A stretch of 64,000 bases of DNA from Alphaproteobacteria bacterium (GCA_965225945.1 CBDDBZ010000034.1:64001-128000); one strand, 5' to 3'; numbered from the stretch's first letter, positions 1 to 64,000 are shown. Numbers and translations: made by a program. The notes: a model not told the origin generated them from the sequence alone.

Positions 1-242
1 TCGAAGGCTGCCAGGGCCGCGCGCCGATCGTTCGCGAACGCGACCCGGTTCTCGCTCCAGCCGAGAGCGACGGCCGCGCGCCGCACCCGGTCCGGTTCCT
101 GGTCGCAAAGCACCTTGAGCGCCAGGCCGTCGATCCGCCGGCTCTGGGCCAGCAGCGTCAGGCCGAACTCGCCGACCCCGATCAAGCCCGCCGTCGCCGG
201 CGCCGCGTCGCTCGCGGTCGCCAGAAGCGCTTGATAGTTCAT
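1..242 (-). CDS. NAD(P)-binding homoserine-dehydrogenase-like/SAF-domain oxidoreductase, N-terminal part (runs off the window)
   Basis: Manual translation from ATG 242: MNYQALLATASDAAPATAGLIGVGEFGLTLLAQSRRIDGL..., a Rossmann GxGxxG motif. Confidence 0.6.
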   Translation of the reverse strand, partial: MNYQALLATASDAAPATAGLIGVGEFGLTLLAQSRRIDGLALKVLCDQEPDRVRRAAVALGWSENRVAFANDRRAALAAF

Positions 243-247
243 GGCGT

Positions 248-670
248 TCACCCTCCGCTCTCGTGCCCCGCCGCCGGCAGCGGACCGACGTCGACGCCGA
301 GTTCGTCTCCGGCGGCGCGCACGGTCTCGGCCCATTGGCCGCGCATGGTCACCACCAGCAGCAAGGGAAAGCGGCAGGTCTTGGCGAGCGAGAGCATGTT
401 GACGCAATTGCCGACGCCGCTCGATTGCATCACAAGCGCGCCGCGCTGGCCGCCGAGCCAGGCCCCGGCCAGAAGTGCGATGCCTTCCTCCTCGCTCGCC
501 AACGGCACCGCGCGAACCTCGTCGCACTCGGCCGAGCGCTCGATCAGCGCTGAGTGACCGCTATCGGGGGCATAGGCGACCTGGACGACGTCGACGTCGC
601 GAAGCACTCGGAAAATCTCGTCCGGCCAGGCGACATCGCCGGCCGGCGAGGGCGTCGGCGCATCGTTCAT
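248..670 (-). pseudogene. Sulfopyruvate/phosphonopyruvate decarboxylase alpha subunit (ComD-like), apparently internally deleted
   Basis: YAPDSGH, EEEGIALLAGAWLGG, MQSSGVGN and TMRGQWAE motifs present; the usual FNPWQVPMG segment is absent; no beta subunit adjacent. Confidence 0.65.
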
Positions 671-887
671 GCCTGGCCTCCGGCGGCCGATGGTAATGGC
701 AAGGTTCCCCGAAAGCGACGGCGGACGGCCCGATCACGAGATCAAGGGCGAGCCCGGCCACGCGGCGTGGCCGATCGGGCGCGCGCTGTCCGCATTCGGC
801 CCGGCCAAGTCTGGGGGACCTCCGAATCTCTCCGGTATATTATCGATAGCCAACAGGCGCGTCGGTGACCCGGAACAGACATCGCGC

Positions 888-1358
888 TCAGCGGCCCGCG
901 GTGCCGCCGCCGTCGATTGTCTGCTCCAGCAGCGGCACGGTTCGCTTTGGATTGGAGCGGTGCTTCAGTTCCACTATTCTGAACCGTACATCGCGAGAAT
1001 TTTTCCCGGTCGTCCGTCGAATCTCCTCGCGCCAGAGGACGCCTTCATAGGCGCCGAGCGACTCGAACCATGGCTCCTTTCCGGTCGAATATTGCACACC
1101 CATCGCGTCCATGGTGTAGGCGACGGTGGCTCCGACGAAGCGGCCACGTAGGCGCATCAAAAATTCCAGGAGGACGATGAGACCGACGCCCAGGCCGCAG
1201 GCCACCAGAAAGCGATCTTCGTAGACTTCGATTCCGTAGACGCCGATGACGACCACCCAGATGCCGAGGACCGCCACTTGAGCGGCCCGCCAAAACGACC
1301 GATCGTGCTTCTTGTGGATCACGATGGGGAGTTCGGCGAACGGGTCGCTGGTCGTCAT
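888..1358 (-). CDS. Hypothetical membrane protein (two TM helices)
   Basis: ORF with two hydrophobic stretches; ATG 1358 preceded by a GGGGAAG RBS-like sequence. Confidence 0.5.
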   Translation of the reverse strand: MTTSDPFAELPIVIHKKHDRSFWRAAQVAVLGIWVVVIGVYGIEVYEDRFLVACGLGVGLIVLLEFLMRLRGRFVGATVAYTMDAMGVQYSTGKEPWFESLGAYEGVLWREEIRRTTGKNSRDVRFRIVELKHRSNPKRTVPLLEQTIDGGGTAGR

Positions 1359-1531
1359 GTCGGCTTCCCCCCTCGCGATCCGGCGGCCGACGAGACCTTG
1401 CGGCCGACGAGGTCGCCGGACATCGCCGTCGACCACCGGCGCCCGGCTTCGGTGTATCATCCGTCCCGTGCGTCGGTAACGCGCCCAAAGTGTAGCGAGC
1501 GGGTCGTGCGGAGTCTAAATCGGGAGGCCGA

Positions 1532-1598
1532 GCCCCAGAGCCATATCCGAACGGATCGAACCGGTGCGGTTCGATCCGTTCGGATATGGCTCTGGGGC
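1532..1598. repeat. Perfect 32-bp inverted repeat (REP/MITE-like palindrome)
   Basis: gccccagagccatatccgaacggatcgaaccg-gtg-cggttcgatccgttcggatatggctctggggc; near-identical core at 20567-20628. Confidence 0.9.
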
Positions 1599-2257
1599 GC
1601 GCCGATCTGCTGGAACACGGCCGCGCTGCACCCCGAGCGCGTTGCCGCGATCGCCGCGTGAGCGTCCCCTACCGCCGGCGCCCCCCGGTCTCGCCGCTCG
1701 ATCTCTGGCGCCGGCTCTACGAGGGCAAATTCTTCTACCAGCTCTATTTCCTCCAAGTGGGCGTGGTCGAGGCGGAGCTGGAGGCCGACGTGCGCACGGC
1801 CTTGCGCAAGATCTACTATTCGATTTCGGGCGACGCCGCCTCGCTCGACGGTTGGCTCGACCGGCCGGCGGAGGGCGGACTGTTGGCGGGGATGATCGAC
1901 CCGGACCCGTTCCCGGCCTGGATGACGCCGGCGGACCTCGACTATTTCACCGCCGCCTTCGAGGCCGGCGGCTTTCGCGGGCCCATCAACCGCTACCGCA
2001 ACCAAGCCAAAGATTTCGAGACCCTGCCCGAGATGGGCGCCCGAGCGGTCGAGCAGCCGAGCTGCTTCATCGCCGACGCCGGGGACGTGGTGCGCCGCTT
2101 CGTCCCCGGCCGCGACGGCTATGAGAACATCGACGGCAATTGCACCGATTTCCGCTTCAGCCGAATACTCGACGGCGCCGGCCACCGGGTTCGGCGGGAG
2201 GCGCCGGAGGCGGTCGATACGGCGTTGCTCGAGTTCCTCGCCTCGCCTCGCTCATGA
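1593..2257 (+). pseudogene. Epoxide hydrolase / alpha-beta hydrolase, 5'-truncated and frameshifted
   Basis: WGAPICWNTAALHPERVAAI in one frame, continuing SVPY...FYQLYF...GFRGPINRYRN...GAGHRV in another; N-terminus missing. Confidence 0.75.
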
Positions 2258-2324
2258 CCGCCCCATGGATCGCGCGGCGCCGAGCCCCTAAGCTCTTGGC
2301 GCGGAACGATTCGGTGGGGCGGAG

Positions 2325-5300
2325 ATGGCGGTTGATATCGCGGCATGGCTGGCGGAGCTCGGTCTGGAGCGATACGCCGAGGCCTTCGCGGAGAACGAGA
2401 TCGATGCCGGCGCGCTGCCGCACCTGAGCGAGGACGACCTCCGGGATATGGGCCTGGCGCTGGGGCCGCGGCGCAAGATCCTGGCGGCCATCGATGGTTT
2501 CGACCCGCAAGCCGAATTTACCCCGCCCGACGCGGCGCCGGCGCCCCCCGAGGCGGAGCGGCGGCAACTGACCGTGCTGTTCGTCGATCTCGTCGGCTCG
2601 ACCGCGCTCTCGCAAGCGCTCGACCCGGAAGATATGCTGGCGGCCATCACCCTCTACCAGAACACAGTCGCCGGCGTGGTGACGCGCTTCGACGGCCATG
2701 TCGCCAAATACATGGGCGACGGCGTGCTGTGTTATTTCGGCTGGCCCCGGGCGCACGAGGACGACGCGGAGCGTGCCGTCCGCGCCGCGCTCGCCGCCGT
2801 CCACGCGTTGCCGGGTCTTTCCGCGCCGAACGGCGAGGCGCTCGCCGCCCGCGCCGGTATCGCCACCGGTCTGGTCGTGGTCGGCGACCTGGTCGGCGAG
2901 GGCGCGGCGCAGGAGGAGGCGGTGGTCGGCGAGACGCCCAACCTCGCCGCCCGGATGCAAGCGCTGGCCGAGCCGGACCAGGTGGTCGTCGCGGAATCGA
3001 CACGGCAATTGCTGGGCAATCTCTTCGAGCTGGCGGATCTCGGCGGCCACGAGCTGAAGGGGTTCACCGGTCCGACGGCGGCCCATGCGGTGCTCGGCGA
3101 ACGCGCGGTCGAGAGCCGCTTCGAGGCCCGCGCCGCCGGCACCGTCGCCCAAATGGTCGGGCGCGATCACGAGCTCGCCCTGATGGGGGAGCGCTGGTCG
3201 CGGGCCCGCGATGGCGAGGGCCAACTGCTGCTGCTCACCGGCGAGGCGGGGATCGGCAAGTCGCGCCTGGTCCGGGCGATGATCGACGCGGTCGCGGAAA
3301 CACCTCACGTCCGCGTCAACCTCCAGTGCTCGCCCTATCACGCCGAATCCAGCCTCTATCCGGCGATCCAGCACATCACCTTCGCCGCCGGAATCGAGGC
3401 CGGCGACAGCGCGGACGAGAAGCTCGACAAGCTGGAAGCGGTGCTGCTGAACGACGACGCCGCCCTCTTCGCCGCCCTGCTGGATATCCCGGCGGAGCAC
3501 CGCTATGGGCCCCTGGAGTTGACCCCGCCGCGGCAGCGGGCGCGGACGCTTCAAGCTTTCGTTGACCAGTTCATCGCGCTATCGGCCACGCAACCGGTAT
3601 TGTTCGTGCTGGAGGACGCGCACTGGATCGACGCCTCCACCCTGGAGCTGCTGGACTTGGCACTCGATCAGGTGGCCACGGCGCCGGTGCTGTTGCTGAT
3701 CACCGCGCGGCCGACCTTCGCCCACGGCTTCGGCGGCCATCCGATCGTCGGCACCCTGGCGCTCAATCGCCTCGGGCGCGATCAAGTCTCGGCCATCGTC
3801 GCCGAGATCACCGGCGGCAAGACGCTGCCCGAGGAGCTGATGGAGGAGATCGCCGCCAAAACCGACGGCGTGCCGCTGTTCGTCGAGGAACTGACCAAGA
3901 CGGTGCTGGAATCGGGCGAGCTCAGGGACCTGGGCGAGCGCTACGAGCTCACCGGGCCGCCCGGCCGCCTCGCCATTCCCGCGACGCTGCACGATTCGCT
4001 GATGGCCCGGCTCGATCGCCTGCAGCCGGTCAAGGAAGTCGCCCAGACCGCCGCCTGCATCGGCCGCCAGTTCGACTATCCGCTGATCGCCCGAATCTCC
4101 CCGCTCGACGGCGTCGCGCTGGGCGAGGCGTTGGAGCAACTGGTCGCCGCCGAGCTGATCTTCCGCCGCGGCGTCGTGCCCGAGGCGAGCTTCACCTTCA
4201 AGCACGCGCTGGTCCGCGATGCCGCCTACGAGAGCCTGCTGCGGTCGCGCCGCCAGGCGATCCACGCCAAGCTGGTCGAGGCGCTGGAGGCCGACGGCGA
4301 GGCGCCCGCGGAGCTGATCGCCCGGCACGCGAGCGAAGCGGGCCTGAAGGAGAAGGCGATCGGGCACTGGAAACGGGCCGGCGCCGCCGCCTCGGCGCGC
4401 CCCGCCTACGAGGAGGCGGCCAGCCACCTCGAGGCCGCGCTCGATCTGGTCGCCCAGATGGACGATCCCGAAGCCTGGCGCGAGCGTGAGCTCGAGCTGT
4501 TGGTGCAGCTCGCGCAGATCCAAATGGCGAAATACGGCTACACCTCGGATGTGGCCGTCAGGACCTTCAAGCGCGCGAGTGCCATGATCGACGCCACCGG
4601 GAACATGGAGCTCCGCGTGGCCATCTATTACGGCATGTGGATCGGACCCTACCTCGGAGCCGATCATGCGTCATGTCTCGAACTCAGCAGCCGCTTCGTC
4701 GACGAGGTCGATCGCCAGGAGACGCCCATTCCGCGGATCATCGCGCACCGTATGCGGGCGGCGACGCTGATCTCCCTCGGGCGATCGGGCGAGGCCTTGG
4801 ATCACCTGGCGATCTCCTTCTCGCTATACCAGGAGCAAAGCGATCCGGATTTCGCCAACCGTTTCGCCCAGGAACCGGGCGTGCAGATCAAATGGCACCA
4901 GTTCCTCGCGCTCTGGATGTGCGGCCGGGTCGACCAGGCGGTCGAGGTCGCGCGGCAAGCCATGGATTCGGCCCGGGAACTCCAGCACGCCAACACCATC
5001 TGCTATGCGGCGCTGCATTGGGTCGTGCTTGCCATGTTGTGCCGCGATTACAAAATGCTCCGCCCGGTCAACGACGAGGCGCTGGCCGTCGCCACCCAAC
5101 ACGGCATGTCCTTGTGGATCGTCTACGGCGCAATGGGCGATCAGTTGGTCCGGAGCCGCGACGGCGACGAGGCCGCCTTGGAACGCATGGAGGCCATGTA
5201 CGCGGAATACCTGGCGAGCGGGGGCGGCCTCTGGATGACGCTCTACCTGGCGGAACAGGCCAAGGAATATCTGCGTTTGGGCCAGATCTCCCGGGCGAGC

Positions 5301-5633
5301 GCCGCCGTCGAGTCGGGGCTGGGTTATGTCGAGTCGGGCGAAGAGCGCTGGGTGGAGTCCGAGCTTCGGCGCATCCAGGGCGAAATTCACCTCGCCCGAG
5401 CGCGAGCGGGGGAGGCGGACGCGTCCTACGCGCGGGCCATCGAGGTCGCGCGGGGCCAGGGCGCCAAGACCTTGGAACTGCGCGCCGCCACCGGTCGTGC
5501 CCGGCTATGGGCGGAGCGCGGCGAGCGGGCCGAGGCGCTGGCACTACTGCAACCGCTTTACGACGGTTTCGCCGAGGGCCACGGCACGGCGGACCTGATC
5601 GAGGCGCTGGCGCTGCTGGAAAGCCTGGCCTGA
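2325..5633 (+). CDS. SAM domain - class III adenylate/guanylate cyclase - STAND (AAA) ATPase - TPR protein
   Basis: SAM (WLAELGLERYAEAFAENEID), cyclase (ERRQLTVLFVDLVGST, YMGDG, GETPNLAAR), Walker A GEAGIGKS, LEDAHWID, GVPLFVEEL, TPR tail. Confidence 0.92.
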   Translation: MAVDIAAWLAELGLERYAEAFAENEIDAGALPHLSEDDLRDMGLALGPRRKILAAIDGFDPQAEFTPPDAAPAPPEAERRQLTVLFVDLVGSTALSQALDPEDMLAAITLYQNTVAGVVTRFDGHVAKYMGDGVLCYFGWPRAHEDDAERAVRAALAAVHALPGLSAPNGEALAARAGIATGLVVVGDLVGEGAAQEEAVVGETPNLAARMQALAEPDQVVVAESTRQLLGNLFELADLGGHELKGFTGPTAAHAVLGERAVESRFEARAAGTVAQMVGRDHELALMGERWSRARDGEGQLLLLTGEAGIGKSRLVRAMIDAVAETPHVRVNLQCSPYHAESSLYPAIQHITFAAGIEAGDSADEKLDKLEAVLLNDDAALFAALLDIPAEHRYGPLELTPPRQRARTLQAFVDQFIALSATQPVLFVLEDAHWIDASTLELLDLALDQVATAPVLLLITARPTFAHGFGGHPIVGTLALNRLGRDQVSAIVAEITGGKTLPEELMEEIAAKTDGVPLFVEELTKTVLESGELRDLGERYELTGPPGRLAIPATLHDSLMARLDRLQPVKEVAQTAACIGRQFDYPLIARISPLDGVALGEALEQLVAAELIFRRGVVPEASFTFKHALVRDAAYESLLRSRRQAIHAKLVEALEADGEAPAELIARHASEAGLKEKAIGHWKRAGAAASARPAYEEAASHLEAALDLVAQMDDPEAWRERELELLVQLAQIQMAKYGYTSDVAVRTFKRASAMIDATGNMELRVAIYYGMWIGPYLGADHASCLELSSRFVDEVDRQETPIPRIIAHRMRAATLISLGRSGEALDHLAISFSLYQEQSDPDFANRFAQEPGVQIKWHQFLALWMCGRVDQAVEVARQAMDSARELQHANTICYAALHWVVLAMLCRDYKMLRPVNDEALAVATQHGMSLWIVYGAMGDQLVRSRDGDEAALERMEAMYAEYLASGGGLWMTLYLAEQAKEYLRLGQISRASAAVESGLGYVESGEERWVESELRRIQGEIHLARARAGEADASYARAIEVARGQGAKTLELRAATGRARLWAERGERAEALALLQPLYDGFAEGHGTADLIEALALLESLA

Positions 5634-5675
5634 AGCGCGGGCTTGCGAAACGACTCATCGACTTCTTCGCTTCTC

Positions 5676-5794
5676 GACGTCATCGCGAACGAGCGAAGCG
5701 AGTGTGGCGATCCAGCAGGCCTCGATGCCGCGCAAAAACCTCGAAGCGCCGGGCACGAGGCCCTGGGTCGCCACGCTTCGCTCGCGACGACGTC
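5676..5794. repeat. REP-like palindromic element (gtcatcgcga...gcgaagcg / cgcttcgctcgcgacgac type)
   Basis: Imperfect long inverted repeat between convergent genes; resembles a common alphaproteobacterial extragenic palindrome. Confidence 0.7.
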
Positions 5795-5852
5795 TCGTGT
5801 GGACGATGGGTCCGGTCATGGGTCCGCTGGCCTGAGGCTCAGGCACCCGGCG

Positions 5853-6155
5853 TCAGACCTCGCGGCGCAGCAGCACGCTCTCGACGGTGGGGAACTGGCG
5901 GATCCGCTGGGCGATGTGGTCGGCCTGGGCGGCCTCGAGGCCGTCCACCGTCAGCTCGATTCTGATATCTTCCGCGCCCGCCTCCGAGGTCACCCGGGCG
6001 GGGATGAGACCGCGGAGCACGAAGAGCTCCACCACGCGGGAGAGCACGGAGGGCTCGCGCACCGCGCGGACGGCGAAATGGGCCCGTGCCGGCGACGATT
6101 CAGCCAGCGACGAGGGGTCCGGTTGGGCTCGGTCTGATTGGGCTTGTAGGGACAT
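5853..6155 (-). CDS. Stand-alone ACT-domain protein (AHAS small-subunit-like)
   Basis: EPSVLSRVVELFVLRGLIP...IAQRIRQFPTVESV pattern. Confidence 0.75.
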   Translation of the reverse strand: MSLQAQSDRAQPDPSSLAESSPARAHFAVRAVREPSVLSRVVELFVLRGLIPARVTSEAGAEDIRIELTVDGLEAAQADHIAQRIRQFPTVESVLLRREV

Positions 6156-6357
6156 CGATTAAGACTCTCGATCGAGGAAGAAACGGGAAGGCGACGGTCG
6201 CGCCGCCAGTCATTCCGATCACGCGCGCGTGATCGGGCCCGTAATTCGCGCGCTGCCGACGCTCGGCCGCGCAATCCTCGTCGATTGCCTTTTCATGAAG
6301 CGAACTATACAGCAAATGACGCGGCGATGAAAGCCCTTGAGAAAGCTATCGAGGCGA

Positions 6358-7296
6358 TCAGCCGCCCGTGGCGTGGTCTCGATACCACTCGGCGACCTCG
6401 CCCGCGCAGGCTTGCCAGACGCGATCGTAGCCGGACAAGCGCGCCAACGCCTCGTCGAGGTAGCGAATGCGGTGCGCCTGGCCCAGGAGCCAGGGGTGCA
6501 CGCCGAGGGTGAAGACGCTGCCCGACGGGCTCGCCTCCTCGTGCAGGTAGTCGAAGGCCTCGAGCACCACGTCGCGCCAGCGGGGCGGCGCGACGCGGCG
6601 GATCGCCATCAGTTGCGTGTCGTCCCATTGGGCCTGATTGGGCATGGAAATCAGCGGTCGGCCGAGCTTCATGGCATAGGGCTGATCGTCGTTCGGCCAA
6701 TCGGCGAGGTAGGAGAGACCGGCCTCGCCGAGCAGTCGGGGTGTCAGGGCCGATTGGTTGAAATCCTGCCCGAACCAGCCCCTGGGCCGGGCGCCGGCCG
6801 TGGCCTCCACGGTGCCCAAGGCGTCCTCGATGGTCGCGCGTTCCTCGTCCTCGCTCATCCGGCTGGTGATCATCCGCGTCGCCGCCGTGCCGTGGGCGGC
6901 GATCTCGAAGCCGCGTTTCGTGCATTCCTCGATCAAGCTCGGATAGCGCTCGCACACCATGGCGTTGGCGGCGACCGTCGCCTTGATGGCGTGGCGATCG
7001 AGGGCGTCGAGGACGCGGAAGACGCCGATCCTGTTGCCGTGTTCGCGGCGCGAATAGTTTACATAGTCGGGGAAATGGCTGCCCAGTGCGCCGCCGTAGC
7101 GGGGATCGCGCACCGTGCCTTCGGGCGGATCGAGCTCGAGGTATTCGAGATAGAGGTAGACGCAGAAGGCAATCCGGGCGCCCTCCGGCCAGGCCATGGG
7201 CGATCGCTTCGGCAGCGGTACGTAGTCGAAATGGTCGTGGTCGTAGCCCGCGCCGGCGCGGTATCGGATCGTTTGGCCGGGTTTTTCTCGCCCCAT
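6358..7296 (-). CDS. Polysaccharide deacetylase family protein (PuuE/allantoinase-like)
   Basis: WPEGARIAF, REHGNRIGVFR, DWPNDDQP, LGVHPWLLGQAHRI. Confidence 0.85.
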   Translation of the reverse strand: MGREKPGQTIRYRAGAGYDHDHFDYVPLPKRSPMAWPEGARIAFCVYLYLEYLELDPPEGTVRDPRYGGALGSHFPDYVNYSRREHGNRIGVFRVLDALDRHAIKATVAANAMVCERYPSLIEECTKRGFEIAAHGTAATRMITSRMSEDEERATIEDALGTVEATAGARPRGWFGQDFNQSALTPRLLGEAGLSYLADWPNDDQPYAMKLGRPLISMPNQAQWDDTQLMAIRRVAPPRWRDVVLEAFDYLHEEASPSGSVFTLGVHPWLLGQAHRIRYLDEALARLSGYDRVWQACAGEVAEWYRDHATGG

Positions 7297-7300
7297 GACG

Positions 7301-8269
7301 TCACCCCTCGGCTCGGGTGCTAAGCCCCAGGTGGGCCTCCACGGCGGGCAGGACATGGGCGATGTAATGATCAGCGATCTCCTCCCCCGTCGCCCACCAG
7401 ACGTCGTCGTGCCCCTTGATATAGCTGAGCGCGCGGTCGAGATGGCGGATGCGGTGGGGCTGGCCGTAGAGATAGGGGTGGAGCGCGATCGCCATCACCC
7501 GCCCGCTCTCGGCGCCCTCGGCGTAAAGGGTGTCGAAATGGTCGGTGATCATGCGGGCGAACTCCTCGCCCTCGGTGTGGCTGCGGTATTCGATGGAGTC
7601 GTTGATATCCATCGAATAGGGCACGGTGATCAGCTTGCCGGTGCGAACTTTCATCGGGAAGGGCTGGTCGTCGTGGTACCAGTCCGAGCAGTATTTGATC
7701 CCCGCCTCGGCCACCAGATCGGGGGTATTCAGCGTGAAGGAGGCGGCCGGCCCGAACCAGCCGGCGAGCTGGCGCCCGCTCGCCCGCCGGAGCACTTCGA
7801 CGCAGTCCTGGATGACCTCGCGCTCCTCGTCTTCGGCCAGGCCCCAGAGATAGCGCGTGTTGTAGATGCCGTGGCAGAGATAGTCGTAGCTCCGCGCCTC
7901 CATCGCCTCGAAGATTTCCGGGTAGTGCTCGATGACCGAGAAATTGAGCGAGACGGTGCAGCGGATTTCGTGCTTGTCCATCAGCTCGAACATGCGCCAG
8001 ACGCCGACCCGATTGCCATAATCCCTGACGCCGTAGCCGAGGACGTCGGGGTGCGGCGAGCGCGGCCACGGATCGCGCACGTTGGCATGCACGGGGAGGT
8101 ATTCGTAATGCTCGATATTGGGCAGCACCCAGACCGCGAGGCGGGCATCCCCGGGCCAGGTGATCTTGGGGCGGTCGCGAATCGGCGAATAGACGATGCG
8201 GTCGGGCTCCATGCCTATTGGCTCCTGAATACCGTGGGTCGGGCGATCGTAGAGGCGCGGTTGGTCCAT
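7301..8269 (-). CDS. Polysaccharide deacetylase family protein (PuuE/allantoinase-like)
   Basis: WPGDARLAVW, RDYGNRVGVWR, DWYHDDQP, IALHPYLYGQPHRI; alternative start at 8212. Confidence 0.88.
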   Translation of the reverse strand: MDQPRLYDRPTHGIQEPIGMEPDRIVYSPIRDRPKITWPGDARLAVWVLPNIEHYEYLPVHANVRDPWPRSPHPDVLGYGVRDYGNRVGVWRMFELMDKHEIRCTVSLNFSVIEHYPEIFEAMEARSYDYLCHGIYNTRYLWGLAEDEEREVIQDCVEVLRRASGRQLAGWFGPAASFTLNTPDLVAEAGIKYCSDWYHDDQPFPMKVRTGKLITVPYSMDINDSIEYRSHTEGEEFARMITDHFDTLYAEGAESGRVMAIALHPYLYGQPHRIRHLDRALSYIKGHDDVWWATGEEIADHYIAHVLPAVEAHLGLSTRAEG

Positions 8270-8572
8270 CGCAACGCGACGCGATCGTCACGCGAAGCGA
8301 TCGACGCGGTGGGGGCCGGATAGATCTCCAGCGTCTCGCTGGCGATCGGTCGGTGCCTTGCCTGCCACGGCCCCTAGACGCTCGGCGATCAGGCGATCGC
8401 GGAGGTCGACGGAGTGGTGAGCGCGGCCTCGCAAGGCGAGTTCTCGGTGGCAGGGGGAAAATCCGTTTCGCAAAAATGGCATTTCTGTCGGTGAAATTGA
8501 TCATATTCTCTCTAGCCATTGGTGTATCATCGCCATAATCACCGATATGGCCCCAGAATTAGTGATTTACTC

Positions 8573-9795
8573 CATGGTACACGACGGCATTTACGTAGGA
8601 CGTTGAAAAGGTTGTAGGATTCCCGATTCACTCCACGACGAGTCAAGAGGGAAATCATGCGAGACAACCCGATCAACGCCCTGCGTGAGACGCTGCGATG
8701 CGGCTTCGCCTTTCGCAAGAGCCGTCTGGAGAGCCTTTGCGTCTTGGTCTTCGGCGTGTTCGTCGCCCGGACGGTGAACCTCTCTCACTTGGCCTGCCAC
8801 TTTCCGGGGCGCGCGCGATCCAGCTCCAACTATCGGCGCCTGCAACGGTTTTTCGAGCAAGTCGATTTCGATTACGATCGCCTCGCCGAGTTCCTGGTCG
8901 CGATGATGGGGCTCCAGGCGGGGCCGTGGCGGCTGACCATGGACCGGACCAACTGGCGGCTGGGTCGCCGCGACGTCAACATCTTGATGATCGGCATCGT
9001 CAACCGCGCCATCGCCATTCCCGTGTGCTGGCGGGTGCTCGACAAGGCGGGCAATTCCAATACCAAGGAGCGGATCGCGATCCTCGAACACGTCCTCCGG
9101 CTCTTCGGGGTCGACAAGATCGCCAGCCTCCTGGCCGACCGGGAATTCATCGGCGACGCCTGGCTGGCATGGTTGCAGGAAAAGGCCATCCCCTTTCACA
9201 TCCGCATCCGATCCAACATCAAGATCGCCAACACGCGTGGTCGCATGGTCAAGGCGAGGGAGCTGTTTCGCGACCTCAAACCCGGGGAAAGCCGCATCCT
9301 CTCCAACGCCAGGCGCCTCTCGGAGGCCAGAAAACCCAAGGCCAGGCCCGTCTTCGTCGCCGCGCTCCATCTCAAGACCGGCGAACTGTTGATCGTCGTG
9401 ACCAACGACGCGCCCGAGGAGGCCTTGGCCATCTACGCCCAGCGCTGGCAAATCGAGACCCTCTTCGCCGCCTTGAAAACCCGTGGCTTCAACCTCGAAG
9501 ACACCCACATGACCGACCCGGAGCGCATCTCCAAGCTCACCGCCGTCCTTTCCATCACCTTCTGCTGGGCGCACAAAGTCGGCGATTGGCTCCACGAGGC
9601 CGAGCCGATCCGCCTCAAAACCCACAAAAGGATGGCAAAATCCATCTTCCGATACGGTTTCGAGTGGATAAGGCGACAGCTCGTCAATCCTATCGACAGG
9701 CGTCAAGCCATTGAGCTGATTCGTTTCCTCGTCCCCGGAAAACCACCAGTCCAGGTGCCCAGGCCAAAGCCAGCATGAACGAGTCGTGTACTGTG
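8573..9795 (+). mobile_element. Complete IS4-family insertion sequence
   Basis: Terminal IRs catggtacacgac / gtcgtgtactgtg (11/13 match); 9-bp direct repeat GATTTACTC at 8564-8572 and 9796-9804. Confidence 0.88.
8657..9778 (+). CDS. IS4-family DDE transposase
   Basis: MDRTNW, LLADREFIG, YAQRWQIETLFAALKTRGFNLEDTH (YREK motif). Confidence 0.92.
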   Translation: MRDNPINALRETLRCGFAFRKSRLESLCVLVFGVFVARTVNLSHLACHFPGRARSSSNYRRLQRFFEQVDFDYDRLAEFLVAMMGLQAGPWRLTMDRTNWRLGRRDVNILMIGIVNRAIAIPVCWRVLDKAGNSNTKERIAILEHVLRLFGVDKIASLLADREFIGDAWLAWLQEKAIPFHIRIRSNIKIANTRGRMVKARELFRDLKPGESRILSNARRLSEARKPKARPVFVAALHLKTGELLIVVTNDAPEEALAIYAQRWQIETLFAALKTRGFNLEDTHMTDPERISKLTAVLSITFCWAHKVGDWLHEAEPIRLKTHKRMAKSIFRYGFEWIRRQLVNPIDRRQAIELIRFLVPGKPPVQVPRPKPA

Positions 9796-10036
9796 GATTT
9801 ACTCACACATCCTGGCGCCGTCAGATGGATCGAGGCCACGAAGGCGAACGGAACATTCGTGGCGGAGGCGGTCGAGCGGCCGAGCCTGTCGCCGTCGATG
9901 CGATATGGGCGCCTTCCGGGCGGGCGCGGGGCGATCGGCCCATGGCCTTGCCGCCGGGTTGGCTCGACGTCGGGAGTTGGGGGTATAGTGCCCGTCAGGC
10001 CAGTGCGGCCACTTATGGGACTCTTAGCCAAGAGCC

Positions 10037-10435
10037 GACATTGGCGCCACCGAGAGAGGTCAAGCATTTATCGCTGACCTAGCTACGGGAGAAGTTAGTT
10101 AAAATCGGCGCCAAGATCGCCAGCCACGGGCGCTACGTGACCGTCCAGATGGCCGAGGTCGCGATTCCACGGCGACTGTTCTCGGAAATCCTGCGATTGA
10201 TCGACAGCCTGCAGCCAAAGCTCGCGCCGACGTGAATCGAGGCGCAGCAGGAGACGATGCCAATCAACAAAAGGACTATGTCTAGATGACGGGGAAACGA
10301 CGAAAGCTGGCCGTTCGCAAGCAACTGGCGGTCATTCGCAGTCGAATTTGCCGGGGATGGCTGTCGTGCCTCACGCTCTGGTCGTCAAATCGCTTGCATT
10401 GGCTTTCTAACGGGCGCCAAATGGGAAATCTTGGT
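10037..10435 (+). mobile_element. IS1380-family transposase 3' remnant and element end
   Basis: TLAPPREVKHLSLT.LREKLVKIGAKIASHGRYVTVQMAEVAIPRRLFSEILRLI, typical IS1380 C-terminus; frameshifted. Confidence 0.7.
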
Positions 10436-10512
10436 TGAGGTCCGTTCGAGGGCCTGGCGCATCCAGCCGTTCACGACGCCTCCAAGGTCAGTCCTCACAA
10501 GGGGAGGTGGCT

Positions 10513-10797
10513 ATGAGATTTGCAAATATAGGTCTGTTGGGGGCTCTCGTTGCTGTTGGTTTTACAGGCCTAACGGCAGCGGAGCCCACTATACTGAGCG
10601 AAGATCAGATCAAAAATACGATCGCTGGTAACACGCTTTCGGATGGTTCCAAATGGGCAGAGCACTACGGGGCCAACGGCGTCATCGCGCGCAAGTCGTA
10701 CCGGGGCGAGTGGTCGGTGAAAGATAGCACAGTATGCTTCGACTACGCGGGCACGAAGTACGATGGCTGCTACCAGATGGCCGTAGAGGGTGATTAG
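10513..10797 (+). CDS. Small secreted hypothetical protein ending at an in-frame TAG (probably premature)
   Basis: GGAGG RBS, signal peptide, GEWSVKDSTVCFDY; same frame stays open after the TAG. Confidence 0.55.
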   Translation: MRFANIGLLGALVAVGFTGLTAAEPTILSEDQIKNTIAGNTLSDGSKWAEHYGANGVIARKSYRGEWSVKDSTVCFDYAGTKYDGCYQMAVEGD

Positions 10798-10890
10798 GTC
10801 CGCTTATATTCCAACGAGGGTGAGCTGCAACGGGATCTCAGCCTGATAAAGGGAAACCCGAAAAACCTAACGCCGGCCCACGCAGGCGGG

Positions 10891-11277
10891 TTGATCGACA
10901 AAACCTTTTTCGGCGGAGTCGCCATCAAGGGCTACGACCCGGTCGCCTATTTTACTGAAGGGCGACCGGTGAAGGGATCGGCCGAGTTTGCCAAAGAATG
11001 GTTGGGCGCGTCATGGCGCTTTGCCAACGCCACGCACAGAGACGCTTTTGACGCTGACCCGGAAAAGTACATGCCCCAGTTTGGCGGGTACTGCTCAAAG
11101 GCGATGTCCGACGGCTTTGTGAAAAGTCTCGACCCGGACGCTTGGCGAATTATTGACGGCAAGCTCTGCGTCTTCGCTTCGAAGAGAGGGCGGGACAACT
11201 TTGCGAAAGACATCCCCGGCAGAACCGCCAAGGCCAAAGCCAACTGGGTAAAGATCAAAGCCGACCTGTTGCAGTAG
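10891..11277 (+). CDS. YHS-domain protein (Cys form)
   Basis: AIKGYDPVAYF, WRFANATHRDAFDADPEKYMPQFGGYC, DPDAWRIIDGKL. Confidence 0.8.
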   Translation: MIDKTFFGGVAIKGYDPVAYFTEGRPVKGSAEFAKEWLGASWRFANATHRDAFDADPEKYMPQFGGYCSKAMSDGFVKSLDPDAWRIIDGKLCVFASKRGRDNFAKDIPGRTAKAKANWVKIKADLLQ

Positions 11278-13445
11278 CCAGCCGCTTGATGTAATCGGCG
11301 ATGTAAGGGGCCACATCGTCCCGCACCTTATGGTGCGGGAGAGTGCCGCAACCGTGCAGCGGTCATGTCTCCACCAGCCTGGAGACAGCGGTCCCTTGGC
11401 TCCGACGCGCCGCGTGTCCCAGTACTCTTACGCCTGCCCCGCGATGACGGCGGGCCATTGATCCAATTGAGTAATCCTCGCTGATAAGCTGACGCGCGGG
11501 CGGGCGGCGTCACTTCGGCACGGAAAAATAAACAATGCGAAACACGCTCACAATGATATACTCGTTTCTTTCTTCGGGCGTTCCGTCCGGATTCCTATAC
11601 AGATGGCTACAGTGTTTTCGCCCCATAAGGAACGCTGAGTATTTCTGGCAAAACATGCCTCGCTCGACCGAAGCGAAGCCGCTTAAATAGTGTGATGGAT
11701 CACGGTAGGCGACCGTTCCGTCTTCGCTGAGTTGCTTCACAAATGGCACACCATCGCCGCCGTATCCCTTCCACGTCCGACCAAAGGTCACTGTCTTAAT
11801 CGCGTTTGTGTCGAGACGGTCTTCCGCTCGTCCCTCAAAGCCGAAAGGCCATTTCGGCATGCCCGCCTTGCGCAGCGCCTCGATGCGATGGTCAAGGTCC
11901 TCCCTGCGCTTATGGTACGCATAGAAAAGCCGCATATAAGCCAAGTTCACCCAGGGCCGTTTCTTGAGTATTTCGTTGACCTCGGCCCTTGCTTCATCCA
12001 GCCGCGCCAGTTGGGCGTAAGCCATTGCAAGTTGTTCATGAACAGCAGCGTTCGTCGGCATGGCCTCCCGAGCCTTCTCCAGCTGTTCCGCCGCCCTCTC
12101 ATATTGGCGGTCCATGAACAAGATCAAACCGGACAGAAGGTTGACACCGGGGGGCGGTCTCGGATTCAGTCGAAGTGCTGTCTCCATCGCCGCGACCGCC
12201 TCGGTAGGCCTACCGGAATGGGTGAGCACGAGGGCAAGGTTTATATAGGCCTCTGCGTCATTGGGATCGAGGGACACGGCTTTTCGCGTGGACGTGATAG
12301 CTTCGTCGTACCGACTGTCCACCATTTGTAGCATCCCGAGCACGGAATACGCCCCCGGAATGTTGGAGTCCAGCGCGAGCGCCTGAGCCGCTGCCTGTAA
12401 GCCCTTTTACGTGCCACGGGGCCGGGCAACAGCCAATCCACGTCGAGGCGCCAGACATCGACCGCTACCCGAGCGTAGCCTGCGTAAGCATCGGCAAACT
12501 TCGGGTCGAGGGCCAGCGCCTTTTCGTAAAGCGACAGAGCATCCGCGAGCCCCTCGCCGTCGTAGCTATAGGCGCCTTGTTTGGCGCGTAAGTAAAAATC
12601 GTACGCCTCAAGGTTATCGGTTGGCTTGCGCCGGAGCTGCGCTTGCTCGCTGTCCGTCAGGTTCAGCGCCAATGCGGCAACGATCTTCTCGGTCACCTTG
12701 TCCTGCAAGCCGAAGATATCGGCGAGCGATCCGTCGTAACGCTCCGCCCAGAGGTGCCCGCCGGTGGTGGCGTCGATGAGCTGGGCGTTGATGCGCACCT
12801 GATCGCCGGCGCGACGCACGCTGCCCTCGAGCACGTAGCGCACGCCGAGCTCCTCGGCCACCTGGCCCACCTTCACCGCCTTGCCCTTGTAGGTAAAGAC
12901 CGAGTTGCGGGCGATCACGAACAGGCCGGAGACCTTGGAGAGATCGGTGATCAGGTCCTCGGTCATGCCGTCGGCGAAGTACTCCTGCGCCGGGTCGTCG
13001 CTCATGTTGGTGAACGGCAGCACCGCGATGGAAGGTTTGTCGGGAAGCGGATGGGCCATGCGTTCGACCGAGGCCGGCTCCACCGTCGCTTGCCAGGGGC
13101 GCAGCCACAGACCGACACCCGCAAAGGCGATCAGCAGGACCACAGCAGCTGCCAGCGCCATTCGCTTCCATGATTGCGTCGCTCGCTTTGTTTCGCCGAT
13201 GATCTTGCCAGCCGCCTCAGGCTCAGTCAGTACGCGATAAACCTGGATCGGCTCGGCGATGTTCTTGACCTCGTGCTCGCCAAGGAATTCGTAACCCAGA
13301 TCGAGCTGTTTCTTGACCTGGTCGAATACCGACCGTGCGAGGGAGATACCACCAGGGTCGGCAAGCGTTTCGAGACGCGCCGCAATGTTCACACCATCGC
13401 CAAGCAGGTTATCGCCCTCGACTATCACGTCACCAAGGTTGACAC

Positions 13446-14200
13446 CTTGCCTATCCGGTTATCACCCACACCCACTATATGTAGTGTGCACCCATTTTCC
13501 TGAGTAAAGCTCGGTGCAGGTCGAAGCGGAGATATCTCCGGCGATGCCGAGCAGGGACTCGGACGGCATTGTAGCGCCTTTTAGGCGACACTTTAGCGTG
13601 GTGGAAATCCTAATCATTGAGTCGGATTTGGCAAAACGCCACGTTGCATAAAGGACCGTCACTTCATTGAAATTTATCTGAAATCGGAGGTGAACGACAC
13701 CGATGGAATATTCCAGGGAATCAGAGCTTCATTGAATTGTAGGATTCGAGTGCCGGATTATTCACAAATAGCTCTGTGAACTGGTTTTCAAGTTCGCTCA
13801 ATACGTCATATGAAGTAAACGGATTGAGGATCACGTTCTTGCGTGTCGCTTCGTCTTCGCTGCGACTCAAAACGCGCAGGAGACTAACAGGCGCGGACGG
13901 GTTCTTCGCAACGATTCGTGCCAGCGCGTCGCTTTCTTCGACTAGTGCCGTCAATCGCTCAGACGATGTCGTTTCATCAGCAGCTTCCCGTCTGGCCGTG
14001 GGTTTCTTCGTTTTTCCCTTGGTCGCCACCGTTCCGTCCCCCGATGTTAAGTACGTGACGTGAATTAAACTCCGGTTCGGTTTTCAGAACAATCAAGAAT
14101 TAGCCGGATCGCCTCCTCAATGCGCCTGCGCCGGCCCTTGCCTGCAGTCCAAGGAGACACACTACATATAGTGGGTGTGGGTGATAACCGGATAGGCAAG
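13446..14200. mobile_element. Non-autonomous IS1595-type mobile insertion cassette (755 bp) with cargo gene
   Basis: Perfect 43-bp terminal IRs starting cttgcctatccggtt; 8-bp TSD GTTGACAC (13438-13445, 14201-14208); first 15 bp identical to both ends of the IS at 61574-62691. Confidence 0.9.
13721..14029 (-). CDS. Leucine-rich-variant/HEAT-like repeat small protein (cassette cargo)
   Basis: VAKNPSAPVSLLRVLSRSEDEATRKNVILNPFTS...NNPAL repeat pattern; lower GC than host. Confidence 0.6.
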   Translation of the reverse strand: MATKGKTKKPTARREAADETTSSERLTALVEESDALARIVAKNPSAPVSLLRVLSRSEDEATRKNVILNPFTSYDVLSELENQFTELFVNNPALESYNSMKL

Positions 14201-14725
14201 GTTGACACCTATGCGAAGGCGCATGCGCCGGTCTTCAGGTAGATCGACATTGTGAACTTCAAGTTCGCGCTGAATATCGACCGCACAACGCACCGCCTCG
14301 ACCGGGCTCGCGAACTCGACGACGACGCTGTCGCCGGCGCTACCGAACACCCTGCCATGATGGCTCGCGACCAGCCCTTCTATGATCTCTCGGTAGGTGC
14401 TTAGCGTGCTGACAGTCGCTTCCTCGTCAGCCTCCATGAGCCGGCTGTAGCCGACCACGTCGGCGGCCAGGATCGCGGCCAGACGGCGTTCGACGCGCTC
14501 GGGTGCCACTGGGACATCTCCCACAGCGACGGACGAATTAGCTCTTGGAATGTTAGCAGCGGGCCTCGATGAGACCAACCGGCAATGTCCGAGTCGGGTC
14601 AATGAACGAAACCGCTTTCAGCGGTAGTTCGTGGTGCCGGGCGGTGAGGTCGGTGGCGTAACGGATGGGTCGATCCTGTGTTGAGGTTTGGAGTTCCGAA
14701 GCTCACGCAACACGGGAGCAGACCC

Positions 14726-15631
14726 ATGACCGATAGTGACAAGACCATCAGCCCGCTGCGCCAGCGCATGATCGACGACATGGTGCTTCGCGGCTTCAGT
14801 GCCAACACGCAGCGCGGCTACATCAGTGCGGTGGCCGGCTTTTCCGACTTTCTCGCACGCTCTCCGGATCGGGCGGAGGCGGAGGATCTCAGGCGCTATC
14901 AAGTGCATATGCGCAAAGCAGGCGCATCGGCGACGACGATGAACGCGGCGGTCTCGGCATTGCGGTTCTTCTTCGGCGTCACGCTCGGCCGAGGCGACGC
15001 CGAGATCGGCATGACGACGGTGGCAATGCCGCGCAAGCTGCCGGTGATCCTGAGCGTCGAGGAAATGGCGCGGCTTCTCGATGCCGCCCCCGGTCCCAAA
15101 TACAAGGCGGCCTTTTCGCTGGCCTATGGCGCCGGCCTGCGCGCTTCGGAGGTGGTCCATCTCAAGGTCCCGGACATCGACAGCAACCGCAAGACGCTTC
15201 GCATCGAGCAAGGTAAGGGCCGCCGAGATCGCTACGCCATGCTCTCGGATCGCGCCGTCGAGCAGCTCAGGGTCTGGTGGTTGCTTGGCCGCGCCCGCGG
15301 CGTGATGCTGCCCGGCGGTTGGCTGTTTCCAGGCCAGAACCCGGTCAACCCGTTGACCACCCGCCAGCTCCGTCGCGCCCTCGATGGCGCCAAGGCGGGG
15401 GCGGGGATCGAGAAGCGGATCTCGCTTCACACGCTGCGCCACTGCTTCGCCACCCATCTCCTCGAACAGGGCGTCGACATCCGCGTGATCCAGGTTCTAC
15501 TGGGGCACAAGAAGCTGGAGACCACGGCTCACTACACCCAGGTCGCCAGCACCACCTTGCGGCGCGCCAAGAGCCCACTGGACCTGCTCGAGCCGCCGAC
15601 GCCCAAGACCAAGCGCAAGCCGCCGAAGTGA
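14726..15631 (+). CDS. Tyrosine recombinase/integrase
   Basis: N-terminal SAM-like domain (SPLRQRMIDDM); catalytic GLRASE, HTLRH, LLGH and TAHY motifs intact. Confidence 0.93.
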   Translation: MTDSDKTISPLRQRMIDDMVLRGFSANTQRGYISAVAGFSDFLARSPDRAEAEDLRRYQVHMRKAGASATTMNAAVSALRFFFGVTLGRGDAEIGMTTVAMPRKLPVILSVEEMARLLDAAPGPKYKAAFSLAYGAGLRASEVVHLKVPDIDSNRKTLRIEQGKGRRDRYAMLSDRAVEQLRVWWLLGRARGVMLPGGWLFPGQNPVNPLTTRQLRRALDGAKAGAGIEKRISLHTLRHCFATHLLEQGVDIRVIQVLLGHKKLETTAHYTQVASTTLRRAKSPLDLLEPPTPKTKRKPPK

Positions 15632-16361
15632 GCCGGCGGCCTCGGTGCCGCGTCCCGCGCTCGAGGTCCAGGACATCTTCCGCGACCACGGGCCCGGCTT
15701 CCGTCGGGCCCGGGCCGGTCGTCTGAGCCTCGGCCAACTGAAGGTCATGTCGGCGATCGAGTGTTGCCGCACCGCCGCGCTCGGCGGTCATGTCGCGGCC
15801 TGCGAGGACTGCGGGCAGAACCACATCGCCTACAATTCCTGTCGCAACCGCCATTGTCCCAAATGCCAAGGCCAGGTCGCGCGCGAATGGCTGGCGGCGC
15901 GAGAGGCCGAACTGCTCTCCGTCCCCTACTACCATCTCGTCTTCACCCTGCCAGCGGCGATCGCCGACATCGCCTATCAGAACAAGTCGGTGATCTACGA
16001 TATCCTGTTCAAGGCGAGCGCCGAGACCATGCTCACCATCGCCGCCGATCCCAAGCATCTCGGCGCCAAGATCGGCATCACCGCCGTGCTCCACACCTGG
16101 GGCTCGGCCATGACCCACCATCCCCACATCCACATGATCGTGCCGGGTGGCGGAATCTCACCTGACGGTAGCAGTTGGATCTCTTGCCGGCCCGGCTTCT
16201 TCCTGCCCGTCCGCGTGCTCTCGCGCCTCTTCCGCCGCCTCTTCATCGAGAAGCTCCTCGCCGCCCACGAGGCAGGGCGCCTGAAGTTCTTCACCGACCA
16301 CACCAGCCTCGCCGAGCCGGCGGCCTTCCGTGTCTTCCTCGCACCGATGCGCAAACAAGAA

Positions 16362-17391
16362 CCTGATTACGCACGTCACTCAGCCGACCAGGTGTGGTAC
16401 AAATCATGAACCTTTGGCGGTTTTTCAGGGAGTTCACGATGTCACGCAACAAGGTTCAGTTCCAGTAGGGGCTCAGCGAGCCGCGTTTCCGTGAAATGTA
16501 CGGCACCGAGGAGCAGTGTCGCGAGGCCCTGTTCCGCTGGCGTTGGCCGGAGGGCTTCTCCTGCCCCCGATGCGGTGCCACGCGCCATTGCGAGATCGCC
16601 GGGCGAAAACTTTACCAATGCGCCGCCTGCCGTCATCAAGTCTCGCTGACCGCCGGCACGCTCTTCCACGCGACCAAGCTGGCGCTGACCCTGTGGTTTT
16701 CGGCGATCTATCACATGACCCAATCGAAGAAGGGGATCTCCTCCATCGAACTCGGCCGCCGGCTCGGCGTCACCCAGACCACGGCCTGGAAGATCAAGCA
16801 GAAACTGATGCAATCCATGCTCGAGCGCGACGCCAAATTGCCGCTCACCGGGCGGGTGGAGATGGACGACGCCTACCTCGGCGGCCGCCGTTCCGGGGCC
16901 AAGCGCGGCCGGGGCGCGCCGGGCAAGACGCCGTTCGTCGCCGCCGTCCAGACCACGGCGGAGGGCCAGCCCGTGCGCATCAAGCTGCGCCGCGTCAAGG
17001 GCTTCCGCAAGGCCGAAATCGCCAAGATGGCCAAGCGCGACCTGAGCCCCGGGACGAGCGTCTTCAGCGACGGGCTCAACTGCTTCACCGCGGTCACCGC
17101 GCAAGGCTGCGCCCACCATCCGATACCCACCGGCTCCGGACCAGGGGCCGTCGCCGTGCCGGCCTTCAAATGGGTCAACACCACCCTCGGCAATCTCAAG
17201 AACACCCTGCGTGGCACCTACCATGCGATCCGGCCCAAACACGTTCCGCGCTACCTGGCGGCGTTCCAATACCGATATAACCGCCGCTACCGGCTCGCCG
17301 ACATGATCGAGGCCCTCGGACGCGACGCCCTGCGCACGCCCCCCATGCCATATCGGCTCCTCAAATTGGCTGAGGTTGATGCGTAATCAGG
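16362..17391 (+). mobile_element. IS1595-family insertion sequence
   Basis: IRs cctgattacgca / tgcgtaatcagg; 8-bp TSD AACAAGAA (16354-16361, 17392-17399). Confidence 0.92.
16439..17386 (+). pseudogene. IS1595 transposase with a nonsense codon at position 10
   Basis: MSRNKVQFQ*GLSE (TAG 16466-16468), then zinc ribbon, EMDDAY, SDGLNCF, NTTLGNLK, YRYNRRY. Confidence 0.85.
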
Positions 17392-18507
17392 AACAAGAAT
17401 GGGTCGTCTACGCCAAGCCGCCCTTCGGCGGACCAGAGGCCGTGCTCGCCTATCTCTCCCGCTACACCCACCGTGTCGCCATCTCGAACAGCCGCCTGGT
17501 CAGCTGCGACAGCCAAGGCGTCATCTTCAAGTACAAGGACTACCGGCGCAAAGGACGCGAGCGCTACAAGACCTTGCCCCTGGCCGTGCCCGAGTTCATC
17601 CGCCGCTTCCTCCTCCATGTCCTGCCCTCGGGCTTTCACCGCATCCGCCATTACGGCCTCTTCGCCAACGGCGGTCGCACCCGCAACATCTCCCTTGCCC
17701 GCGAACTGCTTGCCATGCCGGCACCGGAGAGTGAGGCCGACGATGCCGCGAGTGACGATGATACCGAACCGCCGTCCCTCTCAGAGCCCTGCCCGCAGTG
17801 CGGCGGCCGTATGATCGTCATCGAGCGCTTCGAGGCCGGCGCCCAACCACGCGCCCCGCCCCGTGCACGGCCCCTGGCCAGGGCCACGGCAGCATGACCG
17901 ACACCGCTTCGAATAACGCTATTGCCGCCGCTCACCCGCGGCCACGATCCCGCTCGCCGCAACGCCATCGAGCGCGCAGGGAACCACCTGCGAGACCCGC
18001 CGGCATCGACCCGAAGTCGCCATCAAACCACCCTGCCGGTGTCGTCGCCAATCAGATCCGAGCCATCCAGCAGCGCCGGCCACCCGAGAAAGCTGGCCCG
18101 CCGCTCGCAAATCCCCATAGACCGAGCGTGCCGCACCGCCGAGCCTAGTCCTGCCCGCGGTTTCCTCCCTTGAGCGTTGTCCGACACCTGCCGATCCAGT
18201 CCGCCGGATGCAACCCCTGCGCCTCGGCAGGTGTCCGACAACGCTTAACATGAATTTCCGGTTAGCGTCTGCTAATGTTATGGAGAGTCTCGGGGTACAA
18301 CGGACGTGAACGGAGCGAAAGCCGACAGTCGCCCGAGGCGCCGGGCGCATGCGTTCCTCCCGGCGTCGATTCCCGCCCCACCACGCGCCGCCGCTCCGCT
18401 CGCCGAGGCTCCTCTCGGCCGTCGCGCGTGAGCGATCGCGGAGGAAGTCCTCGCGGGGATCCAGGGGCCCGCGTCGCGGTGATCCGAGCCCACCCCATCG
18501 GCGCGGA

Positions 18508-19770
18508 TCACGCGAAGCGATCGATGCTATAGGGCGCCAAGTCGATGTCGAGCCTCTCGCCGGCGATCAGCGCGGCGATCGCCTCGCCCGTCGTCGGCGC
18601 CACGGTCATGCCGGTGTGGCCATGGCCGAAGGCGGCGTAAAGACCCTCGTGGCCGGTAACCGCGCCGAGACAGGGGAGCGAATCCGGCGTCGAGGGCCGC
18701 CGCCCCATCCATTCCACGCAATCCTCGGTGTTGATATCGGGGAACATGCGCTTCGCCAGCCGCTTGAAGACGCGGGCCCGGCGATAGTCCGGCGGCGCCT
18801 CCAGACCGGCGAATTCCGCCGTGCCGGCGAGCCGCACGCCGGCCGACATCGAGCTCACGACGAACTTGGCCTCGACGTTCATGATGCAGTTCTCGAGCCG
18901 GACGCCCGGATCGCGGAGCACCAAGTGATAGCCCCGTTCGGCCTCGAGCGGCACCCGGACGCCCAGGCCGTCCAGCAGCTTGCCCAACCACGCGCCCATC
19001 GCCACCACCAGGCGCTTGGAGCGAAGCGGGCCGCTGTCGGTCTCGACCCGCCAGCCGCCACCCGGCACCGGCACCAGGCCCGAGACCGCGCGGCGCTGGA
19101 GGTCGACGCCCATTCGGGCGGCCTTCTCCGCCAGCGCCTTGCCGATGCCGCCCGGATCGAGCGCCCGGCCCTGCCCATCGATCAGCACCGCCGCCTGGTA
19201 ATCCGGCGACAAGGCCGGCTCCACCTCACGCAGTGCCGCGCCCTCGACCACCCTGAGCGGCACCTGCCGCTCGGTTCGCATCCGCCAGGCCAGTTGCGTC
19301 AGATCGGCGTCCTCGGCCTTGCGGTAGACATGGACGTAGAGCGAATCCCGGACCAGCTCCTCGGCCCCGGTGCCCGCCAAATGGCGGCGGTAGAGATCGA
19401 CCGTCGGGCGGGTCAGCGCCAGCATGGCATCGGCGATTCCCGCCAGCCGGTCCGCCCGCCCCGCCCGGAGGAACTTGATCGCCCAAGGCAGGAACCACGG
19501 CAGATAACGCCACCTGAGCGCCACCGGGCCTTCCGGGTCCAGCATCCATCCCGGCACCTGCTTCCACAGGCCCGGCATCGATTGCGGCACGCAGGACCAG
19601 GGCGAGAGCGAGCCGGCATTGCCGAAACTGGCCCCTTCGGCCGGCGGGTCGCGGTCGAGAAGTGCTACCGTGAAGCCCCGCTCCCTTAGCGAAAGCGCAC
19701 AGCAGATGCCGACGATCCCGGCGCCCAGCACGGTGACGTCGGGGCTCGGCTCCCTCGCCGGCTCGACCAT
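18508..19770 (-). CDS. FAD-dependent D-amino acid dehydrogenase-like (DadA family) oxidoreductase
   Basis: VLGAGIVG, ASFGNAG, ERGYH, WMGRRPSTPDSLP, AFGHGHTG. Confidence 0.9.
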   Translation of the reverse strand: MVEPAREPSPDVTVLGAGIVGICCALSLRERGFTVALLDRDPPAEGASFGNAGSLSPWSCVPQSMPGLWKQVPGWMLDPEGPVALRWRYLPWFLPWAIKFLRAGRADRLAGIADAMLALTRPTVDLYRRHLAGTGAEELVRDSLYVHVYRKAEDADLTQLAWRMRTERQVPLRVVEGAALREVEPALSPDYQAAVLIDGQGRALDPGGIGKALAEKAARMGVDLQRRAVSGLVPVPGGGWRVETDSGPLRSKRLVVAMGAWLGKLLDGLGVRVPLEAERGYHLVLRDPGVRLENCIMNVEAKFVVSSMSAGVRLAGTAEFAGLEAPPDYRRARVFKRLAKRMFPDINTEDCVEWMGRRPSTPDSLPCLGAVTGHEGLYAAFGHGHTGMTVAPTTGEAIAALIAGERLDIDLAPYSIDRFA

Positions 19771-19784
19771 GCCCGTTTCCGCCT

Positions 19785-20465
19785 CTACATGCCCAATTCG
19801 CCCAAGGCCTCGTCGGTGGAGCGCACGCGGCCGAACAGGCGCTGGAAATTCACCAAGGTGGCGTGGTGCAGCTCCTCGCGGGTGGCGCCGCAGGCGTCTT
19901 CCACCAGGGTGACCAAATAGCCCCGATCCGCCGCCTCGCGCGCCGTGGTCTCGACGCACATGTTGGTCGAGACGCCGCTCATGTAGAGCTGATCCTTGCC
20001 CAGCGAGCGCAACAGATGGTCGAGCCCGGTGGAGGCGAAGCCACCGATCGAGGTCTTGTTGAGGATGAACTCGCCGGGCTCCGGCGCCACCTCGTCGATG
20101 ATCTCGTGCTCCCGGCTGCCAACGTAATTGTCGGTGTCGCGAAAGAGCTTGGCCATATGCGGTGGCGCGTCGGAGATGTCCGGGCGCGTGGCGCCGACGG
20201 TCAGATAGACCACCTCCCGGCGCCCTGAGCGGAAGCCGCCCAACAGGCGCTGGATGTTCGGCACCACCTTGGTCTCGATCCGATGGAAGCGGTAGGTGGT
20301 GGCGTTCGAGCCCTCGCGCGCCATCCGCCGGCCCAGCGCGCCCTCGCGATGGCCGGTGGCGTACTGCATGTCGACGACGACGAGCGCGGCCCGCGCCGGA
20401 TCGACCTCGCGCTCCGACATGTAGGCCTGGATATAGTCGGTGTCGTCGATTCCTTCCGATGCCAT
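19785..20465 (-). CDS. Isochorismatase-family cysteine hydrolase
   Basis: ALVVVDMQ, K, GVSTNMCVETTAREAADRGY. Confidence 0.9.
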   Translation of the reverse strand: MASEGIDDTDYIQAYMSEREVDPARAALVVVDMQYATGHREGALGRRMAREGSNATTYRFHRIETKVVPNIQRLLGGFRSGRREVVYLTVGATRPDISDAPPHMAKLFRDTDNYVGSREHEIIDEVAPEPGEFILNKTSIGGFASTGLDHLLRSLGKDQLYMSGVSTNMCVETTAREAADRGYLVTLVEDACGATREELHHATLVNFQRLFGRVRSTDEALGELGM

Positions 20466-20489
20466 CGGCACGCTCCTCGTTCAACCGGC

Positions 20490-20628
20490 TAGAGCAGCAT
20501 CCGTCAGAAGGAAATCGCTTTCAGCGATCCAACCGGCGGATAAAGCTGCTCTACCAACTTGGAGAATAGAGCAATTTAATCCGAACGGATTGAACCGGTG
20601 CGGTTCGATCCGTTCGGATATTGCTCTA
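20490..20628. repeat. Two adjacent TAGAGC...GCTCTA palindromic elements (20490-20553, 20567-20628)
   Basis: Both bounded by tagagca/tgctcta; the second shares its core with the 1532-1598 palindrome. Confidence 0.8.
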
Positions 20629-21628
20629 GGGCCGGCTCGCCATCCTTGCCCACCCGGTCGGGAAAATTGCTGTCGAGCCGATCTTGAAAATAGGCGCCGT
20701 AGCGGATCGGCTCGTATTTGCCCTCGCCGTCCTGGGTGAAGCCGTCCAGGCAGCGGATCTCGGCCTCGATGTCGGGGTCGAAGAACATGGCGATCGAGTA
20801 CCGATCGCGGCCGCGTGGGTCGGCGACCACGCGATGTGGCGTCGAGTTGAAGACGTCGTTGGTCCAGCGGGCCAAGGCATCGCCGACGTTGACGATGAAG
20901 CCGCCGGGCACGCGCGGTGGGCGGATCCAGGTGCCGTCGAGGCGGCGGATTTCCAGGCCCTCGACCTCGTCCTGGGCCAGGATGGTGAGGAAGCCGTAGT
21001 CGGTATGCGGCTGGATGCCAAGCATGTCGGCCGGGCGATCGGCCGGGCCCGGCGGATAGTGGACCAGGCGGAGCGCCGTCGACGGCGGGTCGAAGAAGCG
21101 TGCGAGGTAATCCCGATCCTCCCCGACCGCGAGCGAGAGCGGTGCCAGGAGGCTCGTGCCGAGTTCCCGCAATGCCCGGTCGTAGCGGGTGATCACGTCG
21201 CGAAAGGCGGCATCCCCGGGCCACTGGTTGGGTCCCATCAGCGCCTTGACCCGGTAGCCGGGGTCGGTCTCGGGCACTTCGTGGCGGATGAAGAAGGACT
21301 CGAGCCGGTTGGCGTGCCTGGCGGGCTCGAACCGTGCCGAGGAGGTCAGTTTCGAGGTGGCGAAGGGCTCGTAGCCGCGATGCCAGTGATTGATCCTGAG
21401 CGCGAGTTTTTCCTCCACCGAACGCGCGTGGAACCCTCGGTGCTGGCGAAACGCCTCGGCGATCAGCGCTTCCTCGACGCCGTGGCCGACGATATGGAAG
21501 AAGCCGGTATCGAGGCAGGCGCGGCGGACCTGGCGCGCGACCTCATCGAGGCCACCGGGCCGGCCGGCGCGCATGTGGACAAGGTCGATGATCGGAATCT
21601 CGTCGCGCGTGGCCATCGCCGGGTTCAC
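20576..21628 (-). CDS. Isopenicillin N synthase family 2OG-Fe(II) oxygenase
   Basis: IPIIDL, GFFHIVGHGV, HTDYGFLTIL, STPHRV, RYSIAMF. Confidence 0.9.
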   Translation of the reverse strand: MNPAMATRDEIPIIDLVHMRAGRPGGLDEVARQVRRACLDTGFFHIVGHGVEEALIAEAFRQHRGFHARSVEEKLALRINHWHRGYEPFATSKLTSSARFEPARHANRLESFFIRHEVPETDPGYRVKALMGPNQWPGDAAFRDVITRYDRALRELGTSLLAPLSLAVGEDRDYLARFFDPPSTALRLVHYPPGPADRPADMLGIQPHTDYGFLTILAQDEVEGLEIRRLDGTWIRPPRVPGGFIVNVGDALARWTNDVFNSTPHRVVADPRGRDRYSIAMFFDPDIEAEIRCLDGFTQDGEGKYEPIRYGAYFQDRLDSNFPDRVGKDGEPALEQYPNGSNRTGSIRSD

Positions 21629-21699
21629 TCGTCGTCGGAAGTCGGGACTCGAAGTCTAGCCAATGGGCCCCGCCGACACCATGCGCGCGCGAGCCCGTC

Positions 21700-21867
21700 T
21701 CAATCCTCCCCGGCGAAGGCCGACGGGGGGACGAAGCCCTCGGTCTCCGCCTCGATTCCGCGCGCGGCGGCGAGCGCCGTCCGGTCCTCGAGATATTCGG
21801 CGCCGAGCTCGCCGTCGCGGATTGCCGCCGCGAGCCGGGCCGCCGACCAGAATGCTTGCTTGGCCAT
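21700..21867 (-). pseudogene. Amidase remnant: N- and C-termini fused after a large internal deletion
   Basis: MAKQAFWSAARLAAAIRDGELGA + EYLEDRTALAAARGIEAETEGFVPP resemble the two ends of amidase-signature enzymes. Confidence 0.65.
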
Positions 21868-22073
21868 GTTGCTTCCCCGCCGCCTCGATGGTGAGTTGGC
21901 TTTATAGCAAAGCCCCGACGGTCGAGCGTCGTGTCCATGGGCATAACGCGCCATGGCATCGACGGATCGAGGGAGCGGTGCTATGGGCAGGCAAGCAGCA
22001 GGGTGCCGATCGACGACGCAACGGGCCAACTCTCGATGTCTCATGTCGACCGCCGGCGGCGGCGCCAAGTCGG

Positions 22074-23003
22074 GTGAACGCCGTGACACCGGAACCCGCG
22101 GCCGACGTCGGCGCCGCCGGCGAGGCCGTGCGGCCGCGCCACCGGGCGGAGATCCTGCTCGCCGGCGTCGCCCTCAGCCTGGGCGGCCTGCTGATCCGCA
22201 TGGTCGAGACGGCGACGCCCTGGCAGATCCTGTTCTATCGCTCGGGCTTCCTGGCGCTCGGCCTCGTCCTCTATCTCGCCTGGCGCGGGCGGGGCCGGCT
22301 GACGGGGAACCTGGCGGCGGCGGGCTGGGCCGGGCTGCTGGGCGGGATCTGCATCGGTGCCGCGATGGCCGGCTTCGTCTGGTCCGTGACCCACACCACG
22401 GTCGCCAACACGCTCTTTATCCTCGCCGCCTCGCCCTTCCTGGCCGCCGTGCTCGGCCGCCTCGCGATTCGTGAGCGGGTCTCGCGGCGCACCTGGGCAG
22501 CGATGCTGGTCGCCGGTTTCGGGATCGCCGTGATGGTCTGGGACGGCATCGCGCTCGGCCACCTCGCCGGCCTGCTGGCGGCACTCGGCGCCAGCTTCGG
22601 CTTCGCCGCCATGACGGTGATCCTGCGCTGGCGGCGCGAGGTCGATCTCACCGCCTCGGCGCTTTACGGCGCTCTCCTCAGCGCTCTCGCCGGTGCCCTC
22701 TTGGCATGGCCCGAGGGCCTCGTCATCCCGGCCGCCGATCTCGGCTGGTGTTTCCTTTACGGCGGCCCGGTACTGGTCCTGGCCTTCGTCCTCATCACCC
22801 ATGGTGGGCGTTTCGTGCCGGCGGCCCAGGTGACGCTGCTGTCGCTCTCGGAGGTCGCGCTGGGGCCGCTCTGGGTCTGGCTCGCGGTGGACGAGCGGCC
22901 GAGCGCGGCGAGCCTGGTCGGCGGTGCCCTGGTGTTGTCCGCGGTGATCGCGCAAGTCGGGCTCGGCTACCGGCGAGGCCCAGGGCCGATGCCGCGCGCG
23001 TGA
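22074..23003 (+). CDS. DMT/EamA family transporter
   Basis: About 10 TM helices; QILFYRS, TTVANTLF, LSEVALGPLWVWL..ERP. Confidence 0.88.
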   Translation: MNAVTPEPAADVGAAGEAVRPRHRAEILLAGVALSLGGLLIRMVETATPWQILFYRSGFLALGLVLYLAWRGRGRLTGNLAAAGWAGLLGGICIGAAMAGFVWSVTHTTVANTLFILAASPFLAAVLGRLAIRERVSRRTWAAMLVAGFGIAVMVWDGIALGHLAGLLAALGASFGFAAMTVILRWRREVDLTASALYGALLSALAGALLAWPEGLVIPAADLGWCFLYGGPVLVLAFVLITHGGRFVPAAQVTLLSLSEVALGPLWVWLAVDERPSAASLVGGALVLSAVIAQVGLGYRRGPGPMPRA

Positions 23004-23096
23004 CGGCATGGCGCCATGGCGGTGCCGCGAATTACCTGGGAGCGGTGGCGCAACGGCGACAAATGCGTGATCCTTCGCGAGGGGAGAGTACGAAGT

Positions 23097-25199
23097 ATGA
23101 ATACGAGCAACGTTCGTCTGGCTGTCGATATCGGCGGCACCTTCACCGACGTGGTGGTGGAGAGCGCCGGAGGCCGGACCACCACCAAGGTGCTGACCGA
23201 GCCCCGGGCGCCCGAACAGAGCGTGGTGGCGGCGATGGCCGAGGCGTTGGAAGCGGCGGGCCTCGCGGCTAGCGAGGTCGGGCTGATCCTGCACGGCACC
23301 ACGCTCGCGACCAACGCCATCCTGGAGCGGAGCGGTGCGCTCACCGCCTTCGTCACCACCGAGGGTTTCCGCGACATCATCGAGGTCGGCTACGAGAGCC
23401 GCTACGACCAATACGACCTGATGATCGAGAAGGTGGCGCCTTTGGTGCCGCGCTACCTGCGGCTCACCGTGCCGGAACGCATCGATGTGCGGGGCCGGGT
23501 GCTGACGCCCTTGGACGAGGCGGCGGTGGAAGCGCTGGTGCCGAGGCTGGCGGCGGAAGACGTCGCCAGCGTCGCGGTCGGTTTCCTCCACGGTTACGCC
23601 AATCCCGCGCACGAGCGCCGGGTCGAGGAGATCCTCATCGCCGCCCTACCGGGTATGCCCGTCACCCTCGCCTCGGAGGTCTGCCCGGAAGTCCGCGAGT
23701 ATGAACGCTTCACCACCGCCACCGCCAACGCCTATGTGCGACCCATGATGGAGGGCTATCTGGTCCGGCTGGAAGCCCGCCTGGAGGCGCTCGGCTTCGC
23801 CTGCCCGGTGCTGGTGATGACCTCCGGCGGCGGCCTCACCACGCTCGAGACGGCGAGGCGCCAGCCGATACGTCTGGTCGAATCGGGGCCCGCCGGCGGC
23901 GTGGTGCTGGCCCGCGACATCGCCGCCGAGGCCGGGCTCGACAAGGTCATGAGCTTCGACATGGGCGGCACGACGGCGAAGATCTGCTTCATCGAGGATC
24001 TCGAGCCGCGCCGGGCCCGGGAGTTCGAGGTCGACCGGCAGGCCCGCTTCATGAAAGGCAGTGGCCTGCCGCTCCGCATACCGGTCATCGAGATGGTGGA
24101 GATCGGCGCCGGCGGCGGCTCGATCGCGCGCCTCGATACGCTGGGGCGGATCACCGTCGGGCCTTCGAGCGCGGGCGCCGAACCGGGCCCCGCCGGCTAC
24201 GACCGGGGCGGCACGCACGCGACCGTCACCGATTCCGACATCGTGCTCGGGCGGATCGACCCGGGCGGCTTCGCCGGCGGGCGGATCACCTTGCGCCCGG
24301 AGCTCTCCGCCGAGGCGATCCGGGGCGCCGTCGGCGGGCCGCTCGGCCTCGAGGTCGAACTCGCCGCCTACGGCATCGCCGAGATCGTCGACGAGACCAT
24401 GTCGAACGCGGCCCGGGTGCTCGCGGTCGAGGAAGGCAAGGTGGCCTCCGAGCAGACCATCATCGCCTTCGGGGGCGCGGCGCCGCTGCACGCCTGCCGG
24501 ATCGCCGAGAAGCTGGGCATCCGGCGCATCGTCGTGCCGGTGGACGCGGGCGTCGGCTCGGCGATCGGCTTCCTGCGCGCGCCGGTCGCCTACGAGGTGG
24601 TCCGCAGCCTCAACATGCGGCTCTCGGCCTTCGCGCCGGAGGCCGTCAACCGGCTGATGGCGGAGATGCGCGCCGAGGCCCGCGCGGTGGTCGAAAGCGG
24701 TGCCTTCGGCGCACCGCTCACCGAGACCCGCCTCGCCTACATGCGCTATCTCGGCCAAGGCCACGAGATCACCGTGGCGGTGCCGCCGGAGCCGCTCACT
24801 GGCGCGGACGCGGTCCGCTTGCAGGCGAGCTGGGACGCGGAATACCAACGGCTCTACAAGCGCACCATCCCCGAGGCCGACGTCGAGGTGCTGTCCTGGG
24901 GCTTGACCATCTCGACCCTCGATACCCCGCCGCCGGCGAGCCCGCCGCCGGAGGCGGGCGAGATCGCGCGCGCGGCCGCGACACGGATGGTGTTCGACGC
25001 CGAGCGCGGCGAGGCGGTGGAGGTGGCGCTCCACCGGCGACGCGACCTCGCCGCCGGCCAGGTCGTTCCCGGGCCGGCCCTCATCATCGAGGATCAGACC
25101 TCGACCTTCGTCACCCCGGCCTTTCGGGCCATCATCGCAACGAACGGCAACATCGTCGTCGAACGCGGCGAATCAGATCTCAATTTCATACAAAGTTAA
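23097..25199 (+). CDS. Hydantoinase/oxoprolinase subunit A
   Basis: VDIGGTFTD, HGTTLATNA, ESGPAGG, FDMGGTTAK, IGAGGGSIA. Confidence 0.93.
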   Translation: MNTSNVRLAVDIGGTFTDVVVESAGGRTTTKVLTEPRAPEQSVVAAMAEALEAAGLAASEVGLILHGTTLATNAILERSGALTAFVTTEGFRDIIEVGYESRYDQYDLMIEKVAPLVPRYLRLTVPERIDVRGRVLTPLDEAAVEALVPRLAAEDVASVAVGFLHGYANPAHERRVEEILIAALPGMPVTLASEVCPEVREYERFTTATANAYVRPMMEGYLVRLEARLEALGFACPVLVMTSGGGLTTLETARRQPIRLVESGPAGGVVLARDIAAEAGLDKVMSFDMGGTTAKICFIEDLEPRRAREFEVDRQARFMKGSGLPLRIPVIEMVEIGAGGGSIARLDTLGRITVGPSSAGAEPGPAGYDRGGTHATVTDSDIVLGRIDPGGFAGGRITLRPELSAEAIRGAVGGPLGLEVELAAYGIAEIVDETMSNAARVLAVEEGKVASEQTIIAFGGAAPLHACRIAEKLGIRRIVVPVDAGVGSAIGFLRAPVAYEVVRSLNMRLSAFAPEAVNRLMAEMRAEARAVVESGAFGAPLTETRLAYMRYLGQGHEITVAVPPEPLTGADAVRLQASWDAEYQRLYKRTIPEADVEVLSWGLTISTLDTPPPASPPPEAGEIARAAATRMVFDAERGEAVEVALHRRRDLAAGQVVPGPALIIEDQTSTFVTPAFRAIIATNGNIVVERGESDLNFIQS

Positions 25200-25313
25200 C
25201 TTGTTCATAATATTATTCTGCGTGTTCGAGACTGCTACGACCATGTCGGAATTCTGGGAGATTTTCGTGACCAGCGAGCGGTGCAAGGCTATGCTCCGAC
25301 GACATAGATCGCA

Positions 25314-25721
25314 GTGAATGCGGCTTCGGTTCATTTCCCAGGTTCGTACCGCGATGTCGAACGGTTGGATCCTGAAGCACCAACCGAGAGCGAAGACGAG
25401 AGTGAACAGGCCGGGCAGAGCTATCGCCAGCACGCGACCTTCATTGTGCCGGAGATGGTCTATCCTTGCGAAGTCACCAAGATTTCCCCGGAAGGCCTTC
25501 TGTTCACCTGCGATGTGGAGCTATCGGCGGGAACGCGGATACGGTTCAATTTGCCCTATCTGGGTCAGCTGTATTGCGAGGTCACTGAAAACCACCTGGA
25601 GGGCGTGGAAGCGCGCTTCGTCATCGATGAAGACCGACGCGCGGAACTCTACGAACTGGTCACCGGCCTGGTCAATAATAGTCGGGAGTTGCCGCTGTCG
25701 ATTAGCGATTCGGCCTCGTGA
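25314..25721 (+). CDS. Degenerate PilZ-like domain protein
   Basis: CEVTKISPEG...GTRIRFNLPYLG..CEV beta-barrel pattern; no RxxxR; lower GC. Confidence 0.5.
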   Translation: MNAASVHFPGSYRDVERLDPEAPTESEDESEQAGQSYRQHATFIVPEMVYPCEVTKISPEGLLFTCDVELSAGTRIRFNLPYLGQLYCEVTENHLEGVEARFVIDEDRRAELYELVTGLVNNSRELPLSISDSAS

Positions 25722-26197
25722 GCTGCAATGTTCGATTTCATTACGCCGAGCGAAGTTTTCGAATAAATTACCTAATAGGGCATGGATTTAGCTTTGCCCT
25801 GGACCAACCTGGCCCCGGGCGGCTGGCTCGGTAGCATTACCCAACGGGCCCACTACCAAGAGGCGTTTAGGACCCGACACGACATCACCGACCCCACCCA
25901 CGGCAGTCGGGATGATGGCCGACGACAACGGACCAAAGGCGACATTGCTCACCGCGCTCTCGCTCGGTCGCGGGGCACCCTCGCCCGGCCCATGGCGTCG
26001 TGGCACCTCGGCAACGGGCTTGAAGTGCCGCGGAAGAGTGGCTACTCAATGACGTGGATGTCTTCGACGATTGCGGCGTCCAGCACCGCACGATCACCGC
26101 GGCGCGGGATTTCCCGATCGAGCGATATCGGGACGAGCTGGCGGCCGGAGCCCCGGCGCATTGGATTTCGATGTAACGCATCGTAAAGGCGGGAAAA

Positions 26198-27853
26198 ATG
26201 GGAAATTCCATCGACGTCATCCGCATGCAGGTGATGTGGAACCGCCTGATCTCGGTGATCGAGGAGCAGGCGCAGACCCTGCTGCGCACGGCCTTCTCTC
26301 CGATTGTGCGCGAGTGCGGCGACCTCTCGGCCGGCGTCTTCGATCTCGACGGGCGGATGCTGGCCCAGGCGATCACCGGCACGCCCGGGCACGTCAACTC
26401 GATGGCCGAGGCGGTGCACCATTTCATCCGCCACTTTCCGATTGCCGACATGGCCGAAGGCGATATCTACATCACCAACGATCCCTGGATGGGGACCGGC
26501 CATCTGAACGACTTCGTGCTGACCACGCCGTGCTTTCGCCAGGGCCGGCTGGTCGGCCTGTTCGCCTGCACCTCGCACCTGACCGACATCGGCGGCCTCG
26601 GCACCGGCCCGGACGGCACGGACGTGCACATGGAGGGGATCTACATCCCCATGCTGAAGCTCGCCGAGCGGGGCCGGATCGACCCGACCTTGATGGCGTT
26701 GCTGCGCCGAAACACGCGCGAGCCGATCGAGACCGAGGGCGACGTCTATTCGCTTGCCGCCTGCAACGAGGTCGGCTGCACGCGCCTGGTCGAGATGATG
26801 GACGAGTTCGGGCTCGAGGATCTCGACGCGCTCTCGGGCTACATCATCGAGAACTCGCGGCGCGCCGTCCTGAAGGAGATCGGGAAGCTGCCCCGAGGAC
26901 GCTGGCGCAACGCCATGACCGTCGACGGCTACGACCGGCCGCTCGATCTGGTGGCGCGGCTGGATATCACCGCCGAGGGCATCCACGTCGACTATGACGG
27001 CAGCTCGCCGATGTCGCGTTACGGCGTCAACGTGCCGATGGCCTACACCACCGCCTACACCTGCTTCGGGCTCGGCTGCGCGATCGCGCCCGAGGTGCCG
27101 AACAACGCGGGCTCGCTCTCCGCCTTCCGGGTCACGGCACCGGAGAAGTCGATCCTGAACGCGCCCTACCCGGCCGCCGTATGCGCCCGCCACATCGTCG
27201 GCCAGATGCTGCCCGACGTGGTCTTCGGCTGCCTGGAAAGGATAGTGCCGGAGCGGGTGCCGGCCGAAGGCGCCTCCGCGCTCTGGAACATGACGTTTAG
27301 GGGCCGGACCGACCGGGGCGCCAACGACGCGGCGATGTTCACCATCACCGCCGTCACCAACGGCGGCACCGGCGCGCGCGCGATTCTGGACGGCCTCAAC
27401 GGCACCGCCTATCCGAGCGGGGTCAAGGGAACGCCGGTGGAGATCGTCGAGGTGGTGGCGCCGGTGGTCTTCCGCCGCAAGGAGTTGCGTACCGATTCGG
27501 GCGGCATCGGCGCCCTGCGCGGCGGCCTCGGACAGGTTTTGGAGGTCGAGTCGGCGATCGGCGCCGATATGGAGCTGTTGGCCGTCTACGACCGAATCGA
27601 CCATCCGGCTCGGGGGCGAGGTGGTGGTGGCCTGGGCGAGGCGGGCGCGGTCTTCCTCGCCTCCGGCCAGCGGCTCAAGGGCAAGGGGACGCAGATGATT
27701 CCGGCCGGCGAGCGCCTGGTCCTGCATACCCCCGGCGGTGGCGGCCACGGGATTGCGCGGGAGCGTCCCCGCGAAGCCGTGGCGCGAGACCTCCGCGACG
27801 GCCTGATCTCGGAGGGGGCCGCGCGCGAGCACTACGGCTGGACGCCAGACTGA
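26198..27853 (+). CDS. Hydantoinase/oxoprolinase subunit B
   Basis: RTAFSPIVRECGDLSAG, TNDPWMGTGHLND, TPGGGGHG. Confidence 0.93.
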   Translation: MGNSIDVIRMQVMWNRLISVIEEQAQTLLRTAFSPIVRECGDLSAGVFDLDGRMLAQAITGTPGHVNSMAEAVHHFIRHFPIADMAEGDIYITNDPWMGTGHLNDFVLTTPCFRQGRLVGLFACTSHLTDIGGLGTGPDGTDVHMEGIYIPMLKLAERGRIDPTLMALLRRNTREPIETEGDVYSLAACNEVGCTRLVEMMDEFGLEDLDALSGYIIENSRRAVLKEIGKLPRGRWRNAMTVDGYDRPLDLVARLDITAEGIHVDYDGSSPMSRYGVNVPMAYTTAYTCFGLGCAIAPEVPNNAGSLSAFRVTAPEKSILNAPYPAAVCARHIVGQMLPDVVFGCLERIVPERVPAEGASALWNMTFRGRTDRGANDAAMFTITAVTNGGTGARAILDGLNGTAYPSGVKGTPVEIVEVVAPVVFRRKELRTDSGGIGALRGGLGQVLEVESAIGADMELLAVYDRIDHPARGRGGGGLGEAGAVFLASGQRLKGKGTQMIPAGERLVLHTPGGGGHGIARERPREAVARDLRDGLISEGAAREHYGWTPD

Positions 27854-27898
27854 GTCCGATCGCCATAATTGGCCACTCCTCGAGCGCCGCCGCGCCGA

Positions 27899-28828
27899 TC
27901 AGGCGGGCGCGTATTTGCCGGTCAGTTGCGGGGTCGTCCCTTCCAGCCCCTGCTCCTGCCGCTCGAGCCGGGTCTCGCGCGCCCAGGTGCGCCCGAGCGT
28001 GTCGGCGACGTCGAAGCGCAAGCGTCCCATGCCTTCCACCTCCAGCTCGACGACGTCGCCGTCCTGAAAGGCGCCGAGGCCCCGGTGGTTGGTGCCGCTC
28101 GCCACCAAGTCGCCCGGCTCCAGCGCGTGAATGGCGCTGAGCCATTCAATGCAGCGGGAAATTCGGTGCGCCATGTCGTCGGTGTTGAAGTCCTGCATCA
28201 AGGTGCCGTTGACCCAGAGCCGGACGGCCAGCGCCTGGGGATCGGCGATCTCGTCGGCGGTGACGAGATAGGGGCCGATCGGCGCGAAGCCGTCGCGCGA
28301 TTTCATCTGGAAGAAGGTGTTGCCGGCCGGCGGCAACCCCCGGGCGGAGCCGTCGACGAAATTGAGGTAGCCGAAGACATGATCCATGGCGTCCGCCGCG
28401 CGGACGTGGCTCGCCCGTTTGCCGATCACCACCGCCAACTCGGCCTCACCCTCGAAGATGGTCGCCGCCACGTCGGGCAGCACCAAGGTGTCGCCGGGGC
28501 CGATGATCGCGCTCGGCGCCTTGTGGAAGGCGTTGATGGGGGCGGGCGCGTCGCGCGTGCCGTTCTCCATGTAGTTGACCGCCATGCAGTCGATCTTGCC
28601 CGGGCGCGGCAGCGGCGGGCGGAGCCTGACGGCGTCGAGCGGCCGGCCCTCGCCGCGTCGCACCGCCGTCTCCAGCGCGCCCTGATAATCCTCGAAGCCT
28701 TCGATCAGGCCGCCCATCAGATCCCGCCGGTCGAGATGCGGGATGTCGGCGACGACGTCGGTGACGTCGACCACGGAATTGCCGGCGAGGACGCCGAGGC
28801 GAAAATCGTCGAAATAGAGCAGTTTCAT
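27899..28828 (-). CDS. Fumarylacetoacetate hydrolase family protein
   Basis: NY, FHKAPSAIIG, EAELAVVIGK, KSRDGFAPIGP, LEPGDLVASGT. Confidence 0.9.
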   Translation of the reverse strand: MKLLYFDDFRLGVLAGNSVVDVTDVVADIPHLDRRDLMGGLIEGFEDYQGALETAVRRGEGRPLDAVRLRPPLPRPGKIDCMAVNYMENGTRDAPAPINAFHKAPSAIIGPGDTLVLPDVAATIFEGEAELAVVIGKRASHVRAADAMDHVFGYLNFVDGSARGLPPAGNTFFQMKSRDGFAPIGPYLVTADEIADPQALAVRLWVNGTLMQDFNTDDMAHRISRCIEWLSAIHALEPGDLVASGTNHRGLGAFQDGDVVELEVEGMGRLRFDVADTLGRTWARETRLERQEQGLEGTTPQLTGKYAPA

Positions 28829-29120
28829 TTCGCCCTCCCTCGCGCCGCCGCCGCGCCTTCGAAGCGGGCGGCAGCAGATTAGCACGGGGTCGCGCGCGCC
28901 ATGGAAGCCCCGAATTTGCCATGGTCCCGCGCCGGCGGAGGGAGGGACGAGAGGCTCACCATCTCCGAGTGCGGCTTGGTCCGGGGCGGCGGCCAGGAGC
29001 ATTTCGCCGCCGGCGTCGGCCCGGCCTATAATCGCGAGCGCTTCGAGGCGGCGCACGACCTGGTCGTCGAGGCCGCTCGCCTCGGTGGCTCGAGGCGAGG
29101 CCGGCGGGAGGGAATAGGCG

Positions 29121-29870
29121 ATGAACAGAATCGATCTGGCCGGGCGAACGGCGATCGTCACCGGCGGCGCCAAGGGGATCGGCCGCGCGGCGGTGGAACG
29201 CTTTCTCGCCTCCGACGCCATGGTGGTGATCTGGGACCGCGATCAGGCGGCCATAGACTCGGCGCTGACCGCGCTCGACGCGGGGAATCGCGTCGATGGC
29301 GTCTGCGTCGACGTCACCTCCTCGGCCCAGGTGGGCGCGGCGGCGGCGGCGATCGAGGCGCGGGGCCAAATCGATATTCTGGTCAACAACGCCGGCATCG
29401 CCGGGGCGGCCAAGCCGACCTGGGACTATTCGGACGCCGAGTGGCAGGACGTGGTCGACCTCAACCTGACCGCCGTGTTCAACGGCTGCCGGGCGCTGAT
29501 CCCGCACATGGTGGCGAACGGCTATGGCCGGATCGTCTCGCTGGCCTCGATCGCCGGCAAGGAAGGCAACCCCAACGCCTCGGCCTATTCCGCCACCAAG
29601 GCGGGCGTCATCGGCCTCACCAAGACGCTGGGCAAGGAGCTGGCCAAGAGCGGCGTCATCGTCAACTGCGTGACGCCGGCCGCGATCCGCACCGACATCT
29701 TCGACCAGATCACGGCTGAGCATATCGACTACATGCTCTCGAAGATTCCGATGGGGCGTCTCGGCAAGGTCGAGGAGGCGGCGGCGCTGATCGCCTGGCT
29801 CGCCTCGGAGGACTGTTCCTTCTCCACCGGCGCCGTGTTCGACCTCTCCGGCGGCCGCGCGACCTATTGA
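29121..29870 (+). CDS. SDR family oxidoreductase
   Basis: TGGAKGIG, NNAG, YSATK. Confidence 0.93.
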   Translation: MNRIDLAGRTAIVTGGAKGIGRAAVERFLASDAMVVIWDRDQAAIDSALTALDAGNRVDGVCVDVTSSAQVGAAAAAIEARGQIDILVNNAGIAGAAKPTWDYSDAEWQDVVDLNLTAVFNGCRALIPHMVANGYGRIVSLASIAGKEGNPNASAYSATKAGVIGLTKTLGKELAKSGVIVNCVTPAAIRTDIFDQITAEHIDYMLSKIPMGRLGKVEEAAALIAWLASEDCSFSTGAVFDLSGGRATY

Positions 29871-29877
29871 GGGCGGC

Positions 29878-31041
29878 TCAAACGATCCCGCGTTCCCGGT
29901 AGGGCGCGTCGTCGAGAACCCGCCGGTAGCCGAAAGGCGCGAGGTCGATGGTCTGGTAGCTCCCGGCGATCAGCAGCTCCGCCATCGCCCGGCCGGCCCC
30001 CGGCGCGTGCATGATGCCGTGGCCGGAGAAGCCGGAGCAGAGGTAGGCGTTCGCGAGCCCGCCGGTCCACGGACCGATGATCGGGCTCAGGTCCAGCCGG
30101 CTGCGGGCGTAATGACCGCGCCAGCTCCGCTCCAGCCGCAGCGTCTCCAGCGCCGGCACGCGCCGCGCCAGCGCCGGCCAAACCACGCGCTCGAAATGAT
30201 CGGGCGAGAGCTCGAAGTTCCAGCCGGCGGGCGTGCCCCACTCCGGCACCCCGCCGGTATAGCCGTTGCCCTCCGGCCGGAAGGCGAGGTCGGTTTCCGT
30301 CTTGATGAAGGGCAGCTCCTCGATCTCGCACGCGCAGCGGAAAAAATGCGCTTCCCGGCTCATCGGCTCGATCGGGATTTTCCAGCCGATCATACGGGCG
30401 ACCTCGCCCGACCAGGCACCGGCGGCGAGCACGAAGGCGCCGCCCTCGATTCCCCGACCCGAGGCGAGGCGGACCCGCCGCGCGAGGCCGCCGTCGGCCT
30501 CCCAGGCCACCACGTCGCCGGCGACGAAGCGCACGGCACCCGCCCGGGCCTTGCGGCGGAAGCCTTGTAGTGCCGCATGGGGATCGATCCAGGCATCGCT
30601 GGGCGAATAGACCCCGAGCGCGACATCGTCCACCGCGATGGAGGGGAAGAGCGCCTGGATCTGGTCCGGGTCCAATAGCTGCGCGTCGACGCCCAGCTCC
30701 GCCTGGGCCCGGAAATTGGCCTCCATGTCCCGGGCCCCGCCGCCGTCGGAGAGGAAGAGGTAGCCCTGCTCGCGAAAGGCGATCGGCGCGGGCTCGCCGT
30801 CGACCGCCATCGCGGTCTCGAAGTCGCGGTAGAAGGCCAAGCCATGGGCCGAGAGGGCGATGTTCTCCGGCAGAGAGAAGAGCTGGCGAATCCCGCCCGA
30901 GCCGCGCGGCGTCGCCGCCCACTCGTAGCTGGGATCACGCTCCACGACGATCGTGTCGGCGCCCGCCCCGGCTTCGGCCAGATGGTGCGCGATCGAGGCG
31001 CCGACGATGCCGCCGCCGATGATGACGATTTCGGCCCGCAT
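29878..31041 (-). CDS. FAD-dependent oxidoreductase (DAO/sarcosine oxidase beta-like)
   Basis: IIGGGIVG, SGGIRQLFS, SGFSGHGIMHAP. Confidence 0.9.
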   Translation of the reverse strand: MRAEIVIIGGGIVGASIAHHLAEAGAGADTIVVERDPSYEWAATPRGSGGIRQLFSLPENIALSAHGLAFYRDFETAMAVDGEPAPIAFREQGYLFLSDGGGARDMEANFRAQAELGVDAQLLDPDQIQALFPSIAVDDVALGVYSPSDAWIDPHAALQGFRRKARAGAVRFVAGDVVAWEADGGLARRVRLASGRGIEGGAFVLAAGAWSGEVARMIGWKIPIEPMSREAHFFRCACEIEELPFIKTETDLAFRPEGNGYTGGVPEWGTPAGWNFELSPDHFERVVWPALARRVPALETLRLERSWRGHYARSRLDLSPIIGPWTGGLANAYLCSGFSGHGIMHAPGAGRAMAELLIAGSYQTIDLAPFGYRRVLDDAPYRERGIV

Positions 31042-31050
31042 GGTGCCCGC

Positions 31051-32208
31051 CTATTCGACCAGAGCGGTCCGCATCCGCCCTTGCGCGTCGCCGACGGCGA
31101 CGTCGATCCCGAGGCTGATCTCGTCGGCGTCGATCGCCTCGAGCGCCGCCTCGGGTAGGGGGTCGACCACCGCGCCCTCGACCAGCACCGTGGTGCCACC
31201 GATCCGGATCTCGATCTCGTCCGGCCGGACCGGCTCCAGCGAGCCGCCGATCGCCGCCATGACGCGGCCCGGCGTATGGGGCGCGTCGACGAAGGGCGGG
31301 CGCTCCGCGAGGCAGCGGCGGACCAACAGAGAATGGGCCACCGAGCGGGCGATGCGGCGCGCCGAATCGACCGAGGCCGCGTTCCTGACCTCGATGTCGA
31401 GGAGCTTGCCCGCGCGCCGTCCGTCCCGGAGCAGTTCGCCGGACAGTTCCTCCAGCACCTCGCGCAAGCCCGAGGCCAGCGCGCCCTCGGCCACCGGGCC
31501 CGCCTTGCCGGTGGCGAAGCAGAGCAGGCTGTCGTTGGTCGAGGTCGTGTTGTCGACCGAGACGCAGTCGTAGGTCTCCGCCACCGCCGGGGCCAGCGCG
31601 GCCTGCAGCGCCGCCGCCTCGACGCCCGCATCGGTGAACAGGAAGGTGAGCGTCGTCGCCATGTTGGGGGCGATCATCGTCGCGCCCTTGGTGATCCCGA
31701 CCAGCCGGGCGCCGCCGGGAAGCACGCGGACCCGGGCCTTGGGCCACTGGTCGGTGGTCAGAATCGATCGCGCCGCCGCCCGGAAGTCGGCCGGTGCCAG
31801 CCGGCCCGCCATGTCCTCCAGCGCGGCCAGGTAGCGCGCTTCGTCGATTCGCTCCCCGATGCGCCCGGTGGAGCAGACGTAGACGCTCTCCCGCGCGATG
31901 GAGAGGGCCTGAGCGACCTGGGCCACGCTCGCCGCCACCAGTTCGAAGGCGCCGCTGCCGGTGAAGCAGTTGGCGTTGCCGGCGTTGACGATCAGCGCGC
32001 GGGGCGCGTCGCCCGCCTCGAGCCGCGCCCGGGTCCAGCGGACTGGTGCCGCCGGCGTGGTCGAGCGGGTCAGCGCGCCGGCGACCGTGGTGGTGGCCTC
32101 GAAGGCAATCAGCATCATATCGTCGCGCGCGAGGTAGCCGGTGCCGGAGGCGGCGGTCGCCAGCAGAACGCCGTCGAGCGGCGCGATTTCGGGCAGGCTG
32201 TCGGTCAC
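31051..32208 (-). CDS. Divergent ArgJ-like (ornithine acetyltransferase / Ntn-hydrolase fold) protein
   Basis: [44 protein letters not shown]; C-terminal ArgJ motifs altered or missing. Confidence 0.75.
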
Positions 32209-32409
32209 GGCGGAATTCTTTCCCTGGGTTGCATCGGCCCCGGCGGGCCACCCCTGAGTCTGCCCGACAGCGACGACGCTTGTCGCGGAAAAAGCGCGCG
32301 GCGATGCGTTCCACCAGCCGCGCCTCGGTTGACTTGGCCAGGGCCAGTCCGTATACACCGGCCGCGCGTCCGCTCGCTCGGGCGCCGACCGATTTTCGGG
32401 GTGAGAAGC

Positions 32410-32544
32410 GTGAAGCGGACCTTTCAACCGAGCAAACTGGTGCGCAAGCGGCGGCACGGCTTTCGCGCCCGCATGGCCACGGTCGCGGGCCGCCGGGTGA
32501 TCGCCAACCGTCGCTCCAAGGGGCGCAAGAAGCTGTCGGCCTGA
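32410..32544 (+). CDS. rpmH: 50S ribosomal protein L34
   Basis: [24 protein letters not shown]...KLSA. Confidence 0.98.
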
Positions 32545-32548
32545 GGTC

Positions 32549-32944
32549 ATGGCGGCGGCGCTCGCGCGCCTGAAGCGAAGGCGCGATTTCCTCCGCGTCC
32601 AGGCTCGTGGTCGCAAGGCGGCGATGCCGGGTCTGGTGCTGCAGGCGATGGCGCGGGACGGCGCGGGCGCGATCGACCCCGAGATCGTGCGCGTCGGTTT
32701 CACCGCCTCCAAGAAGGTCGGTAACGCGGTCCGGCGCAACCGGGCGAAACGGCGGCTCAAGGCTCTGGCCGAGGCGATGCTGCCGCTTTACGGGGCGCCG
32801 GGCCATGATTACGTGTTGATCTGTCGCGGCGGCACCGCGGCGCGGGACTTCGTGGCGCTCGGTGGGGACTTGCGACGCGCGCTCGAGCGCGTCCAGCGGG
32901 CGGGCGCCGGCGGCGCCAGGCGGGGAGGCGAAACATCCCGATGA
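32549..32944 (+). CDS. rnpA: Ribonuclease P protein component
   Basis: [30 protein letters not shown]; synteny. Confidence 0.96.
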
Positions 32945-33168
32945 CGACGGCGCGCGTTCTCGGCCTTTTCATCAGGCTCTATCAATGGACCCTCTCACCG
33001 GTTCTGGGCATGTCCTGCAGATATCATCCGACCTGTTCGCAATACGCTCTCGACGCGTTGGCGGCGCACGGCGCGGGCCGGGGAAGCTGGCTCGCGTTTC
33101 GCCGGATTCTCCGCTGCAACCCCTGGGGTGGCGCCGGGCACGATCCGATCCCGCCCGGGACGAGGTGA
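32941..33168 (+). CDS. yidD: Membrane protein insertion efficiency factor
   Basis: [32 protein letters not shown]. Confidence 0.95.
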
Positions 33169-33181
33169 GAGGCGAGAGGTC

Positions 33182-34930
33182 ATGTCCGACCAGCGCAACC
33201 TGATCCTCGCGATCGCCCTTTCCGTCCTGGTGCTGCTCGGCTTCCAGTATTTCGCGCCGAAGATCGTCGAACAGCCGGAGCAGGTGGCGGGCGATCAGGC
33301 CCCGGCGCCGGCGGACGCCGAGGAGATACCCCGGGCGCCAGGCACCCCGATGCCCGAGAGCGCGGCCGGCGTGCCGGGCCCAAAGGCGCCGCAAATGGCG
33401 CTGGCGAAGCGCGAGGCCGCGCTCGGCAAGGTCGCGCGGGCGCCGATCACCAACGATCACCTGCAGGGCTCGGTCCCGCTCGTCGGTCGGCGGATCGACG
33501 ATCTGATCCTGACCGACTACAAGGAGACGCTGGACGAAGACAGCCCCCCGATCACGCTGTTCTCTCCGGTCGGTAGCGAGGCCGCCTATTACGCCGCCTT
33601 CGGCTGGTCGCCGGCCGACGAGACGGTCGGGGTGCCGGAGGACGACACCGTCTGGAAGGCGGAAGGCAGCGGGCTCGCGCCTGGCCGACCCCTGGTTTTG
33701 CGCTGGACCAACGCTTCCGGGCTTCGCTTCACCCGGCGCTACGAGGTCGACGAGAACTATCTCTTCACCATCACCCAGAGGGTCGAGAATACCGGCAAGG
33801 GCGCCGTCGCCCTCAGCCCCTGGGGCTACGTCAACCGGGCCGGCACGCCGGATACGCTCGGTTTCTATATCCTGCACGAGGGGCCGATCGGCGTGCTCGG
33901 CGGGCAGTTGCAGGAAATCGACTACGACGATCTCGTGGGCGAGCCGGCGGTCTCGCTGCCCTCGACCGGCGGCTGGATCGGCATCACCGACAAGTATTGG
34001 CTGGCGGCCCTGATCCCCGATCAGAACAGCCGCTTCACCGGCACCTTCCGGCACTACACGCACGACGGCGAGGACCGTTATCAGGCCAACTATCTCGGCG
34101 ACACCCAGACCTTGCAGCCGGGCGAGAGCACGGAGATCACCAACCGGCTGTTCGCCGGCGCCAAGCAGGTCAGGCTGATCGACACCTATGAAGAGCATTT
34201 CGGGATCGCGCTGTTCGACCGCGCCGTCGACTTCGGGATCTTCTATTATCTGACCAAGCCGCTGTTCTACGTGATCGACTTCTTCAACCGGCTGATCGGC
34301 AACTTCGGCGTCGCGATTCTGCTGCTGACCGTCTGCATCAAGATCGTGTTCTTTCCGCTGGCCAACAAATCCTACAAGTCGATGAGCCGGATGAAGGCGT
34401 TGCAGCCGGAGATGACGAAGCTGAAGGAGCGTTTCGGCGAGGATCGCCAGAAGCTCAATCAGGAGATGATGGCCCTCTACAAGAAGGAGAAGGTCAATCC
34501 CGCCGCCGGCTGCCTGCCGATCGTGCTCCAGATCCCGGTCTTCTTCGCCCTCTACAAGGTCCTCTTCGTCACCATCGAGATGCGCCACGCGCCGTTCTAT
34601 GGCTGGATCCACGACCTCTCCGCCGCCGACCCGACCACGCTGTTCAACCTCTTCGGCCTGATCCCCTTCGATCCCCCGCAGTTTCTGATGATCGGCATCT
34701 GGCCGCTTCTGATGGGGATCTCCATGTTCCTGCAGCAGAAGCTCAATCCCCAGCCGACCGACCCCATCCAGGCCAAGGTGTTCCTCTTCATGCCGCTCAT
34801 CTTCACCTTCATCCTGGCGCCGTTCCCGGCCGGGCTGGTGATCTACTGGACCTGGAACAACCTGCTGTCGATGACCCAGCAATACATCATCATGCGACGC
34901 ATGGGAGTGCCGATCGGCGGCAAGCGTTGA
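33182..34930 (+). CDS. yidC: Membrane protein insertase YidC
   Basis: DQRNLILAI, GNFGVAIL, KVNPAAGCLP, YWTWNNLLS. Confidence 0.97.
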   Translation: MSDQRNLILAIALSVLVLLGFQYFAPKIVEQPEQVAGDQAPAPADAEEIPRAPGTPMPESAAGVPGPKAPQMALAKREAALGKVARAPITNDHLQGSVPLVGRRIDDLILTDYKETLDEDSPPITLFSPVGSEAAYYAAFGWSPADETVGVPEDDTVWKAEGSGLAPGRPLVLRWTNASGLRFTRRYEVDENYLFTITQRVENTGKGAVALSPWGYVNRAGTPDTLGFYILHEGPIGVLGGQLQEIDYDDLVGEPAVSLPSTGGWIGITDKYWLAALIPDQNSRFTGTFRHYTHDGEDRYQANYLGDTQTLQPGESTEITNRLFAGAKQVRLIDTYEEHFGIALFDRAVDFGIFYYLTKPLFYVIDFFNRLIGNFGVAILLLTVCIKIVFFPLANKSYKSMSRMKALQPEMTKLKERFGEDRQKLNQEMMALYKKEKVNPAAGCLPIVLQIPVFFALYKVLFVTIEMRHAPFYGWIHDLSAADPTTLFNLFGLIPFDPPQFLMIGIWPLLMGISMFLQQKLNPQPTDPIQAKVFLFMPLIFTFILAPFPAGLVIYWTWNNLLSMTQQYIIMRRMGVPIGGKR

Positions 34931-34963
34931 GGCCCGACGTGAAAGCCCCCGAAGCCGGCCTGG

Positions 34964-35251
34964 CGGGTTCTTTGTCGCCACGCATGCGCGTGGCATGGCC
35001 CGGCCGCCGGGTTCTTTGTCGCCACGCATGCGCGTGGCATGGCCCGGCCAGCCCGCTCCCCCGCCCAACCACCCGAGCGTCCCGGCCGGGCCATGCCACT
35101 CCCGCCGGAGCTTCCCGGACCGGGCGGCGTGCCGGGGCTCCCGCTCATGGGTGGTTGGGCGGGGGAGCGGGAGGCCCGGCACGCCGCGCGAGCGGCGATT
35201 GTCAAAGACTCCGGAGGCCCGGCGGGCCGCGCGAGCGGCCATCGACAAAGA
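34964..35251. repeat. Complex direct/inverted repeat cluster between yidC and engB
   Basis: 42-bp tandem duplication (34964-35005, 35008-35049); 23-bp IR (35052-35074 / 35149-35171); further nested IRs. Confidence 0.8.
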
Positions 35252-35273
35252 GCGGCGGGGGAGAGGGCCGGTG

Positions 35274-35963
35274 ATGGCGCCGGCTCGTTCCGACACCGGG
35301 GCCACGCCGGCGGACGCGGCCGAGCTCGAGGCCGGCCGCCTGCTCTTCGCCCGGGAATGCCGCTTTCTCGCCGGCGCCGCGATCGCCGCGCAACTGCCCG
35401 CCGACAGCCTGCCCGAGATCGCCTTCGCCGGCCGCTCCAACGTCGGCAAATCGAGCCTGATCAACGCGCTGACCGGCCGCAACACGCTTGCGCGGACCTC
35501 GATCACGCCCGGCCGGACACGTCAGGTGAACTTCTTCGAGCTCGACCGCCGGCTGATGCTGGTGGACCTGCCGGGCTATGGCTATGCGCGCGCCTCCAAG
35601 GGTGAGATCAAGCGCTGGAACAGGCTGATCCACGACTATCTCAGGGGCCGCGTCAGCCTGCGGCGCGTGGTGCTGCTGATCGACGCGCGCCGGGGGTTGC
35701 GCGCGAGCGACGGCGAGGTGATGGACCGCCTGGACCAAGCCGCCGTGGTCTACCAGGCGGTGCTGACCAAGGTGGACAAGGCGCCGGCGGGCGAGCTGGA
35801 GGCGATCCAGGATGCCGTATCGCGCGAGCTCGCGCGCCGGCCCGCCGCCCACCCCGAAGTCCTCGCGACCAGCACCCGCGAAGGGCTCGGAATCGGCGAA
35901 CTGCGCGCCCGGCTCGCCGCGCTTTCGCTGGCCGATCCGCTGGGCTATAAGCCCGGCCCATGA
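35274..35963 (+). CDS. engB: Ribosome biogenesis GTPase YihA/YsxC
   Basis: [28 protein letters not shown]. Confidence 0.95.
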
Positions 35964-36865
35964 GCGGACCGACACGCGACGAGGACGAGGCGCGGCGGAT
36001 CGCCCGGACATTGTCCGAGGCGTTGCCCTATCTCCGCCGTTTCGCCGGCGAGACTTTCGTCGTCAAATATGGCGGCCATGCCATGGGCTCGACCGATCTC
36101 GCCGCCCGCTTCGCCCGCGACGTGGCGCTGCTGGCGCAGGTCGGCATCAATCCCGTGGTGGTGCACGGCGGCGGCCCGCAGATCGGCCGGATGCTGGAGC
36201 GGCTGAAGATCCAGAGCAGCTTCGTCGAAGGCCTTCGCGTGACCGACGCGGCGACGGTGGAGATCGTCGAGATGGTGCTCTCGGGCTCCATCAACAAACA
36301 GGTGGTGGGCGCCATCAACCAGGCCGGCGGGCGGGCGATCGGCATCTCCGGCAAGGACGGCCGGTTGATCCAGGCCCGCAAGCTCGAACGCACGACGCGC
36401 GATCCCGACAGCGCCATCGAGAGAGTGCTCGATCTCGGCTTCGTGGGCGAACCGGCGCGCATCAACGCGGCCCTGCTGGCCGATCTCGCCCGGGTCGACA
36501 TCATCCCCGTGGTGGCGCCGATCGGGATCGGGCCGGCCGGCGAGACGTACAACATCAACGCCGACACCGCCGCCGGCGCCATCGCCGCCGAGCTGAAGGC
36601 GAGCAAGCTGCTGCTGCTGACCGACGTCGCGGGCGTGCTCGACGGCGAAGGCAATCTCTTGGGCGAGCTGACGCCGGAGGATGCGCGCCGGCTGATCGAG
36701 GACGGCACGATCGCCGGCGGCATGATCCCGAAGATCGAGACCTGTCTCGACGCCATGGCCGGCGGCGTCGAGGCGGCGCAGATCGTCGACGGCCGGGTCC
36801 CCCACGTGCTGCTGATCGAGCTCTTCACCGAAGCCGGCATCGGCACCAAGATCCACCGTTTTTGA
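35960..36865 (+). CDS. argB: Acetylglutamate kinase
   Basis: [30 protein letters not shown]. Confidence 0.97.
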
Positions 36866-36947
36866 ACCGCCCACCGGGCGTTTGTCGCCATCCCTCGGCA
36901 AGTACGCTAAGCTGTGGCGAGCTTCGTCAGCCTCCGAGGAGTCGATC

Positions 36948-37959
36948 GTGAACCATCAAGCCGACGCCACGACGCCGACCGCGGTCGGCGCCAAGGTCCG
37001 CTACATCAACGCGGAATGGCGGAACCGGGAGGACAGCCCGCGCATCGGCTCACGCGAGAGCCGGCGCGCCATGACCTCGTTCCAGGACGTGCTGGTGCAC
37101 GACGTCAGGGCCGAATTCCAGGCGGGCCAGATCGATCTCGACCGCCGACGCCACGACGCCGACCGCGGTCGGCGCCAAGGTCCGCTACATCAACGCGGAA
37201 TGGCGGAACCGGGAGGACAGCCCGCGCATCGGCTCACGCGAGAGCCGGCGCGCCATGACCTCGTTCCAGGACGTGCTGGTGCACGACGTCAGGGCCGAAT
37301 TCCAGGCGGGCCAGATCGATCTCGACCGCTCGGGCTTCACGCTGTGCGAGAACCTCACCGAATGCGGCGACTTCCGCGACGACGCGGTGATCGAGGCGCA
37401 ATACTATCCCGAGATGATCGACCTCGTCCGGCGGATGAGCGGCGCCGACCACGTCTTCGTCAGAGCGCACCTCGTACGCACCGAAATACCCACCGATTTC
37501 AACGACGGCTACGCGCGCTTCGTCCACTGCGACTACAACATCCGGCTGATCGAGGAATTGGCGCATGAATTGCTGGCGCGATACGACGTCGAGGCGAAGC
37601 CGAACTGGACTTACGCCTGGTACAACACCTGGCAGCCCTTCGATCATCAGGTGCAGAAAAATCCGCTCGCCGTGATCGACTGGCAAAGCCTGCCCCTCGA
37701 GGACGTGATCGACTACTATTATACTGGCCGCGGCCTCGACAGCCTGACCGCGGCGCCCGTCTACAGCCCCGACCATCGGTTCTGCTACTTCCCGGGGATG
37801 GAGACGACCGAGACACTGGTGATCAAGCAGCTCGACGCGCGGCCCGGCCGGGCGGCGTATTGCCCGCACACTTCCTTCGATCTGCCCGGCAGCGACGACT
37901 TGTTGCCCCGGCGCAGCATTGAAACTCGGTTCCTCGCCGTCTTCGAGGACGCCGCTTAA
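36948..37959 (+). pseudogene. CmcJ/NvfI-like oxidoreductase frameshifted by a 184-bp tandem duplication
   Basis: LDRSGFTL, YYPE, FVHCDY, NTWQP..NPLAVID, PHTSF, RRSIETR; 36960-37143 duplicated at 37144-37327. Confidence 0.75.
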
Positions 37960-39506
37960 AACACCAGCTCCACCAGGTAGGGACCTTCGGAGCGGAGGCC
38001 GGCGTCGAAGGCGCGCCGCAGGCCGTCCAGATCGTCGGCCCGGCTCGCCTCCACCCCCATGCCTCGGGCCATTTGGACCCAATCCAGGTCCGGCCGGTCG
38101 AGGCTCAGCATGTCGATCGCGCGGGGGCCGGGATTGCGGACACCGACGTTGGTGAGCTCGCCGCGCAGGATGTCGTAGCTGCGGTTGGCGAAGATCAGCA
38201 CGGTGATGTCGAGGTTCTCGCGCGCCATGGTCCAGAGCGACTGCGGCGTGTACATGGCGCTGCCGTCGCCGATGAAGGCCAGCACCTTGCGATCGGGACA
38301 GGCGATCTGGGCGCCGATCGCCACCGGCATGCCGTAGCCGATCGCGCCGCCCCGGTTGTTGAACCAGTCGTGCGGCGGCGCGCCGGCGGTGAAGGGGAAG
38401 AAGCCCCGGCCGGAGGTCACCGATTCGTCGACCACGATGGCGCCTTCCGGCAGCAGGGAACCGATCACCTGGGCGATACCGTCGAGCGTGACGGCGCCGC
38501 TGGGCGCCTCCGGCCGGCCCGCCGGCGCGACCTGGGCCGGCGGCCTCGTGTGGGCGTCGAGCTCGCCGGCCAACGCCTCCAAGGCAGCGACGATGTCGCG
38601 CTCCACGCCGGCGAGCTCCACCACCTCGCAAGCCTCGGGCGTCAGCGCGCTGGGCTTGCCGGGATAGGCGAAGAAGGCCACGGGCGCGCGGGCGCCGACC
38701 AGCACCAGTCGCTCGACCTCGCAGAGAACCGCCAAGGCGCGCTCGACGACATAGGGAATGCGCGCCACCTGGACCCGGCCCGCGCCCCGGGCGAGCCGAG
38801 TGTTCGAGCCCTCGCTCAACAGGCCGCAGCCGGTCGCCGCCGCGATTCGTCCCGCTAGCTCCAGCCCCCTTTCGCCGAGCGCCTGGCCACCGAGGAGGAG
38901 CGTCGCCTTGCCGCCGCTGGCGCGGAGCGCCTCGGCCGAGGCGCGCACGGCGTCCTCCGAGACCGCCTGGCGCGGCGCCGGCTCGCGCGCCGTCACCACA
39001 TTCGCGGCCTCGTTCCAAGCGCTATCGGCGGGCAGGATCAGGGTCGCGATCCGGCCGGGAGCCTGGCGCGCCGCCTCGATTGCCAGGGCCCCGTCGGCGG
39101 CGATGGTGGTCGCGTCGGGCGAGGTCTTCACCCAATGGGACATCGGCCGGGCCACGCCTTCGACGTCGGAGGTCAGCGGCGCATTATGCTGGATGTGGTG
39201 GACGGCGTGGTCGCCGACGATGTTGACGATGCCCGAATTCGCCTTCTTGGCGTTATGGAGGTTGGCCAGCCCGTTGGCGAGGCCGGGTCCCAGGTGCAGC
39301 AGGGTCGAGGCCGGCCGCTCGCGCATCCGGTAGTAGCCGTCGGCGGCGCCGGTGACCACGCCCTCGAAGAGGCCCAGGACGCAGCGCATTCCCGGCACAT
39401 GGTCGAGGGCGGCGACGAAATGCATCTCCGAGGTGCCCGGATTGGCGAAGCAGATGTCGATGCCGCCGGCGAGCAGCGTGCGGACCAGGCTTTCGGCGCC
39501 GTTCAT
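37956..39506 (-). CDS. Acetolactate synthase large-subunit-like TPP enzyme
   Basis: FANPGTSEMH, LHLGPGLANG, GDGSAMY TPP motif. Confidence 0.9.
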   Translation of the reverse strand: MNGAESLVRTLLAGGIDICFANPGTSEMHFVAALDHVPGMRCVLGLFEGVVTGAADGYYRMRERPASTLLHLGPGLANGLANLHNAKKANSGIVNIVGDHAVHHIQHNAPLTSDVEGVARPMSHWVKTSPDATTIAADGALAIEAARQAPGRIATLILPADSAWNEAANVVTAREPAPRQAVSEDAVRASAEALRASGGKATLLLGGQALGERGLELAGRIAAATGCGLLSEGSNTRLARGAGRVQVARIPYVVERALAVLCEVERLVLVGARAPVAFFAYPGKPSALTPEACEVVELAGVERDIVAALEALAGELDAHTRPPAQVAPAGRPEAPSGAVTLDGIAQVIGSLLPEGAIVVDESVTSGRGFFPFTAGAPPHDWFNNRGGAIGYGMPVAIGAQIACPDRKVLAFIGDGSAMYTPQSLWTMARENLDITVLIFANRSYDILRGELTNVGVRNPGPRAIDMLSLDRPDLDWVQMARGMGVEASRADDLDGLRRAFDAGLRSEGPYLVELVF

Positions 39507-39625
39507 GTCGCCCCCTCCCGTCTCGAGCAAGGCCGCCCGGCGAGGAGCGGCGAATCGTGTCCGGCATAACCGGCGGGGCGAGAAATGCCAAGCGACAAGG
39601 GACCGATTTCGACTACCCTGCCCGC

Positions 39626-40915
39626 ATGCACAGGCTGCTCTTTCTCGATCCGGGCCACTTTCACGCCGCGCTCACGCTTCGCGCGGCCAATCCCCGGGTC
39701 GCAGACGAGATCCATCTCCATGCGCCCGAGGGGCCGGAGAGCCAGGCCTTCGTCGATCTGGTGGAAGGCTTCAACGCCCGGGCCGACGCGCCGACGGCGT
39801 GGCGCTTGGAATGCCATCTCGGTGCGAATTCGCTTCACCGGTTGATCGAGGAGCGCCGCGGCGAGATCGTGATCCTGGCCGGACGCAACGATCGCAAACT
39901 CGCCACCATCCGCCGTCTGCGGGAGGCCGAATTCCACGTCCTGGCCGACAAGCCCTGGCTTACCGGGGCGGGGGCGCTGGGGGATCTTGCCGCTGCGACC
40001 ACGCCCGGCCGGCCGCTGGCGATGGACATCATGACCAGCCGGCACATGGCGCTGGCGCGCCTGCGCCGCGCGCTCGTCGGGCAATCGGAGCTGTTCGGCG
40101 CCTTCGAGGCCGGGGGGCCCGGGCCGGCGATCGAGCAGACCTCCCGCCATCACATCCACAAGCTGGTGAACGGCCAGCCGCTCCGCCGGCCGGACTGGTA
40201 TTTCGATTGCCGGGTCCAGGGCGACGGGCTGGTCGACATCCAATCGCACCTGGTCGATCAGGCGCAGTGGTTGATCGCGACGCTGCACGGCCCGGAGGCC
40301 GAACGCGACATCGAGGTGATCCGGGCCCGGCGGTGGCCGACGCCGGTCGGCCGCGAGCTCTACGCCGAGAGCACGGGCGTCGAGGACTATCCGGAGCTGC
40401 CGGCCGGCGTGGTGGTGGACGATGTCATCCAGCTCGCCTGTAACGGCGTGATCGAATATTCGATCGGCGGCGTGAGGGTGCGCCAGCGGGCCGAATGGGG
40501 CGCCCGCGAAGCGGAAGGCGGCGGCGACCAGCAGCACGCGGTGGCGCGCGGCAGCGGTGCGCAACTCGTCCTGCGCCAGGGGCCGGAGACCAACCACGCG
40601 GCGGAGCTGCATGTGGCATCGAGCGGGGCCCGAGATTTGGAATCCCGCCTGGCCGCCGCGGTCGCGGCGCTGGCCGCCGACTTTCCCGGCCTTTCGATGG
40701 CGCCCTCGGAGCTCGGCTTCCGGCTCACCGTCGCGCCCGGGCTCGACGGCGGCCACGAGAGCCACTTTCCCCTGGTGCTCGACGAATTCTTGGATCTCTT
40801 GGACGGATCGGGCGACGGCGCGGCGCTGGCGGCGCGGATCGGTGCGCGCTACGCCCTCCTCGCCCGGGCTCGAGAAATTGCCGAGGATATCCCCCCGCCG
40901 CCCGACGCGCCCTAG
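39626..40915 (+). CDS. Putative Gfo/Idh/MocA-like oxidoreductase
   Basis: LDPGHFHAAL, HVLADKPW, MDIMTSR, GLVDIQSHLVD, GHESHF. Confidence 0.75.
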   Translation: MHRLLFLDPGHFHAALTLRAANPRVADEIHLHAPEGPESQAFVDLVEGFNARADAPTAWRLECHLGANSLHRLIEERRGEIVILAGRNDRKLATIRRLREAEFHVLADKPWLTGAGALGDLAAATTPGRPLAMDIMTSRHMALARLRRALVGQSELFGAFEAGGPGPAIEQTSRHHIHKLVNGQPLRRPDWYFDCRVQGDGLVDIQSHLVDQAQWLIATLHGPEAERDIEVIRARRWPTPVGRELYAESTGVEDYPELPAGVVVDDVIQLACNGVIEYSIGGVRVRQRAEWGAREAEGGGDQQHAVARGSGAQLVLRQGPETNHAAELHVASSGARDLESRLAAAVAALAADFPGLSMAPSELGFRLTVAPGLDGGHESHFPLVLDEFLDLLDGSGDGAALAARIGARYALLARAREIAEDIPPPPDAP

Positions 40916-41520
40916 AGCCCCGTGAAGCAGTCCTTCGCGTCGCTCAGGTCTTCTTGCGCCTGTAGCGGAGCCGGCGTTTCTTCCGCTTGCCTTTCCGGAT
41001 CTTGGACGAACCGGGCGCCCTGTAGCGCCACCAGGCGATCTCGTTGACCGAGAAGATCGGCCGGTAGTGCCGGATCTTGGCGGCGTCGGCGACGATGGTG
41101 ATCTGGTTGTCGAGGATCAGCGACTTGCCGTTAACCTGGACCATCAGAATCGCGTGCGGCACCCTGAGGTTCATGTCCTGGACCACCAGGATCCGCATCT
41201 TGTCCTTCGGGAAGCCGATGGCGCGGAGCGAGAGATACTTGGCGATCGCGTAGTCCTCGCAGTCGCCGTTCTTGGCGAAGAACTGGGCGGGGGTGGCCCA
41301 ATAATCCTTCTTGCCCCAATTGACGGGATCGAGGATGTATCGGGACTTATTGTGGAAATTATTGATTTTATGTAACTACCCAGGTACCCCGCTCTTGACC
41401 GCGAGAGGATGATGTAGGTGGTCGCCGGGGCCGGGTTTCCGCCGCCGCGTCGTTGATCGTCTCTTGACTCCATAGAATCGGGCGTCTATGGGTTGCGCTC
41501 TCGTGTGACGGGAGCGGCGC

Positions 41521-42186
41521 GTGGAATATTTTGGGTCGAAGGCGACGAGCGGTCTGTGCCAGGCGCTGATTGCGCTGATGCCGCCGCACAGCGTTTACAT
41601 CGAGAGCCACCTGGGGGGCGGTGCGCTGATGAAGCGCAAGCCAACGGGCGTGCGCTCGATCGGCATCGACCGCGATGCGCAGGCGCTCGAGGCCTTTGCC
41701 TGTGACTACCCGGTCGAGTTGGTGCATGGCTGTGCCCATGCCTTTTTGGCCTCGTTCCCGTTTCTGGGCCCGGAGCTGGTCTACAGCGATCCCCCCTATC
41801 TGCACGCGACCCGCCGTTCGGCACGGCGCTATCGCTTCGACTACGAGGAGGTCGACCATGTCGCGCTCCTGGACCTGCTCAAGGATCTGCCCTGCCAGGT
41901 GATGGTCTCGGGCCATCCCTCGGCGCTCTATGACGAGATGCTGGCGGGCTGGCGCAGTCTGGCGCTGCAGGTGACGACCCAGGCCCAGGTGCGGACCGAG
42001 GTCGTGTGGTTCAACTTCGCGCCCGACCGGGTGCATTGGGCGAGCTACGCAGGCCGGAACTTCACCGACCGCCAGCGCATCAAGCGTAAGGCGGCCAACT
42101 GGGGCCGGCGTTACAAGGCCTTGCCGGCGGGCGAACGCCTCGCGGTGCTGGCCGCCATGATGGCCGTCGATGCCGAGGACCCGTGA
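41521..42186 (+). CDS. Compact Dam-like (D12 class) N6-adenine DNA methyltransferase
   Basis: YFGSK (motif X), YIESHLGGGA (I), IGIDRD (II), VYSDPPY (IV), VMVSG, EVVWFNF. Confidence 0.85.
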   Translation: MEYFGSKATSGLCQALIALMPPHSVYIESHLGGGALMKRKPTGVRSIGIDRDAQALEAFACDYPVELVHGCAHAFLASFPFLGPELVYSDPPYLHATRRSARRYRFDYEEVDHVALLDLLKDLPCQVMVSGHPSALYDEMLAGWRSLALQVTTQAQVRTEVVWFNFAPDRVHWASYAGRNFTDRQRIKRKAANWGRRYKALPAGERLAVLAAMMAVDAEDP

Positions 42187-43721
42187 CGCTGTCGCGCTGG
42201 CACGAGGACCTCGCCGCCCATGACGAGGCCTTCGCGTGCCTGCAAGATCTTCTTGACCCCTCATCCTTCGCAATCACAGTCGTCAAGGCCTTCCGGGAAT
42301 GGGGCCAGGGGCTGTTGCGCCTGGCCACGGCGCTCGTCCGGGAGAATGCCGCGCTCGAGCGGGAGAACGCGACCCTGCGGGACCGCATCGCCGAGCTCGA
42401 GCGGAGCGCGGCGCTTGACAGCACCACCAGCAGCAAGCCGCCCGCCAGCGACGGCCTGCGCAAGAAGAGCGGAACCCAGAGGCGCACCCGAAGCCAGCGC
42501 GGCAAGTCCGGCAGGCCAAGCGGCGGCCAGCCGGGCCACAAGGGAACGACGCTGGCGCGGACCGAGAGCCCGGACCATGTTGTGGATCATGACCCCTCCG
42601 CCTGTTCGGGCTGCGGCGCACCGCTGTCGGACGCCGACCGTCACCGCGCGCCCGTCTGTCGACAGGTCTTCGATGTGCCCGAGCCACGCCCCCTGGAGGT
42701 CACCGAACACCGCGCCCATCGCTGCCTCTGCGGCGCCTGCGCCACCGTGACAGGAGCCGTCTTCCCGGACGGCGTGACCGCCCCGGTCCAGTACGGGCCA
42801 CGCATCACCGCCTGGGTGAGCTACCTGCTGTACGCCCAGTTCGTTCCCGAGAAGCGCTTGGCCGAACTCATGAGCGACCTCTTCGCAGTGTCCATCTCCA
42901 CAGCCACGATCACCGCCATGGGCCGGCGAATCGCCAGGCGCTTCGAGCCCTTCCTCGCCCATGTCGCAGACGTGATCCGCACAGCGGTCCCGGTCAAGCA
43001 CCTCGACGAAACCGGCCTGCGGATCGCCGCCCGTACCCGCTGGCTCCACGTGCTGTGCACCCCATTCCTGACCGTCCTGCGCATCGGCGCGGGACGCGGC
43101 GATGTCGAAAAGGACCTCGAAGGCATCCTCATCCATGACGATTACGCCGCCTACTTCACCCTCAAGGGCGTGCGCCACGGCGCCTGCAACGCCCATCACC
43201 TGCGCGAACTCCAGGCCCTGATCGACATCGAGAAGGAAGACTGGGCAAAGAGCATGCACCGCCTCCTTGAGCGCGCACACAGGGCTACCCGCTTCTCCCG
43301 TGAGAACGGCCGCGACGTGCCCGCCTCCCTGGTGGCCCGGATCTCGCGGGCCTGGGCCCGCATCCTCGACCACGCCATCGCCTTCCACGAGGCGCAGCCG
43401 CCGCTCCGGACCGGCAAGCGCGGACGAAAGAAACGCCGCATCGGTCATAACCTCGCGCTCCGCCTCCGCAAGCACAAGGAGGGATGCCTGCGATTCCTCA
43501 CCGACCCGCGCACGCCGTTTACGAACAATGAGGCCGAACGTGACCTCCGAATGGCCAAGCTGCGCCAGAAGATCTCCGGTGGCTTCCGCTCCGAGAGGGG
43601 TGCCTACAACTTCGCCAGAATGCGTGCCGTCATCGCCACCGCCCGAAAGCAAGGCTGGAACGTCCTCCAGACCCTGGTGCATCCCGATCCGATGCAACTA
43701 ATCCCCCAACTGCGCCTCTGA
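42183..43721 (+). CDS. IS66 transposase (TnpC-type)
   Basis: Coiled coil, SSKPPASDG, GGQPGHKG, zinc finger, HLDETG, HDDY, CNAHHLREL, TNNEAERDLR. Confidence 0.93.
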   Translation: MTLSRWHEDLAAHDEAFACLQDLLDPSSFAITVVKAFREWGQGLLRLATALVRENAALERENATLRDRIAELERSAALDSTTSSKPPASDGLRKKSGTQRRTRSQRGKSGRPSGGQPGHKGTTLARTESPDHVVDHDPSACSGCGAPLSDADRHRAPVCRQVFDVPEPRPLEVTEHRAHRCLCGACATVTGAVFPDGVTAPVQYGPRITAWVSYLLYAQFVPEKRLAELMSDLFAVSISTATITAMGRRIARRFEPFLAHVADVIRTAVPVKHLDETGLRIAARTRWLHVLCTPFLTVLRIGAGRGDVEKDLEGILIHDDYAAYFTLKGVRHGACNAHHLRELQALIDIEKEDWAKSMHRLLERAHRATRFSRENGRDVPASLVARISRAWARILDHAIAFHEAQPPLRTGKRGRKKRRIGHNLALRLRKHKEGCLRFLTDPRTPFTNNEAERDLRMAKLRQKISGGFRSERGAYNFARMRAVIATARKQGWNVLQTLVHPDPMQLIPQLRL

Positions 43722-44249
43722 GAACACCGGCACCGCTACCAGCCCGGACCCCCACGATCCCTCACATACAAACGCTCGGGCCAATCAGACCTGGGTAGTT
43801 ACGATTTTATTGAGTTTACGAATGGTTCGCTCGGTTTTGACGCTTTCCAGGAAGGCCACCCAGGCCTTGTACTCGGCCTCGGTCTTGCCGCGTTCCCTGG
43901 CATAGCGCTCGAGCGTGCCCGTCCACTTCGGAAAGGCCTTCAAGCCTTCCTTGCGGGTCTCCATATAGCCGAAGACGCCCGGTTTGCCCTTGGCCGCTAG
44001 CGCCGGGGCGGGGGCAAGAGCGAGGCAGACCAGCGCCAGCGCCGCCGCCAGAAGTGGGCCGCCACGGCGCCGCGTCGAAGTCGACCGATCAGGCATGCTT
44101 GCCATATTACGCGCCGGGGCCCGAGAACCAAGTGACGACGCGCACGCACCCGTTCGCGGGCCGCCATGGCGGCCTCGGGCGCCTCGATTGAAGGCAATTT
44201 CGCGATATTGCGACTTTTTCCTCGGAATTCACCTCCTCCGACCCTATAT

Positions 44250-44352
44250 TGGAGACTGGGTGAGGGCGAACCCGCCATGACCCAGCAGCAGTATTTCCCT
44301 GCTCCTCCCGGAGCCAAAAATAATATTTCCGGGGGAGCAGGGATTTTTCTTG
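44250..44352 (+). ncRNA. Candidate small RNA with intrinsic terminator
   Basis: 5' hairpin (ctggg...cccag), then ccctgctcc...ggagcaggg + ATTTTTT on the + strand between two minus-strand genes. Confidence 0.4.
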
Positions 44353-44380
44353 CCCGTGTGTGGCCATGCGCCCCGTGCCG

Positions 44381-44935
44381 TCATGGCTTCGCCTTGCCGA
44401 GGGCACCCAGGAGCATGGACCGAACACCATCGCGATGTCGCCGCGCCAGCGCCTCGGGCGCGATGAAGCGGACGAACACCCTACCCGCCTCGCCGCTCAG
44501 GATGGCGCCGATGAAGGTGTGTCCCGCCAGCTCCCGCTTGGGCCCGCCCGGTCGGCCGGCGAGGAAGGTACCGCTCGCCTCGAACAGGTGGAGCGTGCGT
44601 CCGGCCTCGACGAAATGCTCGATCAGCACTTCCGGCGCCTCGACGAACTGCCGCCGCCAGCGTTCGAGGTTGGCCTCGATAGCACCGCCCGCGCCCGGCT
44701 TGAAATGATACACCACGGCGTGGCCGTTCCTGGGGCCGTCAGTGGCATCCGTGCCCGCCACGAAGAATTCCGCCGTGCGGAACCGCGAGCCGGGCGGCAC
44801 CCGGCGCCACCCCGGCGGGGGCCGCAGGACGAAGCCGCCGACCCGCAGGCTTTCCTCGGCCGCGCCCAGCGGCGCCGCCAGCGCGAGCAGCGGTACGGCC
44901 AGGACCATCCGCCGCGTGACGCCGCTCGCCATCAT
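44381..44935 (-). CDS. Hypothetical exported protein (Tat-like signal)
   Basis: TRRMVLAVPLLALAAP signal; GGAIEANLERWRRQF motif. Confidence 0.6.
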   Translation of the reverse strand: MMASGVTRRMVLAVPLLALAAPLGAAEESLRVGGFVLRPPPGWRRVPPGSRFRTAEFFVAGTDATDGPRNGHAVVYHFKPGAGGAIEANLERWRRQFVEAPEVLIEHFVEAGRTLHLFEASGTFLAGRPGGPKRELAGHTFIGAILSGEAGRVFVRFIAPEALARRHRDGVRSMLLGALGKAKP

Positions 44936-45082
44936 ATTGGGCCCCGATGTTCGACCATGGGACGCATTATCGCGCGCTGGTGGCGGTGGCATCGCTCGAA
45001 TCGCGGGATCGTGAGACGAAGTGAGCCGGCGCCGGCCGACTTTGATCCCATATCGAGGCGAGGAGTGCGGAGAACTTCGTCG

Positions 45083-45603
45083 ATGCGTCTCTATTCCTTT
45101 CGCCCTGGTCTCGCCGCCGCCCTGTTCGCCGTGGCGATGAGCGCACTGACCGCGATGCCCGCGCAGGCCGACTTCGACGCGGGCCTCGACGCCTACGACG
45201 GCGGACGCTACGCGGACGCGGTGGCTCATTGGGAGCCCCTGGCGGCAAACGGTCACGCGGACGCCCAACTGGCGCTCGCCGGTCTCTACCGCCACGGGCT
45301 CGGGGTCCCGGCCGATGCCGCGCGGGCCGCCAGATTCCTTTCGCCCTGGTCTCGCCGCCGCGGCTCTATCGCATGGCGGCGGAACGGGGGCTGGCCGTGG
45401 CCCAGCTCAATTTGGGCGAGATGTATGCCCGCGGCGAGGGCGTGGCCCGCGATTCGGTCCAAGCCTTTGTCTGGTACCGGCGCGCGGCGGCGCTCGGTAA
45501 CGCCTGGGCCGTGCGCGCGGCGGCGGCCGTCGCCGCCCGCCTTACCCCGGCGGAGCGCGAACGGGCGATGCGTGAACTCGCGGCGGACCCATCGTCGCGC
45601 TGA
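45083..45603 (+). pseudogene. Sel1-repeat protein frameshifted by a ~29-bp templated insertion
   Basis: DFDAGLDAY..AQLALAGLYRHGLGVPAD, then LYRMAAERG..AQLNLGEMYARGEGV in another frame. Confidence 0.8.
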
Positions 45604-45616
45604 GCCTCGACCCCGA

Positions 45617-46498
45617 TCAATCCTCCAGGCGAAACTCGACGACCGCGCCGAAGGCGGCCTCGGGCCCGACGCGCAAGCAATCCTCGACGCGGGCGTACGC
45701 CACCGCGCCGCCATCGAGACAGCCGGCCACGCGCGCCAGATCGGCGCAGGCGAGCGTCATCGCGACGATCGCCGGGCGCGCCGCCGGCACGGGCACGTCG
45801 AGGCCTGGAAAGCGTGCCTCGATCTCCTCCGGCGGCAGCACCACGATCCGGCCTCGGCCGGTCTCGACCAGCAGGCGCCGGCCCTCGCCATGCACCGCGT
45901 TCGGCGCCACCAGGGCCACGTAGTAGGGCGTCAGGTCGGCCGGCCGATCGGCGACCAGCACCACCTCCGTGATCCCTCGGGCGCCGTTGGGGTGGGCCTG
46001 ATATTCGCCATGCCAGAAGTATTCGGGCGTGTGCTGCTGGCAGACGAAATGTGGCGCGTCGGCGGCCTCGGGCGGCAGGGCGAAGACGATGGAAAAGGAC
46101 ACGGTCGCCTCGCCCCCGCCCGGTTGAGCGGCGGCGCGGGAAAAGTCCACCGGCTCGTACGTGTCGAGACCGGCTTCCCGAAAGCGGCGATGATCGGCCC
46201 GCGCGTCGCTCGAGGAGAGCACCACGAAGGCGAGGCCCTCGCGACGGGCGAGGAAATCGTCCAAGTGCGCGCCCAGGCTGTAGCGCTCGGCGCTGGCTGA
46301 GGGAAAGCGCTCGGGCGCGGCGACGCCCAGCAGCTCGATGAAATTGCCGTCGAGGATCGCCAGCTGATTGGCGGTACCGAAGGGATGCTCGGCCCGGGGC
46401 GTGAGCGTGAAGCCCATGCGCTCGAAGCGCGCACCGACCGCGCCGAGGTCGCGGGCGCCGAGCACCAAATGGTCGAGACCGGGTATGTCCTGGAGCAT
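45617..46498 (-). CDS. VOC/glyoxalase-like family protein
   Basis: LDHLVL, GFTLTPRAEHPFGTANQL, FIELLG, FVCQQH, HPNGA. Confidence 0.85.
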   Translation of the reverse strand: MLQDIPGLDHLVLGARDLGAVGARFERMGFTLTPRAEHPFGTANQLAILDGNFIELLGVAAPERFPSASAERYSLGAHLDDFLARREGLAFVVLSSSDARADHRRFREAGLDTYEPVDFSRAAAQPGGGEATVSFSIVFALPPEAADAPHFVCQQHTPEYFWHGEYQAHPNGARGITEVVLVADRPADLTPYYVALVAPNAVHGEGRRLLVETGRGRIVVLPPEEIEARFPGLDVPVPAARPAIVAMTLACADLARVAGCLDGGAVAYARVEDCLRVGPEAAFGAVVEFRLED

Positions 46499-46813
46499 CC
46501 TTGCCTCCCGAAGTCCGGCATGATCCGCATTCGCGGAATCGGATAATGCGTCGACACCCCGTTGTAGCACGCCGCCCCGGCGATGATGGGCGACCACGCC
46601 GAGGCTCGGATAGCGCGGCCGGACCTGGGTCCGCCGGGCGCCACAGGCGGCGCAGCGCATCCGCCGGCCGACGGCGGTGATCGGCGTCGCCGCGCCGAGC
46701 TTGGCGATCAGCAGGGCCAACGGCGGCTCCCGGTAGCGCCCGCAGCTCTCGCACCAGGCGGAAAGGGCGATGCCGCGGCGCGCCAGCTCGCCCAAGGTCA
46801 CGGTCCCCGCCAT
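46499..46813 (-). CDS. Small zinc-ribbon domain, in frame with the downstream VOC gene (no stop between)
   Basis: TLGELARRG..AWCESCGR..RMRCAACGAR. Confidence 0.6.
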
Positions 46814-46851
46814 CGTCCACCCGCCGCCCTGCGGTTGCCTTGCCAATATAG

Positions 46852-46866
46852 GAACAACACAGGAAC
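46852..46866. promoter_or_regulatory. Alphaproteobacterial LexA (SOS) box GAAC-N7-GAAC
   Basis: gaac-aacacag-gaac about 40 bp upstream of the zinc-ribbon ATG, next to tatatt and ttgaca on the minus strand. Confidence 0.7.
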
Positions 46867-47148
46867 ATATGGCGGTATGTCAAGCGCGTCATTTTGGTGG
46901 CGGCACGCGGTCTTGGTCCGTCCGGCACCGACCCCCAACGTCCGCACCATCGAGATCGGTGGCGGATCGGGGCGCGGCGCCGCCGGCAAGACCATCGATC
47001 TCGAGCGCGCGTGAACGTCGGCGCCAGCTCGCGAACGGATATGGAGCCGGTTCCCGGTCGAAACGTTTCTCGCTTCGCTCAGTGTCCTTGCTTTGAAATG
47101 CCCCCGAGGCCTGCAAAAATCGCCGCTGGCGACGTTTCGCTCGGACCC

Positions 47149-47853
47149 TCAGCCGCCGAGGAAGATTCGTTTCACGCCGTCGCTCGCCAAGAGTTCCTCC
47201 GCCGTGCCCTCCAGCACCACGCGGCCGCTTTCCAGGACATATCCGCGATGTGCCAGGCTGAGCGCGGTTTGCACGTTCTGCTCGATGAACAGGATGGCGA
47301 CGCCGCTCTCGTTGATGCGCCGGAGCACCGCCATGGTGCGCTCGGCGACGGCGGGCGCGAGGCCGAGCAGTGGCTCGTCGACCAAAAGCAGTTCCGGTTT
47401 CGACATCAGCCCCCGGCCGAGTGCCAGCATCTGCTGCTCGCCGCCGCTCAGCGAATGGGCCATCTGCTCGGCGCGCTCTTCCAGCCGGGGGAAGAGATCG
47501 TAGACATAGGCGAGTGTTTCGGCCCGCGCGGCCCGGGCGGTCGGGTTGTAGCCGCCGAGCCAGAGGTTCTTGCGCACCGACATGTAGGGGAAGACCCGCC
47601 GGCGCTCCATGATATGGGAGAGGCGGCGACGGACGATCAGTTGCGGCGCCAAGCCGTCGATCCGCTCGCCTTTGAACTCGATGCGGCCCGCCTTGGCCGG
47701 CCTGAGGCCGGATATCGCGTTCAGCATCGTGCTCTTGCCGGCACCGTTGGGGCCGAGGACGGCGACGATCTCGCCCGCCCGGACCTCGAGGCTGACACCC
47801 CAGATCACCTGGAAATCGCCGTAGCTGACTTCCAGGTCGGTGACGCTAAGCAT
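47149..47853 (-). CDS. Branched-chain amino acid-type ABC ATPase (LivF-like)
   Basis: GPNGAGKST, LSGGEQQML, DEP. Confidence 0.92.
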   Translation of the reverse strand: MLSVTDLEVSYGDFQVIWGVSLEVRAGEIVAVLGPNGAGKSTMLNAISGLRPAKAGRIEFKGERIDGLAPQLIVRRRLSHIMERRRVFPYMSVRKNLWLGGYNPTARAARAETLAYVYDLFPRLEERAEQMAHSLSGGEQQMLALGRGLMSKPELLLVDEPLLGLAPAVAERTMAVLRRINESGVAILFIEQNVQTALSLAHRGYVLESGRVVLEGTAEELLASDGVKRIFLGG

Positions 47854-47870
47854 AGGCGACGCCCAGAACG

Positions 47871-48584
47871 CTACGCATAGGCGACGCCAAGATAGGACTC
47901 GATGACCCGGGAATCGCCCTGGATCTCGGCTGGGCTGCCCTCGGCGATCTTGGCACCCAGGTGCAGCGCCAGCACCCGGTCCGCCAGGCTCATCAGCACC
48001 GCCATGTTGTGCTCGATCACGACGACGGCGACACCGTCCTCGCGCAGCCGGCGCACCAAGTCGATCAGGCCCGGGATGCTGCGTTGATCGACCCCGCCCG
48101 TGACCTCGTCCAGCAGCAGGAACCTGGGCCGCGTGGCCATCGCCCGGGCCATCTCCAGGCGCTTGCGCTGTCCGGTGGAGAGCACGTTGGCGAAGGCGCG
48201 GCGCCTGTCGAGGAGACCGACGAAGTCGAGCGCGGCGAGCGCGTGGCCGCGCGCCTGGCGCATGTCGGCGGTGTGCTGCATGACGCCCACCATCACGTTC
48301 TCCTCGACCGACATCTTCTGGAACGGCTTCAGTTTCTGGAAGGTGCGGGCGATGCCCAGGCGGTTGATCTGGTCGCTTCTGAGCGAGAGCAGCGAGCGGC
48401 CGTCGAGGCGAATGTCGCCTTCGTCGGGCTTCAGGTAGCCGCTGATCAGCTCGAACAGCGTCGACTTGCCGGCGCCGTTCGGACCGATGACGCCGAGGAT
48501 CTCGCCCGCCTGGACCGAGAAGGTGATCCGATCGTTCGCCACCAGGCCACCGAAGCGCTTGGTCAGATCCTGGACCTCAAGCAT
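47871..48584 (-). CDS. Branched-chain amino acid-type ABC ATPase (LivG-like)
   Basis: GPNGAGKST, GIARTFQ, IEHNM. Confidence 0.92.
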   Translation of the reverse strand: MLEVQDLTKRFGGLVANDRITFSVQAGEILGVIGPNGAGKSTLFELISGYLKPDEGDIRLDGRSLLSLRSDQINRLGIARTFQKLKPFQKMSVEENVMVGVMQHTADMRQARGHALAALDFVGLLDRRRAFANVLSTGQRKRLEMARAMATRPRFLLLDEVTGGVDQRSIPGLIDLVRRLREDGVAVVVIEHNMAVLMSLADRVLALHLGAKIAEGSPAEIQGDSRVIESYLGVAYA

Positions 48585-49632
48585 CGCTTGGCCTGTGCAG
48601 GATCTTGCGCACCAAGCCGATCAGGCCCTGGGGATAGAGCAGCGAGATGGCGACGATCATGGCGCCGTAGATCATCAGGTCCTCGGCGCCGCCGGTGCCG
48701 CCGACGTAGACGCGGGTCAGCTCCGAGAGCGGGAACAGGATGGCGGCGCCGATGATCGGCCCCCAGAGCGTGCCCAGCCCGCCCAGCATGGTCATCAGCA
48801 CGACCAGGATCGAGAGCAGGAGCGGGAACACGGTTTCCGGATCGATCACCAGGACGTACTGCGCGAACTGGGTGCCGGCGATCGAGGTGAAGGCGGCCGA
48901 GAGCATGATGGCCAACAGCTTGTAGCGAGTCAGGGGGACGCCGAGGCTGCTGGCCGCGTCGGGCTCCTCGCGGATCGCCCGGAAGTAGAGGCCGGCCTTG
49001 GAGCGTTCCAGCCAGGCCACCAGGGCGCAGGCGGCCACCAGGAAGGCCAGCGCGATATAGTAGTTCGGCAGCTTGTTGTCGTGGAACTGGTAGCTGAACC
49101 AGGGCTGCTCGCGATGGATCGGAATCCAGATCCCGGTGGCGCCGCCGAAATGCTCCCAGTTGATCGCGATGGTCCGAACGATTTCGCCGATCACCAAGGT
49201 GGAGATGGCAAAATAGTGGCCGCGCAAGCGGAAGGTCGGCAGCCCCATGAGGAGCGCCAGGATCATCGAGACCACGACCCCGACCCCCATCCCGATCCAC
49301 GGCGAGATTCCGAAGAAGGTGTAAAGATAGGCGGCGGCGTAGGCGCCGATGCCGAAGAAGATCGCCTGGCCGAGAGAGATCTGGCCGCAATAGCCGGCGA
49401 GCAGGTTCCAGCCCTGGGCCATCAGGCCATAGATGAAGATCATCACCACGATGTGACGCTGGTAGGGCTGTTCGAGGATCAGGGGATAGAGCAGCGCCGC
49501 AAGCGCGACCACCACCAGGGCCACCAGTTGGCGCCGGCCGAGGGCCGGGCGCGCCGGCTCGGCCAGGGCCGCTTCCAGCTCGTCCTCGTCCCGGCTGCCG
49601 ATGGCTCGGCTGGAGATCGTCGAATTGGCCAT
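48577..49632 (-). CDS. ABC permease (LivM-like)
   Basis: WNLLAGYCGQISLG, LRGHYFAI, GGLGTLWGP. Confidence 0.9.
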   Translation of the reverse strand: MANSTISSRAIGSRDEDELEAALAEPARPALGRRQLVALVVVALAALLYPLILEQPYQRHIVVMIFIYGLMAQGWNLLAGYCGQISLGQAIFFGIGAYAAAYLYTFFGISPWIGMGVGVVVSMILALLMGLPTFRLRGHYFAISTLVIGEIVRTIAINWEHFGGATGIWIPIHREQPWFSYQFHDNKLPNYYIALAFLVAACALVAWLERSKAGLYFRAIREEPDAASSLGVPLTRYKLLAIMLSAAFTSIAGTQFAQYVLVIDPETVFPLLLSILVVLMTMLGGLGTLWGPIIGAAILFPLSELTRVYVGGTGGAEDLMIYGAMIVAISLLYPQGLIGLVRKILHRPSDA

Positions 49633-50498
49633 CAGAACTTCCCGAAGAGGCCGGCCGGACGGGTCAGGACGACGAGCAGGTACATGCCGAAAACGATGGC
49701 GTATTTGTAGGCCGGCTCGAACAGCAGGCCGCCGACGGCTTCCACCAGCCCGATCAGCAGGCCGGCGACCAGGGCGCCGAGCAGGCTGCCGAAGCCCCCC
49801 ATGGCCACGGTCACATAAGCGATCAGCGCGAACAGCAAACCGATCTCCGGCTCGATCGGGTAATAGTTCGCCAGCAACACGCCGGCGACCGCCACGCAGG
49901 AGGCGCCGACGCCCCAGCCGAGCGCATACATCCGCTGGGTGTGGATGCCCATGAGGCTGGCCGCCTCGCGGTCCTGCGCCGTGGCCTCGAGCGCGACGCC
50001 GGTCTCGGTATGATTGATGAAGAGATAGAGGAAGCCGAAGGCCAGCACGCAGCCGAACGCGGCGACCATCTGCGGCACGCCCAGGTACATCCCCGCGATC
50101 TCCACCCGGCCGCTGACGATCGGCTCCAGGATCATACGAAAATCGGCCGTCCACAGGAACTGGGCCAGGCTGCGCAGGAAGATCGACAGGCCGAAGGTGG
50201 CGGTGATCTGCACCAGCATCGGCGCGTGCAGGATATGGCGGATGATGCCGTAGTGGGTCGCGACGCCCAGCATGAACAGCATCACGATGCAGGCCGGCAG
50301 AGAAAACAAGGGATCGATGCCGAAGGCGATGTAAAACCAGAAGGCCGCGTACATCGACAGCATCAGGAATTCGCCATGGGCGAAGTTGACGATTTCCATC
50401 AGGCCGAAGATCAGGCTGAGCCCGGCGGCGACCAGGGCGTAGATGAAGCCCAGCAGCAGACCGCTGATCACCGTCTGCAGGACGATCTCCGCGGTCAT
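49632..50498 (-). CDS. ABC permease (LivH-like)
   Basis: GLSLIFGLMEIVNFAHGEF, GGFGSLLGA. Confidence 0.92.
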   Translation of the reverse strand: MTAEIVLQTVISGLLLGFIYALVAAGLSLIFGLMEIVNFAHGEFLMLSMYAAFWFYIAFGIDPLFSLPACIVMLFMLGVATHYGIIRHILHAPMLVQITATFGLSIFLRSLAQFLWTADFRMILEPIVSGRVEIAGMYLGVPQMVAAFGCVLAFGFLYLFINHTETGVALEATAQDREAASLMGIHTQRMYALGWGVGASCVAVAGVLLANYYPIEPEIGLLFALIAYVTVAMGGFGSLLGALVAGLLIGLVEAVGGLLFEPAYKYAIVFGMYLLVVLTRPAGLFGKF

Positions 50499-50864
50499 GG
50501 CGACCGGCGGGCCGTCGGCGGCGTTCCGCCCGGGGACCGCGCGCCGGGTGGGTATGGGTGAGAATAGGCCATGGCATCGATCTTAGGCAAGCGGGCGAGG
50601 GATTGTCCATGATCCCGGCCCCGGAAAACCACCCGAACGCGAGACGGCTCGCCTAAACCGGTCGGAGGGGCTACACTCACCTGGTGAAGTGGACCAAGGC
50701 CGATCGGAGGTGGCTCCGATCGGGGCCGGCGCGGACTCGGTTGCGATCGATTGCGCGCGGACGGTTCGGCTTCGTCGGAAGGCGCCTCGCCCGGCGGACG
50801 GATTTGCCGGAATCATGCGCCTCCGTCACTCGGCGATGAGCCGGAAAGAGGGAGGGAGACGGCC

Positions 50865-52130
50865 ATGAAAGTCATGCAGTATGCGGCCATCGCGGTGGGC
50901 GGCCTGCTCGCGGCGAGCGTGATGGGGCAGGTGAGCGAGCTCGCCGCGCAACCCAAGGAAGTTCGAATCGGGGTGCTCTACCCCCTGACCGGCGCGGTGG
51001 CGAAGGCCGGCAACGACGTGCTGGCCGCCGCCAAGACCGCGCTCGACATCGTCAACAACAAGCACGATCTGGATCTGCTGCTGGCCCGCACCGAGGGCCT
51101 GCCGAACCTGGGCGGCGCCAAGGTGCGCTTCATCATCGCCGACCATCAGGGCAAGCCCGAGATCGGCCGCGCCGAGGCCGAGCGGCTGATCACCCAGGAG
51201 AAGGTGGTGGCGCTCTACGGCGCCTATCATTCCAGCGTCTCGGCCGCCGCCAGCAACGTCGCGGAGCGGATGCAAATCCCCTTCCTCACCGGTGAATCCT
51301 CCTCGCCCAAGCTGCACCGGCGGGGCTTCAAGTGGTTCTTCCGGGCCGGCCCGCACGACGGCCACTACACCAAGACCATGTTCGACTTCATGCGCGACTT
51401 CGCCAAGAAGAAGGGCATCGAAATCAAATCCGTCGCGATCATGCACGAGGACACACAGTTCGGCGTCGATAGCGCCCGGGTGCAGGAGGAGCTCGCCAAG
51501 GAAGCCGGCTTGGAGGTCAAGTTGAAGATGGCGTACCGCTCCAAGACGACCTCGCTGGTCGCCGAGATACAAAAGCTGAAGGCGGCCAACGCCGACGTCT
51601 TCATGCCGACCTCCTATACCACGGACGCGCTGTTGTTCATGCGCACGGCGAAGGAGCTGAACTATCTGCCCAAGCTGATCATCGCCCAGAATGCCGGCTT
51701 CTCCGACAACTCCTTCATGGAGATCATGGGCAAGCGGGCGAACGGCATCATCTCGCGCTCGCCCTTCTCGGTCGACATGGTCGAGAAGCTCCCGGTGCTG
51801 AAGAAGGTGAACGAGATCTATCACAAGTATTCCGGTGGGCACGATATCTACGAGCCGATCCGCAGTTTCGTCGGCGCCTGGATCCTGATGGAGGCGATCA
51901 ACCGGGCGGGCTCCGCCGATCCGCGCAAGATCCGCGATGCCCTGCGCGCGACCGACATGGCCGAGGGCGACGTGCCGATGCCCTGGAAGGGCGTCAAGTT
52001 CGGGGCCGACGGCCAGAACAACCTGGTCAGCACGGTGATGATTCAGGTGCACGACGGCGCCTATCAGTCGATCTACCCGTTCAACGTGGCGGCGAAGGAC
52101 GTGATCTACCCCTTCCCCGCCTGGGAATAG
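50865..52130 (+). CDS. ABC substrate-binding protein (LivK/LivJ-like), divergent from its permeases
   Basis: Signal peptide, IGVLYPLTG, GAYHSSVS; GGAGGGAG RBS. Confidence 0.9.
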   Translation: MKVMQYAAIAVGGLLAASVMGQVSELAAQPKEVRIGVLYPLTGAVAKAGNDVLAAAKTALDIVNNKHDLDLLLARTEGLPNLGGAKVRFIIADHQGKPEIGRAEAERLITQEKVVALYGAYHSSVSAAASNVAERMQIPFLTGESSSPKLHRRGFKWFFRAGPHDGHYTKTMFDFMRDFAKKKGIEIKSVAIMHEDTQFGVDSARVQEELAKEAGLEVKLKMAYRSKTTSLVAEIQKLKAANADVFMPTSYTTDALLFMRTAKELNYLPKLIIAQNAGFSDNSFMEIMGKRANGIISRSPFSVDMVEKLPVLKKVNEIYHKYSGGHDIYEPIRSFVGAWILMEAINRAGSADPRKIRDALRATDMAEGDVPMPWKGVKFGADGQNNLVSTVMIQVHDGAYQSIYPFNVAAKDVIYPFPAWE

Positions 52131-52225
52131 CGCGCGCGGATCGTAACTCCGAGTGTGTCGGGAGGGCGGGATCGCCGGATTCCGCCCCCTCGATTTCCGG
52201 CTTCGTAAAGTCGATCCTTGGCGGA

Positions 52226-53833
<1,608 letters not shown>

Positions 53834-54026
53834 TGTCGCTTCCTCCCCGCCGAAGGGGTCGCGCGCGAACGTGACGGACGCTTATACGTCGACCGAGGTG
53901 TACGGCCAGCGTCCCCCCAACTGCCTCACCCGTTCTATACGTGAGCGATGTCGGACTGACAACACTTCGGCGTCAAATCGGCCGTCGACGGTGGCGGCCT
54001 ACCGCCCGTGGGCGGCGTAAACGCTC

Positions 54027-54770
54027 TCAATTCATCGCCGAATTCCGCGCTCGCCGTGTCAGCCGCACCAATTGGCGCCGAGCCTCCTCGGCGTCCCTTG
54101 CCTCGGCCTCGAAGGTGAGCCTCGCCACCTCGCCGCCGCGCCGGAGATCGCAGCCGACCGAATCGCAGCCGGTCATGGACCACCCCTCGCCAACGAGGCC
54201 GAGTAGACGCTCGGCACATAGGTCGATGGCGTGGCCATGATCCTCGTTCATGTGGGCGACGATTGCCCCCTCGGCCTCGACGAGGGGGGCTTCCAGCGCC
54301 GCCGGGACGAGCAGCTCGCCGGCCTCGATCGAGTTGATGCGACCGAATCCAGCGACCAGATGGGCGCGCTCCACGACCAAGCGATAGAAGGCGAAGTCGG
54401 CGAAGTCGGCATAGCCGGCGGCGTCGGGATGGCGGGCGAGGAAGCGGGCGCGGTGGCGCGCCGCCTCGCTCACGCGGGCGCGCGCGTGGACGCTCAGACG
54501 CGGCCCGCTCAGACGGCTCTCGAGGCCCGGCGTGCCGTCTAGCAGCAAGCAGACCCGGTCGTCCGCCGCGATGTTTCGCGTGTGCTCCGCCAGCTCGGAC
54601 AGCAGCAGGAGGGGTGAGAGATCGTGATCGACGGCGAGCAGGACGAGCGAGGCGTTGGGTCCGCCATCGTCGCGCCGAAGCGTCGCCAGGGAGGCCACCT
54701 CGCGGCTGCGCAACAGCGCGCGTGCCGCCTGGATCGCGACCGCGCGGTCCTTGGCCCCCTCCCGGCTCAC
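54027..54770 (-). CDS. HugZ / pyridoxamine 5'-phosphate oxidase family protein
   Basis: SLATL, LSELAEHTRNI, YADFADF, HLVAGFGRI, VAHMNEDH. Confidence 0.85.
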   Translation of the reverse strand: MSREGAKDRAVAIQAARALLRSREVASLATLRRDDGGPNASLVLLAVDHDLSPLLLLSELAEHTRNIAADDRVCLLLDGTPGLESRLSGPRLSVHARARVSEAARHRARFLARHPDAAGYADFADFAFYRLVVERAHLVAGFGRINSIEAGELLVPAALEAPLVEAEGAIVAHMNEDHGHAIDLCAERLLGLVGEGWSMTGCDSVGCDLRRGGEVARLTFEAEARDAEEARRQLVRLTRRARNSAMN

Positions 54771-54785
54771 GACTATGGTCCCGCC

Positions 54786-56165
54786 ATGATCGAGAGCGAC
54801 GGCAAATTCGAAGCCCCCGGACGGGCTCCGCAGACGCCGTGGCGGGCGCAGTTCGGGCGCCTGGCGCGGCTCGCCACGCCCATCGCCCTCTCTCGCCTCG
54901 CGATGCTGCTCATCGTCATCGAGGATATCGTCTTTCTCGGCCACGTCGACAGTCTCGAGCTCGCGCATTACGGCATCGCCAACGCGGTCTTCATGGTCCT
55001 GTTGCTGAGCGGCGTGGGCATGTCGATCGGCGTCGTCGTGCTGACCTCGCAGACGCTCGGCGCCGGCGAGGGCGAGACGGCGGTCACGGTGTTCGGTGTC
55101 GGCATGGCGCACGCGGTGCTAATGGGCGCGGCGGCCGTCCTGCTGGCCTTCGCCGGCGAGCGAATTTTCCTAGCGATCGGCCACGCCCCGGAACTCGCCG
55201 CCGGCTCCGGGCGGGCCCTCGAGGTGTTGGCGTTCGGTATTCCGGGCGCCTTGATCTTCACCGTCGCCACCTTGTTCCTGGAAGCCTTCGGGCGTCCCCA
55301 TGCCGGTGTCGTGGTGATGATCGCCGCCAATCTCGTCAACATCGCGCTCAACGTCTGGCTGCTGGACTCAGGCCCGGACCTCGGGCTGGACCCGGCCGAG
55401 GCGGTGGCGCTGGCCTCGACGATCGCGCGGGTCGCGATGGCGCTCGCCATGGTGGTTCATGTCCTGGCACGGGCCGCGCGGATGACGATCGGTTCCTTCG
55501 ATCTGAACGCCGTGCTGGCGGTCAGCCGCAAGCTCAGGCGCATCGGTTATGCGATGGGTCTCGCCCAGGGCCTCGAATCGCTGGCCTTCGCCAGCCTTAC
55601 GATCGTCTCCGGCTACCTCGGCGCAACCGCGGTCGCGGCCTTCCAGGTGATCATGCAGTTCATGGCCTTCGCCTTCATGGGCGCGGTCGGGGTAGCCACG
55701 GCGACGGCGGTCGAGGTCGGACGCGCCGTCGGGCGCGGCGATCGGCTCGGGATCCGACGCGCCGGTTGGTGCGGGCTCGGCGTCATTACGTTTTACATGG
55801 GGGCCGTGACGCTTCTCTTGGTGCTCGCGCCCGAGGCCTTGACCCAGGCGCTCACCTCCGATCGGGAGGTCGTGGCGCTCGCGCTGCCGGCCCTCTTCGT
55901 CGTCGCCTTCATGCTGATCCCGGACGGCGCCCAGGGTGTCTTGATGGGCGCGCTGCGCGGCACCGGCGATGCCTGGGTGCCGACGGTGATGCACCTCTTC
56001 GCCTTCCTGGTGGTCATGGTGCCGGCGGCCAGGCTGCTGGCGATCGAGGCGGGCCTGGGCGTCGGCGGGCTGATCGGCGGGACGCTGTTGGGGGTCTCCC
56101 TCGCCACGGTGCTGCTGGCGGCGCGGTTCTGGGTGATAAGCGGGCGCGATGTCCGCCCGCTCTGA
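54786..56165 (+). CDS. MATE family efflux transporter
   Basis: About 12 TM helices; RLATPIAL, DGAQGVLMGALRGTGD. Confidence 0.88.
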   Translation: MIESDGKFEAPGRAPQTPWRAQFGRLARLATPIALSRLAMLLIVIEDIVFLGHVDSLELAHYGIANAVFMVLLLSGVGMSIGVVVLTSQTLGAGEGETAVTVFGVGMAHAVLMGAAAVLLAFAGERIFLAIGHAPELAAGSGRALEVLAFGIPGALIFTVATLFLEAFGRPHAGVVVMIAANLVNIALNVWLLDSGPDLGLDPAEAVALASTIARVAMALAMVVHVLARAARMTIGSFDLNAVLAVSRKLRRIGYAMGLAQGLESLAFASLTIVSGYLGATAVAAFQVIMQFMAFAFMGAVGVATATAVEVGRAVGRGDRLGIRRAGWCGLGVITFYMGAVTLLLVLAPEALTQALTSDREVVALALPALFVVAFMLIPDGAQGVLMGALRGTGDAWVPTVMHLFAFLVVMVPAARLLAIEAGLGVGGLIGGTLLGVSLATVLLAARFWVISGRDVRPL

Positions 56166-56339
56166 GGGGGAGCGGGGCGGGCGAGGACCATGTTCGTTGG
56201 CATGGCTCCCCTTCCCTGGACAAGGCCCGAGACCGCCTCGAATCGGCCCCCTGGCGGCCACGAAAGCGCCATATTGCCGGGTGAGGCTGAAATCGACCAT
56301 CGCCGGCCCTACATAATGCGAGGTCAAGGGGGAGAACCG

Positions 56340-57041
56340 ATGGCGACAACGATCGCGCTCGTCGACGACGACCAAAACATTCTCGCTTCGGTCTCGATGG
56401 CGCTCGAAGCGGAAGGCTTCAAGGTCAGAACCTACAGCGACGGCGCCAGCGCGCTGCGCGAGTTGAGCCAGCGCCCGGCCGACCTCGGCGTCTTCGACAT
56501 CAAGATGCCCGGGCTGGACGGCATGGACCTGCTCGCCCGATTGCGTCGCGACAGCACCATGCCGGTGATCTTCCTCACCTCGAAGGACGACGAGACCGAC
56601 GAGGTGCTGGGCTTGAAGATGGGCGCCGACGACTACATCCGGAAGCCCTTCTCCCAGCGCCTGCTGATCGAACGCATCCGGGCGGTACTGCGGCGCAGCG
56701 AGGAATTGGGCCCGGCCGGCGCGAGCGGCGAGGCCGCCAAGGCGATCCGGCGGGGCGAGCTCAGCCTCGATCCTGTGCGCCACGTCTGCACCTGGAAGGG
56801 CGAGACGCTTCAGCTCACCGTCACCGAGTTCCTGATCCTGCAGTCGCTGGTGCTCCATCCGGGCCACGTGAAGACGCGCGATCAGTTGATGGACGCCGCC
56901 TACGACGACAACGTCTATGTCGACGACCGGACCATCGACAGCCACATCAAACGCCTCAGGCGCAAGTTCAAGGAGGCGGATCCCGAGTTCGGCGCCATCA
57001 CGACGCTTTACGGCCTCGGGTACCGCTTTCAGGTGGAATAG
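56340..57041 (+). CDS. chvI: Two-component response regulator ChvI
   Basis: [32 protein letters not shown]; synteny with pckA and chvG. Confidence 0.92.
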
Positions 57042-57043
57042 CG

Positions 57044-58714
57044 ATGGAAGGAGCGTCGAGAGTGGCGTTCGGCGGGCCCGGACCGAGGCCAACGGCCATC
57101 GCGGCGCCCCCGCTCTCCCGTGGCGCCGCCGACCGCAAGCGCCGCTTCAGCTCGCTCACGCTCCGTATCCTGGCGCCAAACGTCTTGGCGCTGGCGATCC
57201 TGGTGGGTGGTGTCTTCTATCTCGATCACTATCGCGGCGGCCTGCTGGACGCGAAGATCGCCTCGTTGCAGACCCAGGCCGAAGTGTTGGCCAGCGCGGT
57301 GGCGGAAAGCGCCCTCACGGGCCCGCCGGAAGCCCGCGTCGTCGATGCCGTCGCCGCCGGCCGCATCCTCAGCCGCCTGATCGTGCCGACGGGAACGCGC
57401 GCGCGCCTCTTCCATCGCGACGGCCGCCTGATCGCCGACAGCCGCCTCCTCGTCTCCGCCGGGCGGGACGTCCAGCTCAAGTTCCTGGCCCCGCGCGAGG
57501 ACGGCGATCTCGCCACCGAGCTCTTGTCGGAGCTCTACGACTGGGTCCTGCCCAGGCTGCCGAGCCGGGGCAGCTTCCCGCCTTACCGCGAACGGATCGA
57601 CCAGCGGGCGGGCGATTATGGCGAGACGGCGGGCGCGCTCGCCGGCGAGATCGGCGGCGCCATCCGCCAGGACGAGGAGGGCGGGCTGATCCTCTCCGTC
57701 GCCGCGCCGGTGCGCGAGCTCCATGGCGTGCTCGGCGCCCTGATGCTGACCGCGGACGGACGCGACATCGCCGAAAACGTGCGGCGGGTCCGCGTCGGGG
57801 TCCTGGAGGTCTTCGCGGTCAGCCTCGCCATCACGGTGCTGTTGTCGATGTTCCTCGCCGGCACCATCGCTCGGCCGGTCCGCCGCCTCGCCCGGGCCGC
57901 TGATCAAGTGCGCCGCTGGCGCGGGCAGCGGGTGGTGATCCCCGACCTGCGCAACCGCAAGGACGAAATCGGCGATCTCTCGGCGGCGCTCGGTGCCATG
58001 ACCGAGGCGCTCTACGCCCGGCTCGACGCGATCGACGCCTTCGCCGCCGACGTCGCGCACGAGCTGAGGAATCCCCTGAGCTCGCTACGCAGTGCGGTGG
58101 AGACGCTCTCGGCCACCGCCACGCCCGAACAGCGCCAGCGCCTCTTCGAGATCATCAAGCAGGACATCGACCGCCTCGACCGGCTGATCAGCGAGATCTC
58201 CGACGCCAGCCGCATCGACGCCGAGATGTCGCGGGCCGAGGCCGAGCCGTTCGACCTGACGGAACTGCTGGCGGCGCTGGCCGATGTGTATCGCGCGCGG
58301 CACGGCGAGACGGGCCCGGAATTCCGCCTGGAGCTGGCGGCTAGCGGGCCCCTGGTGATCGAGGGGTTGTCGAATCGCCTCGCGCAGGCGGTCGAGAACC
58401 TGTTGTCGAACGCCTATTCCTTCAGCCCGCGGGGCGGCGTGGTTCGGCTGTCGCTCAGCCGCGAGGCCGGCTTGGCCGTACTGGTGGTCGACGACGACGG
58501 CCCCGGCGTACCCGAGCGGGGCGCCGAGCGGATCTTCGAGCGCTTCTACAGCGCGCGCCCCAAGGGCGAGAGCTTCGGCCGCCATTCCGGCCTCGGCCTC
58601 TCCATCGCCAAGCAGATCGTGGAGGCGCACGGTGGCACCATCGAGGCCGGCAATCGCCACGACGAGAGCGGCACGATACTGGGCGCGCGCTTCGTGGTCC
58701 GGTTGCCGATCTGA
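57044..58714 (+). CDS. chvG: Sensor histidine kinase ChvG
   Basis: SLTLRIL..N, HAMP, ADVAHELRNPL, HSGLGLSI. Confidence 0.9.
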   Translation: MEGASRVAFGGPGPRPTAIAAPPLSRGAADRKRRFSSLTLRILAPNVLALAILVGGVFYLDHYRGGLLDAKIASLQTQAEVLASAVAESALTGPPEARVVDAVAAGRILSRLIVPTGTRARLFHRDGRLIADSRLLVSAGRDVQLKFLAPREDGDLATELLSELYDWVLPRLPSRGSFPPYRERIDQRAGDYGETAGALAGEIGGAIRQDEEGGLILSVAAPVRELHGVLGALMLTADGRDIAENVRRVRVGVLEVFAVSLAITVLLSMFLAGTIARPVRRLARAADQVRRWRGQRVVIPDLRNRKDEIGDLSAALGAMTEALYARLDAIDAFAADVAHELRNPLSSLRSAVETLSATATPEQRQRLFEIIKQDIDRLDRLISEISDASRIDAEMSRAEAEPFDLTELLAALADVYRARHGETGPEFRLELAASGPLVIEGLSNRLAQAVENLLSNAYSFSPRGGVVRLSLSREAGLAVLVVDDDGPGVPERGAERIFERFYSARPKGESFGRHSGLGLSIAKQIVEAHGGTIEAGNRHDESGTILGARFVVRLPI

Positions 58715-58782
58715 GGTCCGCCACCCGTCGCCGCGCCCGTCGTCGTTGACGCCGCCCGATCGGCCTTGCAGGCTCGGCCCCG

Positions 58783-59232
58783 ATGACATTGATCCACGCC
58801 ACCTGCGTCGAGTTCGAGGGCACGGGCGTGCTGCTCCGGGGGCCCAGCGGCGCCGGCAAGTCCGACCTCGCGCTCCGCATGATCGACGCCGGCTGGGCGC
58901 TGGTGTCGGACGATCAGGTCGATTTGGCGGTGCTCGGGCGCCGCCTCGAGGCGGCGCCGCCCCAGGCGCTGGCCGGTCTGCTGGAAGTCCGGGGCATCGG
59001 CCTGGTCCGCTTGCCCCATCGGGACCGAAGCTTCGTCGGCCTGGTCGCCGAGTTGGATCCGGCGGCGCCGATCGAGCGCATGCCGACCGCCCGCGATATC
59101 GAAATTCTCGGCGTGACCGTGGCGCTGGTCGCGCTCCGCGCCTTCGAGGCGTCCGCCCCGGCCAAGCTGCGGCTTGTCGCGCGCGGCCTCGACTTGCATA
59201 GTTGCGCGGAGCCAAAGCCCTACCGTCGATGA
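58783..59232 (+). CDS. hprK: HPr kinase/phosphorylase (short alphaproteobacterial type)
   Basis: IHATCV, GPSGAGKSDLAL, LVSDD, LEVRGIG. Confidence 0.9.
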   Translation: MTLIHATCVEFEGTGVLLRGPSGAGKSDLALRMIDAGWALVSDDQVDLAVLGRRLEAAPPQALAGLLEVRGIGLVRLPHRDRSFVGLVAELDPAAPIERMPTARDIEILGVTVALVALRAFEASAPAKLRLVARGLDLHSCAEPKPYRR

Positions 59233-60155
59233 CAGCCGAGATGAGCCCCTGCCGCGAGACCGCCGAGCCTTTTCGCGTCCTCCTGGTGACGGGCATGTCC
59301 GGCGCCGGCAAGACCGCCGCGCTGAAGAGCCTCGAGGATCTCGGCTACGAGGTCGTCGACAACCTGCCCCTCAACCTGGTCGGCCGCCTGGTCGACCCGG
59401 CCAGCATCCGCGCCGGCGGCCACGAGGCGATCGCCATCGGCGTCGATTTTCGCACCCGGGGGTTCGAGGCGGAAATTTTCGCCCGGATCCTGGCACCACT
59501 CCGCGCCCGCGCGGACGTGCGTCTCGGCGTGTTGTTCCTCGATTGCGACGACGAGATCCTGGCCCGCCGCTTCGCGGAAACACGCCACCGCCACCCGCTG
59601 GGAGACGACCGGCCGGTCGCCGACTCCATCCGTCAGGAACGCCGGGCGATGCGCCCGATCATCGAACTGGCCGACGTCGTGGTCGACACCTCGCCGCTCA
59701 CCATCCACGATCTGAAGCGGCGCCTGGAGGCGGAATATCGGCTCGACTCGACGCGCCCGATGGCCGTGCAGATCCTGTCCTTCTCCTACCGCTTCGGCGT
59801 GCCGAGGGAAGCCGATCTCGTGTTCGATGCCCGCTTCCTCGCCAATCCCCATTACGACGAGACGCTCAGGCCGTTGGACGGCCGCGACCCCCCGGTGGCG
59901 CGGCACATCGAGGCGGACCCGGCCTACGCGCCCTTTTTCGACAAGGTGGCGGACCTGCTGCGGATGGTCCTGCCGTTGCACCGGCGGGAAGGAAAGAGCT
60001 ATTTGACGATCGCGATCGGCTGTACCGGCGGGCGACACCGCTCGGTCTTCCTTTGCGAGAGCATTGCGCACGCGCTCGGCGCGGACGGTAACGAGGTCGA
60101 GATTCGCCATCGCGACCTGGCGGTCGGCGAGAAGGAGGGGGCGAGGCGGGCATGA
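59229..60155 (+). CDS. rapZ: RNase adapter RapZ
   Basis: TGMSGAGKT, VDNLP, ETRHRHPL, GCTGGRHRSV. Confidence 0.92.
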   Translation: MTAEMSPCRETAEPFRVLLVTGMSGAGKTAALKSLEDLGYEVVDNLPLNLVGRLVDPASIRAGGHEAIAIGVDFRTRGFEAEIFARILAPLRARADVRLGVLFLDCDDEILARRFAETRHRHPLGDDRPVADSIRQERRAMRPIIELADVVVDTSPLTIHDLKRRLEAEYRLDSTRPMAVQILSFSYRFGVPREADLVFDARFLANPHYDETLRPLDGRDPPVARHIEADPAYAPFFDKVADLLRMVLPLHRREGKSYLTIAIGCTGGRHRSVFLCESIAHALGADGNEVEIRHRDLAVGEKEGARRA

Positions 60156-60559
60156 TCGGCATCGTACTGGTGACCCACGGCCGCTTGGCCGAAGAGTTCG
60201 TGGCCGCGCTGGAACATGTGGTCGGTCCGCAGGAGGCGATCCGAACCGTGTGCATCGGCCCCGACGACGACATGGAGGCGCGCCGCCGCGAGATCCTCGA
60301 CGCGGTGCGGGAGGTCGATCAGGGCGACGGCGTCATCCTGCTCACCGACATGTTCGGCGGCACGCCGTCGAACCTGGCGATCAGCATGTTGGATCACGGC
60401 AAGGTCGAGGTCGTCGCCGGCATGAACCTGCCGATGCTGATCAAGCTGACCAGCGTCAGGACCACGTCGAATTTGCCGGCGGCCGTGGAACAGGCGCAAG
60501 AGTCCGGGCGCAAGTACATCAACGTCGCCTCGAAGCTTCTGTCGGGCGACGACATTTGA
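60152..60559 (+). CDS. PTS EIIA (mannose/fructose type)
   Basis: MIGIVLVTHG, LTDMFGGTPSN, GMNLPML. Confidence 0.93.
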   Translation: MIGIVLVTHGRLAEEFVAALEHVVGPQEAIRTVCIGPDDDMEARRREILDAVREVDQGDGVILLTDMFGGTPSNLAISMLDHGKVEVVAGMNLPMLIKLTSVRTTSNLPAAVEQAQESGRKYINVASKLLSGDDI

Positions 60560-60849
60560 CGCCGGAAGGGGACGCGGCGGTCACCTTGCGAAGCGTGCTG
60601 ACCATCGTCAACGAGCGCGGCTTGCACGCGCGTGCCGCCGCCAAATTCGTCGAGTGCGCCGAGGCGCACGGCGCGGAGATCTGGGTCTCTCGCCTCGACA
60701 TGCGGGTGTCCGGCCGCTCGATTATGGGCCTGATGATGCTGGCGGCCGGGCTCGGCTGCGAGATCGTGGTGGAGGCGAACGGCGCCGGCGCGGCGGCCGC
60801 GATGGCGGCCATTACCGCCCTCGTCGGCGGCGGATTCGAAGAGGTATGA
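60556..60849 (+). CDS. Phosphocarrier protein HPr/NPr
   Basis: NERGLHARAAAKFV, SIMGLMML. Confidence 0.93.
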   Translation: MTPEGDAAVTLRSVLTIVNERGLHARAAAKFVECAEAHGAEIWVSRLDMRVSGRSIMGLMMLAAGLGCEIVVEANGAGAAAAMAAITALVGGGFEEV

Positions 60850-60884
60850 GCGCAGTGCCGAAATGCGGTCGCGCGCGAGCCGAT

Positions 60885-61313
60885 CTAACTCGAGCCCGTG
60901 AACGGGTTGCGGATCTCCACCCCGCCCAGCTTGCGTCCAGGCTGCATGTCTTCAGATAGGATGACGGCGCAGCCCGCCTCTCTGGCGGTGGCCCAGAGCA
61001 TGGCGTCCCAGAAAGATAGGCCGTGGTCGCGCATGGCCTCCGTGGCGGCATCGTAGTCGGCTCGGGTCGCCGCCGTGATGGGGAACAGGATTTGCCACGC
61101 GGTCGTGTATTCGATCGCCTCCGCGACGGTGGCGATGCTCTTGCGTGTCACGGCGTGGAAGAATTCACCGAGCGCCTGAACCGTCAGCCAGGCATCCCGT
61201 TCGGCGGACTCGAGGATAAGGTCACGGGCGAGGGTACGTTTTTCCCCAGCGTCCAGATCGACGGCGTAGATCAGGATGTTGGTGTCGAGCGTAAAACGGC
61301 CCTCAACGATCAT
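60885..61313 (-). CDS. PIN-domain VapC-like toxin
   Basis: LDTNILIY, QALGEF, SFWDAML, LSEDMQ, NPF. Confidence 0.9.
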   Translation of the reverse strand: MIVEGRFTLDTNILIYAVDLDAGEKRTLARDLILESAERDAWLTVQALGEFFHAVTRKSIATVAEAIEYTTAWQILFPITAATRADYDAATEAMRDHGLSFWDAMLWATAREAGCAVILSEDMQPGRKLGGVEIRNPFTGSS

Positions 61314-61551
61314 GGAGCGCGTCCCGATCGACCCCACGACCGCCCAGATGGAAGCCGTTCTCCAACAGCGTTTTCATGCGTGCGTAGGCCGCATGCCACT
61401 CCGGTTCCGCCGTCCGATCCACGTCATGGCGCACCAGCCGGGCGACCGGGCGACCGTGTCGGGTAATCAGATATTCCTCACCGGTTTCCTCCAATTCCCG
61501 CACCAGCTTGGACAGGTCTTGGTTGGCTTCGCGCAGCGATACGGTTTTCAT
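61303..61551 (-). CDS. Phd/YefM family antitoxin
   Basis: VSLREANQDLSKLV..ITRHGRPVARLV; overlaps the toxin start. Confidence 0.9.
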   Translation of the reverse strand: MKTVSLREANQDLSKLVRELEETGEEYLITRHGRPVARLVRHDVDRTAEPEWHAAYARMKTLLENGFHLGGRGVDRDALHDR

Positions 61552-61573
61552 TGCATAACTTTAATGTAGGAAT

Positions 61574-62691
61574 CTTGCCTATCCGGTTAACGCCCATGAC
61601 CGCTACATGTAGGGTGCCGCCACTCTCCCGAGTAAAGCTCGGCATAGGTTGGAGCAGAGGTGTCGCCCGCGATGCCGAGCAATGAGCGGAAGGCGTTGAA
61701 CGGGTAGAACCGCCTGTTGAAGCGGAAGGTGAACTCGTTGAGGTAGGCTTGTAGGTGCTGGTGGCTAACGCCGTGGTGGATACCGATCAGCCACGTCTTC
61801 AGGTTGGCGAAAACCAGATGGATGATCGGCAGGTATTGCTCGGCAACCTCTGGATCACCACCTCATCGCCATGAACTCGGCAACAGCGAAGTGCTCATAG
61901 CCGCGCTTACCGAGGCCAGCATAGCCGCTCCAATCGTCAGTAACGATCAGCGATCCCGGCGCGACGGTGCTCTCGACGAACCCACAGAGCGACTCGGCGC
62001 TACGGTCGAGCACGACGGCGAGCCGAACGCGTCCGGCATAGCGTCCGTCTTTCCGGTTGTCGAGCTTGGTGCCCGGCTTTCGATGACGCACCTCGATGGC
62101 ACAGGAGACGAGAACCTTGTGGTGAACACCACGGCCTTCCCCACGCGTTCGCCCGCCAACCCAGGTTTCGTCCACCTCAACATGGTTCTTGGGCTGTCCA
62201 CCGATCCTGTCTTGGTTGGGCCGCACCATGCCCGAGCGGAGCTTGTGGAGAATTTGAAAGGCCGTCTCGTAGCGCGAAAGACCAAGTTGCCGCTGAAACT
62301 GCACGGCGGACATGCCGGGCGTCTGACTGGCGACCAGATAAGCGGCCCAGAACCAGACGTTCAGCGGAGTGTGGCTACGCTCCATCACTGTTCCCACCGT
62401 CAGCCCGGTGTTCTGGCGGCACTTGCGGCAGCGCAGGACGCCAGGGCGGTTTTCAAAGTGGCACGGCTCTCCCGCCGTGCCGCAGTGCGGGCAGGCAAAG
62501 CCGTCTCCCCAGCGGGCTTTCTCCAGGTAGGCGGCGCAGGCCGCATCATCGGGGAAAAGTCGCTGGAACTCGGGTAGCGAATGCGGGAATGGGAGATCGG
62601 CGCGGTCGAGAACATCCATGGCGCGCTCCCCTATATCCGGTTTGCGCCCATTCTAGCCCTAGTGGGTGTGGGTGTAAACCGGATAGGCAAG
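61574..62691 (-). mobile_element. IS1595-family insertion sequence
   Basis: IRs cttgcctatccggtt / aaccggataggcaag; 8-bp TSD GTAGGAAT (61566-61573, 62692-62699). Confidence 0.92.
61587..62619 (-). pseudogene. IS1595 transposase frameshifted by a 13-bp insertion (61862-61874)
   Basis: Zinc ribbon, EVDETW, TDDWSGY; after the shift GDPEVAEQYLPIIHLVFANLK..YLNEFTFRFNRR. Confidence 0.85.
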
Positions 62692-62761
62692 GTAGGAATA
62701 TCCTACATATAGGGACAATGGTTTCCGGCGTCAATGCGCGGGCGGCCTCGGGACGTTAACG

Positions 62762-62780
62762 ATATAAAGATTTCCTTATG
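62762..62780. promoter_or_regulatory. Putative SahR-type operator upstream of ahcY
   Basis: atataaagatttccttatg resembles the ATATAAAG-N-CTTTATAT palindrome recalled for alphaproteobacterial SAM-cycle genes. Confidence 0.5.
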
Positions 62781-62873
62781 CTTGCTATGTCGCCGTGGCG
62801 TTGCTATGTCCCCGGGCGTCGGCCGTGGCGCGCGACGCGACGCTAAAACGACGCCTCAATTCAGGAGTAGACC

Positions 62874-64000
62874 ATGAGCAGCGCGGGAGACGACTATAAG
62901 GTCGCCGATATTGGCCTGGCCGACTGGGGCCGCCGCGAGATCGCCATCGCCGAGACGGAAATGCCCGGGCTGATGGCCCTTCGCGAAGAGCACGGCGCCT
63001 CGCGTCCGCTCGCCGGCGCGCGCATCATCGGCTGCCTCCACATGACGATTCAGACGGCGGTCCTGATCGAGACCCTGACCGCGCTCGGCGCCGAGGTGCG
63101 CTGGTCCTCCTGCAACGTGTTCTCGACCCAGGATCATGCCGCCGCCGCGATCGCCGCCAGCGGCGTGCCCATCTTCGCCTGGAAGGGCGAGACGGAGGAG
63201 GAATATTGGTGGTGCGTCGACCAGAGCATCGTCGGCGACCCCGACTGGCGGCCCAATTTGCTGCTCGACGACGGCGGCGACCTGACCGTGGTGATGCACG
63301 AGAAGTATCCCGAATTGATGGTCGACGTGCGCGGCCTCTCGGAGGAGACCACGACCGGCGTGCATCGGCTCTACGAGATGGCCAAGGCAGGCACCCTCCA
63401 GGTGCCGGCGATAAACGTCAACGACTCGGTCACCAAATCCAAGTTCGACAATCTCTACGGCTGCCGCGAGAGCCTGGTCGACGGGATCAAGCGGGCCACC
63501 GACGTCATGCTGGCCGGCAAGGTGGCGGTGATCTGCGGCTATGGCGACGTCGGCAAGGGCTGCGCCGCCAGCCTCGGGGGCCAGGGGGCTCGGGTGGTGG
63601 TGACCGAGATCGACCCGATCTGCGCGCTGCAGGCGGCGATGGAAGGCTATCAGGTGGCGACGATGGAGGAGATGGCCGCCGTCGGCGACGTCTTCGTCAC
63701 CGCCACCGGCAACCGGGACATCATCACCATCGACCACATGCGCCGGATGAAGGACCGCGCGATCGTCTGCAACATCGGCCATTTCGACGCCGAAATCGAC
63801 GTCGCCTCGTTGCGCAACCTCACCTGGCACAACGTCAAGCCGCAGGTCGACGAGATCGAGTTTCCCGACGGCAAGCGGTTGATCCTGCTGGCCGAGGGCC
63901 GGCTGGTCAACCTCGGCTGCGCCACCGGTCATCCGAGCTTCGTGATGAGCACCTCCTTCACCAACCAGGTGCTGGCGCAGCTCGAACTGTGGCGGCGCGG
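62874..64000 (+). CDS. ahcY: Adenosylhomocysteinase (runs off the window)
   Basis: [64 protein letters not shown]. Confidence 0.97.

Follow-up and report, generated by a model that had tools for sequence, protein, structure and literature searches.

The stretch of DNA analyzed here (the window; 64,000 nucleotides) contains an intact insertion sequence (IS) of the IS66 family, 2431 bp in length (41372–43802, plus strand), which lacks tnpA and tnpB and carries, ahead of its transposase gene (ORF2), a gene (ORF1) for a Upf31-family protein with a Dam fold. Together with its promoter, a putative operator, and a leader, ORF1 forms a portable cassette which, by analogy to Upf31, probably switches the element on and off from within. 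The common view is that insertion sequences bring along little beyond the genes for their own movement, and we know of no function for accessory genes of the IS66 family. Here, one promoter–operator–gene unit recurs in IS whose transposases are IS66-type, ISAs1-like, or DDE_5-type. If ORF1 indeed serves as a repressor or as the writer of a methyl mark, the cassette would be a plug-in regulator of transposition, and Upf31, a plasmid protein with a methylase fold and no detected methylase activity, would gain a wider biological setting. The coordinates of all features are compiled in Table 1.

Table 1. Features of the IS66-family element and of the gene that it interrupts (positions counted from the first nucleotide of the window).
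Feature	Position	Strand	Basis
Interrupted BTLCP (transglutaminase-like cysteine protease) gene, 3' part	40944-41371	-	Pfam match
8-bp target-site duplication GATTTTAT, left copy	41364-41371	.	same as right copy
Left terminal inverted repeat GTAACTACCCAGGT	41372-41385	+	14 nt, 100% complementary to right repeat
Portable cassette: promoter, operator (putative), leader, ORF1 (~760 bp)	41448-42204	+	DNA similarity to DDE_5-type IS
Promoter-like region TTGACT (41464-41469), 17-nt spacer, TATGGG (41487-41492)	41464-41492	+	conserved motif
Palindrome CATAG-N10-CTATG (putative operator)	41471-41490	+	invariant in 12-element alignment
Predicted leader hairpin; 3' arm contains Shine-Dalgarno GGGAG (41510-41514)	41496-41516	+	single-sequence folds
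ORF1, 221 aa, Upf31-family protein, Dam fold, intact SAM/DPPY motifs, without target-recognition domain	41521-42186	+	sequence and structure matches
ORF2, 512 aa, IS66-family DDE transposase, GTG start	42183-43721	+	PF03050 and NF033517 profile matches
Right terminal inverted repeat ACCTGGGTAGTTAC	43789-43802	+	14 nt, 100% complementary to left repeat
8-bp target-site duplication GATTTTAT, right copy	43803-43810	.	same as left copy
Interrupted BTLCP gene, 5' part	43803-44105	-	reading frame open to duplication

The original prediction had described perfect 14-bp inverted repeats and an 8-bp target-site duplication enclosing two intact ORFs, with the element cleanly splitting a BTLCP gene, and all of this was borne out. 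Repeats and duplication can be read directly in the sequence and comply with the rule for the IS66 family, which calls for inverted repeats at the ends and a target duplicated over 8 bp. The left terminus has the form GTAACT[A/G]CCCAGGT, common to related elements and to a sibling IS without the methylase-like gene. The left half of the interrupted gene (40944–41369) matches PF06035 (Peptidase_C93/BTLCP; 2.1e-16, profile positions 46–133 of 162). Its right half stays in frame up to the duplication, with an ORF (43785–44105) that continues in frame into the IS end; searched alone against Pfam, the right half gave no match. According to the ORF listing, the element is filled by two long ORFs on the same strand, the stop codon of ORF1 overlapping the GTG start of the transposase gene in GTGA (42183–42186), and the remaining ORFs inside the element are alternative-frame ORFs of GC-rich DNA. 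ORF2 matches PF03050 (3.9e-41; score 141.8, cut-off 23.1) and NF033517 (1.8e-86; score 290.7, cut-off 180), both above cut-off, which supports the predicted assignment to the IS66 family. It further matches DUF6444 (5.3e-10) and, weakly, zf-IS66, and homologues with about 80% identity align from residue 1. In the canonical IS66 group, tnpA and tnpB precede tnpC; here, as predicted, only two ORFs are present, the first encoding a Upf31 homologue instead.

The element thus belongs to the IS66 elements that lack tnpA and tnpB, and it is active and present in many copies. The genome holds 15 full-length copies and one interrupted copy (99.9–100% identity); ten of the 16 are flanked by their own perfect 8-bp duplication, two by a duplication matching at 7 of 8 positions, and four by none or an unclear one, and the duplicated sequence differs between copies. 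All 16 genome copies of ORF1 sit inside this IS, so the methylase-like gene moves with the element, as had been proposed. The element is also present in contigs from 20 public runs of eight studies, and contigs of public runs break exactly at 41372 and 43802 into differing flanks. Among the contigs with the element are some from RNA libraries of three studies, which, as contigs with possible DNA carry-over, do not prove transcription. Two contigs span the junction of ORF1 and the transposase gene (X1 record 3, 42057–43802; X5 record 21, 42078–43802), with no start, strand, or level readable from them.

The IS that carry the cassette are multi-copy in metagenome-assembled genomes (MAGs) of at least six phyla, as named in the records. 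Over the whole element, DNA identity between this genome and a Dehalococcoidia MAG is 84.7%, so the IS has recently moved across phyla. The sibling IS in the same genome has a length of 1596 bp, a single ORF, and an almost identical terminus (GTAACTGCCCAGGTA). It is at least as abundant as the element described here, with about two dozen long transposase matches (50–53% identity) versus 16 copies.

That a methylase-like gene came to lie beside a transposase gene by accident, through a one-off capture or an assembly artefact, is refuted by the 16 differently flanked copies, to which the contigs of public runs add, and by a sample of loci collected by their transposase. A one-off capture would leave most homologous elements without the methyltransferase gene. 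Instead, ORF1 was matched at all six loci that encode a transposase at least 68% identical and have upstream sequence present. The match was full and uninterrupted in only one of these six upstream copies, and decay of ORF1 is common. Next to transposases of at most 57% identity, including that of the sibling IS, the cassette occurred in none of 72 loci (17 with at least 700 bp of upstream sequence).

The ORF1 protein resembles Upf31 of plasmid pBP136 over its full length (BLASTP: 43% identity, 9e-65, residues 1–218 versus 1–222) and matches the DNA methyltransferase family phrog_56 (1.1e-19). Its scores stay below the cut-offs of the curated models for the Dam/D12 (alpha) class, i.e., TIGR00571 dam (2.3e-5; score 24.2, cut-off 114.85) and PF02086 (13.1 bits, cut-off 22), and a Pfam search yielded no family at E ≤ 0.01. 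Both hallmark motifs of that class, the SAM-binding motif I and the catalytic DPPY, are present, the latter at residues 90–93 and thus where it had been predicted (about residue 90). In a profile alignment with DpnM (8.5e-9), motif I and the DPPY block are aligned, profile positions 2–69 corresponding to DpnM 16–81 and positions 82–159 to DpnM 184–266. The roughly 100 DpnM residues skipped in between indicate that the target-recognition domain, located between motifs III and IV, has no counterpart in ORF1, in line with the predicted Dam-like core devoid of this domain. This compact form is not peculiar to the element but is usual in a large family, for which 5554 representatives were counted at E ≤ 0.001. 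The AF2 model of ORF1 (pLDDT 90.8) comprises a globular domain followed by C-terminal helices (181–199 and 203–219), and the best PDB folds for it are E. coli Dam, DpnM, and T4 Dam (Foldseek E 1.5e-7 to 5e-6, at a TM-score of only ~0.5).

Among 41 aligned family members, G32, D90, P91, and P92 are invariant, and E28, G34, and Y93 are nearly so. The invariance of D90, P91, and P92, together with the conserved SAM-binding glycines, argues that catalysis matters, and a model of ORF1 as a pure repressor leaves this conservation unexplained. Purifying selection acts on ORF1 no less strongly than on the transposase gene, with dN/dS values of 0.15–0.28 versus 0.25–0.51 for the co-resident transposase in eight comparable pairs. 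Of the 36 representative loci in the tree, three have a stop codon inside ORF1.

Regarding its genomic context, a transposase gene lies directly downstream of ORF1 in 75 of 80 loci. These 75 transposases comprise 34 close IS66, 22 distant IS66, 13 ISAs1-like, and six DDE_5 proteins. Comparison of copies showed that, in every host IS type, the cassette lies within the boundaries of the IS, and its position between the left end and the transposase gene, as well as its orientation, is fixed in four IS lineages with three transposase families. The cassette is the sole stretch of DNA similarity between the element and an IS with a DDE_5 transposase (L052; 83% over 761 bp), and the methylase-like proteins of DDE_5-type IS nest within the IS66 clade of the tree. 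By ORF calls, ORF1 and the transposase gene also overlap at other loci (8 nt in L025, 13 nt in L058). In DDE_5-type IS, a 67-nt gap separates the two genes, so their coupling is not universal. Furthermore, no motif is common to the termini of the four types of host IS. Methylation of the ends, which the original prediction had considered as a means of regulating transposition, is therefore unlikely as a general mechanism, and methylation or binding at IS ends was rejected as such. A literature search at the level of main texts revealed no description of an IS carrying a Dam-like or Upf31-like gene, nor of the cassette; two candidate prior descriptions, PMC11410982 and PMC9796809, are unrelated as far as their available parts go.

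Upstream of ORF1, the motif TTGAC-N3-ATAG-N10-CTATG is invariant in an alignment of 12 elements and was found, with at most two mismatches, in 73 of the 77 loci that extend far enough upstream; within the palindrome, the half-sites are conserved, and the 10-nt spacers vary. The motif occurs once in the window (0 expected). Genome-wide, CATAG-N10-CTATG occurs 16 times (~1.7 expected), each time in one of the 16 IS copies, and this absence from the remaining genome means that no host regulon is visible. A simple sigma-70 scan of positions 41300–43900 returned no promoter-like site, since TATGGG is weak and the scan accepts a second hexamer only if it ends in T. When the leaders of 23 elements were folded one by one, a hairpin was predicted at the same site, with arm sequences that differ between IS lineages. 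The two GANTC sites noted earlier are present in this copy (GACTC, 41466–41470; GAATC, 41475–41479), but the pair is not conserved among relatives in the 12-element alignment, and promoter control by a CcrM-type methyltransferase was rejected on these grounds.

Insertion sequences with passenger genes are a known class in ISfinder, and ORF1 might accordingly be cargo that plays no part in transposition and rides on a successful IS, either selfishly or to the benefit of the host, for instance as a regulator of host genes. Cassette-only and truncated derivatives (L043/L044, L055–L057, and L070/L081/L091) would fit such a passenger, as would the altered expression of many plasmid and chromosomal genes reported for Upf31 (PMC11997246). 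However, a passenger would not be expected to keep one position and direction immediately ahead of the transposase gene across four IS lineages, to overlap the transposase start in several IS types, to have a palindrome that is found nowhere else in the genome, or to be under purifying selection at least equal to that on the transposase. We thus regard mere cargo as quite improbable.

The closest functional precedent is Upf31 of the IncP-1beta plasmids pBP136 and R751 (Elg et al., 2025; PMC11997246). In that study, Upf31 repressed the promoter of its own gene, a 68-bp upf31 fragment dropping from 4.76 to 0.09 XylE units. This autorepression, shown with a hybrid R751/pBP136 Upf31, depends on the C-terminal domain, and an inverted repeat in the promoter is the likely operator. 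No methylation by Upf31 was detected in E. coli, be it by DpnI/MboI digestion (GATC) or by SMRT sequencing, and neither transposases nor insertion sequences come up in the article. Part of the Upf31 phenotype is ascribed to KorB, which the hosts of the IS need not have. Upf31 and ORF1 belong to the same length class (224 and 221 aa) and share full-length similarity as well as domain layout, i.e., a predicted Dam-like fold followed by a C-terminal domain from about residue 180 that contains a conserved Trp and that is a helical hairpin (181–219) in the ORF1 model. Both genes have their own promoter, with TTGAC followed by an operator-like palindrome, whose half-sites are CATAG/CTATG here and CATCG/CGATG with Upf31. 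The architecture of 5-bp half-sites and a 10-nt spacer is exact on the Pseudomonas plasmid L179, with ATCG-N10-CGAT 28 nt before the start and in the same register after TTGACA. In the pBP136 promoter, the copy of the ATCG-type palindrome is imperfect, and an exact ATCG-N10-CGAT lies 101 nt before the start. Upf31 and ORF1 differ in setting: Upf31 is encoded by a plasmid backbone gene, mostly of IncP-1beta, and is tied by the authors to the KorB network, whereas ORF1 opens the insertion sequences that carry it and immediately precedes their transposase genes.

More distant homologues were found on plasmids and in viruses. The plasmid collection contains 189 records with a homologue, 134 of them conjugative, and genes for transfer, stability, and radC surround it in the two plasmid neighborhoods examined. 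All 189 are below 60% identity to ORF1, so no IS-borne form was seen in this collection. An exact ATAG-N10-CTAT lies upstream of four of eight plasmid homologues. The 28 homologues on viral contigs (31–51% identity) do not include any from the IS-borne clade, and only one of 24 viral loci scanned has an exact ATNG-N10-CNAT upstream, the others having different palindromes by eye.

On balance, the evidence leans, if modestly, toward the cassette as an autorepressor unit controlling the transposase gene behind it, perhaps with the help of a methyl mark. By homology to Upf31 (43% identity), the ORF1 protein would bind the CATAG-N10-CTATG palindrome as a dimer, perhaps methylating an adenine within it, and the bound palindrome would shut off the promoter serving ORF1 and the tightly linked transposase gene, the two presumably being co-transcribed. 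Entry into a repressor-free cell, or a transiently free operator, would permit a burst of transposase, and once the element is established, transposase would be kept low. As control would be exerted at the cassette's own promoter, the type of transposase would be irrelevant, and the same cassette could be adopted by unrelated IS families. Weighing against this model are the invariant catalytic residues, the weak second hexamer of the promoter, the gap between the two genes in DDE_5-type IS, the frequent decay of ORF1, and the share of KorB in the Upf31 phenotype.

The main rival holds that ORF1 works as an active orphan N6-adenine DNA methyltransferase whose specificity is relaxed or unusual, and that it shields IS-carrying DNA (plasmid, phage, or transposition intermediate) against restriction or alters the methylome of the host. 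The clear Dam fold and the conserved SAM-binding and DPPY motifs are compatible with this, as are the preponderance of conjugative plasmids, the transfer, stability, and radC genes in the two plasmid neighborhoods, the matches to phage families, and the recent crossing of phyla by the IS. However, a chromosomal IS copy is already modified by the host and would gain nothing from protection, the sibling IS prospers in the same genome without the gene, and neither the conservation of the promoter palindrome nor the fixed place before transposase genes is explained. In addition, Upf31 showed neither GATC methylation nor an SMRT kinetic signal in E. coli (PMC11997246). We therefore consider an active protective methyltransferase a serious but doubtful explanation; its plain form, the relaxed-specificity anti-restriction methylase of the original prediction, is not the leading reading, given that Upf31 lacks detected methylation and represses itself. 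The element, its family, and the co-travelling Dam-like gene stand from that prediction, whereas GANTC control, end methylation, and the plain anti-restriction methylase are not supported.

A bolder version of the autorepressor model, which we rate as unlikely, would make the cassette a portable epigenetic switch, in which a Dam-fold enzyme without a target-recognition domain is aimed by dimeric binding and places m6A at its own operator. Transposition would then be coupled to entry or replication in unrelated IS families, independently of host Dam/CcrM. With one site per element, such a switch would explain why no SMRT motif was called for Upf31 (PMC11997246).

Several known systems bear comparison with the cassette-carrying element. 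The IS66 subgroup without tnpA and tnpB is reportedly what Gourbeyre and coworkers in 2010 and ISfinder call the ISBst12 group. The present element shares with this group the IS66-type DDE transposase, DUF6444, a weak zf-IS66, GTAA... termini, the 8-bp duplication, and the lack of tnpA and tnpB, but differs in having, ahead of the transposase gene, an additional conserved gene under its own promoter; the single-ORF layout is found in the 1596-bp sibling IS instead. By structure, ORF1 comes closest to the alpha-class N6-adenine methyltransferases E. coli Dam, DpnM, and T4 Dam, with motif I and DPPY aligned; unlike them, ORF1 lacks the target-recognition domain of about 100 residues and has an extra C-terminal helical hairpin. 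Transporter IS, a concept of ISfinder, enclose between their ends a gene that has nothing to do with transposition; ORF1 does lie between the ends of its IS, and the element would count as a transporter IS if the gene had no part in transposition. Transposition of IS10 and IS50 is under the control of host Dam, and InsA of IS1 is a small IS-encoded repressor. If the autorepressor model holds, the cassette would resemble both in gating transposase at the promoter level, tied to cell entry or replication. However, IS10 and IS50 use the host's Dam and IS1 a DNA-binding fragment of its own transposase, whereas here a separate portable gene with a methyltransferase fold would take this role. Finally, Mariner transposons of giant viruses carry a DNA methyltransferase gene beside the transposase gene, and methyltransferases in transposons had not previously been reported according to the authors of that study (Bao and Jurka, 2013; PMC3627910). 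In contrast to the cassette, these are elements of eukaryotic viruses with unrelated methyltransferase families, and their pairing with endonucleases makes them resemble restriction–modification systems (PMC3627910).

Reading the sequence, we found everything that the original prediction had described for this IS66-family insertion sequence (IS): perfect inverted repeats, a target site duplication, two overlapping open reading frames, and a split BTLCP gene (see the table). The two ORFs occupy the interior of the element on the same strand, with GTGA shared between the end of ORF1 and the start of ORF2. The interrupted gene lies on the minus strand; its left-hand piece belongs to the BTLCP protease family (PF06035, 2.1e-16), and its right-hand piece is an open frame as far as the duplication. 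The two-ORF arrangement is not due to chance, since the genome of the window (6.27 Mb, 39 contigs) holds 16 near-identical copies (15 full-length and one interrupted, 99.9-100% identity), ten of them with a perfect 8-bp duplication of their own; two copies have duplications matching in 7 of 8 positions, and four have none or an unclear one. All 16 ORF1 homologues of this genome lie inside element copies. The interrupted copy (G000:C38:239517-243982; G000 being this genome, C its contigs) contains ~2 kb of other DNA near the right end, at element positions ~2273-2287, and keeps its outer 8-bp duplication CATCGAGG intact. Two other copies, G000:C37:248802-251232 and C33:300329-302759, share both their flanks and the duplication AAATATTC, which suggests a duplicated region or one locus assembled twice (genome contamination estimate 5.58%).

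Features of the IS66-family element, with positions in the window
Feature	Position	Strand	Remarks
Left end GTAACTACCCAGGT	41372-41385	+	Exact reverse complement of right end
Putative promoter hexamer TTGACT	41464-41469	+	Upstream of ORF1
Palindrome CATAG-N10-CTATG	41471-41490	+	Embedded in promoter-like region
Putative promoter hexamer TATGGG	41487-41492	+	17-nt spacer from TTGACT
Predicted leader hairpin	41496-41516		Between palindrome and start codon; sequesters ORF1 Shine-Dalgarno
ORF1, 221 aa	41521-42186	+	ORF call
ORF2, 512 aa	42183-43721	+	ORF call
Right end, reverse complement of GTAACTACCCAGGT	43789-43802	+	Inverted-repeat pairing
Target duplication GATTTTAT	Both sides of element	.	Read from sequence

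ORF2 is an IS66-family DDE transposase (PF03050, 3.9e-41; NF033517, 1.8e-86; DUF6444; weakly zf-IS66). tnpA and tnpB are absent from the element, and we take its nearest IS type to be the IS66-family branch without these genes. A sibling IS in the same genome, located outside the window (1596 bp; terminus GTAACTGCCCAGGTA; 8-bp duplications; example G000:C37:87504-89099), contains as its sole gene a 486-aa IS66-type transposase ~52% identical to ORF2, and no ORF1 or methylase-like gene; its transposase has about two dozen long matches in the genome. Compared with this sibling, which offers a natural comparator within the same cell, the element resembles an IS66 relative of the single-gene kind, enlarged by ~0.8 kb that separate the left end from the transposase gene.

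Scanning species-representative genomes for ORF1, we obtained 80 loci (69-100% identity), which we sorted by transposase class, with record counts taken from record titles. A close IS66 transposase (65-99% identical to ORF2) directly follows ORF1 at 34 loci from 12 MAG records. Distant IS66 transposases (28-35% identical to ORF2; PF03050, 4e-38) are found at 22 loci (16 records), ISAs1-like transposases (DDE_Tnp_1_assoc and DDE_Tnp_1) at 13 (two records), and DDE_5 transposases (PF13546, 4e-27) at six (three records); five loci have no transposase downstream. Comparison of copies within genomes placed ORF1 within the mobile unit in every IS type, i.e., the DDE_5 type (2.78 kb, ends GCTCGACTTTGTACA, 3-bp TNA duplication), the ISAs1-like type (2143 bp, ends CAGCAGTTCTCATTTTGGCC, 9-bp duplication), and the distant IS66 type (~2258 bp, ends GTAACTACTCACCCC, 8-bp duplication). 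Between our element and the DDE_5-type IS, DNA similarity is confined to 41448-42204 (83% over 761 bp), a cassette made up of ORF1, the 73 bp of promoter and leader before it, and 18 bp past it. In a quick-search tree with SH-aLRT support only (36 representative loci, three of them with a stop codon, the window, and 12 outgroup proteins), the IS-borne ORF1 proteins form a single clade (support 99) separate from other, long-branched family members; DDE_5-linked proteins branch within the close-IS66 group (support 99), whereas ISAs1-linked ones lie among the distant-IS66 group. Because ORF1 retains 70-75% identity across lineages in which the transposases share just 28-35%, we infer that the cassette moved between IS lineages and did not co-diverge with them.

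Several short derivatives (loci L055-L057, ~3921-5053; L043/L044; L070/L081/L091) keep the cassette and have mostly or wholly lost the transposase gene; at L055-L057, a ~1.1-kb unit with IS66-type ends is repeated inside one genome. Cassette-bearing IS copies also occur in nearby pairs, head to head (L030:1-6212) or in tandem ~2.1 kb apart (L089:2812-5566). The 236-aa protein P0127, in which the N-terminal two thirds of ORF1 are fused to a C-terminal stretch resembling the IS66 transposase end, probably reflects an internal deletion of an ORF1-carrying IS66 element.

Sampling was also started from the transposase, using 80 loci on metagenome contigs. Eight of these encode a transposase at least 68% identical to ORF2, and ORF1 lies directly upstream in all six that have upstream sequence (one full uninterrupted match, three partial, and two split), which refutes a one-off capture. 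At transposase identities of 57% or less, ORF1 was found in 0 of 72 loci, 17 of which have at least 700 bp upstream. Given this distribution (6/6 vs. 0/72), ORF1 can be regarded as marking a single lineage within the broader set of single-gene IS. Pairwise dN/dS values of 0.15-0.28 against 16 relatives (in one further pair, synonymous sites were saturated) indicate that ORF1 is under selection; the co-resident transposase gave 0.25-0.51 (eight comparable pairs), with dS similar to that of ORF1. That ORF1 is a passenger with no part in transposition seems to us quite improbable.

The description of ORF1 as Dam-like and poor in target-recognition domain proved correct, because profile alignments skip this domain and the best matches of the structural model are of the Dam type. 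ORF1 matched no Pfam family at E ≤ 0.01 (PF02086 alone at E = 0.082), NCBIfam dam at 2.3e-5, far under the family cut-off, and a PHROGs DNA methyltransferase family at 1.1e-19. A 41-member family profile matches DpnM (8.5e-9) and E. coli Dam (1e-5) in two blocks each, and the ~100 residues skipped correspond to the alpha-class target-recognition domain. The AlphaFold model, a confident one (pLDDT 90.8, pTM 0.84), comprises a Rossmann-type core followed by C-terminal helices 181-199 and 203-219, with Dam, DpnM, McbE1, and T4 Dam as top PDB matches (TM ~0.5). Compactness is the rule in this large family, which comprises 5554 cluster representatives at E ≤ 0.001 and 521 at E ≤ 1e-30, with homologues on 189 plasmids, 134 of them conjugative (45-55% identity, annotated "DNA adenine methylase"), and on 28 viral contigs (31-51% identity).

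When 12 elements representing four IS lineages were aligned, TTGAC, ATAG, and CTATGG proved (nearly) invariant, while the 10-nt spacer of the palindrome is free to vary; both GANTC sites, noted earlier in the putative promoter, lack conservation. The motif is present with at most two mismatches in 73 and as exact ATAG-N10-CTAT in 62 of the 77 ORF1 loci with at least 120 nt upstream, many being copies of one element from one genome. The window contains the palindrome once (vs. 0 in 100 shuffles) and the genome 16 times, always inside IS copies (~1.7 expected by base composition). Exact ATAG-N10-CTAT lies within ~100 nt upstream of four of eight plasmid homologues, doubled in three of those. A Pseudomonas plasmid (L179) has CATCG-N10-CGATG after TTGACA in the register of the element, and the IncP-1beta plasmid pBP136 has an imperfect copy after TTGACA (right half CGAGA) and an exact ATCG-N10-CGAT 101 nt before the start. 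Among viral homologues, the exact form was found in one of 24 loci scanned, most having other palindromes there. Prophage-like viral contigs L182-L203 encode a homologue at 45-48% identity with two palindromes CACGGTCA-N4-TGACCGTG upstream (~2890-3000); the operator appears to differ among subfamilies with its position kept. In single-sequence folds of 23 elements, a leader hairpin is predicted at a constant position, with arm sequences varying by lineage, and it could block translation of read-through transcripts.

By record title, ORF1 hosts comprise Alpha-, Beta-, and Gammaproteobacteria, Dehalococcoidia, Caldilineaceae, Tectimicrobiota, Binatia, Thermodesulfobacteriota, and Pontiella. An element in a Dehalococcoidia MAG (L020, 3837-6289) is 84.7% identical to ours at the DNA level over its full length, which, in a genome of another phylum, points to recent inter-phylum transfer. 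We found at least 81% of the words sampled from the element in each of 20 public runs (eight studies), some of them labelled sponge metagenome, and contigs from public runs break exactly at 41372 and 43802 into differing flanks. Eight of the runs are RNA libraries (three studies); two RNA-library contigs span the ORF1/transposase junction, contigs alone being no proof of transcription.

Since ORF1 is the only trans-acting gene common to all palindrome carriers and its studied homologue Upf31 represses its own promoter, ORF1 may be an autorepressor that binds CATAG-N10-CTATG, a regulatory reading towards which we lean slightly. One promoter would then set both ORF1 and transposase levels, because ORF1 and the transposase gene overlap or are adjacent: by ORF calls, the overlap extends to 8 nt at locus L025 and 13 nt at L058, and the DDE_5 type has a 67-nt gap. 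Expression would be high upon entering a naive cell and low after the ORF1 protein accumulates. With control at the cassette's own promoter, autorepression would make the cassette compatible with any transposase and account for its constant position. The DPPY and SAM motifs, invariant in the ORF1 family, are unexplained by autorepression; their invariance suggests that the protein still methylates something, possibly its own operator alone, in which case SMRT motif calling would miss the mark. An orphan methylase with an anti-restriction or methylome-altering role, which also bears on these motifs, is conceivable and in our view unlikely.

In the literature searched, the Upf31 study included, we found no description of an IS with a Dam-like or Upf31-like gene. 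Methyltransferases in viral Mariner elements, believed by their authors to be the first reported in transposons (Bao and Jurka 2013), are unrelated to ORF1. The catalytic core of ORF1 is Dam-like, yet the protein falls under the Dam family cut-offs and is without Dam's recognition domain. According to the Upf31 study (Elg et al. 2025, PMC11997246), in which transposases and insertion sequences are not mentioned, Upf31 is a predicted Dam homologue; it failed to restore GATC methylation, and SMRT kinetics showed no signal. Upf31 lowers expression from a 68-bp fragment of its own promoter from 4.76 to 0.09 XylE units, a repression that requires a C-terminal domain from ~residue 180, modelled as a KorA-like dimerisation domain, and its likely operator is an inverted repeat within the promoter. 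With 43% identity over the full length of the 224-aa pBP136 upf31 product (E = 9e-65), Upf31 is the closest studied protein to ORF1.
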